A stretch of 48,010 nucleotides of DNA from NCBI GenBank assembly GCA_047618295.1, contig JBLHKL010000003.1, positions 1 to 48,010 on the forward strand. Direction: 5' to 3'. This stretch comes from Gammaproteobacteria bacterium (GTDB lineage: Bacteria; Pseudomonadota; Gammaproteobacteria; Eutrophobiales; Eutrophobiaceae). Numbering within the stretch: position 1 is the stretch's first letter; each line of letters opens with the position of its first letter. Position numbers and translations under genes: made by a program. The notes beneath the pieces were generated by a model. That model ran no database searches. It worked only from the letters and a program-made list of their open reading frames with translations, and was not told where the DNA came from. This document shows positions 1 to 48,010 of the stretch, in pieces.

Positions 1-139
1 CCGGGTCAATTGAAATGACCCTAGTCAGCTCTTTCATATCGCTTTCTGGGTCTTCGATGGTTTCCTTAATTGCAATGTATATATCCGGCAGGGTTATTAA
101 TTTTTCAACATCGACCAGATAGTCTTGTGTATTTGACAC
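1..139 (-). CDS. HDOD-domain protein, N-terminal part (runs off window start)
   Basis: Manual translation VSNTQDYLVDVEKLITLPDIYIAIKETIEDPESDMKELTRVISIDP matches the HDOD N-terminus (LP...DP). GGAGG precedes the GTG at 139; an alternative in-frame ATG lies at 154. Confidence 0.7.
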   Translation of the reverse strand, partial: MSNTQDYLVDVEKLITLPDIYIAIKETIEDPESDMKELTRVISIDP

Positions 140-284
140 TTGTGGCGCCTCCATGTTTATCGTTATTTGTAACTAGTTAATGCTGAATTTATATTCAGGA
201 TCTGTACCAACTAAATGCGGTAATTGAAAAAATAAATAAATTTAGAAGAAAATGCTGGTTACACAGTTTCTTAAACGTGAACTA

Positions 285-411
285 TTCAGAGGGTAGGGAC
301 ATTAATTACGCTAGTGAAACAAGAAATGAACTGGAATTACTTGAGCAAAAATACGGGGACCGTTTTAAACCCGATGCAGGCTGGACAGAACTACACACTT
401 ATTTGACATAA
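285..411 (+). pseudogene. Decayed 3' remnant of a FadJ/FadB-type fatty-acid oxidation multifunctional enzyme gene
   Basis: Reads FRG*G, then a frameshift, then INYASETRNELELLEQKYGDRFKPDAGWTELHTYLT*. This resembles the PFRGGP..Y....YGxRFxPDxGW C-terminus of that family. Confidence 0.45.
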
Positions 412-432
412 TCTGAATACTTATTAAGTAAT

Positions 433-450
433 TTCACATAGTCATCACAT
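433..450 (+). promoter_or_regulatory. OmpR-family (ColR-type) direct-repeat box upstream of the response regulator
   Basis: TTCACA-tagtc-ATCACAt with 11-bp period; a near-identical copy lies at 2501-2518. Confidence 0.65.
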
Positions 451-497
451 GACTTGTTGTGTAATGTTTCATATTTAACACAACATTGGCTTAAGTT

Positions 498-1199
498 ATG
501 TCCGCAAATAATCAGGGTCATCTACTTCTCATAGAAGATCATTATGATATTGCTGAAATGGTATGTGAGTATCTTGAACGATGCGATTACGTCATGGATC
601 ATGCCGCCGATGGTGTGACCGGTTTACACCTTGCCGTAAGTAATGACTATGATGCCATTATCCTTGATCTCATGCTGCCTGGTATGGATGGTATTGCTCT
701 GTTAGAAAAAGTACGTAATGAAGCAAAACGTGTAGTGCCAGTATTGATATTGACCGCCAGAGATACATTACAAGATAAGATTGCTGGATTGGATGCAGGT
801 GCCGATGACTATCTGGTTAAGCCTTTTGAGATTAAGGAACTGGAAGCAAGGGTAAGAGCCATGATACGTCGACAACGTGGCTTGGTCAGTCCGGAGAAAT
901 TACACGTTGCTGATCTCGTATTTGATTCCGGCACCATGCAAGTCTCACGTGCCAATACGTCTATTAAACTAACGCCGATTGGCATTAAAATTCTAAAGAT
1001 TCTTATGCATGCTTCACCACGTGTTGTTAGTAGGCGCGAGATAGAACGCCAAGTTTGGGGTGATATCTTACCGGATAGCGATACTCTACGTAGTCATATT
1101 TATAATTTGAGAAAATCAATTGATAAGCCGTTTGAAAAGCAATTGATGGAAACCATGCAAAATACAGGCTTCAGAATGGTTGATCCTGATGACAACTAA
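498..1199 (+). CDS. colR: OmpR-family response regulator, ColR-like
   Basis: Receiver domain (IILDLMLPGMDG, DYLVKPF) plus winged helix with the ColR-like WGDxxPDSDxLRSHxxxLRxxIDKPF. Confidence 0.75.
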   Translation: MSANNQGHLLLIEDHYDIAEMVCEYLERCDYVMDHAADGVTGLHLAVSNDYDAIILDLMLPGMDGIALLEKVRNEAKRVVPVLILTARDTLQDKIAGLDAGADDYLVKPFEIKELEARVRAMIRRQRGLVSPEKLHVADLVFDSGTMQVSRANTSIKLTPIGIKILKILMHASPRVVSRREIERQVWGDILPDSDTLRSHIYNLRKSIDKPFEKQLMETMQNTGFRMVDPDDN

Positions 1200-2481
1200 C
1201 AGGGGAATCAATCAACGCATATTACAGGCATTCTTAGTTCAGGCTGCGCTGATAAGTATAATTGCTCTATTAGGTGTTTATGCTGCTCGTTTTGTGATTG
1301 GTGATATCTTAATCCAACGTGCATTGGACGATGAAGCATCACATTACTGGGCGATGTACGAAAACGATAACGCTAGCCCAAGGCCTGATACATTTAACTT
1401 AACTGGTTATATTAAATCGGCTGATGTAGTTATTCCGGTTGAATTTTTAAAGCTCGATCCGGGTTTGCACAAGCTAACCGATAGTAATTCAGACCTTTAT
1501 ATTGTGCATGTTTCAGAACATCAAGGTGAAGTTCTTTATCTCGAATTCGATGGTGAGCAGGTCAGTGAATTGGCTTTGTTTTTTGGTATATTTCCCCTTG
1601 CACTTTTTCTTATCGTCATCTATCTCTCTGGTTGGGTGTCATATCGCTTTTTATCACAGGCAGTCTCGCCAATAATTAAAATGGCGAAAACGCTTGAGGT
1701 GTTAGATCCATTAAGCGATGAGTTTTCTGAAAAGCTTAAACAAGCCCTGCCAGACAACGTTGATCAGGAAGTTGCTATTTTATCTCAAGCATTGTCGGGT
1801 TTATCTGAGAGGATTGAATCATTTGTTGTGCGTGAACGTAATTTTACTCGAGATGCGAGTCATGAATTACGTAGTCCTATAACCGTAATCAAGATTGCTA
1901 CGGATTTATTATTGGAAGATGAGACGCTTAATGAATCTCAGACAAGACCCTTGCAGCGTATAAAGAATAATGCTGCAGATATGGAAGAATTAATTGAGGC
2001 CCTGTTGATACTTGCCAGAGAGTCAGACAGTGCATTATCTTTCGAGCTAGTCTGCATCAATGATGTTGTAGCAGAAGAGGTTGAAAGGACAAACAGTCTT
2101 TTGGTAAATAAACCGGTAAACGTCTCTGTTATAGAAAACAATAAATTGTATGTAATCGGATCAGATAAGGTACTGTCGGTAATGATCGGTAATCTAATAC
2201 GCAATGCGTTTTCTTATACTGATGAAGGCAGTGTCAACATTACTATCTCTGCGAATGACCTGATTATTGAGGACAGCGGTATCGGGATCGCAAAAGAAGA
2301 CGTTGAAAAAATGTTTAAACCATTTCAGCGGGGCAATAATAAACAACGTGGTGGCTATGGCGTAGGTTTAACCATTGTTAAAATGTTGTCCGAGCGGTTT
2401 CACTGGGCCATTGATGTTGACAGTCAATTAGGCTCTGGTACGAGAGTAAAAATTAACTTCCCGGAAGCTTCATCAGAATAA
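1189..2481 (+). CDS. colS: Sensor histidine kinase, ColS-like
   Basis: Two TM segments, H-box FTRDASHELRSP, N-box NLIRNA, G boxes DSGIG and GYGVGL. The ATG at 1189 overlaps the regulator's 3' end. Confidence 0.75.
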   Translation: MTTNRGINQRILQAFLVQAALISIIALLGVYAARFVIGDILIQRALDDEASHYWAMYENDNASPRPDTFNLTGYIKSADVVIPVEFLKLDPGLHKLTDSNSDLYIVHVSEHQGEVLYLEFDGEQVSELALFFGIFPLALFLIVIYLSGWVSYRFLSQAVSPIIKMAKTLEVLDPLSDEFSEKLKQALPDNVDQEVAILSQALSGLSERIESFVVRERNFTRDASHELRSPITVIKIATDLLLEDETLNESQTRPLQRIKNNAADMEELIEALLILARESDSALSFELVCINDVVAEEVERTNSLLVNKPVNVSVIENNKLYVIGSDKVLSVMIGNLIRNAFSYTDEGSVNITISANDLIIEDSGIGIAKEDVEKMFKPFQRGNNKQRGGYGVGLTIVKMLSERFHWAIDVDSQLGSGTRVKINFPEASSE

Positions 2482-2500
2482 AGATGTCGTTTTTAGCTTC

Positions 2501-2539
2501 TTCACATAGTCTTCACATCTGCTCGACTGCCTGTTCACA
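2501..2539 (+). promoter_or_regulatory. ColR-type direct-repeat box upstream of the lipid operon
   Basis: TTCACA at 2501, 2512 and 2534 (all in 11-bp phase), followed by -10-like TATAAG at 2548. Confidence 0.7.
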
Positions 2540-2576
2540 GTCAGGATTATAAGCTACTTAAAAATAAAGGGTATTT

Positions 2577-3530
2577 ATGAGCGTAAATTCAGAAACATCG
2601 AGCAATCCATCTATTTCCCAAAAGTTTTGGCGTTGGATATTTAATGATGCCTCCTTGTATGAAGGTTTAAGCGATGAAGAGAAGCATCAGATCGATGGTT
2701 TTAGATTGGTGGTGTTTATCTCTATGCATATTGCTTGCTTAAGTGTTTTTTATGTAGGTATTAGTTGGGTTGCTGTTGCTCTAATGTTGACATTGTATTT
2801 AGCCAGGATGTTTTTTATTACTGCGTTTTATCATCGATATTTTTCTCATCGTACTTATGCTGTGTCACGCCCGATTCAATTCTTAATGGCCTTTTCCGGT
2901 TGTACGGCAGGACAGCGGGGCCCGTTATGGTGGGCGGGGCATCATCGGGGCCATCATGTGAATTCAGATACAGAGATTGATCCACATTCGCCAAGGAATG
3001 GGTTTCTGAATAGCCATATGCTTTGGTTCTTTCGCCGAGGCAATTTCTGCTTACACGATCACCGTATAAAAGATTTACTCAAATATCCCGAGCTTAGATT
3101 ATTGGAAAAATTTGATTGGGTGCCTTTCCTGCTTTTATTTTTAGCGTGTTATATTCTAGGTGAAATTCTGGCAGCGTATATTCCTGCTTTGAATACCAGC
3201 GGACTACAACTTCTAGTATGGGGCGCACTTGTGTCAACGGTTGTTCTCTATCATGCCACCTACACTATTAATTCACTAGCACATGTCTTTGGTAAGCGTC
3301 GGTTTGATACCGATGATGATAGCCGAAATAATATTTGGTTAGCTTTTTTAACTCTTGGTGAGGGTTGGCATAATAATCATCATCGTTACCCGGCTGCAAC
3401 ACGACAAGGTTTTTATAGTGGTGAAATAGATATCAGTTTTATGTTGATCAATATGCTTGCCGCAGTTGGCCTTGCTAAAGATCTAAAACCCGTGCCAGTA
3501 CATATACTGGAAGAAGGCCGGCGACGATGA
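2577..3530 (+). CDS. Membrane fatty-acid (acyl-CoA delta9-type) desaturase
   Basis: His boxes HRYFSH, HRGHH, HNNHH; LTLGEGWHNNHH motif. Confidence 0.9.
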   Translation: MSVNSETSSNPSISQKFWRWIFNDASLYEGLSDEEKHQIDGFRLVVFISMHIACLSVFYVGISWVAVALMLTLYLARMFFITAFYHRYFSHRTYAVSRPIQFLMAFSGCTAGQRGPLWWAGHHRGHHVNSDTEIDPHSPRNGFLNSHMLWFFRRGNFCLHDHRIKDLLKYPELRLLEKFDWVPFLLLFLACYILGEILAAYIPALNTSGLQLLVWGALVSTVVLYHATYTINSLAHVFGKRRFDTDDDSRNNIWLAFLTLGEGWHNNHHRYPAATRQGFYSGEIDISFMLINMLAAVGLAKDLKPVPVHILEEGRRR

Positions 3531-4780
3531 AGATTGCTATAGTCGGCACGGGTATCTCCGGCCTAACAGCCGCATATATGTTACATCGTGAACATGATGT
3601 GCATGTGTTCGAAGCTAATAATTATATTGGCGGGCATACCAATACAATTCTTGTCAAAGAAGACAATAAAGAAATCCCTGTTGATACTGGCTTCATTGTT
3701 TTCAACAAAACTAACTATCCAAATCTATGCAGATTGTTTGATGTCTTGAATGTAGAGAGTCGAGAGTCTGACATGAGTTTCAGCGTTCATTGCGAGAAGA
3801 CGGGTTTAGAATACAACGGCAGTGATCTTAACCGCGTGTTTAGCCAGCGTAAAAATATTCTTAACCTAGAATTTTGGCGTATGTTGAAAGATATCATGCG
3901 ATTCAATGATGAATCACCTGCTGCATTACGCAATGGTATTGATGACATAGTTACCGTTGCCGAGTTTGCAAAGAAGAATAAGTATTCTGAGAAGTTTATT
4001 GAATATTATCTTATCCCTCTTGGTGCTTCTTTATGGTCCAGTCCAGCAGCACAGTTTCGTCGCTTTCCTATAAAGTTTGTCCTGGAGTTTTTGGATAACC
4101 ATTGCATGTTACAGGTTAATGACCGTCCACAATGGCGAACTGTGGTAGGGGGTTCTTATCAATATATAGAACCGCTGACAAAAGGTTTTCGTGAAAAGGT
4201 TTATTTAAATAAAGGTGTGAGTAGTGTAAGCCGAAAAAATAATCAGGTTGAGTTGGTTTTGAGTGATGGCACAACTGAATTATTTGATGAAGTGATCATG
4301 GCAACGCATGCTGATACTAGCCGCCGCCTAGTAAAAAATATTGAGCTTGAAGAAAATAACATGTTGGCGCTTTTTAAGTATCAATATAATGAAGCAATTC
4401 TGCATACTGACACAAGCGTTCTGCCAGACAATAAACTTGCCTGGGCAAGTTGGAACTATCGTATACCTGCAACTGAAAATAATCATGCTGCTGTAACTTA
4501 CAATATGAATATGCTACAGGGCATTGAGAGCGAGAAGACGTATAGTGTTTCACTTAACCAATCCGATCAGATTGATTCGGATAAAATAATTCGACGCATC
4601 CATTATTATCATCCGATATTTCAGCCCGGTAGAGATCTCGCGCAATCACAACATGATAAGTTAATCAGACGACGCGGTATTTCTTATTGTGGCGCTTATT
4701 GGGGTTACGGCTTCCACGAGGATGGTGTCAGTAGCGCACTAGCTGTATGTGCTACTTATGATCAGGTGCTGGCGGCATGA
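3527..4780 (+). CDS. FAD-dependent oxidoreductase COG2907 (UfaD-like)
   Basis: GTGISG Rossmann motif, VDTGFIVFN, YCGAYWGYGFHEDG; ATGA overlap with the upstream gene. Confidence 0.85.
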   Translation: MKIAIVGTGISGLTAAYMLHREHDVHVFEANNYIGGHTNTILVKEDNKEIPVDTGFIVFNKTNYPNLCRLFDVLNVESRESDMSFSVHCEKTGLEYNGSDLNRVFSQRKNILNLEFWRMLKDIMRFNDESPAALRNGIDDIVTVAEFAKKNKYSEKFIEYYLIPLGASLWSSPAAQFRRFPIKFVLEFLDNHCMLQVNDRPQWRTVVGGSYQYIEPLTKGFREKVYLNKGVSSVSRKNNQVELVLSDGTTELFDEVIMATHADTSRRLVKNIELEENNMLALFKYQYNEAILHTDTSVLPDNKLAWASWNYRIPATENNHAAVTYNMNMLQGIESEKTYSVSLNQSDQIDSDKIIRRIHYYHPIFQPGRDLAQSQHDKLIRRRGISYCGAYWGYGFHEDGVSSALAVCATYDQVLAA

Positions 4781-5541
4781 ATAGTTGCATCTATGAAGGG
4801 CTGGTGTCGCATAATCGGCTATCACCACATAATCATTATTTTCGTTACACCTTATACATGATGTACCTCGATTTAGCCGAGTTACCGGAGCTATTCAAAG
4901 CTAATCCATTATGGTCTTCGAAACGCCCTGCTTTGGCGTGGTTTAGACGAAAAGATCATGTTGGTGATAGCGATATGCCGTTAGATAAAAGTGTACGTCA
5001 GATCATCAAGAAAAAAACAGGGCAAGAACATTCTGGGGCAATTCGGTTGCTTACACACTTACGCTATTTTGGTTACTGCATGAACCCAGTAAGTTTTTAT
5101 TATTGCTGGAATGATGAGGATACCGAGCTCGAATATATCGTTGCCGAGGTGCATAACACGCCATGGGGAGAAACCCATTGTTATGTGCTTGATAGATCTG
5201 AATTAGAGAAAGACTCTGATACTTATTCATTTTTAAAATCATTCCATGTCTCGCCTTTCATGGGTATGGATCATGTTTACGAATGGCATTTGCCAAAACC
5301 AGAAGAAAGCCTGATGGTTAATATGAATAGTTTTGAAAATAATGAAAAAGTTTTTAATGCTACGATGAAATTAAAAAGACAAGCGATCACCGGGTTTCAA
5401 CTTAATCGAGTATTGTTTGTATATCCCTTAATGACAATAAAAATAATTGGCACCATCTATTGGCAGGCTATGAAGTTATGGTTCAAAAAAACACCTTTCT
5501 ATTCTCACCCCAAACATATTACGCAAGAGACAACAAGATGA
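4777..5541 (+). CDS. DUF1365 protein (UfaO-like)
   Basis: NPVSFYYC, AEVHNTPWGE, KSFHVSPFM and IYWQA motifs. Confidence 0.85.
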   Translation: MNSCIYEGLVSHNRLSPHNHYFRYTLYMMYLDLAELPELFKANPLWSSKRPALAWFRRKDHVGDSDMPLDKSVRQIIKKKTGQEHSGAIRLLTHLRYFGYCMNPVSFYYCWNDEDTELEYIVAEVHNTPWGETHCYVLDRSELEKDSDTYSFLKSFHVSPFMGMDHVYEWHLPKPEESLMVNMNSFENNEKVFNATMKLKRQAITGFQLNRVLFVYPLMTIKIIGTIYWQAMKLWFKKTPFYSHPKHITQETTR

Positions 5542-6803
5542 GATCAACGACACTAAAATCAGCTGAATTTAAAACAACAGGCACGGCAAATATCTTTGTC
5601 ATGGTTGCAAAAAAGATATTACGACAAAAAATCAGCAGCCTGCCTTCTGGTTGTATTGCTATCAAAGATGAGCTTGATGCATGGCAAACCGATGTCAGTC
5701 GTGAACCGGATTTCACAATAGAGGTTCACGATCTACGCTTTTATGTGGACGTGTTGTTGGCAGGCAGTAACGGTGCGGCGAGTGCTTATCGAGATGGTTA
5801 TTGGTCATGTGATAATTTAGTCGGTCTATTTCAGTTGATGGTAAGAAATCTGGATAACGCAGATCAACTTGAGAGTGGTTTAGCTGCTCTAGGAAATTGG
5901 TGGTTACGGCGTAGACATCAATCGAGAAGTAACACGCGTCAAGGCAGTCAGAAAAACATTCATGCGCATTACGATCTCGGTAATGACATGTTTCAATTAT
6001 TCCTGGATAATACGATGACTTATTCTTCAGGCATATTCCTGAATAAACAATCATCACTTGAAGAAGCCTCTATCGAAAAACTTGATCGAATTTGTCGCAA
6101 ACTCGATTTGAAAGCGCACCATAAATTAATTGAGATCGGCAGCGGTTGGGGTAGCTTTTCTATACATGCCGCCAAAAATTATGGCTGCCATGTCACAACA
6201 ATTACTATTTCAAAAGAACAATACACTCTTGCTAAAGAACGAATAGCGGAACAAGGGCTGACCGATCTTATTGATATAAGACTTTGTGATTATCGCGATC
6301 TAACGGGAAAGTTCGACAAACTTGTTTCTATAGAGATGATTGAAGCTGTTGGCGATGAATATTTACCGGCATATTTCTCTAGTTGCGCATCACTATTAAA
6401 AGAAGATGGCCAAATGTTGATTCAGGCGATTACGATGCCTGATCAGCGGTATAAACAATATTTAAAGAGTTCTGATTTTATCCAACAATTTATTTTCCCT
6501 GGCAGTTGCGTCCCTTCCTTGACCGCGATGGTTGACGCAGTGACAAAGGGATCTGATTTACGTATCAATCATGTCGAAGAATTTGGCCTAGATTACGCAA
6601 CGACATTGCGTGTTTGGCGAGCAAACTTTAACGCAAGACTTGATGAAGTCAAACAACAAGGTTATGGCGATGATTTTATACGCTTATGGGAGTATTACCT
6701 TTGTTATTGTGAAGCAGCCTTTCTTGAACGCTATACCGGTGTCGTGCATATGCTGATGAATAAACCTGGCAATGGCAGGCAGGCAATCAGTTCAAGCCAT
6801 TAA
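5538..6803 (+). CDS. cfa: Cfa-family SAM-dependent fatty-acyl methyltransferase (cyclopropane synthase/UfaM-like)
   Basis: NIHAHYDLGN, EIGSGWG, SIEMIEAVG, WEYYLCYCEAAF. Start moved to the ATGA overlap at 5538. Confidence 0.85.
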   Translation: MRSTTLKSAEFKTTGTANIFVMVAKKILRQKISSLPSGCIAIKDELDAWQTDVSREPDFTIEVHDLRFYVDVLLAGSNGAASAYRDGYWSCDNLVGLFQLMVRNLDNADQLESGLAALGNWWLRRRHQSRSNTRQGSQKNIHAHYDLGNDMFQLFLDNTMTYSSGIFLNKQSSLEEASIEKLDRICRKLDLKAHHKLIEIGSGWGSFSIHAAKNYGCHVTTITISKEQYTLAKERIAEQGLTDLIDIRLCDYRDLTGKFDKLVSIEMIEAVGDEYLPAYFSSCASLLKEDGQMLIQAITMPDQRYKQYLKSSDFIQQFIFPGSCVPSLTAMVDAVTKGSDLRINHVEEFGLDYATTLRVWRANFNARLDEVKQQGYGDDFIRLWEYYLCYCEAAFLERYTGVVHMLMNKPGNGRQAISSSH

Positions 6804-6818
6804 GTTGAACTGAAGCCT

Positions 6819-7373
6819 ATGAAAATAACAAATTTCATCCTGTTCCAACTGGCCTGGTTTATTACAATCTTTTCAGCCGCGAAAGGAATGCCCTACATTG
6901 GCGTTGCTTATACGATGATATGGATGTTTTATCATTTATCCATAATGGATGAGGTACGAAATACGGAAATAAAACTATTTTTATTTGCAGCCTTCTTAGG
7001 TTATCTATTAGATTCAATATTAGTCGTGGCAGGATTCATAACCTTTCCTGAACACACTTTTCTGGCTGGCCCTTCTCCTCTTTGGATGGTCTGCCTTTGG
7101 ATAAACCTTGCTGCTACCATCAGTCTTTCTTTGTCATGGTTGAAAGGCCGTTATCTGCTTGCTGGTGCGATGGCAGCGGTTTCTGGTCCTATGGCTTATG
7201 TTGCAGGTGAAAAGCTGGGTGCAATTACACTATTCGGAAACACTTCTATCTTCGTTATTTCGATCATGTGGTGTCTTGCTATGCCCTTATTAATATGGGC
7301 TTCAGAAATATTTACTAGACAACAATTAATCCAAGAACAAATGATGTCTCTTGGGTTGGAGAGATCTAAATGA
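6819..7373 (+). CDS. DUF2878 membrane protein
   Basis: NFILFQLAW, PLWMxxLW, GPMAYxAG motifs; typical member of this operon. Confidence 0.75.
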   Translation: MKITNFILFQLAWFITIFSAAKGMPYIGVAYTMIWMFYHLSIMDEVRNTEIKLFLFAAFLGYLLDSILVVAGFITFPEHTFLAGPSPLWMVCLWINLAATISLSLSWLKGRYLLAGAMAAVSGPMAYVAGEKLGAITLFGNTSIFVISIMWCLAMPLLIWASEIFTRQQLIQEQMMSLGLERSK

Positions 7374-8158
7374 CGTTAGCATCAATATTTTTGATTGCCT
7401 GGGGTTTTAGTGCGTTTGTGATGTTGCTGTTATGGATGGTGCAATATAAAACAAAAAATGCGGGCATTGTTGATGTGGCATGGTCATTTTTAACGCCACT
7501 GGTTGGTGTCTGGTTAATACTTATGGATCAAACCGAAAATGGAAGTCGCCAATGGTTGATTATTGGACTTGCTCTTTTCTGGGGTTTTCGCCTGGGGGCT
7601 TTCTTATATAACCGGGTTATGAATGAGATTGAAGATGGACGCTATCGATACATGCGCGACTACTGCGGTAAATATGCGCAAGTTGTGATGTTTGTTTTCT
7701 TTCAAGTACAAGCGACATGGACGATATTGTTTGCCTTACCATTTTGGGCCGCGGCAAGAAATAGTAATCCTGAGTTAGGTTTGTTAGATATGCTCGGGAT
7801 ATTAGTGTGGGTCATTGCTATCGCTGGTGAGGTTATCAGTGATCAACAACTACACCGATTTAGAATGAACCCTGTTAATAAAGGCATTGTTTGTAATATT
7901 GGTCTATGGCGTTATTCACGTCACCCCAACTATTTCTTTGAATGGTTGCAATGGTGGGCCTTTGTTTTGATTGGCTACGGAAGTGATTATTGGTGGCTAA
8001 CCTGGACCGGCCTGATTGTTATTTATGTGTTTATTACCCGTATTACGGGTGTGCCCTACACCGAACAGCAATCTATTCGTAGTCGTGGTGATGCTTACAG
8101 AGAGTATCAAAAAACGACGAGTATGTTCTTCCCCTTGCCACCTAAGGTATTACCATGA
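7370..8158 (+). CDS. DUF1295 / steroid-5-alpha-reductase-like membrane protein
   Basis: VDVAWS, EDGRY, GLWRYSRHPNYFFEW. Confidence 0.85.
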   Translation: MTLASIFLIAWGFSAFVMLLLWMVQYKTKNAGIVDVAWSFLTPLVGVWLILMDQTENGSRQWLIIGLALFWGFRLGAFLYNRVMNEIEDGRYRYMRDYCGKYAQVVMFVFFQVQATWTILFALPFWAAARNSNPELGLLDMLGILVWVIAIAGEVISDQQLHRFRMNPVNKGIVCNIGLWRYSRHPNYFFEWLQWWAFVLIGYGSDYWWLTWTGLIVIYVFITRITGVPYTEQQSIRSRGDAYREYQKTTSMFFPLPPKVLP

Positions 8159-8520
8159 CAACTGTGGTTAAAAAAAATCGATTTGTTTCGATGCCAGCCG
8201 TTATTGCCTACGGTGGTTTCTTAATTATGTTAGTCGTCGTCAGTTATGCATTATTCTATGGTGACTTTTTTATAGAAGGCGCAGTCTTAGTCGATATGGC
8301 ATGGGGTATGGTGACGCTTGTTGACCTTTATTTAGGCTTATTGCTGTTTTCTTTTTGGGTATTATGCCGTGAAGAAAATAAAACAAGCGCTTTATCATGG
8401 TCTGTGCTGATTTTATTACTTGGTAATATGCTGTCTTGTCTTTATATTCTCAAATCATATTATGAAGCGGAGGGTAGTATGAAAAGATTTTGGTTGGGTA
8501 AGCGGTCAAACACGACTTAA
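8155..8520 (+). CDS. DUF1475-like membrane protein
   Basis: WGxVTLVDLYxG and LLLGN motifs; several TM segments; translationally coupled. Confidence 0.6.
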   Translation: MTTVVKKNRFVSMPAVIAYGGFLIMLVVVSYALFYGDFFIEGAVLVDMAWGMVTLVDLYLGLLLFSFWVLCREENKTSALSWSVLILLLGNMLSCLYILKSYYEAEGSMKRFWLGKRSNTT

Positions 8521-8524
8521 TTAT

Positions 8525-9259
8525 ATGTTTAGGATTTTTCTATTAACCGGTCTCACATTATGGCTCTGTTCAGCAGCTGCTGGTGATCGTATGACCCGTG
8601 TGGGGTATGCCTATGATAGCAATACTAATCAATTACTCTATACCGAAAGTCATCATGAGAAATACAGTGGCGGTGTATTACTGCGCTCAGAAGTAATTTA
8701 TAAGGACCCGGCGGAGAACATCTTTGCGAGTAAGGTTGCAGATTTTAGTAATAGTCAATTTATGCCTGAGTTCGCATTAGAAAACACCCGCACCGGGCAT
8801 GAAGAAAAAACGCGTTTTATAGACAATAAATATGAAGTCATTTTTAGTGAATCAAAAAATATAACCCGTAAAGAATCACAAATAAAATTTGAAGATAGTG
8901 CGATTAGTGATGCTGGTTTTGATAATTTTATTATTGAGCATTGGGATCAAATTATTGCCGGCAAGAAATTCAAGCGTGATTTTCTTGTGCCGAGCATGCA
9001 AGACTTTTTAAGTTTCAGAATCTATCAAGATGCTGTCGTGAATAAAGAAGGTCAAACTTTAAGGTTGATAAATATTGAACCAGATAGTTTCTTTATTCGC
9101 GTTATTGCGGGGACATTGAAACTTTACTATGACAGTGATAAGCCTGCTTTACGGATTTTTGAAGGCGTTTCAAATATGCGTGATAGTAAAGGCGATAATT
9201 ATAACGTGCTTATAAAATATGAAGATGTTACATCACAAGTTCTGAGTGTTAATGAATAA
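8525..9259 (+). CDS. Exported hypothetical protein
   Basis: Signal peptide; LLYTExH, DAGFDNFI and GxSN motifs; end of the lipid operon. Confidence 0.6.
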   Translation: MFRIFLLTGLTLWLCSAAAGDRMTRVGYAYDSNTNQLLYTESHHEKYSGGVLLRSEVIYKDPAENIFASKVADFSNSQFMPEFALENTRTGHEEKTRFIDNKYEVIFSESKNITRKESQIKFEDSAISDAGFDNFIIEHWDQIIAGKKFKRDFLVPSMQDFLSFRIYQDAVVNKEGQTLRLINIEPDSFFIRVIAGTLKLYYDSDKPALRIFEGVSNMRDSKGDNYNVLIKYEDVTSQVLSVNE

Positions 9260-9310
9260 GTATTTTATCTTTAGTACATTTATCCTGCAATAGTCAAAGT
9301 CACTAAAGAA

Positions 9311-10144
9311 ATGAAGAAAATAAACTTGATCATAGGATGTGGTTATCTAGGTAGAAGCTTACTTAAACTTTTGCATAGCGAAAAAAACTATGTCGTAAAT
9401 AGATCAGAACAGAATAGCGCTATAAATGTAGATGATGACAATCACCAAATCATTTTAAATATTAATGATAAACAGTCCTGGCGTAGCCTAGATGCGCTTT
9501 CTGAAAAACACAGTATCAGAATTTATTTTATGGTGCCCCCAAGCCAAATAGATCGATTGGCTTTCCCCGGTTTTATCGAACGATTAAATAGACTTGATGT
9601 TCAAAAAGCTGTTTTGGTTTCGTCAACGGTTGTTTACGGCAATAAAGACAGAATTGTTGATGCTGATAGTGATGTCAGTATTGATAGTGAAAGAGCAGAA
9701 CGGCAAAGCTTTATAGAACAAGATTGGTTAGCCTCTGTAAAAAAAGGAAGTATTGTTCGCTTTGCAGGAATATATGGGCCTGATCGTGTGATTGGAAAAC
9801 ACGGGATATTAAAAGGTGACATAATTAATGGTGATCCTGACGGCTGGCTTAATTTGATCCATGTTGATGATGGTGCACAATTGTTAAAGCGCATAGGCAC
9901 GATGGACAAATCTGAACCAATTGAATTAGCTTGTGATGGCAATCCAATCAAGCGCTTCGAGTATTATTCATTTTTAGCGGAAAAACTTAATCAAGCACCA
10001 CCAATATTTTCTCATGGCAGTAGTGGCCGTGGTATTGGCCGAAGGTGTGATAATAGCGTCACAATCTCACGTTCTGGTTGGCAACCGATGCATGTAGATT
10101 TTCGCGAAGCTATTTCTAACTTGATTAAGCGATATGAAAATTAA
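9311..10144 (+). CDS. NAD-dependent epimerase/SDR (YeeZ-like)
   Basis: IIGCGYLG, SSTVVYG, GIYGPDR, NLIHVDD. Confidence 0.8.
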   Translation: MKKINLIIGCGYLGRSLLKLLHSEKNYVVNRSEQNSAINVDDDNHQIILNINDKQSWRSLDALSEKHSIRIYFMVPPSQIDRLAFPGFIERLNRLDVQKAVLVSSTVVYGNKDRIVDADSDVSIDSERAERQSFIEQDWLASVKKGSIVRFAGIYGPDRVIGKHGILKGDIINGDPDGWLNLIHVDDGAQLLKRIGTMDKSEPIELACDGNPIKRFEYYSFLAEKLNQAPPIFSHGSSGRGIGRRCDNSVTISRSGWQPMHVDFREAISNLIKRYEN

Positions 10145-10859
10145 TCGTATACTTGTTTTTCAACACCTACGCATTGAACATCCCGGCATATTTCGTGACT
10201 TTTTTAAAGAAGATGGCATTGAGTCGACTATTGTCGAGCTAGATGAAGGCGATCAAATTCCCGATTTAAAAGAATTTGATGCATTGTGGGTGATGGGCGG
10301 CCCAATGGATGTTTGGGAGGAAGCAGAATATCCCTGGTTGATAGATGAAAAAGCGGCTATCCGAAAAGCCGTTATTGAATTAAAGATACCTTATGTTGGT
10401 ATATGTCTTGGCCATCAATTATTAGCTGATGCACTTGGTGGTGAGGTTGGCCTTGGAGATCATGCCGAGGTTGGTGTTATGGCAATTCATAAGACTGACT
10501 CAGGGAAACAAAGCTCCTACTTGAAAAATATACCGGACAAGATGAATTGTTTGCAATGGCATAGTGCTGAAGTAAAGCGCGCACCATCCGGAATGGATAT
10601 TTTAAGTTATTCGGATAAATGTGCTATCCAATCTTTATCTTTAGGAACACAAGTCTTTACCATGCAATACCATCAAGAAATTATTACATCAACTGTATCA
10701 GACTGGAGTATTATTCCAGCTTATAACGAAGCACTGGAAAAAAGTCTGGGTGAAAATGCCGTCAAAAAACTTGAACAAGATGCACTGGAAAATATGCATG
10801 ACTTTAATAAAACAGCAAGGCAGTTATACGATAATTGGAAATCAACAGTATCGGAATAG
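10134..10859 (+). CDS. Class I glutamine amidotransferase-like protein
   Basis: VMGGPMD, GICLGHQL nucleophile elbow, QYHxE. Confidence 0.85.
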   Translation: MKINRILVFQHLRIEHPGIFRDFFKEDGIESTIVELDEGDQIPDLKEFDALWVMGGPMDVWEEAEYPWLIDEKAAIRKAVIELKIPYVGICLGHQLLADALGGEVGLGDHAEVGVMAIHKTDSGKQSSYLKNIPDKMNCLQWHSAEVKRAPSGMDILSYSDKCAIQSLSLGTQVFTMQYHQEIITSTVSDWSIIPAYNEALEKSLGENAVKKLEQDALENMHDFNKTARQLYDNWKSTVSE

Positions 10860-10863
10860 TTAA

Positions 10864-11049
10864 ATGATGGATAATGGAAGTAATGTAGAATCACCATGCG
10901 TAAGAAACTGTTGTTTGGATCAAAATGATATTTGTTTGGGTTGTTTTAGAACTATTTCTGAAATCATTGCCTGGAGTGAATCGAGCCAGAACCAACGTAC
11001 TAAGATTCTTTCAAATGCCAAAAAACGGAACAGGAAAAATATAGAGTAG
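10864..11049 (+). CDS. DUF1289 small Cys-rich protein
   Basis: SPCVxxC...CxGCFRTxxEIxxW. Confidence 0.8.
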   Translation: MMDNGSNVESPCVRNCCLDQNDICLGCFRTISEIIAWSESSQNQRTKILSNAKKRNRKNIE

Positions 11050-11126
11050 ATATAATTAATGAGATTTCAAGCTTGTATATTTATGCGAATCCTATGCCTC
11101 AAATGTATAAAAATTGGAGAGTTAAT

Positions 11127-11573
11127 GTGAGTGCAAGAAACGAGATTATAAGTTTATTAAACAATTATTGTTATTGTGTTGATACTGGTGATCTGGATGG
11201 CTTTATCAAACTGTATGAAAATGCAGAATGGTATGTTGATGGATCTGCCCCGAATATTGGCAGTAAAGAAATATATGATAATGTAATTTCTAATATTATT
11301 ATTTATGAAGATGGCACACCAAAAACCAAACATATGACAGCAAATGTAGAGCTTATTATTGATGAGGCAAACGGTGTCGCGAATTGTCAACGTTACATAA
11401 CAGTAATGCAACAAACGGCAAAGCTCCCTTTGCAAGCTATCTTTTCCGGGCACTACTTTGATGAATTTGTTCATGAAAATGGTCAGTGGCGATACGCAAA
11501 AACAGTAATTCGCCATCCACTTGTTGGTGATATGAGTCAACACATGAAGGCTACCGAAGGTTTAAATTCTTAA
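11127..11573 (+). CDS. SnoaL/NTF2-like domain protein
   Basis: YCxxVDxGD, DGTPKTKH, SGHYFDEF. GTG at 11127 follows GGAGA. Confidence 0.7.
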   Translation: MSARNEIISLLNNYCYCVDTGDLDGFIKLYENAEWYVDGSAPNIGSKEIYDNVISNIIIYEDGTPKTKHMTANVELIIDEANGVANCQRYITVMQQTAKLPLQAIFSGHYFDEFVHENGQWRYAKTVIRHPLVGDMSQHMKATEGLNS

Positions 11574-11607
11574 AGGCCAAATAGATAAAAGATATGTTCG
11601 TGATTTG

Positions 11608-11844
11608 ATGAACGCGGCTGCACCAAAACGTATTAGATTTAAAATTGTTTTAGATGCAGATAAGTATCTCGCTTATTACAAGGGAATAGCGCGGGATATT
11701 GCGGTGCGTTCAGAAGACAATAGGAAAATAAAATTTCCAGCCGGTGCGATTCGAAAATTTCTCACGCATGAGGGCATCTTTGGTTTATTTGAAATTCAGT
11801 TTGATGAGAATAGCAAGCTGATCAAAATTACTCAGGTAAATTAA
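11608..11844 (+). CDS. DUF2835 protein
   Basis: YLxYYxGxA...IKFPA..RxFLTHxGIxGxF pattern. Confidence 0.7.
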   Translation: MNAAAPKRIRFKIVLDADKYLAYYKGIARDIAVRSEDNRKIKFPAGAIRKFLTHEGIFGLFEIQFDENSKLIKITQVN

Positions 11845-11888
11845 CTAAAAGCTACCTGTGCTGTACTGACACGAAGAACGGGATCGTA

Positions 11889-12398
11889 TTATTTTTTTAA
11901 CGATTTATTTAAAGTCTTATCTTTGTTCCGTGATTCGATAGCAAGGTCTTTTTTATATTCGATCAGTTTATCCATTAACTTTGCGTTACTCGTTGCGAGT
12001 ATTTCAACGGCTAATATTCCGGCATTTTTACCTGCACCAATAGCGACTGTTGCAACCGGAACACCACCGGGCATTTGTACGATTGATAATAATGAATCCA
12101 TACCACTTAACGCTTCAGTTTTTACTGGTACACCAATGACGGGTAAGGGTGTTTGGCTGGCAACCATGCCGGGTAAATGTGCAGCGCCACCGGCGCCAGC
12201 AATAATAACTTTCAAGCCTTTTTTATAAGCGTTCTTTGCATACTTGGCCATGTCATCAGGTGTACGGTGTGCTGAGACAACGTGTACTTCATGGGCAACT
12301 GAAAACTGTTCACAGATATCTGCTGCTGCTTTTAAGGTTGACCAGTCTGAATCACTGCCCATGATAATGCCGACGAGTGGTTTGGTTTGCGCTTTCAT
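11889..12398 (-). CDS. purE: N5-CAIR mutase
   Basis: [23 protein letters not shown], QMPxGVPV. Start at the ATGA overlap with purK. Confidence 0.95.
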
Positions 12399-13582
12399 TT
12401 TTGTGCTCCGAAACGAATACATGATGCTGCCTTTGATGCAATTTGTTCAGCCTCATTAATATCTGAACCTAATGCGGTGATATGTCCCATTTTGCGTCCT
12501 ATGTTTGTTGTTGTCTTTCCATATACATGTATATGGGCGCCCTTCACTGCCAGAGCTTGTTCAATGCCAACCGGGTAGCCCGTGCCCTGCTCTTCGCCGA
12601 GCATGTTTATCATTACCGCTGCTGGCGCAATCATTTTAGTTGAACCAAGTGGCAGTCCTAGGATTGCTCTTACATGATTTTCAAACTGCGAACATTCACA
12701 AGCTTCAATCGTATAGTGCCCGGAATTATGTACCCTTGGCGCCATTTCGTTAAGAATGATTTGATTCTCTTTAGTAAGAAACATTTCGACGCCGATAGTG
12801 CCTACGCCATCGATAGTTGTTACTGCCTTGCGTGCCAGTTCAATCGCGGCATCAGCGAGTTCATCATCAATACGCGCAGGTGCTCGTACGATATGGCAGA
12901 TGTGATCTTTCTGCACGGATTCAACCACGGGGTAATTGACCATTTCGCCATTCGATCCGCGTGTCACCATTACTGCTAACTCACCAGCGAAATTACAAAA
13001 CTCTTCAACGTAGAGATCTCTGTTATCGCCATCCAGTTTTGCCCAAGCAGCATCAATTTCTGCCGCACTGTTTAAAGTGGCGTTGCCTTTTCCGTCATAG
13101 CCGTTGCGTCTTGTTTTTAAGACTAGTGGCCAACCGAGCTGGTCAGCGTGTTGATTGATTTCTTCCTTTGAGTTGACGGCCGCAAAGGGAGCAACCGCTA
13201 TTCCGGCATCACTTAAGGCCTGCTTTTGAATTAGTTTATCTTGCACCAGACCAATCGTTGTCGAGCTTGGATATAGTTGATGGCCTGCTTGTTCGACGGC
13301 TTTTAAACTATTTGCATCGACAAATTCATTTTCTAGAGAGACGACGTCAACCTTGTCTGCAAGATTGAGCAGATTGGCAGGGTCGTCCCAGTCTCCATAT
13401 AAGATCTCTGCGGCGAGACTGGAGGATGGTGTGTTTTCTGTTTTTTCCAGAATGACTATCTCGCAACCGAGCTCCATCGCGGGTAGCGCCGTCATTTTTG
13501 CCAACTGACCACCACCAACGATACCAATTCGATGTCCACTGGCAATATGATTATTGCTGGTCTTGTTATGAGTCTTTGCCAT
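12395..13582 (-). CDS. purK: N5-CAIR synthetase
   Basis: GGGQL, GYDGKG, [12 protein letters not shown], SQFENH, GRKMGH. Confidence 0.95.
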
Positions 13583-13747
13583 GCGCTTCCTTAATATACA
13601 CCCGTAAAAAAGTCGGCGAATTTAGCACAATCTACGTAGTAAATCTGTAATTCTATTAATAGTAGCCAAGATAGCTGCATAGATTATGGGTTCTGTATGT
13701 TCATGATGGTTATTAAAAAGGTTGAAATATGGTTATTTAAAACCAGG

Positions 13748-13780
13748 TTATTGGTTATTAACAACCAAATTAACCAATAA
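13748..13780. promoter_or_regulatory. Candidate activator (enhancer) site: inverted repeat TTATTGGTTA-N13-TAACCAATAA
   Basis: Perfect 10-bp inverted repeat about 75-110 bp upstream of the -24 element. Confidence 0.45.
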
Positions 13781-13853
13781 AAGGGGCTCAATAAAACTGA
13801 CGAAATAATGATAAGTGATTGAATATATTAATTAAAATGTTATTTATGCGAAT

Positions 13854-13870
13854 TTGGCACATGATCTGCT
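13854..13870 (+). promoter_or_regulatory. Sigma54 (-24/-12) promoter of pqqA1-pqqA2
   Basis: TTGGCACATGATCTGCT has GG-N10-GC spacing and matches TGGCAC-N5-(T/C)TGC. IHF-like TAAGTGATTGAAT at 13812-13824. Confidence 0.7.
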
Positions 13871-13930
13871 CTATATAAGACAAGAAAAAACTTTATAACC
13901 GAATTTATAACTTAATACGAGGATACAACA

Positions 13931-14005
13931 ATGAATTGGCAAACACCTGAATACAACGATATCCGTTTTGGCTTTGAAGTAACAATGTATATCAACAACA
14001 AATAA
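13931..14005 (+). CDS. pqqA: PQQ precursor peptide, copy 1 (MNWQTPEYNDIRFGFEVTMYINNK)
   Basis: W..P.Y.D.R.GFEVTMY signature with ExxxY core; RBS GAGGA. Missed by the ORF track. Confidence 0.95.
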   Translation: MNWQTPEYNDIRFGFEVTMYINNK

Positions 14006-14053
14006 GACCTCTCTTTAATCTTATTTAACACACTTAATACAAGGAATATGACT

Positions 14054-14128
14054 ATGAATTGGCAAACACCTGAATACAACGACATCCGTTTTGGTTTTGA
14101 AGTAACAATGTACATCAACAACAAGTAA
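14054..14128 (+). CDS. pqqA: PQQ precursor peptide, copy 2 (identical peptide)
   Basis: Same 24 aa with 4 synonymous changes; RBS AAGGA. Alternative in-frame ATG at 14048. Confidence 0.95.
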   Translation: MNWQTPEYNDIRFGFEVTMYINNK

Positions 14129-14145
14129 GACTTCCTTCTCGGAAT

Positions 14146-14176
14146 AAAAAAAAGGGACCGTAAGGTCCCTTTTTTT
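14146..14176. terminator. Bidirectional intrinsic terminator
   Basis: A8-GGGACC-GTAA-GGTCCC-T7 between convergent pqqA2 and the GGDEF gene. Confidence 0.9.
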
Positions 14177-14195
14177 ATGTCTGATTCTTAAGTAA

Positions 14196-15948
14196 TTAAA
14201 TTAGACGCAGTTGGTCTTCACTAATACAACAATTGCGGCCGCTATTTTTTGCTTTATATAAGGCTTTGTCTGTTCTTTTGAATATCGTGTCCAGATTATC
14301 CTTGCCCTTGAATTCAGCGAGGCCACAGGAGATGGTTATTTGTACTGTTTTATCATCATACTGGAACGAACAGCCTTCTATGCTTTCTCTTAATGATTCT
14401 GCGACAGTTATTGCAGCGGATAGATCTGTTTCCGGCAAGATTAACGCGAATTATTCACCACCATATCGGCAAATAAAGTCACTGCCGCGTACTTTTGAAT
14501 TGCATTTTCCCGCGACAGTTTGTAAAACAATATCACCTGCTTTGTGACCATATGTGTCATTCACATTTTTAAACTTATCTATATCGATTAGGCATAGTGT
14601 TAATTTATGGTTGTATCGTTGCCAGCGACGGTACTCATGAGTAATGCGTTCATCAAACGCCATACGATTTGGTATTTTTGTTAATGCACCGGTGTAGGCT
14701 TTGCTTCTTTCTTCCTCTACGCACTTTCTGAGTTTTTCAGTTTCCGACTCCATGTTGCTTAGGCGTTCTGTCAGTTCCTTATGGTTAATGTCAGATGTTT
14801 TTTTCCCGGCCGTGCTCAACAGTAATAAACTGATTCATGTTGTTTTGTATAACTTCAATTCGGCTGTTGATTGTATTTTTGATGTTTTCAATTGAGTCGG
14901 CTTCATCAACACCTGTTTGAATCAAGTTAATTTGTTTTTCCATTTCTGTATTGAGTGATACTGAATTCGAAAATGATTCGTTCTCCAGGGTTTCTATGTC
15001 AGCCACCTGTAAAGTAATGTCATTTAATTGCTGAGTTATTTTTTTTAAAAAGCCTTCAGTCTCTATTAGCTCAGCCTGAATCTCCATGTAGGCATTGCTT
15101 ATCGTCAACGCTATGCGGCGTAGTAATTTGCCAATGTCTGCACCATCGCTTCGTTGTTCAAGCTGTTGTTTTAGAGTGTCGAGTTTAGCCTGTGATTTTC
15201 CTGGGATTGTTATCCAGTCAAGCATAGTAATTAGGTGAGCAATTGTGAATTCAGACTCTTTCTCTGTTATAGCAGGTGTTGATGTGTTGCTGTCTGACTG
15301 GGGAGATCGTAAATTTATTTTCTCTATGCATTGATTGATTACTTTTAATTTTTCTTGTTCGTTCTTTAAGGAGATGGACTTTTTACATAGCTCAGCACGT
15401 GAGTCCTCGGTATCCTGATGCTCGGAGAGTTTTCTTAAGAACACCTTGAAGGTGTCAGGTTTTTGTTTATCCTTTGCCGATGATTTATTTATATTAGTAA
15501 TGACATCATTAATTGACTTTAATCGGCTGCTGGGTTCGATGGTGTTGCCTTGTATGTCATTATTGATCTCATCGACAGTCTCTGAAAATTGACCAAATTG
15601 ATTGTCGTTGGATAGTAACTGAATTACGTTTGTGACTAATTGGTTCGTCCTTGATGAATCGGCATCTTTGTCCTTCTTCAGTGACAGGATGGACAAAACA
15701 ATTTGTTCAATTTCTTCTTGTGGTAGGTTGTTGCCGGATTGCTTTAAGGCCTCTTTGAGGTCAAACAGCTTTTTATCGAGGATGTCATATGAGCCTTGAT
15801 AGGCGAAGGTTAACTTTAATACGGTTTTTAGTAATTCCTGCTGCTGTTGTCCCCATGCCTTTTCTTTTACATCCAGCTCTTTCAAGGTCTGGACGTATTG
15901 TTTTTTCCAGTCTGTATCAGGTTCGGCAGCTTCTTCTTGTGGCAGCAT
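14196..15948 (-). pseudogene. Disrupted diguanylate cyclase (coiled-coil plus GGDEF, DgcH-like)
   Basis: Three ORF pieces join into one GGDEF protein. Frameshift at the A7 run (14798-14804) and TAA at 14451-14453 inside GGE*F. Confidence 0.85.
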
Positions 15949-16004
15949 TGATTGTATCCGGCAATTAAATAAAACATGATGCGGGCGTTACAATCGATGG
16001 TATG

Positions 16005-16035
16005 AATCATTCCTGCCTTTCAGACAGGAATGATT
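16005..16035 (-). terminator. Hairpin after dsbA
   Basis: AATCATTCCTG-N9-CAGGAATGATT perfect inverted repeat; weak U-tail. Confidence 0.5.
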
Positions 16036-16052
16036 GATTCTGAATCTATAGT

Positions 16053-16679
16053 TTACTCGTTTGTAGTGCTCGCCCTTTCTTTATCGACGAGTTGATCAAT
16101 AATCTTTAGTAAATTCTCAAAACTGCCGGCAGTGGAACCACTGACCATGTATTTGCCATTGACTATGACGGCTGGGACGCCTGTGAGCTTGTAGCGTTGT
16201 CCCATGACAAAGGCCTGCTTAACCTTGGTCTGAACTTCATCAGATTCGTATACTTTTGTGAATTCGTTCTTATCGATACCATGTTTTACAAAGAAGTTTT
16301 TGATTGAATCATCGTCATGAATCTTTTTCTTTTGTTTGTGTATGGCATCAAATAATGGTGTATGGATGGCATCCAAAGTACCTAATTTATCCGCAGTAAA
16401 ATAAGCCTTGGCATGAGGGATCCAGTTTTTGCGAAAAATAGCCGGCATGCGTCTAAATTCTACATCATCAGGTTTTGATTCCAGCCATTTGCTTATATGT
16501 GGCTCAAAATCGAAACAGTGTGGGCAGGCATACCAAAATACTTCCACTACCTCTATTTTGTCTCCTGACTGGGTTGGCTGTGCTGGAGAGATGGTTACAT
16601 AGCCGTCGCCATCAGCGTATGACTGGTTGCTAATCAGGAGGAATAAGAATATCGAAAGAGTCGTAACTATTTTTTTCAT
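16053..16679 (-). CDS. dsbA: Thiol:disulfide interchange protein DsbA
   Basis: Signal peptide, CPHC, GVPA cis-Pro loop. Confidence 0.92.
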   Translation of the reverse strand: MKKIVTTLSIFLFLLISNQSYADGDGYVTISPAQPTQSGDKIEVVEVFWYACPHCFDFEPHISKWLESKPDDVEFRRMPAIFRKNWIPHAKAYFTADKLGTLDAIHTPLFDAIHKQKKKIHDDDSIKNFFVKHGIDKNEFTKVYESDEVQTKVKQAFVMGQRYKLTGVPAVIVNGKYMVSGSTAGSFENLLKIIDQLVDKERASTTNE

Positions 16680-16778
16680 GGTAGTCCTTAAATTTATTAT
16701 ATTTCGGGCGTGTTTAACTCATACTTATAGGTATAGACAGCTAAATTCAGGTTTTACTTCAGTAAAAGTATGAATTTT

Positions 16779-17384
16779 TTAATGCAGCCCCTGAATATAC
16801 TGAGATACAGCCTCTATTTGTAGGTTCGTCATTGGTCCGGTGATGGTACGCATCATATTGTTAGGGTCATTGCTACGTTCTTCAGCCTTGAACATTTTAA
16901 GCTGGAGAGCGGTATATTCAGCGTGCTGACCACGTAAGGCGGGATACAGAGCAGTTGGATTACCAGCGCCATTAGGTCCATGACAAGCCATACAGGCAGG
17001 CACACCCGTTGTGTAGTCCCCTGCTCGATAGATAAGTTCTCCTGTTTCTATTAATTCAGGTTTTGCAGCGCCTAAGGTTGTTTTTTGACTGGAAAAGTAA
17101 GCACCGAGATCGAGCATGTCCTGATCGCTTAATGGCGCCACCATCGCTGTCATTTGGGCATTAACACGGTTTCCTTTTTTGAAATCATTTAGCTGTTTAA
17201 CGATGTAGGAAGCATGTTGCCCGGCCAGTTTTGGCCAAACAGGATTTACACTATTGCCATCGATACTATGACACATGGCACAGGTTTGTGAGAGAGCCTT
17301 GCCATTTGCAGGATCACCTCCGGCAGCATAGGTATAAGCAGAGGTAAGCGTTAGCAGACAAACAACAATTAAATAATTTTTCAT
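16779..17384 (-). CDS. Di-heme cytochrome c4
   Basis: Signal peptide; CAMCH and CMACH; PKLAGQ. Confidence 0.92.
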   Translation of the reverse strand: MKNYLIVVCLLTLTSAYTYAAGGDPANGKALSQTCAMCHSIDGNSVNPVWPKLAGQHASYIVKQLNDFKKGNRVNAQMTAMVAPLSDQDMLDLGAYFSSQKTTLGAAKPELIETGELIYRAGDYTTGVPACMACHGPNGAGNPTALYPALRGQHAEYTALQLKMFKAEERSNDPNNMMRTITGPMTNLQIEAVSQYIQGLH

Positions 17385-17557
17385 AATTCCAGATCCTTTA
17401 AGACAACATATATGCCGGGTAGTAACAATAAACTCATAGTATGATTATTTTTCAGAACAATGTCCTGATTACGAAGGTTAATTCAAAACCTAATAATCTT
17501 CAAAAACATAAGCAAATTATTTTAACGTTTAAATAAAATTTAACAGTTCACTGAGAG

Positions 17558-18178
17558 ATGACAATAAAAACAGAACAAATAATACCAAATGGTTGGTACA
17601 GCCGCTTTGAATTTATCATGGGTGTAGCCGAATTTAAGCAACTTCCGGAGGATAGTGGTGCTGAGGTTGCCTTTGCAGGCCGATCTAACGTCGGAAAATC
17701 GAGTGTCTTAAATAAGATTACCCATCGGCGTTCTCTGGCAAGAACCAGTAAATCGCCTGGTAGAACCAGAGAATTAAACTATTTCGCCTATGATGACAAC
17801 AAGCATATCGTTGATCTGCCGGGCTATGGCTACGCAAAGGTCGACGAAACCATGAGAAATACCTGGGCGAAGTTACTCGAACGTTATTTACGAGAGAGAA
17901 ACTCCCTGAAAGGCGTGTTTTTGATCATGGATATCCGACACCCAATGGGAAAGTTTGATCAAATAATGCTGGATTACTGTAAGAGCTGTGATTTGCCATT
18001 ACATGTCCTCTTGAATAAGTCAGATAAATTATCTAAAAGTGCCGCAAATAAGACGACCATGGGTATCAGTCGTGAACTGGCAGGTATCAATGGCAGTGTG
18101 CAGCAGTTCTCTGCTTTGAAGGGTATGGGGCTAGATGAGGCACGTCAAAAACTCGCTGATTGGTTGTTTGAGGCATGA
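17558..18178 (+). CDS. engB: Ribosome biogenesis GTPase EngB/YihA
   Basis: GRSNVGKSS, DLPGYGYA, NKSD. Confidence 0.95.
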   Translation: MTIKTEQIIPNGWYSRFEFIMGVAEFKQLPEDSGAEVAFAGRSNVGKSSVLNKITHRRSLARTSKSPGRTRELNYFAYDDNKHIVDLPGYGYAKVDETMRNTWAKLLERYLRERNSLKGVFLIMDIRHPMGKFDQIMLDYCKSCDLPLHVLLNKSDKLSKSAANKTTMGISRELAGINGSVQQFSALKGMGLDEARQKLADWLFEA

Positions 18179-18190
18179 TTTTTTCAGTAT

Positions 18191-18314
18191 AAAAAAATGC
18201 CCCGGGCGATCTTTTTAGGGGAAAGTATGCATCCGGGGCCAGAATGTCCCGGCTGGGGAGAACCGGGTTAATTTTTCCTTCTAAGGGAAGAAAAGAAGGA
18301 AAAACATGCTGTTA
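18191..18314 (-). ncRNA. Candidate sRNA with three C-rich stem-loops (ErsA/sX13-type locus)
   Basis: Stems at 18272-18304, 18248-18267 and 18199-18239; U7 tail at 18191-18197; upstream sigmaE-type promoter; no ORF. Confidence 0.7.
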
Positions 18315-18319
18315 ATTGA

Positions 18320-18347
18320 TTAGAGCCTAGGCATGGCAAAGAGTTCC
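18320..18347 (-). promoter_or_regulatory. SigmaE/AlgU-type promoter
   Basis: Minus strand reads GGAACTC-N16-TCTAA. Confidence 0.7.
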
Positions 18348-18461
18348 TGGGATTTAGATTTTGTCAACGAAAAATTTTCGTTTATGCACAGTTTTTATTT
18401 CTTGCGGACTTGTATGACTTAAACGACAGCCAGTATCCTCTAAGGACAAATAATAACGGTG

Positions 18462-18474
18462 CAACATATTGATA
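18462..18474. promoter_or_regulatory. IHF binding site
   Basis: CAACATATTGATA is an exact match to the reverse complement of WATCAANNNNTTR. Confidence 0.5.
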
Positions 18475-18561
18475 TATATAGCTATATTAGATGCCGGTTA
18501 GTTTTTAACAGTTTTGTCATAGATGAGTTAGCCATGGTCTTTTTGACGTTATATTTGTACT

Positions 18562-18596
18562 TAATCCACAGAGTTATCAACAGAAAATGTGGATAA
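18562..18596. promoter_or_regulatory. DnaA-box triad (DARS-like core)
   Basis: TAATCCACA-gag-TTATCAACA-gaaaa-TGTGGATAA. Confidence 0.75.
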
Positions 18597-18694
18597 GAAA
18601 TTAACTCTGAATAGTAGCAATTACTTAGCGGAACTAAGCTAGAAATGGTCTTAAGAGTTGTCGCTAAGAATCTGCAATAATTAAGCTGAAAACT

Positions 18695-20158
18695 CTATTT
18701 AAGGACCTTTATCAGCGATCCTTTATCAGGTTCGCCTGTTGGATATTTCGCATTTAATAGCCGCAGTTGTGATTCTGCATGGCTCTCTAGGGGGGATTGT
18801 TTAGCTAAGCGACTAAATCGCGTTTTGCTATTTACTTTTACAATGTTAATTCTTATTGGTTTTGCCAATATTTTTTCATCCGTTGATAAAGAATGAAAGC
18901 TTTTTGCGGTTTCAAGTATTGCATTGTCATACTTTGTTAAATTATTCCCTTTAGCCATTCCGGCGATTATGTAGGCTCTTTGTTGAAAATAGATGACTGT
19001 GAACCGTGTAGGAATACTCCCTTGCTTATTGGTGATAACCGAAATGCCTGTATGTGCAGCGAGACCATTTATATTTAATGGCGATTCATTCTCGAGATTA
19101 TTTAATCCCATGCGCTGTATCATAAAATTTCTGGGTGACAGTTTATCATCTGCCTTTTCAGCACTTATTTGCATCAAGGCATTACCATCAGCAGCGGTTA
19201 ACAGGAGCCGATCTGGAAGATTGGTCATATTCCATTTTTGCGGGAAACGCATGGAAAAACCCAGGCCTTCATGGTAGAAATTACGGCCTCGTAAAATACC
19301 TTCTTGAGGACTATCGCCAAATACCAAACTATCAATGAGTGAAATGTATTCATCTCGACCGACATAATTTACTGTTCCGGATTCGTTAAGTCCTTTGGCC
19401 ATATCGATGACTTCCTGAAGCCGTGTGTCACTATCTGGGTGCGTAGAAAACACACCATGATAGGCCCTTGGTTCCCGTCCTTCGGCTTGTGCTTGAGCTC
19501 TATCAAATACTTCCTGATTTTTTAATACGCGGATGACGTCTAGCATTGCTTCCGGGTTGTAGTTCGTTTTGGCGAGATATTCTGCGCCGAGGCGGTCAGC
19601 TTCTAGTTCATGAGTACGCCCATAGCCACTTAGCAATGCTCCGCCAGCGAACTGAACTAACTGGTTAGACGCTTGAGTCATGCCGGGTACAAATATCGAA
19701 GTTAATGCTGCGCCGATGTTTGTTAGTTGAGTTGCGCTATGTTGTCGCACCGAGTGTCTGGCTGTGACATGTCCTATTTCATGGCCTAGTACCGCAGCTA
19801 GTTCTGCCTCAGAATTTAAATAGGCCATTAATCCACGAGTTATGTAAATGTATCCGCCGGGTAAGGCGAAGGCATTAACTTCCTTACTATCGAGTACAGT
19901 AAAACTATATGTCAGGTTCGAGCGGTGACTCTTTGCGGCGAGTTTAGTCCCAATATTTTGAACGTAATTCTGTAAAGCAGGATTATCGTAGACAGTATAT
20001 TGTTTAAGAACATCGGCATTAGTCTTACGGCCCAGCGCCAGTTCGTCACTTTCACTCAGCAGCACCAAGTCTTGCTTTCCAGTAACCGGATTTACGGCAC
20101 ATGAGCTTATAGTTAGTAAGGATAAAAAATATAAGCCGATTAGATGTTTCATTTTCAT
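18695..20158 (-). CDS. M48-family zinc metalloprotease lipoprotein
   Basis: Lipobox-like SSC, NAFALPGG, HEIGH, ExEAD, STHP. Confidence 0.88.
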   Translation of the reverse strand: MKMKHLIGLYFLSLLTISSCAVNPVTGKQDLVLLSESDELALGRKTNADVLKQYTVYDNPALQNYVQNIGTKLAAKSHRSNLTYSFTVLDSKEVNAFALPGGYIYITRGLMAYLNSEAELAAVLGHEIGHVTARHSVRQHSATQLTNIGAALTSIFVPGMTQASNQLVQFAGGALLSGYGRTHELEADRLGAEYLAKTNYNPEAMLDVIRVLKNQEVFDRAQAQAEGREPRAYHGVFSTHPDSDTRLQEVIDMAKGLNESGTVNYVGRDEYISLIDSLVFGDSPQEGILRGRNFYHEGLGFSMRFPQKWNMTNLPDRLLLTAADGNALMQISAEKADDKLSPRNFMIQRMGLNNLENESPLNINGLAAHTGISVITNKQGSIPTRFTVIYFQQRAYIIAGMAKGNNLTKYDNAILETAKSFHSLSTDEKILAKPIRINIVKVNSKTRFSRLAKQSPLESHAESQLRLLNAKYPTGEPDKGSLIKVLK

Positions 20159-20189
20159 GATTTTAAGTTAGGCAGTGAAATAATTCAGT

Positions 20190-21023
20190 TCAATCTTCAG
20201 TATTGATTATTTTTAAGTCCAGATTGTGACGTAGTCGCATGCGTATTTGTCCTTTATGCTTATATAACCAACCGCTAGCTTCAATGGTTTTATTCTCCAA
20301 TGAAAGTAATGCTGATTTATTAAAATAACTTAAGTCAGCATTTTTTATTCTAAGTGCGACATTATTTTCAAGGTTTATCCACACAGATGACCTACTGGCG
20401 GAGACTTGTCTTACTTTCCCTGAGATGAAATAAAATCCTTTTTCATTGCCGCTGAGTGATTTAACACTGTGCACTTTATATCGTGCAAGGGACCAAAGGC
20501 CTAATCGTTGATCTTTAGCAAGTTGACTTGCTTTATTATAGCAATCAGCAAAAGAGACATTAGGTGGAATTTGTAGCGGCATTGCCAGACCAAGCTTAAG
20601 TAATTGGCTTTGTATGTTCATGCCCCCCGCATAAATATGAGCCAGAGTCCTGCCGTGACGATCATGGCGTTCTTTTCCGTAAAGAAGTTGAATGAACGAT
20701 GAATTACCAAGCATCTTTTTAAGTGCATTCCGTGCGCTGACTGCGCCCGCTTCAGAGGGACTATTATTGTGACTTAATTCGGGGGTATTTATGCCGATTA
20801 ATCGTATATGTCTTTTATCTTTTAAAACAACCGTATCACCATCGATAACATAGTCAAGCATTGCTTTTTCATCAAAGTGGGTGCTTACACATGGTTGGTT
20901 AAGTTTCTCTTCAGAAAGACATATCGGACTGACAAGAATCAATATCGCGGGTATAAAAAAACGCCCTAAAAGGGCGTTTTTTAATATTTGGTAGTACTTC
21001 TTTAAGACAATATTACATGCCAT
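20190..21023 (-). CDS. Thermonuclease (SNase) family protein; start uncertain
   Basis: [24 protein letters not shown]. The ORF-track extension through rpmE is unlikely. Confidence 0.8.
20955..20982 (-). terminator. rpmE intrinsic terminator
   Basis: A7-CGCCCT-AAA-AGGGCG-T6, 30 bp after the rpmE stop. Confidence 0.85.
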
Positions 21024-21213
21024 ATTTTTTGCGGAATTTATCAACTCGACCTGCTGTATCCAGCATTTTCTGTTTTCCGGTGTAAAATGGGTGACATTCA
21101 GAGCAAACGTCAAGATGGAGCTCGCCATTGTGCGTTGAACGAGTCTTAAATGCGTTGCCACAACTGCATTTAACGTCAACTTCTTCGTATGTAGGATGTA
21201 TGTCTGTTTTCAT
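21013..21213 (-). CDS. rpmE: 50S ribosomal protein L31 (Zn-binding type)
   Basis: MKxDIHPx[15 protein letters not shown]. Confidence 0.97.
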
Positions 21214-21303
21214 GTTGTTTTACTCAATTCGTCTAATCGTCAATCAGGGGCGGGGAGTTTATGCGAAAGCCGAGCATTCCGCAATCCTGTGGAGTGTCGG
21301 ATT

Positions 21304-21672
21304 TTAATCTTTTTCCTTATTTAACCGGTCTTTTAAGTCCATTATCGTAGCTGACTGCCTAGTCGGGTTCGATATTTCTCGACTGTGACTTGATTCAGTT
21401 AATTGTTGTAAATGATCTACTAAGCCATTTTCCCCAATTGTGGTGTCCCACATCATTTGCGAAATTTTCAGGCAAGAGGCCATTGGATTTGCTGAAGTAG
21501 CGCGAACCTGATCGATTTGCCATTGTAGGCCTTGCATGCGCCGTTTTATTTTTGGTGATGATTTATCAATGACATCTTATATCATTTGCTGACGCTTATA
21601 TTCAAAAGCGTCAGGATCTGTCTTGGCGAGCTGTGCCCACTCATCGAAATCAAACTCTACGTTGCTACTCAT
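21304..21672 (-). pseudogene. DUF3135-like protein interrupted by an in-frame stop
   Basis: MSSNVEFDFDEWAQLAKTDPDAFEYKRQQMI*DVIDKSSPKIKRRMQGLQWQID...; TAA at 21577-21579. Confidence 0.7.
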
Positions 21673-21745
21673 GTCATGCATAAACTTACTGTTTTATTTG
21701 GCTGTTGTCGTTGAACTAGCCGATAATCTATAGTCTTTTATGTCG

Positions 21746-22516
21746 CTAAAGCTCAAATTCTGCAACCACAGGCGTGTGATCTGAAGGGCGTTCTAGTTTG
21801 CGAGGCTCTTTATCGATATAAGACGCACGACAACTTTTTGCTAAGCTGTCCGAGGCAAGGATGAGATCAATCCTTAGGCCGCGATCGCGTCTGAATCCGG
21901 CTGCGCGGTAATCCCACCAGGAAAAACTTTTTTCTGCTTGATCAAATGAACGGAAGCAATCGTTGAAGCCACTAGCTAATATTTTATTTAACTCATCTCG
22001 TTCTGGCTGGCTTACCAGGTTGCACCCTTTCCATTCATCTGGTGCATGTACATCTCGGTCATCTGGTGCAATATTAAAATCTCCCAAGATGATGACAGGC
22101 TCACTTTTTGCTTGGAGTTGTTTAATAAAAGGATGCAGTTTTGAAAACCATTCCAGCTTATAGCGGTATTTGTCTGAATCCACTTCTGAGCCATTAGGAA
22201 CATACAGATTTAAAACAGTCACGCCTTGGGTTTTAACCGCCAAGACTCGTTTTTGTGCATCATCATAGTCAGGTAGAGCTGTTGCTAGGGTTTCAATAGG
22301 CGATTTACAGATGGTCGTAACGCCGTTATAGGTTTTCTGACCAACAAAACTGACGTGATAACCCGCTTCTTTTATTGCCTCTTCAGGAAAGTTTTCATCG
22401 GTAGTTTTAGTTTCTTGAATAGCCAGAACATCAGGGCTTTCCGATTCTAGCCATTGCAAGACATGCGGCAGCCGTACTTTAAGGGAATTTACATTCCAGG
22501 TTGCTATCTTGAACAC
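21746..22516 (-). CDS. xth: Exodeoxyribonuclease III
   Basis: TWNVNS, QETK, GDFN, WWDYR, SDH. Confidence 0.95.
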   Translation of the reverse strand: MFKIATWNVNSLKVRLPHVLQWLESESPDVLAIQETKTTDENFPEEAIKEAGYHVSFVGQKTYNGVTTICKSPIETLATALPDYDDAQKRVLAVKTQGVTVLNLYVPNGSEVDSDKYRYKLEWFSKLHPFIKQLQAKSEPVIILGDFNIAPDDRDVHAPDEWKGCNLVSQPERDELNKILASGFNDCFRSFDQAEKSFSWWDYRAAGFRRDRGLRIDLILASDSLAKSCRASYIDKEPRKLERPSDHTPVVAEFEL

Positions 22517-22572
22517 GATTTATATAGGGAGTTTAAATTTATTAAAATTAGATCAGAAAAAAACTAGTCGTA

Positions 22573-23292
22573 TCAAACGCGAAAGCCACCATGCCTGCGC
22601 CGATTATGGAAGTCTAGGATAAAAATACCTCCCGCTATACCGATCGCAAAAACGATAAGCAGTGTCACTATCATCTGTTTCATGTTGCTTATAGAAAACG
22701 AATCTTCACTTAAGGATTCTGAAATTACTTCTACTTCAATTCCAGATGATTCGAGTTGTGAGATTAGTTGCCGGTTTTCCTGTTTCAGTGTTTCAATATC
22801 GGCGAGTAATCTTCCCGAGTCATCAATATCGGCAACATTTGTTTTAAGAGCGGCGAGTTGTGCTTCCAGATCGCCGGCTTTCAAGCGTTCCGAGTTTAAT
22901 TGCTGTTCAAGCTCTTTTTGAGCTTCTGTCCCATTGGCAGGCGCTGCAGTTGTAGATGTCTTTAATTGCGCAATTTCTTGTTTCAAAGCTTCGTTGCTTT
23001 TTTCCAATTCAGTAATACGCGATTTGCCGGGTTTTTCCACGATGACATACTTGCTATTTATCCAACCCTTAGTTCCCCCGGCTTCTTGAACATGAATCAA
23101 TTCATTATCACGTTCGATGACAGATAATGATGTACCACTAGGCACGATTTTGATAATCGGGCTGTCGATGGTGCGATCCTCATGTAATCCAATTTTTAAT
23201 TCATCTATTACATAGACTGTCTCGGCATGGGCAATAGTTGTCAGCAGACAAAATATGCCGAATAGTGCGTGTGTAAATCTGAAGTTATGCAT
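22573..23292 (-). CDS. SH3-domain coiled-coil membrane-anchored protein (TIGR04211-like)
   Basis: Signal peptide, SH3b-like GWI, coiled coil, C-terminal TM followed by RRR. Confidence 0.7.
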   Translation of the reverse strand: MHNFRFTHALFGIFCLLTTIAHAETVYVIDELKIGLHEDRTIDSPIIKIVPSGTSLSVIERDNELIHVQEAGGTKGWINSKYVIVEKPGKSRITELEKSNEALKQEIAQLKTSTTAAPANGTEAQKELEQQLNSERLKAGDLEAQLAALKTNVADIDDSGRLLADIETLKQENRQLISQLESSGIEVEVISESLSEDSFSISNMKQMIVTLLIVFAIGIAGGIFILDFHNRRRHGGFRV

Positions 23293-23301
23293 TATTTATC
23301 C

Positions 23302-25341
23302 TTAAGCTGTAATTCCCGAATGTCTTAATAAAGGTTCAATACTCGGTTTTCGTCCACGAAATTCAACAAATAAGTCCATTGGCTCTCGACTACCACCTTG
23401 TTCAAGAATCGATTGAAGAAATTCTTTTCCGGTCGTTTTGTCAAAGATACCTCTTTCCTCGAATTTGGAAAAGGCATCTGCGGATAAAACTTCGGCCCAT
23501 TTATAGCTATAGTAACCGGCTGCATAACCGCCGGCAAAGATATGAGCGAAACTATGTTGAAAACGATTGAAGTCAGGTGCTTCGACAACAGCGACTTTTT
23601 CTCGAACCTCATTGAGCATATCTTGTATATCAAGTGACTCATTTGTTGCGAATTCCATGTGTAACCGATAATCAAACAGCGAGAATTCCAGTTGTCTGAC
23701 CATCTGCATTCCGGCCTGGAACGTCCTTGCCCGTGTCATTTTTTCAAATAATTCATCATCAAGGAGCTCACCGCTATCAATATGCCGGGCAAAAAGATCG
23801 AGGGCCTCTTTTTCCCAACACCAGTTCTCCATGAATTGACTCGGTAACTCGACCGCATCCCAAGGCACTCCGTTAATTCCTGATACGCCACTATATTCGA
23901 CTCGTGTCATCATGTGATGTAAGCCATGGCCAAATTCATGAAATAAGGTGGTTACTTCATCATGTGTTAGTAAAGCGGGTTTTTCGCCAACAGGAGGTGT
24001 GAAATTACAGGTTAAATAGGCCACCGGGTTCTGGATGCCAGCACTGGATTTCTTTCTAACAATGCATTCATCCATCCATGCCCCACCCCGTTTATGTTGA
24101 CGGGCATAGAGATCAAGATAAAAACTGCTCTGTGTAATGCCTTGTGAATCCAGGATATCAAAGAACATGACATCCTTATGCCAGACTTGAACCCCTTCAC
24201 GTTGTTGGATGGTAACGTCGTATAGTTTTGTAGTAATTGCAAATAGACCTTCTAAAACCTGATGCACAGGGAAATATGGGCGTAATACTTCTTGTGAGAT
24301 GTCGAATTTTTTTTGTCTTAATTTTTCTGAGTAATAAGTGACATCCCAAGCTTCAAGCTTAGAACTGTTTGCTGTTTCTTTGGCAAACTTTGTTAACTCA
24401 GCAAATTCCTGCTCTGCATAGGTCTTTGTCCGTTCCGCCAGATCGTTTAAAAAACCTAAGACTTCGTCAGGGTTCTCTGCCATCTTTGTTGCGAGTGAAT
24501 AATGCGCGTAACTTTCAAAGCCAAGTAGCTTGGCTTTTTCTGTTCGATACTTAAGGATTTCAGTCATGATTTCGCTATTATCAAATTGACCTGCAATAGG
24601 CCCTTTGTCAGAAGCGCGAGTTACATAAGCTTCGTATATCTCTCGTCTTAAGTTGGCGTTATCAGCGTATTGCATCACTGGCATGTAGGAAGGAAATTCG
24701 AGTGTAAATAACCACCCTTCTTTATTTTCATTTTTTGCAGTTTGTGCAGCTAGAGCAAGGCATGACTCAGGTAAACCCGCGAGTTCATCTTTATCGGTGA
24801 TTAGTTTTTTCCAGGCCTGTGTCGCATCGAGCAAGTTCTCTTCAAACTTGGTTTGTAGCTTCGATAATTGTTGTTGGATTACTTTGTAGCGTTCTTTTGC
24901 TTTTGTATCGAGAGCAATTCCAGAAAGCTGAAAATCGCGTAATGCATTGGTGATGATTTTTTGTTGCGCAGTCGTCAAAGAATTAAAAGAATCAGCCTTC
25001 GCAATTTGCTCATATGCATGAAACAGCTCTTCATTTTGACCCATCTCGGTCGAATAGTCAGAGAGCTTGGCTATACAGGCATTATAAGCTTCTCGGAGTT
25101 GATCATTATCAGCAACTGAATGCAGGTGACTGGCAGGTGACCAGGCACGATTTAGCTGGTCATCCATGTCTTCCAATTTTTGCAGTAAGTTATCCCAATT
25201 ATAATCTGTTGTGTTTGCTAATAACGATTGAACTGTGCTTCTGCTTTCTGACAGTAATTGATCGATAGCGGGTTCAATATAGGATGCGTTGATATTTTCG
25301 AAGGCAGGAAGCCCTTCTGTCTGGATAAGTGGGTTTTTCAT
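23302..25341 (-). CDS. prlC: Oligopeptidase A
   Basis: FHEFGHGLHH, ELPSQ, GYYSYKWAE. Confidence 0.95.
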   Translation of the reverse strand: MKNPLIQTEGLPAFENINASYIEPAIDQLLSESRSTVQSLLANTTDYNWDNLLQKLEDMDDQLNRAWSPASHLHSVADNDQLREAYNACIAKLSDYSTEMGQNEELFHAYEQIAKADSFNSLTTAQQKIITNALRDFQLSGIALDTKAKERYKVIQQQLSKLQTKFEENLLDATQAWKKLITDKDELAGLPESCLALAAQTAKNENKEGWLFTLEFPSYMPVMQYADNANLRREIYEAYVTRASDKGPIAGQFDNSEIMTEILKYRTEKAKLLGFESYAHYSLATKMAENPDEVLGFLNDLAERTKTYAEQEFAELTKFAKETANSSKLEAWDVTYYSEKLRQKKFDISQEVLRPYFPVHQVLEGLFAITTKLYDVTIQQREGVQVWHKDVMFFDILDSQGITQSSFYLDLYARQHKRGGAWMDECIVRKKSSAGIQNPVAYLTCNFTPPVGEKPALLTHDEVTTLFHEFGHGLHHMMTRVEYSGVSGINGVPWDAVELPSQFMENWCWEKEALDLFARHIDSGELLDDELFEKMTRARTFQAGMQMVRQLEFSLFDYRLHMEFATNESLDIQDMLNEVREKVAVVEAPDFNRFQHSFAHIFAGGYAAGYYSYKWAEVLSADAFSKFEERGIFDKTTGKEFLQSILEQGGSREPMDLFVEFRGRKPSIEPLLRHSGITA

Positions 25342-25394
25342 ATAAGTAGATATTGGTTTAATAATTATAATTTCAAGGTGTTAGTGATCAAGTG

Positions 25395-26354
25395 CTAAAC
25401 AGCCAGTCGCATGCTGATTAGCCAAGTAGAAAGACTGCCGCATAGTATAAACAGGCTGAGTGATAATACAGAATAAATATGCAGTCGATGAATCAGTTCA
25501 TTCTCTTCTATAGCAGATAGGATAAATGGTCGGCGACTATCATTTGTTTTATTCATGATATTCACGGGCGGTAAGGTTTTTTGTTCGCCATGCTGTTCAA
25601 CGACGTGGTCATAGGCTGCTTGCCTGACTTTTTGCCATTCTTGTAAATCGGTCTCACCATTATTATCCGCATCAAATTTTTTCATTAATGTCTCTGTATC
25701 TGATTTCCATTCACGAATTAATTCACGTACATCTTCGTTTATATCAAACTTGGCACCAGCACCACCCACTGTTTTATAAAGGCCTATGGCATAAAGACTC
25801 TCATCAGTATGTAAACGTTCCTCGGTATATCGATAACGTCGATGACGACCAAGGCCTGATAAGAAAGACTGTTTTTTATTAGCCGCTAATGGACCGCCGA
25901 GTGGGTTAGCCTCAGCGCCATGCCAAATATCTTTGTTCACAGAAGTCACATGAGCGCCCTCGGGATCGATGATGCATTGCCCCGTTTCATCTTTGATTAA
26001 GAACAGTTCTTCACTGGTCCCACTCCTGATAGTGACCCATTTGCTATTTTTTCCTGATTGCCTGTGTTCATCAACGCTATATTTGTACCAGGTACAAATT
26101 GTTCCCGTCAGTGGAGCAACAATGGGTTGGCCTTCCATCAATTGGCCATATCCGGTTAATTCAACATAACCTTGGGCAGCGGAGCGTATTTTTGACGTTG
26201 GCGTGTCTTCGATGATGCGTTTACGATGTAGCGAAATAAAGGAAATGAAAAAACCAACTAGAGCAGCGACTAGCAGACCAACCGCCCATAACCAGAAATC
26301 ATCGGCAGGTCCAGTTTTAGCCCAATGTTTAAGAGCGAGAAACACGTCACTCAT
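25395..26354 (-). CDS. GIDE-domain membrane protein with EF-hand-like loop
   Basis: IEDTPTSKIRSAAQGYVEL, DADNNGETDLQEW, terminal TM segments. Confidence 0.7.
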   Translation of the reverse strand: MSDVFLALKHWAKTGPADDFWLWAVGLLVAALVGFFISFISLHRKRIIEDTPTSKIRSAAQGYVELTGYGQLMEGQPIVAPLTGTICTWYKYSVDEHRQSGKNSKWVTIRSGTSEELFLIKDETGQCIIDPEGAHVTSVNKDIWHGAEANPLGGPLAANKKQSFLSGLGRHRRYRYTEERLHTDESLYAIGLYKTVGGAGAKFDINEDVRELIREWKSDTETLMKKFDADNNGETDLQEWQKVRQAAYDHVVEQHGEQKTLPPVNIMNKTNDSRRPFILSAIEENELIHRLHIYSVLSLSLFILCGSLSTWLISMRLAV

Positions 26355-26362
26355 AAAAGCGA

Positions 26363-26935
26363 CTAACTAAAAAGTGCTTTTACGTCGACGTCTTTTATTT
26401 CTTCGTCACTAAAGATGAGTAAGTCACGTGCGGGAAATCCCATCATCCTGGCAATGATGACATCTGGGAATTGTTCTATGCGCACATTATTAGCATTGAC
26501 TGATTCATTATAAAATTCACGTCGATCGGCAATTGCGTCTTCCAACCCTGATATTCGTTGTTGTAGATGTTTGAAAGTTTCATTGGCCTTCAGCTCGGGG
26601 TAGGCTTCTGCTACCGCAAACAAACTACCCAAGCCCATTCTAAGTTGGCCTTCAGCAGGACCTAATGCGGCAATGTCGCCACTTTCTCTAGCTGAAGACA
26701 CGGCAGATCGCGCCTGCATAACTTTTTCCAGCGTCTCTTGTTCAAACCCCATGTATTGTTTACAGGTCTCTACTAGTTTGGGCAGTTCGTCATGGCGTTG
26801 CTTTAATAACACATCAATATTTGACCATGCTTTGGAGACGCCATGTTTCAAAGAAACTAAATTGTTATAAATAGTGACCAGATACATGACCAATGCGGCG
26901 AGGATACCTAAAAAAATAATACTGGAAATATCCAT
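26363..26935 (-). CDS. lemA: LemA family protein
   Basis: YNxLV, LKQRHD, EAYPELKA, RxxYN, FP. Confidence 0.92.
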   Translation of the reverse strand: MDISSIIFLGILAALVMYLVTIYNNLVSLKHGVSKAWSNIDVLLKQRHDELPKLVETCKQYMGFEQETLEKVMQARSAVSSARESGDIAALGPAEGQLRMGLGSLFAVAEAYPELKANETFKHLQQRISGLEDAIADRREFYNESVNANNVRIEQFPDVIIARMMGFPARDLLIFSDEEIKDVDVKALFS

Positions 26936-27015
26936 ATCACTCCTCCTTTGGTTGTTTGTGTTAAACAGAGGGACATTACATTAAGTAATGAGGTTGATAT
27001 ATAAAGTAATGTAAA

Positions 27016-27030
27016 TAGTAATAATTATCA
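27016..27030. promoter_or_regulatory. Fur-like box between lemA and bfr
   Basis: TAGTAAT-A-ATTATCA; AT-rich context lowers specificity. Confidence 0.45.
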
Positions 27031-27125
27031 ATTTAGATCAATGATTTAAATGTGTGTAAGCGGGTATTTCTAATACATTATTGAGTTTATAATCTTACAA
27101 AAATACCATTAAAGGAAAAGCATAC

Positions 27126-27590
27126 ATGCAAGGCGATAAACAAGTCATTAAGCATCTCAATAAAGTTTTACAAAATGAGTTAACAGCGATTAATCAATAT
27201 TTTCTGCATGCTCGCATGTATAAAAATTTTGGTTTAACTGAACTCGATGAATATGAGTACAAGGAATCTCTGGATGAGATGAAGCACGCGGATCAACTGA
27301 TTGAGCGCATTCTTTTTTTAGAAGGTTTGCCGAGCATGCAAAGCTTGGGGAAACTGCGTATAGGCGAATCGCCGAAAGAGATGATTGAAGCCGATCTGGC
27401 ATTGGAGATGGATGCATTACCTGATTTAAAAGAGGCTATTAATCATTGTGAATCGACAAAAGATTACATTTCCAGAGAAGTATTTGAATCGATTCTGGAA
27501 AGCGAAGAGGAACATGTTGACTGGTTAGAAACACAATTGGAATTAATCTCTAAGGTTGGATTGGAAAACTACCTACAATCAAAGATGTAA
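27126..27590 (+). CDS. bfr: Bacterioferritin
   Basis: [17 protein letters not shown] (heme Met), EEEHVD. Confidence 0.97.
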
Positions 27591-27597
27591 GTTACTG

Positions 27598-27630
27598 AAA
27601 ACCCTGGGCTTTAAAAAACTCGGGGTTTTT
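27598..27630 (+). terminator. bfr terminator
   Basis: AAAACCCTGGG...CTCGGGGTTTTT hairpin with G-U pairs. Confidence 0.7.
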
Positions 27631-27643
27631 AATCATTTCTTAT

Positions 27644-27658
27644 TGATAATAGTTCTCA
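27644..27658. promoter_or_regulatory. Fur box upstream of bfd
   Basis: TGATAAT-A-GTTCTCA (7-1-7). Confidence 0.75.
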
Positions 27659-27712
27659 TTACTACTACAATTACTATTAACGTTCAGGAGAGAATTAACG
27701 GTATTTAACTTA

Positions 27713-27910
27713 ATGTATGTCTGTATTTGCAACGCGGTAACCGAGACCGATATCAAAAAGGCTGTTAAAGAAGGCGCAAATTGTTTGCGCCAACTGGAAA
27801 GCAAGCTTGGTGTTGGTAATAAATGCGGTTCCTGTGCCTGTGATGTTTCTGCGTGTCTTGATCGCGCAATGGAATCGCAAATGCATTCTGTTAATCCTTT
27901 CAGTATTTAG
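27713..27910 (+). CDS. bfd: Bacterioferritin-associated ferredoxin
   Basis: MYVCICNAVT...CGSC. Confidence 0.93.
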   Translation: MYVCICNAVTETDIKKAVKEGANCLRQLESKLGVGNKCGSCACDVSACLDRAMESQMHSVNPFSI

Positions 27911-27972
27911 TACACATTTAATTTCCATTAGATTGTCATGAATTTTTTATATAGCAACTATTACGCATTAAA

Positions 27973-27987
27973 TAATAATAATTCTCA
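27973..27987. promoter_or_regulatory. Fur box upstream of the TonB-dependent receptor
   Basis: TAATAAT-A-ATTCTCA. Confidence 0.7.
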
Positions 27988-28065
27988 TTCGTATTATCGC
28001 CATTATTAAGTACTCGCTACTGGAATTAGCAATTACTTTTATCAATCTTTTTTAGGGGAATATAT

Positions 28066-30324
28066 ATGTACTCGTTTAGTACACCATTTCGAACTGTTTT
28101 GGTGATCAGTTCTTCATGCCTTGTTTTTCAATCGGCTGTCATGGCAGAAGAAACGGAAATTTTATCTCAGGTAAGCATTATCGGTGATCCATCTGCTGTC
28201 TACACAATCCCTGGTTCGGCGCATTACATCGATCAAGAATCAATTAGAGAGTTTTCCTACGACGATATCAACCGTACGCTACGTCAGGTACCTGGTGTTT
28301 ATGTTCGTGAAGAGGATGGTTATGGTTTATTCCCTAATATCAGTTTGCGAGGAGTGGATACCTCTCGGAGTGCAAAAGTAACACTCATGGAAGATGGTGT
28401 GCTCGCGGCTCCTGCACCGTATGCAGCGCCTTCAGCCTATTATTCTCCAACGGCTGGCCGTATGAGTGGTCTCGAAATTTTAAAAGGAAGTAGTCAAATT
28501 AAATACGGCCCGCATACAACGGGTGGTGCGATCAATTACCTATCCACACCAATACCCTTTGAGCAACGTACTTTCTTACGTGCGCAATATGGCGAAGACA
28601 ACGAATACCGTACACATGCGTTTCATGGTAATACTATAGAGACTGCGGCTGGTCGATTTGGCTTTCTAGTTGAAGGTTATTTCAGAGGCGTGGATGGTTT
28701 TAAAACCATTGATGCTGCGCCCGGTTTTAACGACAGAGAGGACACTGGATTTCAAAATGTTGAGCCAATGATCAAGCTTGCCTGGGAGCCGGCAACAAAC
28801 ATATATCAGCGCGTTGAAGTAAAATATGGTTTTACTGATGCTGAGGCAGACGAGACATACTTGGGCTTAAGTACAGCAGATTTTCGGGCCGACCCCAACA
28901 GACGCTATTCAGCATCACGTTTCGACAATATCCAACGTGAGCACCATCGTAGCTATCTACGTTACTTTGTTTCTCCGACAGAAAATTTTGATTTGGTTAC
29001 GACTGCTTACTACAACAAGTTTGCCCGTAATTGGTATAAATTGAATGATATTCGTTCTACCGCTGGTGGCTTGACCGCGAATGATAGTTTGTCTGCGGCT
29101 TTAGCGGGTAATCAAAACGGTACTGGACTGAAATGTTTACAGGGTAATCTAGCCTGTGGCTTACGTGTACGCGCTAATAATCGCGAATACTATTCAACCG
29201 GTATTCAAAGTGAAGCTAATCTTCGTTTTGATACTCCTATGTTAAAGCACGAGTTAACTTTGGGTGTTCGTTATCATAAAGATCAGGAAGATCGCTTCCA
29301 ACAAAATGATGTTTACAATCAAGACTCGACAGGAGCTATTAGCAGTGTGACATTTGGTGCACTCGGTTCGCAGGCTGATCGAGAAGATGAAGTAACGGCA
29401 TTAGCGTTCTATATGGAAGATCGAATTGAACGAGGTAATTTGTGGTTGACGCCGGGTATTCGTTTTGAATATCTCGAGCTAGAGCGCGTTGATTATAATG
29501 CGGGTACAACTAGAGATGGAGACCTGGACTTGTTGGGTGGCGGTATTGGTATCGGGTATAACATTACTAGTGAACTACAAGCCTTCGGTGGCGTTCACTT
29601 TGGTTTTTCACCACCCTCACCGGGCGGTGCAATCAACAATAACCTCGAAGAAGAGACCAGTACCAGCTATGAAATTGGGTTTCGATATGCCAGCAGTAAC
29701 CAAGTACTTACCGCAGAGGCGGTTGGTTTCTTGACCGAGTTTGAAGATTTAATCGTGGTCAATAATATTGGTGGTACTGGTTCTGGCAATGATGAAAACT
29801 TTGGTGAAGTTGAATCCTTAGGCCTCGAATTATCTGGACAGTTTGATTTAGGTTTGGCGAAAGGTTGGTCTTTTAGTAATCCATACTTAGTTGCATTTAC
29901 CTATACCGATGCTGAACAGCAAAATAACTCAAGCTCAACGGATGCTGAGTCCATATTTAGTTTTGGTAGTGCTGGTAATAAGGTGCCTTATATTCCCGAG
30001 TATCAGGTTACTCTTGGTAGTTCAGTTAAGTTTTCTCGTTGGGGTGCCTCTGTCAGGGCTAGCTTTGTGGATGAAACCTTTACCAGTGCAAATAACGTTA
30101 GCACTGAAGTGAACGGTATTGGTAATGCGGATGCCCGATTCGGTAAGACGGACTCATATAAGATTGTTGATATTGCTGCCTATTATGAAGTGAAAAGTGA
30201 TGTGCAAATATTTGCTGGCATACAGAATTTATTTGAAGAAGAGTTCATTGCATCTCGACAACCGCATGGTCCTCGTCCCGGCGCACCACGAACATGGTAT
30301 GTTGGTTTTCAGGCAGAAATGTAG
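28066..30324 (+). CDS. TonB-dependent receptor, FecA-like iron uptake
   Basis: Signal peptide, plug motifs LRQVPGV, NISLRG, EILKG, GGAIN; C-terminal NLF...PGAPRT. Confidence 0.9.
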   Translation: MYSFSTPFRTVLVISSSCLVFQSAVMAEETEILSQVSIIGDPSAVYTIPGSAHYIDQESIREFSYDDINRTLRQVPGVYVREEDGYGLFPNISLRGVDTSRSAKVTLMEDGVLAAPAPYAAPSAYYSPTAGRMSGLEILKGSSQIKYGPHTTGGAINYLSTPIPFEQRTFLRAQYGEDNEYRTHAFHGNTIETAAGRFGFLVEGYFRGVDGFKTIDAAPGFNDREDTGFQNVEPMIKLAWEPATNIYQRVEVKYGFTDAEADETYLGLSTADFRADPNRRYSASRFDNIQREHHRSYLRYFVSPTENFDLVTTAYYNKFARNWYKLNDIRSTAGGLTANDSLSAALAGNQNGTGLKCLQGNLACGLRVRANNREYYSTGIQSEANLRFDTPMLKHELTLGVRYHKDQEDRFQQNDVYNQDSTGAISSVTFGALGSQADREDEVTALAFYMEDRIERGNLWLTPGIRFEYLELERVDYNAGTTRDGDLDLLGGGIGIGYNITSELQAFGGVHFGFSPPSPGGAINNNLEEETSTSYEIGFRYASSNQVLTAEAVGFLTEFEDLIVVNNIGGTGSGNDENFGEVESLGLELSGQFDLGLAKGWSFSNPYLVAFTYTDAEQQNNSSSTDAESIFSFGSAGNKVPYIPEYQVTLGSSVKFSRWGASVRASFVDETFTSANNVSTEVNGIGNADARFGKTDSYKIVDIAAYYEVKSDVQIFAGIQNLFEEEFIASRQPHGPRPGAPRTWYVGFQAEM

Positions 30325-30503
30325 TTAATTATTTACTAGCTCGGTTTCAACCAATGTGGATATCGAATTAGTCATATGCATAAGCAAATATAATTGACAT
30401 GTCAGATCTAAAATCTGTAAAAATCTACTTAAATATTTCCATACTAATAGTATTGATCAATCTATAAATTTTAATAAGTAAGAAGTTTCCAAATACATGT
30501 AAT

Positions 30504-30518
30504 TCAGAATCATTATCA
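30504..30518. promoter_or_regulatory. Fur box upstream of the Fe3+ ABC operon
   Basis: TCAGAAT-C-ATTATCA. Confidence 0.65.
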
Positions 30519-30555
30519 TTTATAATATTGTATCTATTAAGAAATCTGACACGCC

Positions 30556-31563
30556 ATGAAAAAGCTATTCATCCTTTTACTCATATTGATTCAATTTCAG
30601 TTGGTGGCTGCTGCAGAAGTCAATATCTATTCCGCACGTAAAGAGGCATTAATAAAACCATTACTGGATCAATTCAATAAAGAAACAGGAATTGCGGTAA
30701 ATATCGTTACCGGCAAGGCTGATACATTACTCAAACGCCTGGAAGTTGAAGGGAGAAATACGCCAGCTGATCTTTTATTAACTGTAGATGTTGCGCGCTT
30801 GATAAGAGCAAAAGAAAAAGGGCTTTTTCAACAGATTGATTCTAAATTATTGAATAAAGTAATTCCTGAAAATTATCGTGATGATGATAAACAGTGGTTT
30901 GGGTTGTCATTACGTTCACGAGTGATTATTTATGCGCCAGATCGTGTTAATGAAAGTGACCTGGATAGTTATATAGACCTCGCAGATAAAAAATGGGCTA
31001 ATCGTATCTGTGTGCGCTCATCATCAAATGTTTACAACCAGTCTTTAGTCGCTGCGATGATAGCCAATTATGGTCTTGAAAAAGCAGAACGTTGGGCGAC
31101 AGGATTGGTGAATAATTTTGCCAGACCACCAAAAGGTGGTGATCGTGATCAAATTAAAGCTGTCGCTGCCGGAGTCTGTGACGTTGCCTTAGTAAATAAT
31201 TATTATCTTGCTGGCATGCTTGAGTCGAGCCAGAAGAGTGAAGTTGCTGCAGCCAAAAAAATAAAATTATTCTGGCCTAATCAGGATGGTCGCGGTGCAC
31301 ATATGAATGTTAGTGGTGCAGGTGTACTGAAACCGGCAAAGCATAAAAAAGAAGCCATACAATTGTTGGAGTTTCTTGTTAGCGATTATGCACAACAATG
31401 GTATGCCGATACCAATCATGAATATTCTATAAACCCTGAAATTGAAAGCAGTTCGGTTTTGAAAAGTTGGGGAAAGTTTAAGGCAGACGATCTTAATCTT
31501 AGTTTATTAGGTAAACATAACACCGATGCGGTGTTATTAATGGACCGAGTAGGCTGGAAGTAA
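30556..31563 (+). CDS. fbpA: Fe(III) ABC transporter substrate-binding protein (FbpA/FutA)
   Basis: IYSAR, NVYN, GGDRDQ, NNYY Tyr ligands. Confidence 0.88.
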   Translation: MKKLFILLLILIQFQLVAAAEVNIYSARKEALIKPLLDQFNKETGIAVNIVTGKADTLLKRLEVEGRNTPADLLLTVDVARLIRAKEKGLFQQIDSKLLNKVIPENYRDDDKQWFGLSLRSRVIIYAPDRVNESDLDSYIDLADKKWANRICVRSSSNVYNQSLVAAMIANYGLEKAERWATGLVNNFARPPKGGDRDQIKAVAAGVCDVALVNNYYLAGMLESSQKSEVAAAKKIKLFWPNQDGRGAHMNVSGAGVLKPAKHKKEAIQLLEFLVSDYAQQWYADTNHEYSINPEIESSSVLKSWGKFKADDLNLSLLGKHNTDAVLLMDRVGWK

Positions 31564-31576
31564 CTTAGAGTCCCTG

Positions 31577-33268
31577 ATGCGTGCTACTCGTACTGCTCAA
31601 GCATTACCCAATGGCTATGCTTTTAATACAAGCTTATTCAAAGTAACGAAATGGAACACAGCATTAGTTTTTCTTTCATTACTATTTAGTATTCCACTTG
31701 CTGTCGTATTTGGTTCTCTATTTTTTCCAGAGTATGAAGTATGGGAGCATCTAAGAGCGACCGTTTTAACTGACTATATTGGAAACTCATTAGCGCTATT
31801 GGTCGGTGTTGGCTTCTTTAGTTTATTGCTCGGCGTTATCCCCGCATGGATGGTAACCATGTATCGGTTTCCCTTTAGTCGCCAACTTGAATGGGCATTG
31901 TTATTACCTATGTCTATGCCAGCCTACATTATTGCCTATAGTTATACCGGTGCGCTGGATGTGGCTGGCCCATTACAAACTATGCTTCGAGAGTTTACCG
32001 GTTGGCAGTATCGAGATTATTGGTTTCCGGAGGTTCGTTCATTGGGTGGCGCAATAGCGATGTTGTCGTTGGTTCTATACCCTTATATTTACTTATTAGC
32101 CCGCGCCGCATTTATAGAGCAATCGGTTTGTGTATTGGAAGTGTCTCGTACATTGGGGTGTAATGCCGTTGACGCCTTCAGACGCGTCGCCTTGCCATTA
32201 GCGCGTCCCGCCATCATGGTCGGTCTCTCACTTGTTGTGATGGAAACCTTGGCTGATTACGGCACTGTTCAATACTTTGGTGTCTCCACATTTACGACTG
32301 GCATCTTCAGGACATGGTTTGGCTTGGGTAATAGTCTCGCTGCTGCACAACTATCTGCATTATTGTTAGTGTTTGTCGCAGTCTTTTTGTATCTTGAAAA
32401 ACGTTCTCGAAAACAAGCGCGGTATCACCATACCAGCAATCGTTACAGTTCATTGATGCAGCAACGGTTAACAAAAGGGCATGGCTTAATTGCTTTAACT
32501 ATTTGTGCGGCACCATTAGTGTTTGGTTTTATTATTCCGGTCTCTCTTTTAATCAACTGGGCCATAGATACCTACGCGGATGTCCTCGGCAAAGATTTTT
32601 ATCTATTATTATTTCATAGTTTGTTGTTGGCTTTTGTCACCTCTGCATTAGCCTTGGCAATAGCCTTATTCATGGCGTATTCAAATAGAAACAATCAGTC
32701 ATTACTTAATCGTATATTGGTGCGGTTTGTTAGCATGGGTTATGCGATACCCGGTACCGTTATTGCCGTGGGTGTTTTAATTCCGTTTGCCTGGTTCGAT
32801 AATTCATTAGATACCTTGTTAATGGAAAACTTAAACATCAGCAGTGGTTTATTGATCAGTGGTACGGTGTTTACTCTTGTCTTTGCCTATTTGGTTCGTT
32901 TTCTAGCAGTGTCTATTAATACTGTTGAGGCAGCGTTGGGTAAGATAAAGCCGGTCATGGATGAGGTTGCAAAGACAACCGGTATGCGAGCAGGTACTAT
33001 TGTAAAACGTATTCATATGCCAATGATGCGTGGTAGTTTATTGACAGCGTTATTATTAGTCTTTGTTGATGTACTTAAAGAATTGCCCGCAACGCTTATA
33101 TTAAGGCCGTTTAATTTTAATACGCTAGCGGTGCGCACCTATGAACTTGCCAATGAAGAACTATTGGCCGAAGCGGCGGTGCCTGCGCTAGCGATAGTGA
33201 TAGCAGGTATCATCCCGGTTATTATTATTAGTAACTCAATTTCACGATCACGTCCTGGCCATGAATAA
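31577..33268 (+). CDS. fbpB: Fe(III) ABC permease
   Basis: Two-repeat permease; LADYG, KELPATL. Confidence 0.88.
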   Translation: MRATRTAQALPNGYAFNTSLFKVTKWNTALVFLSLLFSIPLAVVFGSLFFPEYEVWEHLRATVLTDYIGNSLALLVGVGFFSLLLGVIPAWMVTMYRFPFSRQLEWALLLPMSMPAYIIAYSYTGALDVAGPLQTMLREFTGWQYRDYWFPEVRSLGGAIAMLSLVLYPYIYLLARAAFIEQSVCVLEVSRTLGCNAVDAFRRVALPLARPAIMVGLSLVVMETLADYGTVQYFGVSTFTTGIFRTWFGLGNSLAAAQLSALLLVFVAVFLYLEKRSRKQARYHHTSNRYSSLMQQRLTKGHGLIALTICAAPLVFGFIIPVSLLINWAIDTYADVLGKDFYLLLFHSLLLAFVTSALALAIALFMAYSNRNNQSLLNRILVRFVSMGYAIPGTVIAVGVLIPFAWFDNSLDTLLMENLNISSGLLISGTVFTLVFAYLVRFLAVSINTVEAALGKIKPVMDEVAKTTGMRAGTIVKRIHMPMMRGSLLTALLLVFVDVLKELPATLILRPFNFNTLAVRTYELANEELLAEAAVPALAIVIAGIIPVIIISNSISRSRPGHE

Positions 33269-34307
33269 CGCAATCGAAATAAAAGACATATCATTATCCA
33301 TAGAAGGTCGAGACATATTGGAAGATGTTTCCTTTGGCGTGAATGAGGCTGGGATCGCCTGTCTGCTTGGGCCGAGCGGCTGTGGCAAGACGACCTTGTT
33401 ACGTTGCATTGCAGGTTTTGAAAGACAACATAAAGGCGAAGTCTGGATCAAAGGGGTCAGGGTCAGCAACCCGGCGCACCATCTTCCAGTAGAGCAACGG
33501 CACATCGGCATGGTATTTCAGGACTATGCTTTATTTCCGCATATGAGTGTCAAAGACAATATTATTTTTGGTTTAAAGAACCTGAATACAAAGATGGTGA
33601 CGCAACGACTGGATGAATTAGTGGCATTACTTTCTTTAGAGAAGCATATAAATAAATATCCGCATAGTCTATCCGGAGGTCAACAGCAACGTGTTGCCTT
33701 AGCTCGTGCGATGGCCCCTCGACCAGGTGTGTTGTTATTAGATGAACCTTTCGCCAGTCTCGATATAGAGCTACGTGAACAAATAGCTCGTGAGCTACGG
33801 CAGATATTAAAACACGATGGCATAACTACAATAATGGTCAGCCACAACCAACTTGAGGCATTTGCCATGGCGGACGTCATTGGCGTGATGAGTGACGGTC
33901 AGTTACTCCAATGGGATAATGCATTTGACCTTTATCACGAACCGAAAACAGCAGTAGTAGCAGATTTTGTTGGAGAAGGTGTCTTTATCGCAGGTGAAGT
34001 TATTAATGATAAAGAGGTTAAAACTGAGATTGGCATTATTCAAAGTGCTGTTGCCCATGATACGGGGGCAGGTAAGAAAGTACGTGTTCTGATCAGACCT
34101 GATGATATTTTGCATGATGATGACAGCAGTATGACTGCACGAGTCACAGACAAGGCATTCAGGGGCGCCGAGTTTCTATACACACTTGAACTAGAGAGTG
34201 GATTGCGTGTATTGAGTCTGGTGCCGAGTCATCATGATCATCCAATGAATGAACCTATTGGTATACGCTTAGAAATAGATCATCTGGTTATTTTCCCCGA
34301 GAAATAG
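33261..34307 (+). CDS. fbpC: Fe(III) ABC ATPase
   Basis: GPSGCGKT, LSGGQQQR, LLDEP. Confidence 0.88.
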   Translation: MNNAIEIKDISLSIEGRDILEDVSFGVNEAGIACLLGPSGCGKTTLLRCIAGFERQHKGEVWIKGVRVSNPAHHLPVEQRHIGMVFQDYALFPHMSVKDNIIFGLKNLNTKMVTQRLDELVALLSLEKHINKYPHSLSGGQQQRVALARAMAPRPGVLLLDEPFASLDIELREQIARELRQILKHDGITTIMVSHNQLEAFAMADVIGVMSDGQLLQWDNAFDLYHEPKTAVVADFVGEGVFIAGEVINDKEVKTEIGIIQSAVAHDTGAGKKVRVLIRPDDILHDDDSSMTARVTDKAFRGAEFLYTLELESGLRVLSLVPSHHDHPMNEPIGIRLEIDHLVIFPEK

Positions 34308-34409
34308 AAGTGTACAGAGGGTGGCGGTTAGTCTTTTCCTGTCTTAAACTACATAGACATAGTAGTTCAATTTAATATTAATCATAATAAAAATGAGTGG
34401 TCAAAGCTG

Positions 34410-34802
34410 ATGCATAGTGTTCCTGCCGATTTAAAATATACGAGTTCACACACCTGGGTAGAAGATATGGGCGAAAAGACCTATCGGGTTGGAATAACAG
34501 ATTTTGCCCAAGATGAGCTAGGTGACATCGTTTTTGTTGAGATGCCAGAAGTAGACCGTGAGTATGGTCAGACCGATGAATGTGCTGTTGTTGAATCAGT
34601 TAAATCAACATCAGACATCTATTGTCCATTAAGCGGTATTATTATGGAGCTTAATCCGGCATTGGAAGATGCCCCTGAGTTAATTAATTCGGAGCCGTAT
34701 AGTGATGGCTGGATATTTATAATCAAAACAAATGACGATTCCGAGCTGGATGAGTTAATTGATGCGGATAGTTATACAGAATTAACAGAAGAGGGTTTAT
34801 AA
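34410..34802 (+). CDS. gcvH: Glycine cleavage system H protein
   Basis: GITDFAQxxLGD, ESVKS lipoyl Lys. Confidence 0.93.
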
Positions 34803-34803
34803 G

Positions 34804-35301
34804 ATGGCAACAATAACTTTACAAGGTAATGAAATTCATACGAACGGTGATTTACCAAAAATAGGTGACAATGCACCTGATTTTTCATTGGTCAATGCTG
34901 AACTTGGAGATGTCTCGCTTGCAACGTATAAGGGCAAGAAAAAATTACTAAGCATTGTGCCAAGTTTAGATACGCCAGTTTGCGCTACCTCGACAAAAAA
35001 GTTTAACGAAACAGCAAAGGAAAAATCAGGTGCTGTTTTTCTGATGATTGCTGCTGACCTGCCTTTTGCGATGTCACGGTTTTGTACGGCTGAAGGCACG
35101 GATAATGTTATTGCCCTGTCTATGATGCGTTCGCGAAAGTTTGCCAAAGACTATGGTGTCTTGATTGAAGATGGTCCATTAGCGGGTATTACTGCAAGAG
35201 CACTTGTAGTTATAGATGAGAATGACAAGGTTATTCATTCAGAGTTAGTGCCGGAGATTGCACAAGAACCAAATTACGATGCGGCACTCGCAAAGTTATA
35301 A
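34804..35301 (+). CDS. tpx: Thiol peroxidase
   Basis: PSLDTPVC, DLPFAxxRFC. Confidence 0.93.
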
Positions 35302-35342
35302 TTAAAGAATTTCTAAAATAAGACAGGGATGTAAGTAAGACT

Positions 35343-35705
35343 ATGGCCTCGCAAGGAACCAGCGGATTGACGAGGCTAGTAAAGGCAACGCAATTTTCTT
35401 GGAAAGGGCTCAGGGCCGCTTTTGCTAATGAGCAGGCCTTCAGACAAGAAGTTTATCTAACCATTGCATTGATTCCTCTGGCTTTATATTTTGGTGAAAA
35501 CGGACTTGAACGCGCATTACTTATCAGTGTTGTTCTTTTAATATTGATCATTGAATTAATAAACTCAGGCATTGAAGCGATTGTTGATCGGGTTAGTACG
35601 GATCATCATGAATTATCTGGCCGAGCAAAAGATATCGGTTCAGCAGCGGTATTACTTTCTTTAATTAATGCTGCCATAGTTTGGGCCTTAGTTCTTATTA
35701 AATAA
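35343..35705 (+). CDS. dgkA: Diacylglycerol kinase
   Basis: AFRQE, ELINSxIE, AKDxGSAAV. Confidence 0.93.
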   Translation: MASQGTSGLTRLVKATQFSWKGLRAAFANEQAFRQEVYLTIALIPLALYFGENGLERALLISVVLLILIIELINSGIEAIVDRVSTDHHELSGRAKDIGSAAVLLSLINAAIVWALVLIK

Positions 35706-36778
35706 TGTGTTTTAGAAACGTTGTTTTAGTATTAATTGTATTCTGTTTTTCAAGCTCGGCTCTCGCAGAGAATACTTCGGCCGATAAACCACCGCACGAA
35801 TCCTGGACCTTTAGCTTTGGCTATGAAAACGATCTGTTTGCAGACACCGATCGTTTTTATACTAACGGCATTCAACTCAATTGGATCTCACCAGAATTAA
35901 AATGGTTTGAAGATCTGGAGTGGTTCAAGCAAGACACTTTTCTAAGTCGGCAGGCCAGAAATTTTATCGACATATTGCCGTTTAGTAGTGATCCTGAACG
36001 TCAACGACATCTATCATTTTCGTTGGGACAAAAAATGTTTACCCCACAAGATATTGTCAGTAGTGGCTTAGTGGTTAATGAGCGACCCTATGCTGGCTGG
36101 CTATATGGAGATATAGCGTTTCATAGCAAAAATCAAAGGCGACTCGATACCTTCGAAATCCAATTAGGCATCATTGGTGATATTTCATTGGCAGAAGAGG
36201 CGCAGGACTTGGTTCATTCGATTCGCGGGATCGATAAAGCCAATGGTTGGGGTAATCAGCTCGAGAACGAAGTCGGTATTGCTTTTATTTATGATCGTAA
36301 ACAGCGATTGATAAGACGTACAGATATGGTCGGTTTATTAGGCTTTGATACGGTCATGCACGGTGGTGTTGCTCTGGGTAATGTGTTTACACATTTGAAT
36401 ACAGGTGCCGAATTTCGTTTTGGTTGGAATATACCAACTGATTTTGGTTCCGCCTTGATACGACCTGCCGGTAATACAAACGCACCAACGGATTCAACCG
36501 ATCCACGCTATCAACATGGCAAAAATGCATTAAGTTTCTATCTCTTTGCAGCCGCGAATGGGCGCTGGGTATTACGTGATATTTTTCTCGATGGAAATAC
36601 ATTTGAAGATAGCCATAGTATCGATAAGAAATCCTTGGTTGGAGAGTTTGTTCTTGGTTCCAGTGTGGTCATAAAGAATTTTAAAATCTCTTATGCTCAG
36701 GTATTTCGTTCCAAGGAATTTGATGGGCAGCCCAGTGGCCAAAGCTTTGGATCGATATCACTGTCTTATACGTACTAA
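35705..36778 (+). CDS. lpxR: LpxR-family lipid A deacylase (DUF2219)
   Basis: END...DxxYTNG, FTP, RPYAGWL, QxxxH, beta-barrel C-terminus YTY. Confidence 0.8.
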   Translation: MCFRNVVLVLIVFCFSSSALAENTSADKPPHESWTFSFGYENDLFADTDRFYTNGIQLNWISPELKWFEDLEWFKQDTFLSRQARNFIDILPFSSDPERQRHLSFSLGQKMFTPQDIVSSGLVVNERPYAGWLYGDIAFHSKNQRRLDTFEIQLGIIGDISLAEEAQDLVHSIRGIDKANGWGNQLENEVGIAFIYDRKQRLIRRTDMVGLLGFDTVMHGGVALGNVFTHLNTGAEFRFGWNIPTDFGSALIRPAGNTNAPTDSTDPRYQHGKNALSFYLFAAANGRWVLRDIFLDGNTFEDSHSIDKKSLVGEFVLGSSVVIKNFKISYAQVFRSKEFDGQPSGQSFGSISLSYTY

Positions 36779-36923
36779 ATTAAATGGAAGAATCAGTGTC
36801 AAATAATTGATAAGCTTGAGTGATTAGAGTTTATTCTGTTATAAAACTATATACGCTAATGAAAGCAGGGCGTGTTTTGGCACAAACTGCAACCGAAAAC
36901 TACTTTAACTCTGGAGGATATAT

Positions 36924-37958
36924 ATGACGGCGAATAGTTATTATGGTCAAGAAGGACATGGCCCTTATGAACTTATGGATATCGGCACATTAGAATTGGA
37001 AGAGGGTGGTTCAATTTCAAATTGCCAACTCGCTGTTGCCACGCATGGCACGCTTAACGCTGAAAAGGATAATGCAATCCTTGTCACTACTTGGTATTCA
37101 GGTACTAGTAAGATTATGGAGGATGTCTACATCGGCCCTGGTCGTGCACTCGATCCAGATAAATATTTTATTGTTGTGGTTAACCAAATAGGTGACGGCT
37201 TGTCGACTTCACCACACAACTCTGATGGCGCATCATTTCCTAAGGTACGTATTGGTGATGATGTACGTGCTCAACACAAACTATTGACTGAAACATTTGG
37301 TATAACAAGCCTTGCGCTTGTTGTTGGCGGTTCAATGGGGGCACAGCAAACTTATGAATGGGCAGTGCGTTACCCTGATATGGTAAAACGTGCTGCACCG
37401 ATCGCTGGAACGGCAAAAAACACCGAACATGATTTTCAATACACACAGACTCTCATTGAGGCGATTACCTCCGATCCAAAATTCAATAATGGTGATTATG
37501 CAGATTCAGCGGAAGCGGCAGACGGATTGAGAAGACACGCCAAGTTGTGGACTGTGATGGGTTGGAGTACTGAGTTTTTTCGTCAGAATCGTCATCAAGC
37601 TCTCGGTTTCGAATCAGTGCAAGCGTTTGTTGATGAATTCATGACCGGCTATTTTGCTCCTATGGATCCGAATGATCTGCTGTGCATGGCGTGGAAATGG
37701 CAGCACGGTGATGTGAGCCGACATACTGATGGTGATTTGGCCGCAGCGCTAGGTCGAATAACTGCGAAAATGTATGTTATGCCGATCAGTCATGATATGT
37801 TTTTTCCACCTACAGACTGTGAAATTGAGCAACAACTCGTACCAAACAGTGAGTTAAAAATCATCAACAGTATAGATGGTCATCTTGCTCTTTTTGGAAC
37901 TGACCCTGATTGTCAGGCACAGATCGATACCGTGTTAAAGGAACTGTTAGCATCATGA
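36924..37958 (+). CDS. MekB-like acetate-ester hydrolase (homoserine O-acetyltransferase-fold alpha/beta hydrolase)
   Basis: GGSMG nucleophile, TWYSGT, HD and GH catalytic motifs; resembles MekB of Pseudomonas veronii as recalled. Confidence 0.7.
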   Translation: MTANSYYGQEGHGPYELMDIGTLELEEGGSISNCQLAVATHGTLNAEKDNAILVTTWYSGTSKIMEDVYIGPGRALDPDKYFIVVVNQIGDGLSTSPHNSDGASFPKVRIGDDVRAQHKLLTETFGITSLALVVGGSMGAQQTYEWAVRYPDMVKRAAPIAGTAKNTEHDFQYTQTLIEAITSDPKFNNGDYADSAEAADGLRRHAKLWTVMGWSTEFFRQNRHQALGFESVQAFVDEFMTGYFAPMDPNDLLCMAWKWQHGDVSRHTDGDLAAALGRITAKMYVMPISHDMFFPPTDCEIEQQLVPNSELKIINSIDGHLALFGTDPDCQAQIDTVLKELLAS

Positions 37959-38072
37959 GTTAGTTGTCGGGATATGGTTTCTATCACTATTTGATTGAAA
38001 TCTGGTTGCTAACGGTTCGTTACATGGATAAAGTTAATTTTCCATTAGCTTCTTATTCTTTTGGAGAAAACT

Positions 38073-38870
38073 ATGTCAGCCAATGTGAATGAAATTATCA
38101 ATGATGAAATATTATTGATCGATATCGATGCTGGTGTTGCCAGGCTCACATTGAATCGGCCGGCGCAATACAATGCACTGTCGGGCGATATGTTGACGGC
38201 CTTACAAAATGCAATAGACAACATTGCACAAGATAAATCCGTTCGAGTGGTTATTATTTCTGCGAACGGCAAGGCCTTTTGTGCTGGGCATGATTTAAAA
38301 GAGGTGCGTTCCAGCGATGACCCTGAATTTCATAAAGTCTTATTCACTCAATGCAGTAACTTTATGCAATCGATTAGCCAGCTTCCTCAACCTGTTATCG
38401 CTGAAGTTAATGGCATAGCAACTGCTGCGGGTTGTCAATTGGTTGCAGCATGTGATCTTGCAGTCGCAGAAGAAGGTGCGCGTTTTGCTGTCTCTGGAAT
38501 CAATGTGGGTCTGTTTTGTTCTACACCTGCAGTGGCGCTCAGCCGCAATATGCATCGTAAGCAGGCTATGAAGATGTTGCTAACCGGCGAATTTATCGAT
38601 GCAAAGACGGCACAGCAATTTGGATTGATTAATGAAGTAGTCCCTACTGAAGACCTGGTCGCAAAGACAAAAGAACTTGCTGAGATTATTTCCAATAAGT
38701 CGGCAATGGCAATCGGTCTTGGTAAAAAACTATTTTACCAACAATTAAATATGGATCTTAGTGCGGCGTATGATGCCGCCAATGAAACTATAGTTTGTAA
38801 TATAGACAGCCATGATGCCAGGGAAGGGATAGATGCATTCATAGAAAAGCGTAAACCAAAGTGGAATTAG
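38073..38870 (+). CDS. Enoyl-CoA hydratase/isomerase family protein
   Basis: FCAGHDL, AAGCQL, GLFCSTP. ATG at 38073 follows GGAGA. Confidence 0.88.
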   Translation: MSANVNEIINDEILLIDIDAGVARLTLNRPAQYNALSGDMLTALQNAIDNIAQDKSVRVVIISANGKAFCAGHDLKEVRSSDDPEFHKVLFTQCSNFMQSISQLPQPVIAEVNGIATAAGCQLVAACDLAVAEEGARFAVSGINVGLFCSTPAVALSRNMHRKQAMKMLLTGEFIDAKTAQQFGLINEVVPTEDLVAKTKELAEIISNKSAMAIGLGKKLFYQQLNMDLSAAYDAANETIVCNIDSHDAREGIDAFIEKRKPKWN

Positions 38871-38900
38871 TGAAAATCACATAATATAGGTCGTTTTTAA

Positions 38901-40535
38901 ATGAATCCTGATCATATTTACGAAGCGGGACTTAATAAGAATCGCGCAAACTATACCCCGCTTTCACCATTAAGCTTTCTGGAAAGAACAGCTTTTATTT
39001 ACCCGAATTACGACTCTATTGTTTACGGTGATATCCGTTACCAATGGTCAGAGACCTATCGGCGTTGTCGTCAATTAGCTTCCGCTTTACAGAATAGAGG
39101 ATTAACAAAGGGTGATACGGTTGCTGTTATGTTACCGAATATACCTGCGATGTATGAAGTGAATTTTGGTGTTGCCATGGCAGGTGGTGTACTTAATGCG
39201 CTTAACATTCGGCTCAATGCGGAAACCATCGCCTTTATGCTTGAGCACGCTGAAGCAAAAATTATTTTAACAGACCGTGAATTTTCAGATGTTATAAGCG
39301 AAGCATTAGCAAAGTTAGAAAATAAGCCGTTAGTTGTGGATGTTGATGATCCTCTATTCGATGGTGGTAAGTTTTTAGGTGAACTTGAGTATGAGGAATT
39401 ACTTAAAGAAGGTTCGCCTGACTTTGAATGGCAACTACCCGATGATGAATGGGATGCAATCAGTCTGAATTACACTTCAGGCACCACTGGCGATCCAAAA
39501 GGTGTGGTCTACCATCATCGAGGCGCCTATTTAAATGCCGTTTCTAACAGTATGTTTTGGCAAATGCCACAACACCCTGTTTATCTTTGGACCTTACCGA
39601 TGTTTCATTGCAACGGTTGGTGTTTCCCTTGGACTATGGCGGCGAAGGCAGGAACCAATGTTTGTCTACGGAAGGTAGAAGTAGAGCCGATTTATGATCT
39701 TATAAAAAAGGAAAAGGTCGATCATCTCTGTGGCGCACCGATTGTGTTAAACATGATGGCGAATGCGGAAGAACAATTAACTCAAGGCATTGATCATAAG
39801 GTGAATGTGATGACGGCTGGGGCGGCACCTCCCGCTGCAGTGTTAGAAGCTATGCAAAAGATGGGTTTTGAAGTTACTCATACTTATGGGTTGACGGAAA
39901 CTTATGGGCCTGCTGCGGGTTGTGTTTGGAAAAGTGAATGGGACGAATTAAGCATGCTTGATCAATCTGGGTACAAATCCAGACAAGGTGTGCGTTACCC
40001 TATGTTAGAAGGTTTAATGGTCGCCAACCCAGAGACGATGGAACCAGTGGTAAAGGATGGTAATACCATGGGCGAAATAATGTTTCAGGGTAATATCGTT
40101 ATGAAAGGCTATTTAAAAAATGCGCCTACCACTAATAAGGCTTTAAAAGGTGGGTGGTTCCATAGTGGTGATTTGGCTGTATGGCATGCAGATGGTTATA
40201 TCGAGATTAAAGATCGTTCAAAGGATATTATTATTTCAGGTGGCGAGAATATCTCCAGCATTGAAGTTGAAGGTATCTTATATCGGCATCCTAAAGTTCT
40301 GGAAGCAGCCGTAGTTGCTAAAGACGACGAACGCTGGGGAGAGACTCCATGTGCCTTCATCACTTTAAAAGAAGGGCAAGAATTAAGTGTTGAAGAGCTT
40401 ATCTATTATTGTCGAGAGAATATGGAACATTTCAAAGCACCTAAGACGATTGTATTTGGGGCATTGCCAAAAACGTCTACGGGTAAGATTCAAAAATTTA
40501 AATTAAGAAAACAAGCCAATGAAATTACTGTTTAA
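38901..40535 (+). CDS. Short/medium-chain acyl-CoA synthetase
   Basis: YTSGTTGDPKG, YGLTE, GD, DRxKD, PKTxTGK. Confidence 0.9.
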   Translation: MNPDHIYEAGLNKNRANYTPLSPLSFLERTAFIYPNYDSIVYGDIRYQWSETYRRCRQLASALQNRGLTKGDTVAVMLPNIPAMYEVNFGVAMAGGVLNALNIRLNAETIAFMLEHAEAKIILTDREFSDVISEALAKLENKPLVVDVDDPLFDGGKFLGELEYEELLKEGSPDFEWQLPDDEWDAISLNYTSGTTGDPKGVVYHHRGAYLNAVSNSMFWQMPQHPVYLWTLPMFHCNGWCFPWTMAAKAGTNVCLRKVEVEPIYDLIKKEKVDHLCGAPIVLNMMANAEEQLTQGIDHKVNVMTAGAAPPAAVLEAMQKMGFEVTHTYGLTETYGPAAGCVWKSEWDELSMLDQSGYKSRQGVRYPMLEGLMVANPETMEPVVKDGNTMGEIMFQGNIVMKGYLKNAPTTNKALKGGWFHSGDLAVWHADGYIEIKDRSKDIIISGGENISSIEVEGILYRHPKVLEAAVVAKDDERWGETPCAFITLKEGQELSVEELIYYCRENMEHFKAPKTIVFGALPKTSTGKIQKFKLRKQANEITV

Positions 40536-40536
40536 A

Positions 40537-41277
40537 CTAATTGCAAACAGGGCAGGCAGGATCCTTTTTCAAGGTGGCTTGATTTAAATCCATATAAAGT
40601 GAATCGAGCAACAATAGTTTGCCTTGTAAAGTTTCTCCAATACCCATTAATAACTTAAGCGTTTCGTTAGCCTGAATACTACCAATGATGCCTAGCAAGG
40701 GTGCAATAACACCATTAGCGGTGCAAGTTTCCGAGGTAGCAACATCTTCACCGTATAAACATCGATAACAGGGTGATGTGTCATCTTTTGGATTAAACAC
40801 GGTAACCTGTCCTTCGAATCGAATAGCAGCACCAGAAACGAGTGGTGTTTTAGTTCTAACAGATGCTTCGTTTAATGCGAATCTTGTTTGAAAATTATCA
40901 GAGGCATCGACGATGACATCTGCTTTGATGGCTTCGTCTAATAGCTCATCACCTTCCAAGGCATGATCAATACATTCAATACTTATTTCTGGATTAATTG
41001 CTTGAAGATGTTCTTTTGCAGATTCAATCTTTAATCGACCAATGTCCGGAGTTGAATGAACGATCTGTCGTTGTAGATTACTGATGTCCACTATATCAAA
41101 ATCAACCAGTACTAATTGGCCGACACCGGCGCTGGCTAAATAAATTGATACAGGTGAGCCAAGGCCACCCAGTCCTATGAGCAATACGCGCGATTCATTG
41201 AGTCGTTCCTGACCTGCCGCATCGATCTCAGGCAACATCATTTGTCGGCTATAGCGTAGTAGTTGTTCGTCGTTCAT
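40537..41277 (-). CDS. moeB: MoeB/ThiF family adenylyltransferase
   Basis: RYSRQ, GLGGLG, SNLQRQ, CYRC, CPVC. Confidence 0.85.
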   Translation of the reverse strand: MNDEQLLRYSRQMMLPEIDAAGQERLNESRVLLIGLGGLGSPVSIYLASAGVGQLVLVDFDIVDISNLQRQIVHSTPDIGRLKIESAKEHLQAINPEISIECIDHALEGDELLDEAIKADVIVDASDNFQTRFALNEASVRTKTPLVSGAAIRFEGQVTVFNPKDDTSPCYRCLYGEDVATSETCTANGVIAPLLGIIGSIQANETLKLLMGIGETLQGKLLLLDSLYMDLNQATLKKDPACPVCN

Positions 41278-41451
41278 ATTACTAAATTTATTGTTGTAAA
41301 CTCAGATATAGGTTTTGAACATAATAACCCCAGCCGGCGGGTTGTTCATGGTGCTCGCGTCGATTTTTTTCACAATAACATTTCAATGAAGATATAAATC
41401 GACCTCTAAGCACTGCAGGCTCAAGTTCTTTTTCATCCGAATTCGATTTGT

Positions 41452-42288
41452 TCATGATAACCATTGCCCGATACTGACTCTGTCTAAATTACTATAGTCT
41501 TTTAGTGTTGATATAGTACTGAAATTATTCTCTTTCAGTAACTGTCTTATCGCTTTTCCTTGTTGGAAACCATGCTCAAGTAATAACCAACCATTTGTAT
41601 TAAGGTGTTTTTTTGCACCAGCAATAATTATACATAAATCATCTAGCCCTTCTTTTCCGGATACTAAAGCCGATTCTGGTTCGAAACGAACATCACCTTG
41701 TCTGAGATGTGGATCATCAATACTAATATAGGGTGGATTGCTGAGAATTAAATCGTAGGTGTTGATGTTTTTTATATCAAACCAGTTTGCTTGTACAAAA
41801 GTAATATTTTTTAGCTGGTGCGATTCAGCATTCAATTGAGCAATTTGCAGTGCACTTTCTTTAATGTCAGTTGCGGTAATGTTTGTTAATCGGCGATCGG
41901 ATGCAATGGCGATACTAATCGCACCCGTGCCCGTTCCTAATTCAAGAACAGAGCATGAAGATTCTTTGGGGATGCAATTTAATGCTGCTTCAACAAGTAC
42001 TTCCGTTTCGGGGCGTGGAATAAGTGTATCAGCAGTCACCTTTAGCTCCAGTGACCAGAATTCCTTTTTCTGTATCAAATGCGCAATAGGATGACCTTCT
42101 GTGCGCTGCACGATTAATTTGTTGAATGAATTTATCTCTGTATTGGATAAGTTTTGTTCAGGGTATGTATAAAGGTGGGCGCGTTCACATTTCAGAACTG
42201 AACAAAGCAAAATCTCTGCATCTAGTCTTGCACTGTCAGATTCTACAAGTTGCTGTTGAGCATGTTTTACGGCATCAACTATTTGCAT
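41452..42288 (-). CDS. prmC: Release factor glutamine methyltransferase
   Basis: LIPRPETE, LGTGTG, NPPY. Confidence 0.95.
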   Translation of the reverse strand: MQIVDAVKHAQQQLVESDSARLDAEILLCSVLKCERAHLYTYPEQNLSNTEINSFNKLIVQRTEGHPIAHLIQKKEFWSLELKVTADTLIPRPETEVLVEAALNCIPKESSCSVLELGTGTGAISIAIASDRRLTNITATDIKESALQIAQLNAESHQLKNITFVQANWFDIKNINTYDLILSNPPYISIDDPHLRQGDVRFEPESALVSGKEGLDDLCIIIAGAKKHLNTNGWLLLEHGFQQGKAIRQLLKENNFSTISTLKDYSNLDRVSIGQWLS

Positions 42289-42341
42289 ATTATAAGCAGG
42301 ATGTTAAACATAGATGTTCGTGGTAAATATAATAAACAATG

Positions 42342-42462
42342 AGCCACAGAGATCACAGAGAAAATACAAATTTAAATCAAAAGACATGCGGATATATAGT
42401 CTCTTAATAAAATATTGTCCTGTTTTTAATATTCAATGCTTTTCTCTGTGCGCTCTGTGGCT
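42342..42462. repeat. 121-bp element with 23-bp CACAGAG terminal inverted repeats (MITE-like)
   Basis: AGCCACAGAGatCACAGAGAAAA versus TTTTCTCTGTGcgCTCTGTGGCT, 21/23 complementary. Confidence 0.75.
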
Positions 42463-42479
42463 ATGTTTTAAATCATTAA

Positions 42480-43562
42480 TTAGTCATTAATCGATGCGAG
42501 TAGATCAGCTTGATATTCACTTATTAAGGGATCAATGACCATGTCGACATTGCCCTGTAGGAATTCATCGAGACGATAGAGTGTTAAGTTAATGCGATGA
42601 TCAGTAACACGGCCTTGTGGGAAATTGTAGGTGCGAATACGCTCGGACCGATCACCACTGCCTACCAGGTTGCGTCTGTTTTCAGCTTCTTCACTTTGTT
42701 GTTTATCACGTTCGCTATTGAGTAGCTTGGCTTGCAATAAGGACATCGCGCGCGCTTTGTTTTTATGTTGTGAACGTTCATCCTGACATTCAATAACCGT
42801 ATTAGTAGGTATATGAGTAATACGAATTGCTGAATCAGTCTTATTGACATGTTGTCCGCCAGCACCAGATGCACGAAAGGTATCTATACGTAGGTCGGCT
42901 GTGTTTATGTTTATTTCACTCACTTCATCCGCTTCAGGCAAAATAGCAACCGTACATGCTGAAGTATGGATTCGTCCTTGTGATTCGGTTTCAGGGACAC
43001 GTTGTACACGATGCGCGCCGGATTCAAATTTCAATCTTGAATAAGCACCTTCACCGATTATACGCATGATGACTTCTTTATAGCCTTCCAGATCGCTTTC
43101 GGTTGCGCTGATATGTTCTATTTTCCAAGCTCTTGATTCAGCATAACGCGAGTACATACGCATTAAATCGCCAGCAAACAATGCTGCTTCTTCACCACCG
43201 GTTCCGGCGCGTATTTCAAGAAATATATTACTGTTATCGGCGGGATCTTTTGGTAATAGCAACACTTGAAGTTCAGCTTCAAGTCGTTCATGTGTTGCAT
43301 CGGCTTCTTTAAGCTCTTCTACTGCAAGTTCGTGCATTTCCTTGTCACTATCTTTTAACATCTCTTTCGCATTGTCGATGTCTTCAACTGTCTTTCGGTA
43401 ATTGTTAAAACAACTGACAATAGGGCGCACCTCCGCATACTCTTGTGATAATTCACGGAATTTATTCTGGTTATTGATGACATCGGGATCAGATAGTAAG
43501 CCTTCCAGATCTTCTTGCCGTTCTAGTAGTTTTTCAAGTTTTAAATGTAATGATTCTTTCAT
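42480..43562 (-). CDS. prfA: Peptide chain release factor 1
   Basis: PET anticodon motif, GGQ; hemA-prfA-prmC order. Confidence 0.97.
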
Positions 43563-43631
43563 GGTTTTTTCTAATAAAATATTTAGGGATCGTGCCTGAA
43601 TAGGCGCTTTACTTATCAGTAGCCGCGATAG

Positions 43632-44912
43632 CTACTGTTTTTTGTCTTTATGTTCTGAGTGTTCTCTGAGACTGTATAACTCTTCGGCAGCTTGAAGTAA
43701 ATCATCTCTGTTTTGGGCGCTTGCATTTCTCAATTTTGAACTGGGAACATGAATTAATTTATTGGTAAGATTACGTGCTGTCTCTAACAAGATAGTTTCT
43801 GGATCTGCACCATTCCGCAACTTTGACAATCCTTTTTGAATAACGTCTTCTTGAATCTGTTCAGCTTGCCCTCGTAATGCCCGGATTGTTGAAACGGCAT
43901 CGAGTGAACTCAGCCAGTCCATAAATTCTTGTGCCTGAGTATCAATAATTTTTTCTGCTTGTTTGGCTGCTTCTTGACGATTCTTTAAATTTTCTTGAAC
44001 CATATCCTTTAGATCATCGACGCTATATAGATAAATATCGTCCATGTCGCCGACTTCAACCTCTATATCACGAGGTACGGCGATATCAACCATGAACATA
44101 GGCTTATGCTTCCTGATTTTTATTGCGCTTTCAACGGCGCCCTTACCCAAGATCGGTAATGGACTAGCTGTCGAGGAGATGACAATGTCGGCTTCTGCCA
44201 GGTGGGACGGTATATCACCAATCTGAATGGCGTAGCCAGAATATTCGCTTGCCAAGCGCTGTGATCTTTCTAATGTACGATTAGCTATGATCATGCGGCC
44301 TAAGCCATTATCGTGCAGATGCTTTGCCGCGAGTTCAATGGTTTCGCCTGCACCAATTAATAATGCTGTTTGATCTTTTAATTCACCAAAAATTTGCTGT
44401 GCCAGTCGAACGGCCGCGTAAGCCACGGAGACAGGGTGATTTCCGATAGCAGTATTACTTCTAACCTCTTTGGCAACATGAAACGAATGTTGAAACAGTC
44501 GATTTAACTGGTGACCAATGCTGCCAGCACTAATGGCTTGATGATAGGCATTTTTCAGTTGCCCTAAAACCTGTGGTTCACCTAATATCATTGAATCAAG
44601 GCCACTGGCGACACGCAGTACATGACGCACTGCATTTTGATCCGGATGCTTATACAAAAAAGGCTGTAGCTGATCCTGTTTGATTCCATGAAAATTGTGT
44701 AACCACTCTACCGGGTTGTGATTATTCTGTTGGTCTACACTGCAATAAATTTCAGTACGATTACAGGTGGAGAGGATAGCCGCTTCATGTACGCCGTTCT
44801 GGTGCTTCAACTCATTCAGGGCGTCGGTGACGATATCATTACCAAAACTGACCTTTTCCCGAACTTCAATCGGTGCTGTTGAGTGGTTAATTCCGTAGGC
44901 AATAAGTGTCAT
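43632..44912 (-). CDS. hemA: Glutamyl-tRNA reductase
   Basis: STCNRTE, SGLDSMILGE, GAGE, DIAVPRD. Confidence 0.97.
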   Translation of the reverse strand: MTLIAYGINHSTAPIEVREKVSFGNDIVTDALNELKHQNGVHEAAILSTCNRTEIYCSVDQQNNHNPVEWLHNFHGIKQDQLQPFLYKHPDQNAVRHVLRVASGLDSMILGEPQVLGQLKNAYHQAISAGSIGHQLNRLFQHSFHVAKEVRSNTAIGNHPVSVAYAAVRLAQQIFGELKDQTALLIGAGETIELAAKHLHDNGLGRMIIANRTLERSQRLASEYSGYAIQIGDIPSHLAEADIVISSTASPLPILGKGAVESAIKIRKHKPMFMVDIAVPRDIEVEVGDMDDIYLYSVDDLKDMVQENLKNRQEAAKQAEKIIDTQAQEFMDWLSSLDAVSTIRALRGQAEQIQEDVIQKGLSKLRNGADPETILLETARNLTNKLIHVPSSKLRNASAQNRDDLLQAAEELYSLREHSEHKDKKQ

Positions 44913-45171
44913 GGTATTGGCAATTAAATGATATCTATATGAAAATTCTGTGCCATGATGTGGTCGAATACAAGGAAAATCAGGCTAAATATTGATTTCG
45001 TTGACTAATACATCAAATATAAATCATATGACCGAACTGAACAAATAGCCCAGTATCGAATCAATTATAATAGGTTTACCTTTTCAATATTGGATAAACC
45101 AGACGCAGTATTATTTTTAGTCCCGATCTGACAAAATGATCTAATAAAAAATAGAATTATAAATAGCAAAT

Positions 45172-46953
45172 ATGTCTCGATACTCTATATATAAGTGTTT
45201 ATTCAAATTACCGGTATTTCTACTGGTTTTCTTAGTGGTTGCCTGTACCACAGTGCCTCAAGAAGAGGTCAATATCGAAAATGTAGAGCCCACAAAAGAA
45301 GTGGCAGCAGTTGCTACTAAGCCAGAACCTGAACCAATACCCGAACGAGTACTACCAGAACGTCCTAAGGTCGAGCTCACCGAAGAGATTCTTTTTAAAA
45401 TACTGCTTGCTGAAATAGCCGGACAACGTGGAAGAATAGACGTTGCCGTTGATAATTATCTTGATTTAGCCAAATCGACCCGAGATCCGGTAGTTATTGA
45501 GCGAGCAACCCGGATATCAGTTTATGCACGTAATAATGAGTCTGCTTATGAAGCGGCCAGCCTTTGGGTTGAGGTTGATCCAATGAACCCTGACGCTCAT
45601 CAGGTTTTGACAGTAATGACCTTGCGTGAAGGGAATATTGATCAGGCCTTGCATCATCTTGAGATTATTTTGGAGAACTCACAAGGTCAGTTTGACCAAA
45701 AATTGTGGATGATTGCCAATTTCCTTGGTCGTGAAGATGATCATGCTGCAGTTTTACAATTGATGGAACGCGTGATGGAAAATCACATGGATGATGCTGA
45801 AGCTATGTTTGCCTTTGCTCATGTGACTGCGCGAATGGGTGATATGGAACGTTCTCAGGATTTACTGGAGCGCGTGCTTGAATTGAAACCGGATAACAAT
45901 GCGGCAGCGATGACATATCTCGCTCTATTACAAAAGAAAGGAGAATCAAATAAAGCGTTGGAATGGATTGAGTCCGCCCTTCAGGACAAGGAAGATGATT
46001 TTAATATGCGCATGGCCTATGCGCGTTTATTGACAGAGGCAAAGCGGTTTGATGATGCGCGGCTTCAGTTTGAAATACTTTCTGAACAAGCACCAAATAA
46101 TGTCGATGTAATTTACGCGCTTGGTTTACTTTATCTACAGACTAATCGACTTGATGAGGCAGAGAAATACTTTCTACGTTTAACGGGATTAAAAAAACGG
46201 GTTTTTGATGCTAATTATTATTTAGCGCGTATCGCAGAAGAAAAAGACCAGTTAGATAAGGCCAGTGATTTATATCAAGGCGTTCATGGCGGTGAAAACT
46301 ATCTTGATGCACGGATTCGTTTAAGTCTAATTCTTGCCAAGCAAGGTGACCTTGATAAAGCATTAAGTAATATACGTTCCATACAAAAATCAAAAGGTTC
46401 TAGCCGACTAATTTTAATACAGGCCGAAGGTGAAATACTTATCAACGCCAAGCGTTATCAGGAAGCAATGGACTTTTTTAATGAGGCTGTAGAAGAAAAA
46501 AGTCATGCAGACATACTCTATTCTCGAGCAATGCTTGCTGAAAAAATGGGACGTATGGATTTATTAGAAACTGATTTAAAAACTATTCTTGAAGAAGATG
46601 AGAATAACGCCACCGCATTAAATGCCTTAGGTTATACACTTGCAGATCGCACTGACCGTTATGAAGAAGCCTATGGCTATATACAGCGTGCTTATGAATT
46701 AAGTCCAAGCGACTTTTATATACTGGATAGCATGGGCTGGGTTTTATATCGCCTTGGACGTCTGGATGAAGCAGTTGAATATTTACAAAAGGCGATTAAA
46801 TTGAGAAACGATCCTGAAATCGCTGCGCATCTTGGTGAAGTTCTTTGGGTTAGAGGGGATAGGCAAGCAGCAAAAGATATTTGGGATACCGCACTTAAAG
46901 ATACACCCACAGACGATCGCCTGCTAGATGTCATAAAACGATTTAAACCGTGA
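45172..46953 (+). CDS. TPR-repeat lipoprotein
   Basis: Lipobox VAC, TPR repeats, LNALGY and DSMGW; located between hemA and lolB. Confidence 0.88.
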   Translation: MSRYSIYKCLFKLPVFLLVFLVVACTTVPQEEVNIENVEPTKEVAAVATKPEPEPIPERVLPERPKVELTEEILFKILLAEIAGQRGRIDVAVDNYLDLAKSTRDPVVIERATRISVYARNNESAYEAASLWVEVDPMNPDAHQVLTVMTLREGNIDQALHHLEIILENSQGQFDQKLWMIANFLGREDDHAAVLQLMERVMENHMDDAEAMFAFAHVTARMGDMERSQDLLERVLELKPDNNAAAMTYLALLQKKGESNKALEWIESALQDKEDDFNMRMAYARLLTEAKRFDDARLQFEILSEQAPNNVDVIYALGLLYLQTNRLDEAEKYFLRLTGLKKRVFDANYYLARIAEEKDQLDKASDLYQGVHGGENYLDARIRLSLILAKQGDLDKALSNIRSIQKSKGSSRLILIQAEGEILINAKRYQEAMDFFNEAVEEKSHADILYSRAMLAEKMGRMDLLETDLKTILEEDENNATALNALGYTLADRTDRYEEAYGYIQRAYELSPSDFYILDSMGWVLYRLGRLDEAVEYLQKAIKLRNDPEIAAHLGEVLWVRGDRQAAKDIWDTALKDTPTDDRLLDVIKRFKP

Positions 46954-47543
46954 TTCGATTCTTACCACTTTTACTAGCAGTCTCTCTGCTAGCTGCGTGT
47001 AGTTCCGCACCAAAAATTGATAAAGACTTAAAGCCGCAATTATGGCTTGAACATCAAATTGTTATCAATGGTATTACTGCCTGGAATATTAATGGACGTT
47101 TGGGAGTAAAGAACGATAAAGACAGTGGCACCGCCACTTTGCTATGGGAGCAATCCTATGCAGATTATGAATTACGAGTTATCGCACCACTAGGCCAAGG
47201 CACATACATCTTAAAAGGCACCCGTGATGGTGTTGTTATGCATGGCCCTAAAAATAAAATAACGACAGCCAACACTGCAGAACAATTAATCTATCAGGCG
47301 CTGGGCTGGAAGATACATATTAATGGATTAAAGTATTGGGTACGTGGGGTTCCTGAACCCTATATGACCTACAGTGAGCTTTTACTTGATGATAAAGGAC
47401 GACTCACAAATATGAAACAGTCTGGTTTTGACGTGAGTATTTTACGCTACACCGAACAGAATGGTATTTCCCTACCAGAAAAATTATCCATTAAGAGTGA
47501 TGATATTCAGTTGAAGCTGATCATCAAAGTCTGGAAGACATAA
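46950..47543 (+). CDS. lolB: Outer-membrane lipoprotein receptor LolB
   Basis: Lipobox LAAC, PLG, WVRG, LP motifs; synteny with ispE. Confidence 0.9.
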
Positions 47544-47547
47544 TTAC

Positions 47548-48010
47548 GTGTTTAGTTCTGCATGGCCGGCACCGGCAAAATTAAATCTATTTTTACATAT
47601 AACGGGCCAACGGCCGGATGGTTACCATCTGTTACAAACCGTCTTTCAGTTTATTGAGTTGGCTGATGAAATTGATTTTACTATTTTGGAGTCGAATAAG
47701 GTTGAGCGTAGTTCAAGTCTAGAGGATGTTGCTGCTGCAGATGACTTAGTTGTTAAAGCTGCTCATGCCTTGAAGGAGAAAACAGGCTGTAAGCTCGGGG
47801 TAGATATTAAGGTAGACAAAAAGATCCCTACTGGTGGTGGTTTAGGTGGAGGTAGTTCCGATGCAGCAACGACGCTGGTTGCCTTGAATGAATTATGGGG
47901 CTGCGGATTATCGACCAAGGAACTGGCCCGTATTGGATTGTCGCTCGGGGCAGATGTGCCCGTATTCATTCATTCTCATGCGGCTTGGGCCGAAGGTGTT
48001 GGCGAGGATC
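47548..48010 (+). CDS. ispE: CDP-ME kinase, partial (runs off window end)
   Basis: [10 protein letters not shown], GYHx[21 protein letters not shown]; GTG start. Confidence 0.95.

Follow-up and report, generated by a model that had tools for sequence, protein, structure and literature searches.

The minus strand of positions 18191 to 18347 carries a real and conserved small-RNA gene, which has a stress-sigma-type promoter motif and three C-rich loops. It lies in a 48,010-nt stretch of gammaproteobacterial DNA (the whole of which is referred to as the window), and the gene itself, its structure with covariation, its promoter motif and its position are established in the present analysis. We favour, with some reservation, the interpretation that the product is a trans-acting regulatory RNA driven by an envelope-stress sigma factor, whose loops block translation, and that it is a divergent member of a family spread across the class. 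An earlier note, made from the letters of the DNA, had described GGAACTC-N16-TCTAA, three hairpins and a U7 run on this strand, all of which are present at the places it gave, and had taken them for a small-RNA gene, which is now backed by conservation, covariation, a promoter motif of its own and a terminator.

The small-RNA gene and its neighbours

The bounds of the gene are those of its covariance-model match, and its length is approximately 122-128 nt (Table 1). Transcription is predicted from the promoter sequence to start about 6-8 nt past the -10 element, near position 18313 of the minus strand. Approximately 15 unpaired nucleotides lie between the -10 region and hairpin 1, whose loop is of the CCUCCC anti-Shine-Dalgarno type in most relatives, and a linker of 4 nt (UUAA, 18268-18271) leads from there to hairpin 2, the best conserved part of the family. 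The 130-nt stretch has a fold energy of -42.6 kcal/mol, compared to -27.07 +/- 3.31 kcal/mol for 200 dinucleotide shuffles (z = -4.69), none of which folded as well. Since the sole ATG in the RNA stretch opens a frame of 8 codons and is missing from relatives, the RNA is considered to be non-coding. No sigma-70 promoter was detected in a simple promoter and terminator scan, which missed hairpin 3 as the loop of this hairpin is larger than the 8-nt limit of the tool.

The gene is convergent on engB, as had been noticed earlier, with a gap of 13 nt to the RNA end, and beyond engB are found cytochrome c4 and then dsbA. On the other side, a BepA-like M48 peptidase gene on the same strand as the RNA occupies the place that polA has elsewhere. 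The host genome comprises 2.2 Mb in 191 contigs with approximately 40% GC, and the order to which it belongs consists of one family with 126 species genomes.

Table 1. Positions, strands and details of the RNA gene, its neighbours and the upstream DnaA-box module in the window
Feature	Position	Strand	Details
-35 element GGAACTC	18341..18347	-	sigma-E/AlgU-type (ECF) motif
-10 element TCTAA	18320..18324	-	16 nt after the -35 heptamer
Small-RNA gene	18191..18318	-	bounds of covariance-model match; ~122-128 nt
Hairpin 1	18272..18304	-	11-bp stem UUUUUCCUUCU/AGAAGGAAAAA
Hairpin 1 apical loop	18283-18293	-	UUUCUUCCCUU
Hairpin 2	18248..18267	-	stem CCCGGUU/AGCCGGG
Hairpin 2 loop	18255-18260	-	CUCCCC
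Hairpin 3	18199..18239	-	terminator stem GCCCCGG/CCGGGGC
Hairpin 3 internal C-rich stretch	18217-18224	-	UUUCCCCU
U7 tail	18191..18197	-	tail of intrinsic terminator
engB	17558..18178	+	ribosome-biogenesis GTPase; Pfam MMR_HSR1 6.7e-18
M48 peptidase (BepA-like) gene	18695..20158	-	Pfam Peptidase_M48 7.8e-40; upstream neighbour
Non-coding DnaA-box module	18382..18596	-	layout like that of the E. coli DARS core
Box I	18588-18596	-	TTATCCACA; then 5-bp spacer
Box II	18574-18582	-	TGTTGATAA (TGTGGATAA in relatives); then 3-bp spacer
Box III	18562-18570	-	TGTGGATTA
Conserved block	18496-18517	-	
IHF-consensus-like site	18462-18474	-	
Further DnaA-box consensus	18382-18390	-	TGTGCATAA; ~72 nt before the RNA

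Conservation, covariation and promoter motif

In a blastn search, 17 of the 22 further genomes of the genus had the RNA stretch, and 18 genomes from other genera gave no match. Two covariance models, both of which give rough E-values, were used for more distant relatives: R1, built from 17 genus sequences with the decayed copy L012 left out, and R2, a broader model built from 102 diverse matches. R1 gives 131.9 bits on this locus and matches 109 of the 126 genomes of the order, including 33 of the 34 genera and 71 of the 81 good-quality genomes, mostly with one copy per genome. It also matches 40 of 150 other families of the class (one genome was sampled per family), and R2 matches 77 of these at E <= 0.001 and 66 at about E <= 1e-8. 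R2 gives 115.7 bits on this locus, the single copy in the host genome, and several other genomes have two to four copies. The class-sample tallies of R1 and R2, as well as those given below for the promoter motif and for the loops folded one by one, include two unpublished genomes, G164 and G266, and no claim made here hinges on these two. In the relative L081, the RNA scores 128.7 bits and EngB is 93% identical. When 150 genomes sampled from the phylum were searched with R2, two besides the genome's own match were matched at E <= 1e-6, one of which belongs to the same class; outside the class the RNA was not found in this sample, apart from a single weak match of 31.4 bits that lacks the usual neighbour.

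Additional loci were provided by a pattern scan, in which candidates were picked on hairpins 2 and 3 and not on the promoter. R1 confirmed 40 of the 80 listed pattern-scan loci as well as 21 of 39 further loci, and about half of the pattern-scan matches are chance matches in GC-rich genomes.

Covariation among relatives, one of the checks that the earlier note had proposed, was examined in the 102-sequence alignment: 94.1% of cells are paired compared to 78.8% after shuffling, all 24 modelled pairs show compensatory changes on both sides (10/10 pairs in helices 1 and 2, and 7/7 in the stem of hairpin 3, in which 100% of cells are paired), and the covariation score is 0.387 versus 0.133 for shuffles and <= 0.078 for slid partners, all of which are figures that favour the structure because the alignments were fitted to the model. 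Alignment-free folding of 107 non-redundant homologues, one by one, also recovers the three C-rich loops, with three CCC-bearing hairpin loops in 77 homologues and two in 30. What is conserved in these loops are short C-runs (CCUCCC, CUCCCC and CCCC), and their flanks vary.

The promoter motif has likewise been retained. Of 105 non-redundant homologues, 97 have GAAC-N18/19-TC immediately before the point where the model starts, compared to a mean of 1.95 and a maximum of 6 in 500 shuffles. These 97 comprise all 30 homologues from the order, 41 of the 45 that came from the pattern scan and 26 of the 30 class loci, and the motif was also found in 47 of the 63 best R2 matches of other families. 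Its consensus, (G/T)GAACTT ... (G)TC(T)(A)A, corresponds to that of RpoE/AlgU-type ECF sigma factors, in agreement with the promoter type that had been assigned to this single locus. In addition, the host genome has rpoE, rseA, rseB and a DegP-like protease gene in a row, and hfq is present. Two copies of the strict motif GGAACT-N16/17-TCTAA exist in the genome, an uninformative count because approximately three are expected by chance, and the motif was not seen in the spacer before rpoE that was inspected. With a weight matrix derived from the RNA promoters, the RNA's own promoter ranked first in the genome, a circular result because the matrix was built from those very promoters. The next ten sites include a second DegP-like gene and mlaC; DegP is a classical sigma-E target, and the presence of these two genes among the matrix sites is weak support for the sigma-E reading. 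Considering the sequence of the promoter and its homologues, we have good grounds to infer that the RNA promoter is sigma-E dependent. Contigs of an approximately 90%-identical relative, which cover the RNA locus, were found in two marine metatranscriptome runs of one study; they run from engB through the RNA to the promoter and upstream DNA in one piece, carry no information on strand or ends, and do not prove transcription of the RNA. Two further runs yielded no such contigs.

Relation to catalogued RNAs and the polA-engB slot

A search of Rfam, which had also been proposed in advance, found no family at its own threshold in the window. In E-value mode, the best match was to anti-hemB (RF02837), with 27.4 bits and an E-value of 2.9e-4 in a 651-base search, compared to a gathering score of 49.5; it is full-length (model positions 1-81), and no Rfam family other than anti-hemB matches this locus to a meaningful extent. 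Both RNAs have the same order of three hairpins, a C-rich first loop and a terminator, and both are transcribed away from the upstream gene. At the gathering score, RF02837 was found in none of the 126 genomes of the order, and its threshold was reached by three of 40 homologous loci (L174, 49.8 bits; L183, 49.6 bits; L069, 49.8 bits), which are intermediates that connect the family with accepted members of anti-hemB. In E-value mode, all eight loci examined match RF02837 at 26-50 bits, and the same loci have sub-threshold matches to sX13 (<= 37.9 bits), Pseudomon-1/ErsA (approximately 30 bits) and ar14.

Anti-hemB was originally defined by comparative genomics in Betaproteobacteria, with its strand left open (PMC1950547). 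It is the same as ncS04 of Burkholderia cenocepacia J2315, an RNA of 105 nt that is visible on Northern blots, was unchanged in seven conditions and has been reported to bind Hfq (PMC5688073), and it has been listed in B. pseudomallei too (PMC3521395). The names ncS04 and anti-hemB are rare in the literature searched. A 2026 preprint presents anti-hemB as an antisense regulator of hemB (10.64898/2026.09.01.748597), a reading that does not fit the loci analysed here. In the host genome, hemB is located on contig C14 and the RNA on contig C3, and the flanks of the 63 loci inspected in other families showed no hemB. The published descriptions consulted give anti-hemB neither a sigma-E promoter nor a function. 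Another Burkholderia RNA, NcS25, was considered as a sigma-E-like counterpart and rejected; it adjoins a porin gene and is unrelated.

The RNA resembles sX13 in having three stems with C-rich (4C/5C) loops, which here are UUUCUUCCCUU, CUCCCC and UUUCCCCU. As described in PMC3771888, sX13 folds into three stable stems whose apical loops are C-rich, acts as a repressor of mRNAs that have G-rich motifs near their start, affects many genes with such motifs and is reportedly confined to Xanthomonadaceae; its authors pointed to the parallel of its polA locus with those of Spot 42 and alpha-r7. It is also reported there to be independent of Hfq, whereas ncS04 is a reported Hfq binder. The sX13 model (RF02232, criterion 50 bits) had no match in the window at E <= 10 and none in the host genome. 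Over the class sample, it detected one true sX13 (103.2 bits) plus nine weak matches, five of which fall exactly on loci of the family (G238, G176, G199, G156 and G025, with 30-38 bits). In the reverse direction, the true sX13 locus, which follows polA by 162 nt, is matched by R2 at 22.9 bits, with an E-value of 7.8e-6 in a 33-kb search, a score that lies below the noise of that genome in a whole-genome search; R1 gives 6.7 bits there, which is no match, and has no match on Spot 42. The sX13 locus examined has polA but lacks both the GAAC-N-TC motif and engB. The position downstream of polA is shared by 34 of 63 loci of other families and by none of 30 in the host order.

ErsA, an RNA with three stem-loops that is encoded in the polA-engB spacer, depends on the envelope-stress factor sigma-22 (AlgU) and acts as a repressor of the porin OprD (PMC8575079). 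Its likeness to the RNA lies in the AlgU/sigma-E-type promoter, GGAACTC-N16-TCTAA here, which is a likeness at the level of the motif only, and in the convergence on engB; upstream, ErsA has polA, whereas the host locus has the bepA-like gene. In addition, the pairing region of ErsA is a long, unstructured and U-rich stretch that separates its stem-loops 1 and 2 (PMC8575079), whereas the RNA has its 4-nt linker in this place and its candidate pairing sites are the loops. The ErsA model (RF01719, Pseudomon-1; criterion 50 bits) had no match in the window at E <= 10 and none in the host genome. It gave weak matches of 29.5-33.9 bits on the family members L174, L189, G210 and G169, and over the class sample it found no true ErsA, all three of its weak matches falling on loci of the family. 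In the literature searched, ErsA was not found named together with sX13 or anti-hemB.

Spot 42 (spf) has the same slot in E. coli K-12 (polA - spf - engB/yihA), where it is convergent on engB. Its Rfam model (RF00021) had no match in the window, and R2 gave 11.6 bits on E. coli spf (E 0.043 in 33 kb), on the correct strand and at the correct place, which is not significant. Spot 42 has no C-rich loops and is controlled by CRP (cited in PMC3771888).

We read the RNA, anti-hemB and sX13 as one family by descent, of which the RNA described here is a divergent member. ErsA is probably a remodelled member of this family, with a weak link, and in our reading Spot 42 shares the slot only. The earlier note had spoken of a likely uncatalogued RNA that combined an ErsA-type promoter with sX13-type loops. 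The first part holds in so far as no Rfam family reaches its threshold; as a kind, however, the RNA is not wholly uncatalogued, because it is a distant homologue of RNAs in Rfam (RF02837, RF02232 and, more weakly, RF01719). Similarly, both features are indeed present, but they came together by homology and not as a chance combination.

All 30 loci examined within the order have a convergent engB at a distance of 10-80 nt, 26 of them have a bepA-like gene upstream on the strand of the RNA, and none has polA; in the host genome, polA is located on contig C60. For other families, neighbours were counted at the best strong R2 match in each of 63 families (66 minus two unpublished genomes and one contig-edge match). 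A convergent engB within 700 nt was found in 42 of them, polA upstream on the same strand in 34, both in 29 and a bepA-like gene upstream in 5, such that 50 loci have any usual neighbour and 13 have none. Matches that were found by R2 only also lie between polA and engB and have the promoter motif, and are thus independently confirmed by their neighbours and promoters. Based on these counts, the RNA is a resident of the classical polA-engB slot. Of its two neighbours there, engB has been retained in the host lineage and polA has been lost, and the view of this locus as the engB-side remnant of that slot, which had been put forward from one sequence, is in line with the counts.

Possible action, rival explanations and the upstream DnaA-box module

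MicA and RybB are sigma-E-dependent small RNAs of enterobacteria, which are thought to lower the synthesis of envelope proteins under envelope stress, pair through a 5' single-stranded seed and need Hfq. They would belong to the same functional class as the RNA, that of small RNAs under a sigma-E promoter, and have no likeness to it in sequence or structure. In the mechanism that we propose, RNA polymerase with an envelope-stress ECF sigma factor (RpoE/AlgU type) would start a few bases after TCTAA, and transcription would stop at the GC-rich hairpin and U7 by Rho-independent termination. The three hairpins would expose C-rich loops that mimic the anti-Shine-Dalgarno end of 16S rRNA, and these loops would most likely pair with G-rich ribosome-binding sites of mRNAs. 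Such pairing would block translation under envelope stress, probably that of envelope or outer-membrane proteins. Apart from sigma-E dependence, what we infer in this scheme is that the RNA acts in trans, that it does so by pairing, which kinds of mRNA it targets and what part Hfq may have.

Candidate targets were searched for by duplex energy over 3095 putative start regions. When the stems were included, the result was dominated by stem opening; with loops only, 153 sites had <= -14 kcal/mol, compared to 168, 183 and 224 for composition-matched shuffled loops, and this crude search of our own does not support specific targets. The top site belongs to a TonB-dependent (outer-membrane) receptor encoded at 28066-30324 of the same window, where loop 3 matches 16 nt near-continuously over the ribosome-binding site. 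Of the eight genomes with an orthologue, five (the host genome and four close relatives) retain this match, G008 has lost it, G022 has 7 nt of it left, and in G003 it could not be read; as a target, the TonB-dependent receptor is only suggestive.

Between the peptidase gene and the RNA promoter lies a spacer of 350 nt, which is 70-87% conserved across the genus and contains the DnaA-box module. The orientation and spacing of its triple-box core are those of boxes I-III of E. coli DARS1 and DARS2 in the K-12 sequence, and the same layout is given in PMC6868365. This DARS-core pattern occurs once in the host genome and in 48 of 132 homologous loci (class-sample and pattern-scan loci), always on the RNA strand and 256-340 nt upstream of the RNA, and the IHF-like site is present at a fixed offset in 17 of the 48 modules. 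The DnaA-box consensus at approximately -72 (TGTGNATAA) was found in 68 of 138 homologues, always in one orientation (shuffle mean 1.18). Across the window, the cumulative GC skew climbs and has no turning point, an argument against an origin here. A functional coupling between the module and the RNA is possible but unsupported. It seems unlikely to us that a single ancient stress RNA of the polA-engB slot, ancestral to anti-hemB/ncS04, sX13 and ErsA, forms a core arm of the sigma-E response in Gamma- and Betaproteobacteria and has here become coupled to the DARS-like module. The corresponding proposal that envelope stress and replication timing are thereby linked, either by DnaA gating the RNA from the site at -72 or by promoter firing that alters supercoiling or the loading of IHF or DnaA, is improbable to the same degree.

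It is very unlikely that the RNA is simply part of this module, such that its transcription tunes the binding of DnaA or IHF, for instance via supercoiling, or DnaA at -72 controls the RNA. The core does lie on the same strand at a near-fixed distance in the above-mentioned 48 homologues, never on the opposite strand, and the site at -72 has its one orientation. However, such a distance may be plain shared ancestry of one spacer, and most family members outside the host lineage, where polA is upstream, lack the module; among the 132 homologues, L193 and L221 are the only class-sample loci with the core, and the RNA family is far older and wider than its pairing with the module. An action in cis on engB, by termination, transcriptional interference or an antisense effect, would be suggested by the 13 nt between the RNA end and the engB stop codon and by the convergence that recurs across the order and in two-thirds of the other families (42/63), yet we regard it as unlikely, given that 13 of the 63 best matches have no usual neighbours, that the true sX13 locus has polA and no engB, that the RNA has two to four copies in several genomes, that the plus strand has no T-run after the hairpin, and that termination needs neither conserved C-rich loops nor a dedicated stress promoter.

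The loops could also serve as a decoy or sponge that binds a protein or competes globally for ribosome-binding sites, with no defined set of mRNAs, which we consider rather unlikely. We know of no protein partner for such loops. The conservation of nothing but short C-runs with variable flanks, the lack of a specific signal in the target search and the influence of sX13 on many genes with G-rich motifs (PMC3771888) would agree with a sponge, whereas reporter assays have given defined direct targets for both ErsA (PMC8575079) and sX13 (PMC3771888). That the plus strand is the functional one, as the cis-regulatory 'hemB motif' RNA of Weinberg et al. 2007, is hardly credible: covariation was comparable in both directions in the original description (PMC1950547), but the promoter motif and the U-tail here are exclusive to the minus strand, R2 gives 115.6 bits on the minus strand versus 11.9 bits on the plus strand, and hemB lies on another contig and in none of the 63 flanks from other families.

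The trans-acting, loop-mediated regulator remains the reading that we favour, and together with the proposed descent it would make sX13 (Xanthomonas virulence), ErsA (Pseudomonas biofilm, porin and drug uptake) and ncS04/anti-hemB (Burkholderia), which have been studied separately, parts of one family. Our models detect a member of it in approximately every second family sampled from the class, nearly always together with a sigma-E-type promoter, and current Rfam models miss most of the members, as none of the 126 genomes of the order passes. What is new at the host locus itself is the absence of polA as a neighbour and the presence of the DARS-like DnaA-box module directly upstream, the latter being a separate lead for replication control outside the relatives of E. 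coli. For anti-hemB, a testable function is gained, that of an envelope-stress regulator and not of a hemB antisense RNA. Taken as a whole, the distribution of the family suggests that in most such bacteria the sigma-E response includes an RNA arm similar in kind to MicA and RybB.

Copies and structural variants of the RNA

The small RNA with three C-rich loops is present in two to four copies in some families, and several of these copies are arranged in tandem, 100-300 nt apart. Many of the class-level homologues (for example, those at loci L170, L176, L184, and L193) begin, directly after the predicted start, with one more small hairpin (CGUUC-N3-5-GAACG type) at the 5′ end; the window's own RNA lacks this hairpin. 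A four-hairpin fold was found in 41 of 107 sequences.

In another genome of the same genus, the RNA gene has decayed (G019, L012:643-765). The loops and stems of this copy have T in place of the C-runs and its promoter motif is gone. Its surroundings are intact, namely the upstream spacer, engB, and cytochrome c4; the search with R1, the covariance model built from genus sequences, did not call this copy.

Relation to anti-hemB and Spot 42

In a preprint (10.64898/2026.09.01.748597), anti-hemB (Rfam RF02837) is taken as an antisense regulator of hemB. This reading does not fit most of the RNA family, because hemB was found in the 1.5-2.5 kb flanks of none of the 63 loci examined from other families. 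With regard to Spot 42, the broad covariance model R2, based on 102 diverse homologues, gave a marginal match of 11.6 bits to E. coli K-12 spf (L214:3417-3508), with an E-value of 0.043 over 33 kb; the match falls exactly on Spot 42 and on the correct strand but is too weak for a claim of kinship.

Candidate target and sigma-E-like motifs

The ribosome-binding region of a TonB-dependent receptor gene, which is complementary to loop 3 (the C-rich stretch inside hairpin 3), ranks first in a target scan that is non-significant as a whole. Of two DegP-like protease genes in the same genome, one comes after rpoE-rseA-rseB, and a sigma-E-like motif lies 27 nt ahead of the start of the other; upstream of rpoE itself, no motif of this kind was seen.

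DnaA boxes upstream of the RNA promoter

The spacer between the RNA promoter and the upstream M48/BepA-like peptidase gene contains a DARS-like module, whose boxes I-III are oriented as in E. coli DARS and separated by the same 5-bp and 3-bp spacers. This triple-box pattern occurs only once in the whole genome, and it is found at approximately -277, on the same strand as the RNA, in 48 of 132 homologous loci.

Features of the RNA locus, the candidate target, and related genomes
Feature	Location	Strand	Remarks
DARS-like module	18382-18596	minus
DnaA box I	18588-18596	minus
DnaA box II	18574-18582	minus
DnaA box III	18562-18570	minus
Block ACAAAACTGTTAAAAACTAACC	18496-18517	minus	nearly invariant
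IHF-consensus-like site TATCAATATGTTG	18462-18474	minus	offset from core fixed in 17/48 modules
Proximal DnaA box, consensus TGTGCATAA	18382-18390	minus	~72 nt upstream of RNA start
TTGACAAAA	18359-18367	minus	between proximal box and -35 element; genus-invariant
TonB-dependent receptor gene	28066-30324	plus	ribosome-binding region AATCTTTTTTAGGGGAA
DegP-like gene	G000:C156:140-1576
DegP-like gene	G000:C94:2529-6208
Multi-copy locus	G156:C49:43674-44045
Multi-copy locus	G176:C1:1014049-1014460
Multi-copy locus	G272:C1:904216-904531
Multi-copy locus	G221:C1:41942-43698
Multi-copy genome	G246		4 matches

For the conserved element TTGACAAAA, no matching -10 was found downstream, and the promoter scan detected no sigma-70 promoter. 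A proximal DnaA box of the TGTGCATAA type is present in 68 of 138 homologues, in a single orientation; shuffled sequences gave a mean of 1.18. Two roles are considered for this box: it either marks the distal end of the DARS-like module or serves the RNA promoter as an operator.
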